From assembly GCA_052426225.1 (NCBI GenBank), contig JBNJNM010000003.1, positions 1 through 15,185 of the forward strand: a stretch of DNA of 15,185 nucleotides, read 5' to 3'. Below the pieces are notes generated by a model. That model searched no databases and was not told the origin of the DNA. It worked only from the letters and a program-made list of their open reading frames with translations. Made by a program: the position numbers and the translations under genes. Positions 1 to 15,185 of this stretch are shown piece after piece (positions within the stretch are counted from its first letter, which is position 1; every line of letters starts with the position of its first letter). The DNA comes from Zancudomyces culisetae HAW-14-8 (Eukaryota; Fungi; Kickxellomycota).

Positions 1-325
1 GCAGCAGAAAACTAGTTTATTTCATCGTAGATGGTATGTATATACTAGAAAAACAGACTAGTCTGTTATATATATGTTATTTGATATTCTTTACTACCAG
101 GCTTATAGTCATTAGTAAACTTGTTCTAAAAAAATTCTTTTATAATACCAAAATATATATCTTTTGTTTGTGGTACGTTTTAGTATTTAATTATTTTTTT
201 AAATTAACTTTGGTAATGCTATCTAACCATACTCAAGCACACGTCCATCATATGCAAAAATCTACAAACCAAAACAATTAGTTTTAAACAATTATTTTAA
301 ACCAGTACAAACGAGGGTTAAAGTT

Positions 326-675
326 TTATTTGTTGACGGCTTTACTAATTGATATGGATTTAGTTGAAAGGGGGCATATCTTGAGATCATCTGGGAAGTG
401 CCAAATCCCTTTCTTAAAAAATATTTTGCAGGATATACATCCTTACAGCTTCTTTGTGTACATAGCACCAATACTTCCTGTGCATCCGTAGGATTAAGAA
501 ACTGTGCTGAATGCCTGGGTTAATGTTTTAACATCGATGCTTTACCATTTAGAATTCATCTACTGCCACGTCTGAAAAACGATGTTATTAAAACATATTG
601 CGTGAAAGATTTATGTAGCATTTACTGGATATATGGCAAATGCCGTAGATAGGAGTGCTAGTTTTAGCTTACCAT
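326..675 (-). pseudogene. Probable pseudogene of a small secreted Cys-containing protein, paralogous to 3135-3605
   Basis: Manual minus-strand translation across several frameshifts and three TAA stops gives M(V)KLKLALLSTAFAIYPVNA|T*IFHAICFNNIVFSDVAVDEF*MVKHRC*NINP..HSAQFLNPTDAQEVLVLCTQRSCK.GCISCKIFFKKGIWHFPDDLKICPLSTKSISISKAVNK*. The AAAA-ATG context, signal-peptide-like N-terminus, RC-x~23-C-x4-C spacing and G-[IV]-W match the 156-aa protein. Confidence 0.5.
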
Positions 676-734
676 TTTTGATACTTGGTTTTAAATAGTA
701 CTATAAGCGGCAGATAAATTAGTGCTGTATGCAA

Positions 735-782
735 ATGACTATGATTATGATTATGATTATGATTATGATTGTGATTATGACA
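735..782. repeat. Hexanucleotide microsatellite (ATGATT)n, ~8 units
   Basis: ATGACT, ATGATT x5 (741-770), GTGATT, ATGACA read directly. Confidence 0.95.
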
Positions 783-2242
783 TTTACAATACTTAAATAT
801 ACAACGAATTTTTTTATTATTTTGCAATTATTAAATGTTGTGGACTATTTACACCCTCCCTCACTCTCATTTTCCTTCTAAACGTTCTCATATCGACCTC
901 AACCTAATGGCCTTCTAATATTTTTATCAGATTTTTATAATGATTCTAATTTTAGAAATGTAAGAAGGCTCAACAACCAAGAACATCATGTTGAAACATG
1001 ATATACTAGAATTTGTTGTGAAGTCCAAACGATTAAGGTTAGACAGTGAATTAACTTTAATATTTCTATTTATTATTTGGGATCTGATAGTTCAAATATG
1101 CAGTTTGGTTATATTTGGTTCTTGGATATTTATTTTAGATAGCTAATGACAATAATATAAATGACCGAGCTTTTTTCCTTATGGATAGATGGGAGAAATC
1201 TAGACGTTTACGAGAAAGTAATAATTTTACCAATAAAGGCTAACCTTGGCAAAAATTTATAGCAATTGCGACATATTTTAGAAAGTTACGTATTATACTG
1301 CTTCTAATTTTAACTTTGACAGTATTTATGTAGTTTTAAAGACACTTTATATTTAGTGGCTTTGCTGGAATAAGTACTATAATTACCAAGGTGGTTGAGT
1401 ATATTTATACCTTATTATGATTTTAATTTTATACAGCTAGTAGGTTAATTGCGCCTTGAGAATATTAGCTATTAAAAAATATGTATCAACAACATAAAGA
1501 ATTACATAATACTTTCTAAAAATAGTAATGTCATTAAAAGACTATCACTATCAACTGCTGTGCGAAGACAACAAGGTAATGAGTACTAAACTATTATAAT
1601 ACATAGGTTAAGGAAATAGTTAGTTGGTAGCTTTTTTGCGGGGAAGATCTAGTTTTATAGTAACACCTAAGTGCACAATAGTTATAATTATATCAGCACG
1701 TGGTCATTTACCACTCAAATACCTACAACTCTATTTATTTGATTTGGTAACTCCAGCTCATTAAAAATTATATTACATTTGCAGTAAATATTATGTAATA
1801 AGAATAAATAATAATAATTCTTCAAGAAATATGAGCTTATAAAAAGCGAGAAATTTGCGCTTGCGATAAAAATTTCTAAATCATCTTGTAATATTCGCAA
1901 TAAAGACAGAGTTAGTACTATTCGCAATTTATCAGGTGCATTAGAAATCTGTAAAACTGAAAATGTCTCGACCCCGCAAATACTCAAAAAATTTCACCCT
2001 TTACTTCCTTTTTTCCTGACGAGAGATTAATGTTGATCATTTTAGATTGGCGAATAATTACAAATCTGTTCAAACCTAAAATTGACATTGACTAGACCAT
2101 TACAAATAAAAGTATCATGTATCTAACAATAAAAGGGAGCATTGTAAAATAAGAGTAGCAGCTCCGAGTTGTGAACCTTTGGGAAGTGAAGCTTCACTAT
2201 TTGATTTCATAATAGCACCTCGCTATAAATAGTTTGAGTAAT

Positions 2243-2354
2243 AATAGACTCATGTTCTAAATCAGAGTACAATAGACTCATGTTCTAAATCAGAGTACAA
2301 TAGACTCATGTTCTAAATCAGAGTACAATAGATTCATGTTCTATATCAGAGTAT
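2243..2354. repeat. 28-bp minisatellite, 4 head-to-tail copies
   Basis: AATAGACTCATGTTCTAAATCAGAGTAC is identical at 2243, 2271 and 2299. The fourth copy at 2327 has 3 substitutions. There are no spacers. Confidence 0.95.
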
Positions 2355-3032
2355 TATAGCTATCACACAGTGCAGAATATCTTTACGTTTATGATACTCT
2401 TAGCTTACCTAATAATTGAGGAATTCGATTCAACTTGTTATCAAGTTATTTTAGACCGAAAGGTTTGTGTAAAACGCTCACCCAAAAATAGAAAAAGAGC
2501 AGAATTGAGTATCATGGATGCCGAAGTAATAGCTTTAGGGGTCAATTTCACATGTTTCTTTTTAGATATTAATTCTGGACTATTTTAGCAATATGTTTAG
2601 TTGAGCAAAATAAAACAGTGATATTTCTATGTAAGCATCTAGATAAAGTGATTACTCACCCAATACCCATTAACAACCAGACAAATGGTTATTTATGAAA
2701 ACAGAGAACAGTTAAGATTGGTTTGCAATTGATGACTTTATTTATTTTTAAAGATCTATATATAGATATCAGCCAAATACATATACCTATTTGTAGAAAT
2801 ATAATTAAAACTCGCATTACCAATTTAGACTGTACCTAGATTCATTATGTTGGATACGACAACAAAAAAGAGTAATGCAAATGGCATTTAATTAATAATA
2901 GGGAGTACTTCACATATAGTTGTAGCTAGAATAGTCGGCATAATAATAATAATACCAAAGCCATAGTCCTAATCAATACTAAACATATTTTATACTTTAT
3001 GGATAGGGAAATATCCGATTGTCTCTGAAAAG

Positions 3033-3040
3033 TATAAAAG
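3033..3040 (+). promoter_or_regulatory. Putative TATA box of the 156-aa secreted protein gene
   Basis: TATAAAAG about 100 nt upstream of ATG 3135. The AT-rich background lowers specificity. Confidence 0.45.
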
Positions 3041-3134
3041 GCAATACTTTTTCGATATTAAAAAAAACTATATCGCATTCAATAATAATTTAACATTTCG
3101 TATTAGCATTGAAAAAGAAATACAAAAACCGAAA

Positions 3135-3605
3135 ATGATCAAGTCAACAACACTCAGCATTCTCAGCATTCTCAGCATTTTAAGCATCCTTGTATCTAGC
3201 TCAGCCTTACCACAAAGTGCACAAAACCAAACTTTGCAAACTGTGGATGAAAACAGAGATCTAGAACTGACTACAAACTCACCTGCATCCAGAAATGATG
3301 ATATGATAGCTCAGCTGTTTCGTGTCGGTTCCGGCCTTAGTAATCCACTCGCTGTCGGCCGCGCCCCTAGTCAACCACTAGGTACTTTCAATATCAAATC
3401 AAATAGGTGCTACGCATCACCGGAGTTTGTAGCTGTAAAAATGGACGGCAGAAATATCAACAAAGGCGCATTCTTACTCTGTAGAGATGCAAATTGTGGA
3501 GGTACCTGCTATGTCCATGATATGAGACTGGGGAATTCGATTAATGGGGTATGGTATGCTCTCGGTCGTCGTTCTGCGGTATCTTATATTTGGACTACCT
3601 CATAA
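3135..3605 (+). CDS. Small secreted Cys-containing protein (156 aa); signal peptide, polar propeptide-like segment and a 4-Cys beta-rich domain, possibly beta/gamma-crystallin-like
   Basis: AAAA-ATG context, hydrophobic N-terminus ending SSA|LP, GC above the flanks, and motif RCY-x22-C-x4-CGGTCY...GVW...SYIW. The fold assignment is inference only. Confidence 0.85.
   Translation: MIKSTTLSILSILSILSILVSSSALPQSAQNQTLQTVDENRDLELTTNSPASRNDDMIAQLFRVGSGLSNPLAVGRAPSQPLGTFNIKSNRCYASPEFVAVKMDGRNINKGAFLLCRDANCGGTCYVHDMRLGNSINGVWYALGRRSAVSYIWTTS
3153..3188 (+). repeat. 9-bp coding tandem repeat (CTCAGCATT)x3 plus one variant, encoding (LSI)x4 in the signal peptide
   Basis: CTCAGCATT at 3153, 3162 and 3171, then TTAAGCATC at 3180. 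Confidence 0.9.
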
Positions 3606-4612
3606 GATTGAATACCAATGTGATACTTAAAATGGTATGATAGCTACTCCCAATTTGATCAGTTTCGTTACTATTTTGGTTCTATTATATTAGTGATTAT
3701 AATTAAAATTTAAAATGTTTGAAGTAAAGGTTTTTAGCAAGAGGTGTTCAGAGTTTATATTTACATCTTTTATGCTATTTTTGAAATAAACAAACTTAAA
3801 AAAGAAAAACTCATTCATTTAAAATTTATCAAGAAAATATATTACTTTCAGTAGTACAATAATAAAATAATTTAATTGTTTATTTAATAAGCAGTTAAAT
3901 AGATAAATATAAATAGGAGCAGCGTTTAAACTTGCTTGTGCAAAATCTGGTAGTAATTTAATATATTTGAAGGTAGAATTAAAAATGTTTATTGATTAGT
4001 ACAATAACGAGAGTTTCGTATTACTCGAGTTTAGTGTGTGTCGCGTGTTCTAGGTTATAAGACCTAAATGATACATTTTCTAGGGAAACTATAAAATTAC
4101 AGAAAGTTATTAATATGTGAATAATGAATTTGATGTTATGTATGATGATAACAATCAAAAACATGAGCTATATTTCCGATCACAAAATTAATCAAGAAAT
4201 CAAATCAAAAATCAACTAGAAAAATTTCAAAATGCAATAACAGAAAAAGAATTTATTAGTAATAGTATACATCAAATACAATAAGAGTAGATATACGAGT
4301 ATGGGAAATGAGACAGAACATGAGGATAATAACAAGGCTAAATAAAAGTAATAACAGATATAGTAGACATTAATAGGAATAGTTTTATATTAGTTTTAAC
4401 TATAGCAATTAACATATTTAAAAGAAAAAGAGACCTCATTAGGAGTATCTTTAGCTCTTTTAGTAGTTTTAAAGTATACAGTATACAAGAAAATTAATAA
4501 GATTGAACAAGTAATTTTTTTGAAACAGATTGATTATAAGTCAAGTTATAAGAATAGTGCTAAGGCTAATATTTAAAAAAGTAAGAGATTATTTTAAAAA
4601 ACTAAAATTTCA

Positions 4613-4966
4613 ATGTCAGGTCTGATTAAGCAACTCCGTTCGGCAATCATCCAACAGTTTCAAGATAATGGCCGCTACTCTTCCAAAGGTGCCAGATCAG
4701 GTGTCTCGTCCATGGGTGTAGAACCCGAACCGCCACGTGACCCATTTAAAGATCTTGAAGAAGTAATCAACCAGGTGTTTCTATTCGTCAGAAACCCGAA
4801 AAACAAACGAGATCTGCCCGGTTGCTTCTGCCACATCTTTGGCAAAAAAATTGTTGTATACTTTGTAAATTGCATCGAAAAACTATTTGCTAATTATGGT
4901 TTATTTTGTAAAAGAAATGGAAGCTTTTTTAATACTTGGGAATCACCTTCAAATCATTTGGTTTAA
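4613..4966 (+). other. GC-elevated ORF fragment, possibly a decayed retroelement ORF1/gag N-terminus
   Basis: The first ~80 codons (4613-4845) are clearly more GC-rich than the flanks, with C-ending codons and a PEPP motif. After the A7 run near 4845 the sequence becomes AT-rich and less protein-like. No domain is recognised with confidence. Confidence 0.3.
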
Positions 4967-6869
4967 TCAAAAATATATCGGTAAAAAGTTGCTCTCAATA
5001 TAGAATCGATTGCTAAAACGTTTAGCAAGTTCATCTATGAATAACTAGCAATGTATTGTACCAACACTTTTTTTTTTGTCCAAGGTTTGACTTAGCACCC
5101 AATTCAAATCATTTGGTAAACTGTTTTATGAAAATTAAAAGAGTAGTGAAGAATTCTATATGAAATAGAAAGAAATCAAAAATTGGGATAGAAAAAATTG
5201 ATACCCCAGGAGTTTTGTGTGGTTGAGGACTGATTCATATTATTCACAGTTGAATTTCCCATATTTTAAATGGGGATTTGGTTTAATTTTAAGTACAACA
5301 GAAATCTTCAACTACTTACAGTTTTTGTGGTAAGAATTGCGTAAACCAATGATAAATTACTAAAATTCAAACAGATACATTAGCAGTGAAATTGAGCTCT
5401 CAGACGCTTTTATTTAATAAACTATTTACGCATAAGTGTCAAAAATGGATTATTTATGGTCAAAGTTAGTAGTTTTGTATGATTATATTTAAAAAAAGCG
5501 ACATCGCGAGCTTTAAAAATAGGGAGTTTATTGGTATAAATAGCCTAAGAGTTAATTTTGTCTAAAATTTGATCAATATATATCACTACAAATAAATATA
5601 TATTATTGAAGCAATTGGATTTAAAAAAGTATTCAACTTCGGTAATTGTAAAAAAATTATATAATGATGGTATATCGAAATATTTAATTGAAACTGGAAA
5701 TAAATCAAAGAAATTTTATTTAAGCAAAATCGAAAACAACACCTTTTGGAGCTGAAAATGATGAAAATTTAGGTAGAGTATCTAAGTGAGGGCTAATTAT
5801 CATTGACAACAAAGAATGGGTTACTCAGCTAAAATGGCACAGCAATATCATGAGGTGCATCTTGTAGAACAAAATCAGAGACAGGTTCAACTAAACTATA
5901 AGAAATGAGAGTACAAATAAACAGAATAGAAATAATCAACTGAAAACAGCTTCGAAACTTAAACATACAACCTAAACTAACAGATTCACTGAGGCATACT
6001 AGCAGGTAAGGATATAAAAGTACCAAGTGATAACAATGGAAAAATATATATGTGACAATCAGTATAGTTATTGTAAGAAGGGCGGTGAAAATTATAAAAA
6101 TATGATATATAACTGTAGTCTTATGATAGGATATCAGAAACTTATAAAATACTTTATTGAAGATAAAGTATGAAAACAAACTGAAAATAAAAGTGAAAAC
6201 AATGTAAAAATACAGGATATATATGATATGCTAACTAAGTGTAAAGGGGAAATATCCGGGAAAAAAGTTATACACGTACCAGAAGTATGGAACATTCATC
6301 ATGCTCAAGCTGAAAGCCTGCTGTCGAACACCAACCTAAATGAGACCAAGCTGTATCACCGCCTCTGTGGAACGCTTTGAGAGAAGATTGGTCAAGGCTA
6401 CAAGTATCAAACACTTCAATGGATTTAATCGCAAATGGTTAATCGTCAAAATTTTGTGGTTTTTTATTGAGCCAGGAGGAGAAAATCAAATCGAGAAATA
6501 GTTTATATCGTTGTTTCATTTCTCTCTAACATTTTTTGGGTGTATTAGATATATTTTTTTAGACACTTTGAAGAATTTGGTTTTATGGGTAGATGTAAAT
6601 ATTACAAACCCCTTTGAAAATCTTTTTTTATTTATGGTGTAAATAAATCCTTTCAAATACAAAATAAATATCCCCTACAATTACGATATTTCTTTTGTGA
6701 TAATATTAATAATAGCTACAATATTTCCGTTACTGTCCAAGATTATTAAATATGTCAAACCAGAATATTAATTAGTGAGTATGCTTTAATTATTATATTT
6801 AATTAAATAGGCCTAAAAATATTAAAAATTCCAAACTAGTAGATACACAATCTTTTTGTCGGTGGGTTT

Positions 6870-7766
6870 CTAAAATCTGGTGTAAGTCAACTCAGAAATG
6901 TTTCGGTGTAATATACTGGATAGCCATTCAAAATACCAACTCACATGTGTAAAAAACATTAAATCATTGTTGTTCCCACACCTTATTGCTTTTGGATCAT
7001 TGGGGTTTTCCATAGTGAAACTAATGATTCCAACAAGAGCGTTTTCTTCATTGTTTTTATATATTAGTGGTCCTCCTGAATCTCCTTTGCATACACCTTG
7101 GCTATTTCTAACCACACTGCAAATCTGGTCGTGGTTATTCCCACTCCAATCCGGATTTAAATTTTTACAGGAGGCATCTGAGGATATGTATACTTCCACC
7201 TGCATAAACGAAGTGGGGAAAGACGTGTTGACTTCAGCGATTGTTCTTCCCCACCCTGCCGCAAATAACTTCATATTATCAATTATTGTGCCGGAATAAA
7301 TTTTTGCATACTTTAACGTTGGAATCTTAATGGGTGTTGTTAGCTCAATTATTCCTATATCATGCTTAAGGCTTATCGGATCATAATCTGGGTGGATATA
7401 TACACTACTGGCTCTAATTAAACTTCTAGACAAATAAAATACTTCAATTCCGCCCGGACTAACCTGAATTTTATCCGTGTCGGCTGGTATTGTGGTCCAA
7501 CCATTTGTAAGGCAATGTGCTGCAGTAATTACTATTCTATCAGAGATCAACGACCCTCCACATACACTATTGTATCCGCCATTACTATTAAGAATCCCAG
7601 TGTGCACTATATATGGAAAGTCTTCGATGTTTGCGATTGTGCCATTTACCATTCTTGTATGAAGAACTTTATTATTAGTTTTATGTTTGATACATAAAAC
7701 AAATCCTAATAATAGGAATATTATTACCTGTGTATTTTTATATAAATATTTTTGTATTAAATGCAT
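6870..7766 (-). CDS. Secreted S1 (trypsin/chymotrypsin-family) serine protease zymogen, 298 aa, intronless
   Basis: Signal-like VIIFLLLGFVLC, activation site R|MVNG, CGGSLI, and catalytic motifs TAAHC (His), HDIGII (Asp) and GDSGGP (Ser). The C-terminus FTHVSWYFEWL is typical of the family. Confidence 0.96.
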   Translation of the reverse strand: MHLIQKYLYKNTQVIIFLLLGFVLCIKHKTNNKVLHTRMVNGTIANIEDFPYIVHTGILNSNGGYNSVCGGSLISDRIVITAAHCLTNGWTTIPADTDKIQVSPGGIEVFYLSRSLIRASSVYIHPDYDPISLKHDIGIIELTTPIKIPTLKYAKIYSGTIIDNMKLFAAGWGRTIAEVNTSFPTSFMQVEVYISSDASCKNLNPDWSGNNHDQICSVVRNSQGVCKGDSGGPLIYKNNEENALVGIISFTMENPNDPKAIRCGNNNDLMFFTHVSWYFEWLSSILHRNISELTYTRF

Positions 7767-7879
7767 GTTAATTGATCACTTTACATTAGAATCAAAAAAA
7801 AAATACTATCGTTACTTGAAATAGTTAAGATAATAGCTACTGGTATTTTCTAAGCTCGAAATTTCTCAGGTATCTTGTC

Positions 7880-7886
7880 TTTTATA
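7880..7886 (-). promoter_or_regulatory. Putative TATA box of the protease gene
   Basis: TATAAAA on the minus strand about 115 nt upstream of the ATG at 7766. Confidence 0.35.
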
Positions 7887-9085
7887 TGTGAACTGAGTAA
7901 AAATAGAAAATTTCAAGCTGGACCCAGAAAATGTAAATAGAAGCTTTGAGTAAGAAGGATTAGGAAATGCAAATAAGAAAATTTTTAAATCACAGATGGT
8001 TTGTATCAAATAGATAGGCTAATATCCATAATTTTGAATTCAGTATAAATTTATGAATTATGCATATAAACATATATTTTATACGCGTCGGAAAAAAAAA
8101 CAGGTATAATGTAACCTCTAATCTGTACTTGCTTCTGACTGATATAAAAATATATGGGTAGATCGTATTTTTTAGATAACTAAAGTTGGTTGTATAAGCG
8201 AATAAGAATTAAGAGCATTTTCGGATACAAACCTATCTTGAATAAAGTGTACAGGTTCAACCTGAGGGCAATCACAATATACTTGATTTATTTTTAACCG
8301 AGAATGATTTGATTCATATAAGATAGGTTAGGTTAAATAGAGTAAATCGGGTATGTATAGAATTTACATATTAGGTCCTAACCTCACAGTTCGAATGCTA
8401 ATAAATAGTAATTAAAGTCATTTTATGATTCAATGATCATAAAATGTTACTAAATGGCATTTGTTACATTTATTTCATGTTTTTCGATTGTGTTAAATTT
8501 GATAGTAGGCGAAAGAGTATAATGTGTTTTTTTTAGTTTACTTTTAAAGTAAATTGGGTAGAATGTGTATTTTCAATTTTTATTGAATAAAAATACACAT
8601 ATTACAATAAAGATTTAGGTTGACCAAAATCGTATTTAACCGTTGAAGTTTGAAGTATCTGAGATGGAATTAATAGTTACTTTAAAATATACAAATTTTT
8701 GATTGAAAGCACCTATACATTCTAAAAGTATCAAAATCAGTCTGATATGTAAAAGTATATAAGATGGTATAAACATATAAACCATTACAAGTTAGCGATA
8801 TTCTACAACAAATACTTATATAAATCAGGTAAGTTTTAACAAATGATGTATAGATATCATTATTATAATGGTTGAAAATATGAGCTGAGGTTATACTAGA
8901 TTTGATGTTCTGGTATTCTTTTTATCCATAATTGTGGGCAAAACTATTTTCTAATATTTTTCTTTTAATTTGCTATTGGCATGGTTTATTGATAAGAAAG
9001 TGTTATTAGTCAACTAAAACCTTTAAATGTGTTAACTATAAGAAACCATAAAAAGCTAATACAAACACCATTTTTATTAATAACC

Positions 9086-9316
9086 CTAAAAATTAACATT
9101 CTCAGTGGTAGGCCCACAGTATGCGTGCCAGTTAAATGGGTGTTTACATATAAAACCCTCACGACAATTAATATTTGTCCATTCCATGTTAACGCACCGT
9201 GCAACTAGCTGGACACCTACACAATACGAAGTCCCAGAAATACAATATGCTCTAACTAAGATGCTGTGAGCAGTAAGCGAAACCGCCAATATCGATATAA
9301 ATGATGAATATTTCAT
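9086..9316 (-). CDS. Small secreted 6-Cys peptide (76 aa), CBM19-like putative chitin-binding module
   Basis: The start at 9316 (AAAA-ATG) gives the signal peptide MKYSSFISILAVSLTAHSILVRA. The mature part C-xx-G-xxx-C-x8-C-x-N-xx-W-x4-C-xx-G-xx-C-x9-C resembles the fungal CBM19 cysteine pattern. The family call is from memory of the motif, not from a search. Confidence 0.75.
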   Translation of the reverse strand: MKYSSFISILAVSLTAHSILVRAYCISGTSYCVGVQLVARCVNMEWTNINCREGFICKHPFNWHAYCGPTTENVNF

Positions 9317-9858
9317 TTTTAAATAGTAAAAGTACTCATACATGAGACTTATATATCTAAGAATCCGTTTATTCATTCATATTTACTCTTCTTATTAGTA
9401 GATTCTTGCAATTTTTATATCTGTGAGCAAATTCATATGTAGATGGGTCAGTATGTCCTATCATGAATTTTTTTACCCATTGCAAACCGATTCTTTAATT
9501 CGTATTACTTGTTTGATTAAAATTTAATATATATACCAGTTAAATTACCATTTATTAATCACTAGTATGGATCATCCTTTTATATATGGCTTGTAAGTTA
9601 AACAATAAAATGTTACACAAATCAATTGCGTGGTATACACGCTAATTTGGAGAAATCAATTAGATAAGGTGTTAACATCACATAGTAGATTTTTAACTTT
9701 TTTAATTTTTTTTATTGACGTACAATTGCTCATTAGGACCATATAAGGCCTGCATGAATTCGAATCGAATAAAATCATTTTTTTAGCTCAAAATCAGCCT
9801 TTATCATGCAAAAATTGAGCTTGTAATTGGAAAATAGCTCATCATGGCTTCTGTTCTT

Positions 9859-10161
9859 TTATTATGCTTCATTGGCCAGATACAATTATGTGTTACCAAA
9901 TCTTTATTTAATTTCGAAATCTTTCCTAGATACTAAATACTTTAACCCCAAAAAATTTTTCAAATGTTCCAAAGTGTTCGAAATTTCGTAATCTGAAATT
10001 GAAAACTCAAGAATATTCTAGAGAGTTCGAATTCAGTACTAAAATTTCTTTGAAAATGTAGGGGTTAAAAGTATGAAAAAATTTTCTTAAAACAAAAACA
10101 AAATGAAAATAAAAGTATATAAACCGTTTGTTTTTCCAGTTTTCTTGAGTTCCTTACCATC
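9859..10161 (+). repeat. Left ITR (shared core 9875-10161 plus 16-nt left-specific extension 9859-9874)
   Basis: 9875-10161 is the reverse complement of 14026-14314 except for one substitution (G9974 vs T14213) and a 2-bp TG/CA indel near the outer end. Confidence 0.97.
10116..10123 (+). promoter_or_regulatory. TATA box in the left ITR (sense promoter candidate)
   Basis: TATATAAA 110 nt upstream of the gag ATG, followed by a pyrimidine-rich stretch. Confidence 0.5.
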
Positions 10162-10225
10162 TTTTCTTTCGCTAGGTACACAACCAGCATTTATATACAT
10201 ATAATAAATATAAATAAAGTCAATC

Positions 10226-11062
10226 ATGAATAATGCAAACATTTCGCAAGAAATGCTTCAGGAAATCCTCAACAGACTTACTGTTCTGGAGGAATCAGGT
10301 TCACAGCAACAGGCAGCATCAGTCCCAGAGTCAGTGGATATGGATCCGCCAGTTTCTCATATCACAGAAAGGCCACAGCCCGCCGACATGGAGCTTTACA
10401 AAGAGCTCCAAGAAGCTCTTCCAACCGTTACGGAAGACTTCTTCAAGTCCCCTCTGTCCGACATCAATCGGAAGAAGTTTTTTGCCGCCGTCCCCAGAAA
10501 CTCCGCCATGGACTATGACCCTCCCGCGGTCAATGTCAAGTTGTCCAGCTCTGCCAAACGCACCGACGCCGCCATGTATGATGCGCAGTACAGGTTATCG
10601 GCAATCACCAGGCCGATTGACTTCTTTGTGCATGAGTGCATTCAGGGTGGCAGCCAAGTGCCAGTCTCCAAGGTTATTGAGTTTGCCAACTCAATCAGGA
10701 TTCTCTTGGCTGATGCGGCAACGCACCTCAGCCAGTGCAGAATCAATCAGGCATACAGAGATGCGGGTGTTGAAACCGACACGCCGCAACTCTATCCAGA
10801 AACCAAGAAGTCCCTTGTCGACACAAGCCAGATTGTCGAAGCAAAGGCCAGCCAGCAAGCGGCCCAGAGGGCACTCAAGAGCTACCAGCCACGCAGGCCC
10901 AGATACACCGGTCAGAGAGCATTTCCAAGCCTCATGGGAATGCAGCAAGGCCAGCAACCACAGATCCAAGAACCACAGCAGGTCCAGGAGCAGAGGCAGC
11001 CCCGTTTCAATGCTCCTAAGAATAATTTTCGGGGTGGCAGCAGCATCAGACCCCGAAAGTAG
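10226..11062 (+). CDS. gag: DIRS ORF1, Gag-like protein, 278 aa
   Basis: First ORF after the left ITR, with an N-terminal coiled-coil-like LQEILNRLTVLE, a helical core and a basic/Gln-rich C-terminal tail. The position is typical of DIRS ORF1. Confidence 0.9.
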   Translation: MNNANISQEMLQEILNRLTVLEESGSQQQAASVPESVDMDPPVSHITERPQPADMELYKELQEALPTVTEDFFKSPLSDINRKKFFAAVPRNSAMDYDPPAVNVKLSSSAKRTDAAMYDAQYRLSAITRPIDFFVHECIQGGSQVPVSKVIEFANSIRILLADAATHLSQCRINQAYRDAGVETDTPQLYPETKKSLVDTSQIVEAKASQQAAQRALKSYQPRRPRYTGQRAFPSLMGMQQGQQPQIQEPQQVQEQRQPRFNAPKNNFRGGSSIRPRK

Positions 11063-13904
11063 GGGGCAGACTGAAGCTCTTCCAGGAGGCATGGAAGAAG
11101 CTTACCGATCACCAGTGGGTACTCCAGGTGATCAAGGAAGGGTTTCGTATCCCCTTCAATGCGCATCCTCCCACGGTCAAGCAGCCAAAGCCGTGCGTGA
11201 AGGACTTAAAGAAACTTCCGGAAAAGGTCGTCGAGCAGGAGATTACAAGTCTCCTCTCCAAAAAAGCTATAGAGGAAGTTTCAGCAGCGCAGCCAGGATT
11301 CTTCTCAAGGACATTCACCGTCCCAAAGAAGAATGGAGGAACACGGATGGTCCTCAACCTGAGACCTTTAAACCAGTACATCCCCGAGCAGCATTTCAAG
11401 ATGGAATCACTCAACACCATCTCACGAATGTTGCGAAAGGGCGACTGGATGACAAGCATCGATCTCAGCGATGCTTTCTTGCACGTGCTCATCAACAAGG
11501 CGTCAAGAAAATATCTCAGGTTCACGTGGGGCCATCGCATCTACCAGTACAGGGTACTGCCATTTGGTCTGTCCTTAAGCCCGCTAGTATTCACCAAAAT
11601 ACTAAAGCCAGTTCTCAAGTGGGCCAGAGCTCGAGGGATCCGAATCTCGAGCTACTTGGACGATTTGCTGGTCTTGGGATCAACCAAAAGCGAGTGTACC
11701 AAGTACACTGCGATGGTTGCAAACAAGCTAGCCAAGCTAGGGTTCATTATAAACAACGAGAAGTCGTCAATGAACCCCAAGCAGTCAATCAGCCATTTGG
11801 GTATGGACATCAACACCCGCCAAATGAGCTTCAGGATTCCCAAGCAGAAACTCAGGGATCTCACGCGAGAGGCATCCAAACTGATCAGGAATGGGAAGAC
11901 GACGCTGAGATGCTTAGCATCTTTCATTGGCAAGACACAGGCAGTGAACATCGCTCTCCGTCCAGGCAGACTCATGAGCAGGAGGCTTTTGGAGCTCAAG
12001 AATGCCACCCTGCGGACCACGCGGGATTGGAGCACAGAAGTATCTTTGGATCAGCCAGCTCTAGACAACCTGATCTGGTGGAGAGATCATCTGAAGGAAT
12101 GGAACGGCCTGAGCTTCCTCCCAGAGATTCCGGAAGTGGAAGTCTACACAGACGCGAGCGACTTCCATTGGGGGATAGTTATTGGTCAGAGCCAGTACTC
12201 AGGAATATGGACCAAAGCACAGTCCAAGCTCCCGATCAACGCCAAGGAGCTACTAGCCATATACAAGGCTATCAAGATGCCCCAGGTAAAGGGCAGGAGT
12301 GTGGTTGTATACTGCGACAACAACACCTCCATCAGCTATGTCAAGAAACAGGGAGGGACCAGATCACCCAACCTGCTAGACATATCGGAACTGATGTGGA
12401 AACACTGCATCAGCAACGGGACCAGGGTACAGATCCAGTACGTACCATCCATTGTGAATCCGGCAGACGCCCCATCCCGGCTTACTTTGCAGACCGAATG
12501 GTCGATATCGGAAAGAGTGTTTCAAAGGATTCAAAAATACTTTGGTCCTCACGATATCGACATGTTTGCGAGCAGCACCAATCACAAACTGAACACATTT
12601 GTGAGTTGGAAATACTGCCCCCAAGCAGTCAGGATCAACGCCTTCAACCACAGTTGGACAGTGTGGAAGAATCCATACATGTGTCCACCGTGGAATCTGA
12701 TCCAGCGTACCATCCAGAAGATCCGTCACGAGAGAATCACGGCGACTCTGATCACGCCGTTCTGGAGATCAGCCCCGTGGTATCCGGACCTGAAGAGCCT
12801 GTCAATTGCACCGCCAATCAAGATTCATCCGTCAGCAGTTATCCCAGACCCGAGAAGCGGAAAAGCAGCGACAATGCGCAACAAGACATGGTCACTTACG
12901 GCTTGGCGGTTAAGCGCGCAAGGTATCAGGAAGCAGGATTAGATGACCAGGTCATCAATTTGATGCTCGACAACACTCGAGTTAAGACGAGGCAGAAGAA
13001 ATATCTGAGCCCGAAGACCAAGTTCCTACAGTGGCTTTCTACATCTTCAATCTCCATAGAAAACGTAACAGTCGTTGACGTTATCAACTATCTGGAGCAG
13101 CAGCGGAAGGCGCTAAACTGGAGACTCGGAACAGTCAAGAACTACAAGTCCGCCATTCTTGACATAACCAGTGATTGGGCTTCTTTCAGTGACGATCCAC
13201 TAATGAAAGAGTATCTCAAACAACTATCTTCATCAAACGTCAGATCCTTTGACAATCCGCTTTACGACATCGGTCCAATCATTGACCACATCAGGAAACT
13301 TGGGCCTAACTCCAGAATGTCAAAGTATGACTTGACAGCAAAACTATGCTGGCTCATAGCCATCTGTGGCTTTCTCAGGCCAAGCGACATTGAGAGGATT
13401 GACGACAGCAAGACGTCAGTGACAAGAGAATACATCAAGTTTATTATTGTTGGACCAAAGGAGAAACGCAATGGAACTCCAATTGAAAAAGTTTCTATAA
13501 TCCATGCACACTCTGACAAAAAATTATGTCCGGTTGAAACTTATCAGGTTTACAAAAAGCGGATTGCGGTTACACCTTGCGTAAAACCACATCCTTTGCT
13601 CGACGGAAACTCAATATCCTATCTCATCAGGAGTCTCAAGGACCACAGTACTAACATTGGAGCACAGCGTATCAGCAAGCACATTAACAAACTTATGTCG
13701 CTTATACCATTACCGCCAAACGCTAAAGTACCAAAAGCAAGAGCACTTGGATCAACTCGTGCTACTTCATCAGGTGCAACATATGATGATGTTATTACCC
13801 AAGGATTTTGGGCAAGCAGAGGAATATTTGATACATACTATCAGTTATCACGTAGAACAAGAGAAAATTTGACTCTACACGTATTAAACTCTGAAGCAAC
13901 ATAA
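10233..13904 (+). CDS. Tyrosine recombinase ORF; recognisable YR part from Met 12888 (338 aa) with an ~885-aa overprinted N-terminal extension
   Basis: FLRPSD (Arg at 13377), KEKR, LCPV, PKAR (13731-13742), GFW and FDTYY (13836-13841) occur in YR order. There is no stop between 10233 and 13902. Confidence in the YR domain is high and confidence in the start at 10233 is moderate. Confidence 0.88.
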   Translation: MQTFRKKCFRKSSTDLLFWRNQVHSNRQHQSQSQWIWIRQFLISQKGHSPPTWSFTKSSKKLFQPLRKTSSSPLCPTSIGRSFLPPSPETPPWTMTLPRSMSSCPALPNAPTPPCMMRSTGYRQSPGRLTSLCMSAFRVAAKCQSPRLLSLPTQSGFSWLMRQRTSASAESIRHTEMRVLKPTRRNSIQKPRSPLSTQARLSKQRPASKRPRGHSRATSHAGPDTPVREHFQASWECSKASNHRSKNHSRSRSRGSPVSMLLRIIFGVAAASDPESRGQTEALPGGMEEAYRSPVGTPGDQGRVSYPLQCASSHGQAAKAVREGLKETSGKGRRAGDYKSPLQKSYRGSFSSAARILLKDIHRPKEEWRNTDGPQPETFKPVHPRAAFQDGITQHHLTNVAKGRLDDKHRSQRCFLARAHQQGVKKISQVHVGPSHLPVQGTAIWSVLKPASIHQNTKASSQVGQSSRDPNLELLGRFAGLGINQKRVYQVHCDGCKQASQARVHYKQREVVNEPQAVNQPFGYGHQHPPNELQDSQAETQGSHARGIQTDQEWEDDAEMLSIFHWQDTGSEHRSPSRQTHEQEAFGAQECHPADHAGLEHRSIFGSASSRQPDLVERSSEGMERPELPPRDSGSGSLHRRERLPLGDSYWSEPVLRNMDQSTVQAPDQRQGATSHIQGYQDAPGKGQECGCILRQQHLHQLCQETGRDQITQPARHIGTDVETLHQQRDQGTDPVRTIHCESGRRPIPAYFADRMVDIGKSVSKDSKILWSSRYRHVCEQHQSQTEHICELEILPPSSQDQRLQPQLDSVEESIHVSTVESDPAYHPEDPSRENHGDSDHAVLEISPVVSGPEEPVNCTANQDSSVSSYPRPEKRKSSDNAQQDMVTYGLAVKRARYQEAGLDDQVINLMLDNTRVKTRQKKYLSPKTKFLQWLSTSSISIENVTVVDVINYLEQQRKALNWRLGTVKNYKSAILDITSDWASFSDDPLMKEYLKQLSSSNVRSFDNPLYDIGPIIDHIRKLGPNSRMSKYDLTAKLCWLIAICGFLRPSDIERIDDSKTSVTREYIKFIIVGPKEKRNGTPIEKVSIIHAHSDKKLCPVETYQVYKKRIAVTPCVKPHPLLDGNSISYLIRSLKDHSTNIGAQRISKHINKLMSLIPLPPNAKVPKARALGSTRATSSGATYDDVITQGFWASRGIFDTYYQLSRRTRENLTLHVLNSEAT
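11026..12942 (+). CDS. pol: DIRS pol: reverse transcriptase, RNase H and Dam-like N6-adenine methyltransferase domain
   Basis: The frame is open from 11026 (after TAA 11023-11025) and includes the DIRS-typical VGGRL..F...W from 11059. RT motifs are FTVPKKNGG.R, IDLSDAF, LPFGL and YLDD (11653-11664). RNase H motifs are TDAS, INAKEL, CDN and NPADAPSR. MT motifs are DIDMFAS and CPPW (12682-12693). The true start is unknown. Confidence 0.95.
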   Translation, partial: FSGWQQHQTPKVGGRLKLFQEAWKKLTDHQWVLQVIKEGFRIPFNAHPPTVKQPKPCVKDLKKLPEKVVEQEITSLLSKKAIEEVSAAQPGFFSRTFTVPKKNGGTRMVLNLRPLNQYIPEQHFKMESLNTISRMLRKGDWMTSIDLSDAFLHVLINKASRKYLRFTWGHRIYQYRVLPFGLSLSPLVFTKILKPVLKWARARGIRISSYLDDLLVLGSTKSECTKYTAMVANKLAKLGFIINNEKSSMNPKQSISHLGMDINTRQMSFRIPKQKLRDLTREASKLIRNGKTTLRCLASFIGKTQAVNIALRPGRLMSRRLLELKNATLRTTRDWSTEVSLDQPALDNLIWWRDHLKEWNGLSFLPEIPEVEVYTDASDFHWGIVIGQSQYSGIWTKAQSKLPINAKELLAIYKAIKMPQVKGRSVVVYCDNNTSISYVKKQGGTRSPNLLDISELMWKHCISNGTRVQIQYVPSIVNPADAPSRLTLQTEWSISERVFQRIQKYFGPHDIDMFASSTNHKLNTFVSWKYCPQAVRINAFNHSWTVWKNPYMCPPWNLIQRTIQKIRHERITATLITPFWRSAPWYPDLKSLSIAPPIKIHPSAVIPDPRSGKAATMRNKTWSLTAWRLSAQGIRKQD

Positions 13905-13993
13905 TTGTATCTGGCCAATGAAGCATAATAATATGTTTAGTTGAATATAATGAAAACTTATTATTATTATGCGAATGCCAGATACAATTATGT
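13899..13993 (+). repeat. Internal complementary region (ICR), the template for the circle junction
   Basis: 13899-13931 is the exact reverse complement of 9859-9891 (33 nt) and 13928-13993 is the exact reverse complement of 14298-14363 (66 nt). The halves overlap by ATAA. The YR stop codon (13902-13904) lies inside the ICR. Confidence 0.97.
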
Positions 13994-14010
13994 CCCACCC
14001 AGTCCCGCCC
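13994..14010 (-). other. Canonical G-quadruplex-forming motif GGGCGGGACTGGGTGGG
   Basis: The plus strand reads CCCACCCAGTCCCGCCC: four C3 runs with loops of 1, 3 and 1 nt, in otherwise very AT-rich sequence. Confidence 0.75.
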
Positions 14011-14025
14011 TAACCTAGCTCAACC

Positions 14026-14363
14026 GATGGTAAGGAACTCAAGAAAACTGGAAAAACAAACGGTTTATATACTTTTATTTTCATTTTGTTTTTGTTTTAA
14101 GAAAATTTTTTCATACTTTTAACCCCTACATTTTCAAAGAAATTTTAGTACTGAATTCGAACTCTCTAGAATATTCTTGAGTTTTCAATTTCAGATTACG
14201 AAATTTCGAACATTTTGGAACATTTGAAAAATTTTTTGGGGTTAAAGTATTTAGTATCTAGGAAAGATTTCGAAATTAAATAAAGATTTGGTAACACACA
14301 TAATTGTATCTGGCATTCGCATAATAATAATAAGTTTTCATTATATTCAACTAAACATATTAT
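14026..14363 (-). repeat. Right ITR (shared core 14026-14314 plus 49-nt right-specific extension 14315-14363)
   Basis: Reverse complement of the left ITR core. The extension matches the right half of the ICR. Confidence 0.97.
14064..14071 (-). promoter_or_regulatory. TATA box in the right ITR (antisense promoter candidate)
   Basis: Mirror copy of 10116-10123, pointing into the ICR/YR region. Confidence 0.4.
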
Positions 14364-15185
14364 AAGTCACTATTGTCTTATCCGTTCTTTATCGTGAATT
14401 AAAATACAGCGATATATAGTAAAGATATATTCAACTAAATATAAAAATTACCTTTAAAATTTTGACTCTGGAAAATATTCACACTGCCTAAAAATATATT
14501 ATGCGCAGAATTTTTTAAATTACATTAATATGTAGTTTATTCTTTAAAAAAACAAATAAGAATATCTATTGATTTTAAGTGAGAATTGGATTTTACGGGA
14601 TAAAGTGGTAAAGAGTTATGAGAATACAATGTTATACTATTATTTTTTTTAAAGATATATATTTTTGATTTTAGACGAGAATAGTCTTTGGAGTTTATAT
14701 GAACACAAAAGAGGTGATATCATTGATATTCTTATTCACAATTATAAAGATATTGGGAGTAGATAAATTATGAATTTTTAACTATTCATTATCAAAATCT
14801 GACTAAATAGTATACCGTTTTTGCTGTTAGGCTGATTAAAGATTCTCAAAAATAAATTTAACTAGCAATAAGTGGGCTATAATCGCTTAGTCGTTTTTAA
14901 GTTTAAGAAAATGTGAAAATTATATCTATTGGCTTCAGAAATGGGTCCCAGTAGGAAACTCAGTATGAAACACATCCCAGAAACATTAAGGACAGGAAGA
15001 GGAAAGGTAGGGATATAGAAATGTGAGGATTTTTTTTTAGAAAGACTCATTAGTAGTATCAAACACTGGTTGCTTACCCATAAAGGGGAGTGATGCCCAA
15101 TTACTATTTCTGGCTGAGTTGAACACACACAAAACCTTTGAATGAAGTCTATTGCGCGAGTATTATCATTCTAGATAGAATTAGA

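Follow-up and report, generated by a model that had tools for sequence, protein, structure and literature searches.

How does a retrotransposon obtain its recombinase when the frame of that protein runs, without a stop, beneath the two genes that precede it? The question is raised by an element of the fungus Zancudomyces culisetae HAW-14-8, found in the window analysed here, a 15,185-nucleotide stretch of DNA (contig JBNJNM010000003.1, positions 1 to 15,185). The accessible papers do not work out the translation of the overlapping genes of DIRS elements. Precise signals for addressing this are available in the fungal clade, which has a second AUG, a path free of stops and a candidate slippery site; its open- and closed-frame variants serve as natural controls.

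An intact DIRS1-like element

Positions 9859-14363 (ends ± 2 nt; forward strand, as for all features below) hold an intact full-length DIRS1-like retrotransposon of about 4.5 kb. The element is young; eight copies are 98-100% identical along the full element length, start and end at ATTA/TTAT words, and lie in unrelated flanks that differ from copy to copy. The copies L010-L014 of the same genome were considered as gag-swapped recombinants and rejected, their 5' part being AT-rich non-coding DNA. Inverted terminal repeats of 273 nt at 9889-10161 and 14026-14298 are 100% identical (pair I1); the element's internal complementary region (ICR, 13899-13993) matches both termini: its left half (13899-13931) is complementary to a 33-nt left extension at 9859-9891 (100%, pair I3), its right half (13928-13993) to a 66-nt right extension at 14298-14363 (100%, pair I2), and the halves overlap at a short junction, 13928-13931.

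The gag-like ORF (10226-11062, 278 aa) has homologues in Mucorales and Harpellales, lacks a Pfam match and is named by position. A frame scan and Pfam place pol at 11026-12942 (638 codons), with reverse transcriptase (RT; RVT_1, 8.6e-28), RNase H (RT_RNaseH, 4e-7) and a Dam-like methyltransferase (Dam, 7.5e-6); the Pfam search found neither a protease nor a DDE integrase in the element. The earliest AUG of pol, at 11347, already lies within RT; in family C, an AUG is present at the pol start. The tyrosine recombinase (YR) domain (12888-13904) was recognised by its motifs and by its UniRef relatives, which are named Tyr recombinase or core-binding domain. The residues R, K, R, W and Y are conserved, and the motifs RPSDIER (13377), KEKR (13458), ARALGS (13737), GFW (13803) and YYQLSR (13836) are invariant or nearly so across aligned relatives; Pfam support for the domain is weak, with a SAM_4 match only, and a PDB sequence search gave no match.

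The DLSDAF and LCPV motifs recur in MciDIRS1 of Mucor circinelloides, an element of similar size. More generally, the DIRS1-like elements of Mucoromycotina and Kickxellomycotina are like this one in their terminal repeats, ICR, left and right extensions and gag, as well as in an RT-RNase H-methyltransferase pol and a 3' YR in a frame overlapping pol, with long pol/YR overlaps in all five annotated elements (PMC3266345, PMC3783388).

A recombinase frame across gag and pol

A sequence-only reading of this DNA had proposed that the YR frame starts at an AUG 7 nt past the gag AUG and extends for 1223 codons across gag and pol. A frame scan confirms this: counting from ATG 10233, a stop is first met at 13902-13904, so that the 1223-aa ORF (10233-13904) comprises a leader of about 885 aa over gag and pol, followed by the recombinase. 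Both of the twin AUGs (10226-10235) carry A at -3. All three frames are open at 11026-11059, as had been stated, and a recount reproduces the compositional observations: none of the 14 internal NTG codons of gag has A next, gag contains a single NTA codon (with T next) versus 21 in the YR-only part, and GC amounts to 35/60 in the line beginning at 10501 versus 22/60 in that beginning at 13501. The TGA at 10227, pointed out as preceding the second AUG in its frame, is present and incidental, being merely the gag ATG plus A; it is not conserved, and a role as a signal was rejected. In family D and in Mucor hiemalis, the YR frame is open even upstream of the gag AUG.

Openness of the frame among relatives

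Over pol, the evidence that the YR frame is open beyond chance is overwhelming: T occurs at 0 of 170 stop-risk junctions, and permutation gives a mean of 21 stops and a minimum of 8. Over gag, the suggested avoidance of stops finds modest evidence in this element, with P = 0.026 on synonymous shuffling and P = 0.003 on codon permutation; resampling codons from pol, YR-only or uniform usage yielded 0/20,000 stop-free sequences. The case for the gag overlap becomes convincing only because of the relatives, not through this element alone.

The main test comprised 16 gag genes from the fungal clade, mostly 22-47% identical, with the copies of Zychaea, Rhizopus delemar, Furculomyces and Smittium left out as broken. 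In 15 of them, the +1 frame has zero stops after the second AUG, where 3-7 are expected in each (each P 0.0007-0.027); nine controls, in which gag and YR share a frame, have 8-22 stops in the +1 frame of gag. The first +1 AUG follows the gag AUG by 7-34 nt in 15/15 open-frame genes (7-10 nt in eight, 16-34 nt in the remainder), a position with a per-family chance of 0.03-0.27 and a product over 12 lineages of about 1e-13 if shared ancestry is ignored. Since the spacings differ (7, 10, 16, 19, 22, 34), the AUG pair is no single inherited word. Circinella has the same ATGAATAATG as this element, and in Cunninghamella the open frame holds despite a locus of 28% GC. The expectation that diverged relatives keep near-tandem AUGs and an open frame is thus borne out, and these comparisons support selection holding the frame open from the second AUG across 12 or more separate lineages (Harpellales, Mucorales, metagenomes). 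Trees were made with quick IQ-TREE and FastTree runs; third positions are near saturation across the compared lineages.

Among the elements compared, the open-frame layout is common in the clade, yet not obligatory. Relatives whose gag carries stops in this frame had been named as the case that would speak against the proposal, and this applies in part: the frame is closed within gag in Absidia (three near-identical copies), in the Logan element L116 and in Smittium copies. To judge by their reading frames, these three or four related lineages must need another route to YR. Further afield, 13 distant DIRS1-like loci from metagenomes, with pol 30-38% identical, resemble this element in the +1 position of pol relative to the YR frame and in an open YR frame beneath pol; they differ in having gag and YR in a common frame, interrupted by a single TGA or TAG that is mostly followed by C or G, and the +1 frame of their gag is closed. 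This gag-stop-YR layout suggests readthrough.

The gag/pol junction

Retroviruses and some Ty3/gypsy elements express gag-pol by -1 frameshifting. Here, the pol frame opens exactly at a candidate frameshift site in the gag frame, T_AAT_TTT_C (11023-11030), whose TTTTC encodes Phe in all three frames. The likeness to these systems lies in candidate slippery heptamers within a short gag/pol overlap: strict heptamers are found at 13 of 600 codons where pol is open at the end of gag, against 13 of 4882 elsewhere (P 8e-7), T_TTT_C at 12 of 600 versus 5 of 4882 (20-fold enriched), and all 19 elements of the scan carry either a strict heptamer or T_TTT in this region. Unlike in these systems, the heptamer of this element, U_AAU_UUU, is non-canonical, permitting a single tRNA-Phe slip, and pseudoknot-free folding of eight stretches found no shared stimulatory RNA structure (z-scores -1.9 to +0.9). 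Five open-frame elements have G_GGA_AAC and no UUU_C, and a +1 slip at UUU_C therefore cannot supply their YR. A splice acceptor at the gag stop (GTAG/G) was rejected, as the word is explained by pol Val-Gly and absent in four lineages; the AG is missing in Mucor, Cunninghamella, Absidia and L053.

Three proposed products from one RNA

From the layout, its conservation and the motif enrichment, we infer use of the second AUG, a frameshift and their products as follows. Gag and YR probably arise from competing close AUGs and Gag-Pol from a -1 frameshift, with the leader chiefly an open path. One capped RNA would yield three products: scanning ribosomes would divide between the close AUGs, the first giving Gag and the second, in the +1 frame, the recombinase behind a long and probably unstructured leader. 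A part of the gag-translating ribosomes would slip -1 at the U-rich site, 33 nt ahead of the gag stop, to form Gag-Pol, a step proposed because pol is without an AUG ahead of RT. The leader's chief part would be to provide a stop-free way through to the YR domain, with selection acting on stops and AUG position and little on leader amino acids. Of the leaky scanning on one mRNA that had been suggested, initiation at both AUGs fits the conserved layout; as both AUGs have A at -3, leakage past a weak context suits it less well than competition between them. The element was absent as RNA from the sequencing runs searched, which gave a single partial match of 412 nt, probably DNA.

In yeast, AUGs that lie close together in different frames compete, and ordinary genes have been purged of them (PMC9743702); close AUG pairs are used by TYMV and influenza B (PMC6294492). 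If such pairs are taken as AUGs up to about 15 nt apart, each opening a long conserved frame, the 7 nt found here fall within the range. TYMV p69/p206, influenza B NB/NA and umbravirus p26/p27 similarly have out-of-frame AUGs a few nt apart, from which long frames run in overlap along one RNA (PMC6294492, PMC9743702). However, these are non-homologous RNA viruses whose translation has been tested, and here the proposed second frame spans two genes before its sole recognisable domain.

Alternatively, YR could mostly be a Gag-YR fusion that results from slippage by +1 at UUU_C close to the end of gag, with that site also serving -1 for pol and the second AUG being secondary or a backup. The enrichment of T_TTT_C at the pol-open gag end agrees with this, as does the presence of UUU_C in every closed-frame lineage (Absidia, L116, both Smittium); this element and family C have UUU_CGG, sharing UUU_CG with the amalgavirus +1 motif UUU_CGN (PMC5052127), and the Gag-YR fusion implied by the 13 distant elements would be retained. 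We nevertheless consider it unlikely: the stop-free stretch upstream of the site, back to the conserved AUG, is left unexplained, UUU_C is missing from five elements, and its C is possibly fixed by pol (Phe-Ser). It is quite possible, if short of probable, that the clade follows an undescribed plan in which twin AUGs give Gag and a YR of ~1,200 aa whose frame overprints all the rest of the coding region, a UUUUC switch directs slips to Gag-Pol (-1) and, for part of the lineages, also to Gag-YR (+1), and lineages swap YR routes.

It appears improbable that the second AUG is used while the open frame guards the RNA from nonsense-mediated decay or titrates Gag, with functional YR translated from a start further in, for example Met 12888, of an RNA that is shorter or spliced. 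Near-start out-of-frame AUGs with a later stop do trigger this decay in yeast (PMC9743702), the leader is without visible amino-acid constraint, and Met 12888 is common to families A and C. However, it would be much easier to drop the second AUG than to hold 900 codons open, a Met at the position of 12888 is absent from family D and Circinella, and the gag-stop AG does not qualify as a conserved splice acceptor.

Under the competing-AUG reading, the leader is probably a spacer rather than a tether, as judged from its divergence. The predicted suppression of synonymous variation in gag and pol was not seen: between families A and C, four-fold sites diverge by 0.71 in gag and 0.58 in pol, matching the 0.60 of the YR-only region, although near saturation limits the power of this comparison. 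Nor is the proposed sequence-specific role as a YR tether supported, as residues 1-400 gave no confident fold (mean pLDDT 42, in a single-sequence prediction and hence a weak test). A functional module, either a basic RNA- or particle-binding tether or a separate overprinted protein freed by cleavage, would fit the basic gag-overlapping third of the leader (47 K+R versus 9 D+E), and disordered tethers tolerate low sequence conservation; but the gag codons can by themselves yield this bias, the 25-30% leader identity between distant families tracks gag and pol, and with synonymous change not suppressed we regard a module as very improbable. Lastly, that codon bias, with NTA codons scarce and third positions rich in GC, leaves the gag frame open as a by-product would agree with the modest shuffling result for this element alone, but is refuted by the relatives, whose 15 open gag genes out of 16 span a GC3 of 0.27-0.65 and whose +2 frame carries 6-35 stops.

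The papers on the fungal elements cover the pol/YR overlap only and mention neither a YR frame through gag, nor twin AUGs, nor a frameshift site (PMC3266345, PMC3783388). The earlier remark that the extension through gag is not known to have been described holds for the accessible DIRS papers, key older DIRS reviews and Repbase lying outside the search. If true, the competing-AUG reading would represent close-AUG dicistronic initiation in a retrotransposon, with dual coding of about 2.7 kb maintained across two fungal phyla, and the layout points to how little-studied elements of early-branching fungi may get three proteins out of a single RNA. The layout also accounts for an annotation error seen repeatedly, in which gene callers fuse gag to YR via apparent false introns and miss pol.

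A YR frame running through gag

The window carries a DIRS1-like retrotransposon at 9859-14363, identified as such because it has 273-nt inverted terminal repeats, an internal complementary region matching both element ends, and RT, RNase H and Dam-like domains. Its gag gene (10226-11062), the +1 tyrosine recombinase (YR) frame (10233-13904, 1223 aa) and the -1 pol frame (11026-12942) are simultaneously open at 11026-11059. The 3′ domain of the YR frame is a putative recombinase, judged by conserved motifs and the names of its relatives (Pfam support is weak), and a protein of Zancudomyces culisetae, an insect gut fungus, matches the YR region at 99% identity, which makes this species or a very close relative the host. 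Eight full-length copies, 98-100% identical, are present in the genome, and in four of them all three frames are intact. Five further copies (L010-L014; 96-97% identity) align over element positions 1101-4504 and are missing the internal region's first 1.1 kb, in place of which they share an AT-rich non-coding 5′ part; their pol and YR frames are broken for the most part, and they are possibly a gag-less non-autonomous subfamily. At one locus (L035, G000:C15:786400-796399), a copy of this family, A, and one of a second DIRS1-like family, C, lie tail to tail within 10 kb. Two loci on contig C8, L003 and L004, have identical flanks and are either a segmental duplicate or an assembly repeat.

The sequence-only reading had proposed that a second AUG, 7 nt after that of gag, opens a 1223-codon YR frame, and recomputation reproduced its coordinates and codon counts: gag has 14 internal NTG codons, none of which has A as its next base, and a lone NTA codon, whose next base is T. 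Codon shuffling gave P = 0.026 when synonymous codons were permuted and P = 0.003 when all codons were, so that the window's gag, taken alone, offers modest evidence for a frame kept open. In pol, junctions able to form a YR-frame stop carry the needed T in 0 of 170 cases, versus 83 of 434 elsewhere.

Compared across diverged relatives, the through-gag YR frame is real and conserved. Tandem AUGs and open frame are both kept in 15 of 16 gag genes: downstream of the second AUG these have no stop in the +1 frame, against an expectation of 2.7-7.4, while their +2 frames contain 6-35 stops. In each of the 15, the distance from the gag AUG to the first +1 AUG is 7-34 nt; gag was taken to start at the earliest plausible ATG, a choice that is uncertain for loci L047, L053 and L061. 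Gag identities are mostly 22-47%, with third positions near saturation, and the product of P values over one gene per lineage (12), ignoring shared ancestry, is ~1e-31 for stops and 1e-13 for AUG position. Within the same genome, family C (pol 78%, gag 46% identical; 1237 aa) and family D (pol 55% identical; 1258 codons) both have the second AUG at +10. Circinella minor, picked via its long YR-frame protein and hence not blind to layout, has it at +7 (ATGAATAATG, as in the window; 1275 codons). The layout is also kept in C. umbellata (+16), Mucor hiemalis (+7), Cunninghamella echinulata (+22; locus GC 0.28) and several metagenome families, the last picked by pol motifs and thus blind to the gag/YR layout.

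Clade boundary and exceptions

Quick trees of pol group every element of this geometry into a single clade (99% SH-like support). In 13 elements outside this clade, gag and YR share a frame and are separated by a single stop, and the gag +1 frame is closed in 9 of 9 tested elements. In these 13 distant metagenome loci (L055-L085), the stop is TGA in nine (eight with C as the next base) and TAG in four (three with G next). Such contexts are suggestive of programmed readthrough. In another DIRS-like element, L054, the overlap of the YR frame with pol is confined to the final 100 nt of the latter, so that the long overlap is absent.

Stops within gag, which the sequence-only reading had named as something that would refute it, do occur in some relatives inside the clade, alongside the 15 open genes. 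Absidia repens, whose element adjoins the open-frame Cunninghamella element in trees, has seven in three copies differing by at most one base over gag; L116, a Logan element, has four and lacks an early AUG; and many YR-frame stops are present in broken Smittium copies. It follows that the through-gag frame is the usual state within the clade without being obligatory, and that it was probably lost or replaced more than once.

The leader

The sequence-only reading suggested testing whether the ~885-aa leader ahead of the recombinase domain suppresses synonymous variation in gag and pol. Four-fold sites under it proved unprotected between families A and C (0.71 in gag and 0.58 in pol, against 0.60 in the YR-only region), a test limited by saturation, and variants shared among copies alter the leader freely too, 19 of those in family C being synonymous in pol and leader-changing. 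Disorder-promoting residues stand at 0.65 in the leader versus 0.51, and structure prediction returned no confident leader model. We read the leader as a spacer needing to stay stop-free; the proposal that it tethers YR found no support here, and such a role is possible.

Expression model

The first pol-frame AUG (11347) lies inside RT, 107 codons beyond where the conserved VGGRL block begins, and an early one is also absent in most relatives. Every element has pol opening 25-300 nt ahead of the gag stop, a stretch in which slippery words read in the gag frame are enriched: strict heptamers occupy 13 of 600 codons there versus 13 of 4882 elsewhere, and T_TTT_C 12 of 600 versus 5 of 4882. T_AAT_TTT_C (11023-11030 in the window) is the very point at which the pol frame opens, both here and in family C. 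The enriched slippery words and the point of pol opening support a -1 frameshift to Gag-Pol; against it stand the non-canonical form of the window's heptamer and a search past the candidate site that found no shared downstream stimulatory structure.

TTTTC gives Phe whichever of the three frames is read, and UUU_CGN is an established +1 frameshift motif (PMC5052127), so Gag-YR might also arise at this site by a +1 slip. UUU_C is present there in every closed-frame lineage, but five open-frame elements have only G_GGA_AAC; with such small numbers, the association is a lead.

Layout, conservation and motif enrichment are direct observations, from which we infer initiation at both AUGs, frameshifting and the protein products. 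In the mechanism we consider most likely, and fairly probable, ribosomes would divide between the two close AUGs, producing Gag from one and the long YR from the other, and Gag-Pol would come from a -1 slip. In yeast, close out-of-frame AUGs compete and are purged from ordinary genes (PMC9743702); TYMV and influenza B use close AUG pairs (PMC6294492).

The long pol/YR overlap was already known, including in five fungal elements (PMC3266345, PMC3783388). Our literature search, whose scope stopped short of older Goodwin and Poulter work, found nothing written on a YR frame that runs across gag, on twin AUGs or on the frameshift site. An ORF finder applied to a Mucor element could already have led someone to draw the long ORF. 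The layout appears to be a new variation on how DIRS1-like elements are organised, and the expression model it suggests can be tested. Public gene models (L041-L044, L108-L115; proteins P0001-P0007) join gag to YR or skip pol via small, apparently false introns.

Other features

A Smittium culicis protein fragment (P0013) is 89% identical to the window's Gag, other Smittium DIRS reaching 61-71% or less; this would reflect either recent horizontal transfer between Harpellales in shared insect guts or assembly contamination. Elsewhere in the window, a 298-aa trypsin-like serine protease ORF lies on the minus strand at 6870-7766 (Pfam Trypsin, 7.6e-32). Two small ORFs, of 156 aa (3135-3605, plus strand) and 96 aa (9086-9376, minus strand), had no Pfam match and possibly encode secreted proteins, judging by their hydrophobic N-termini and several cysteines. 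A tandem array of ~5 copies of a 28-nt unit occupies 2215-2354.
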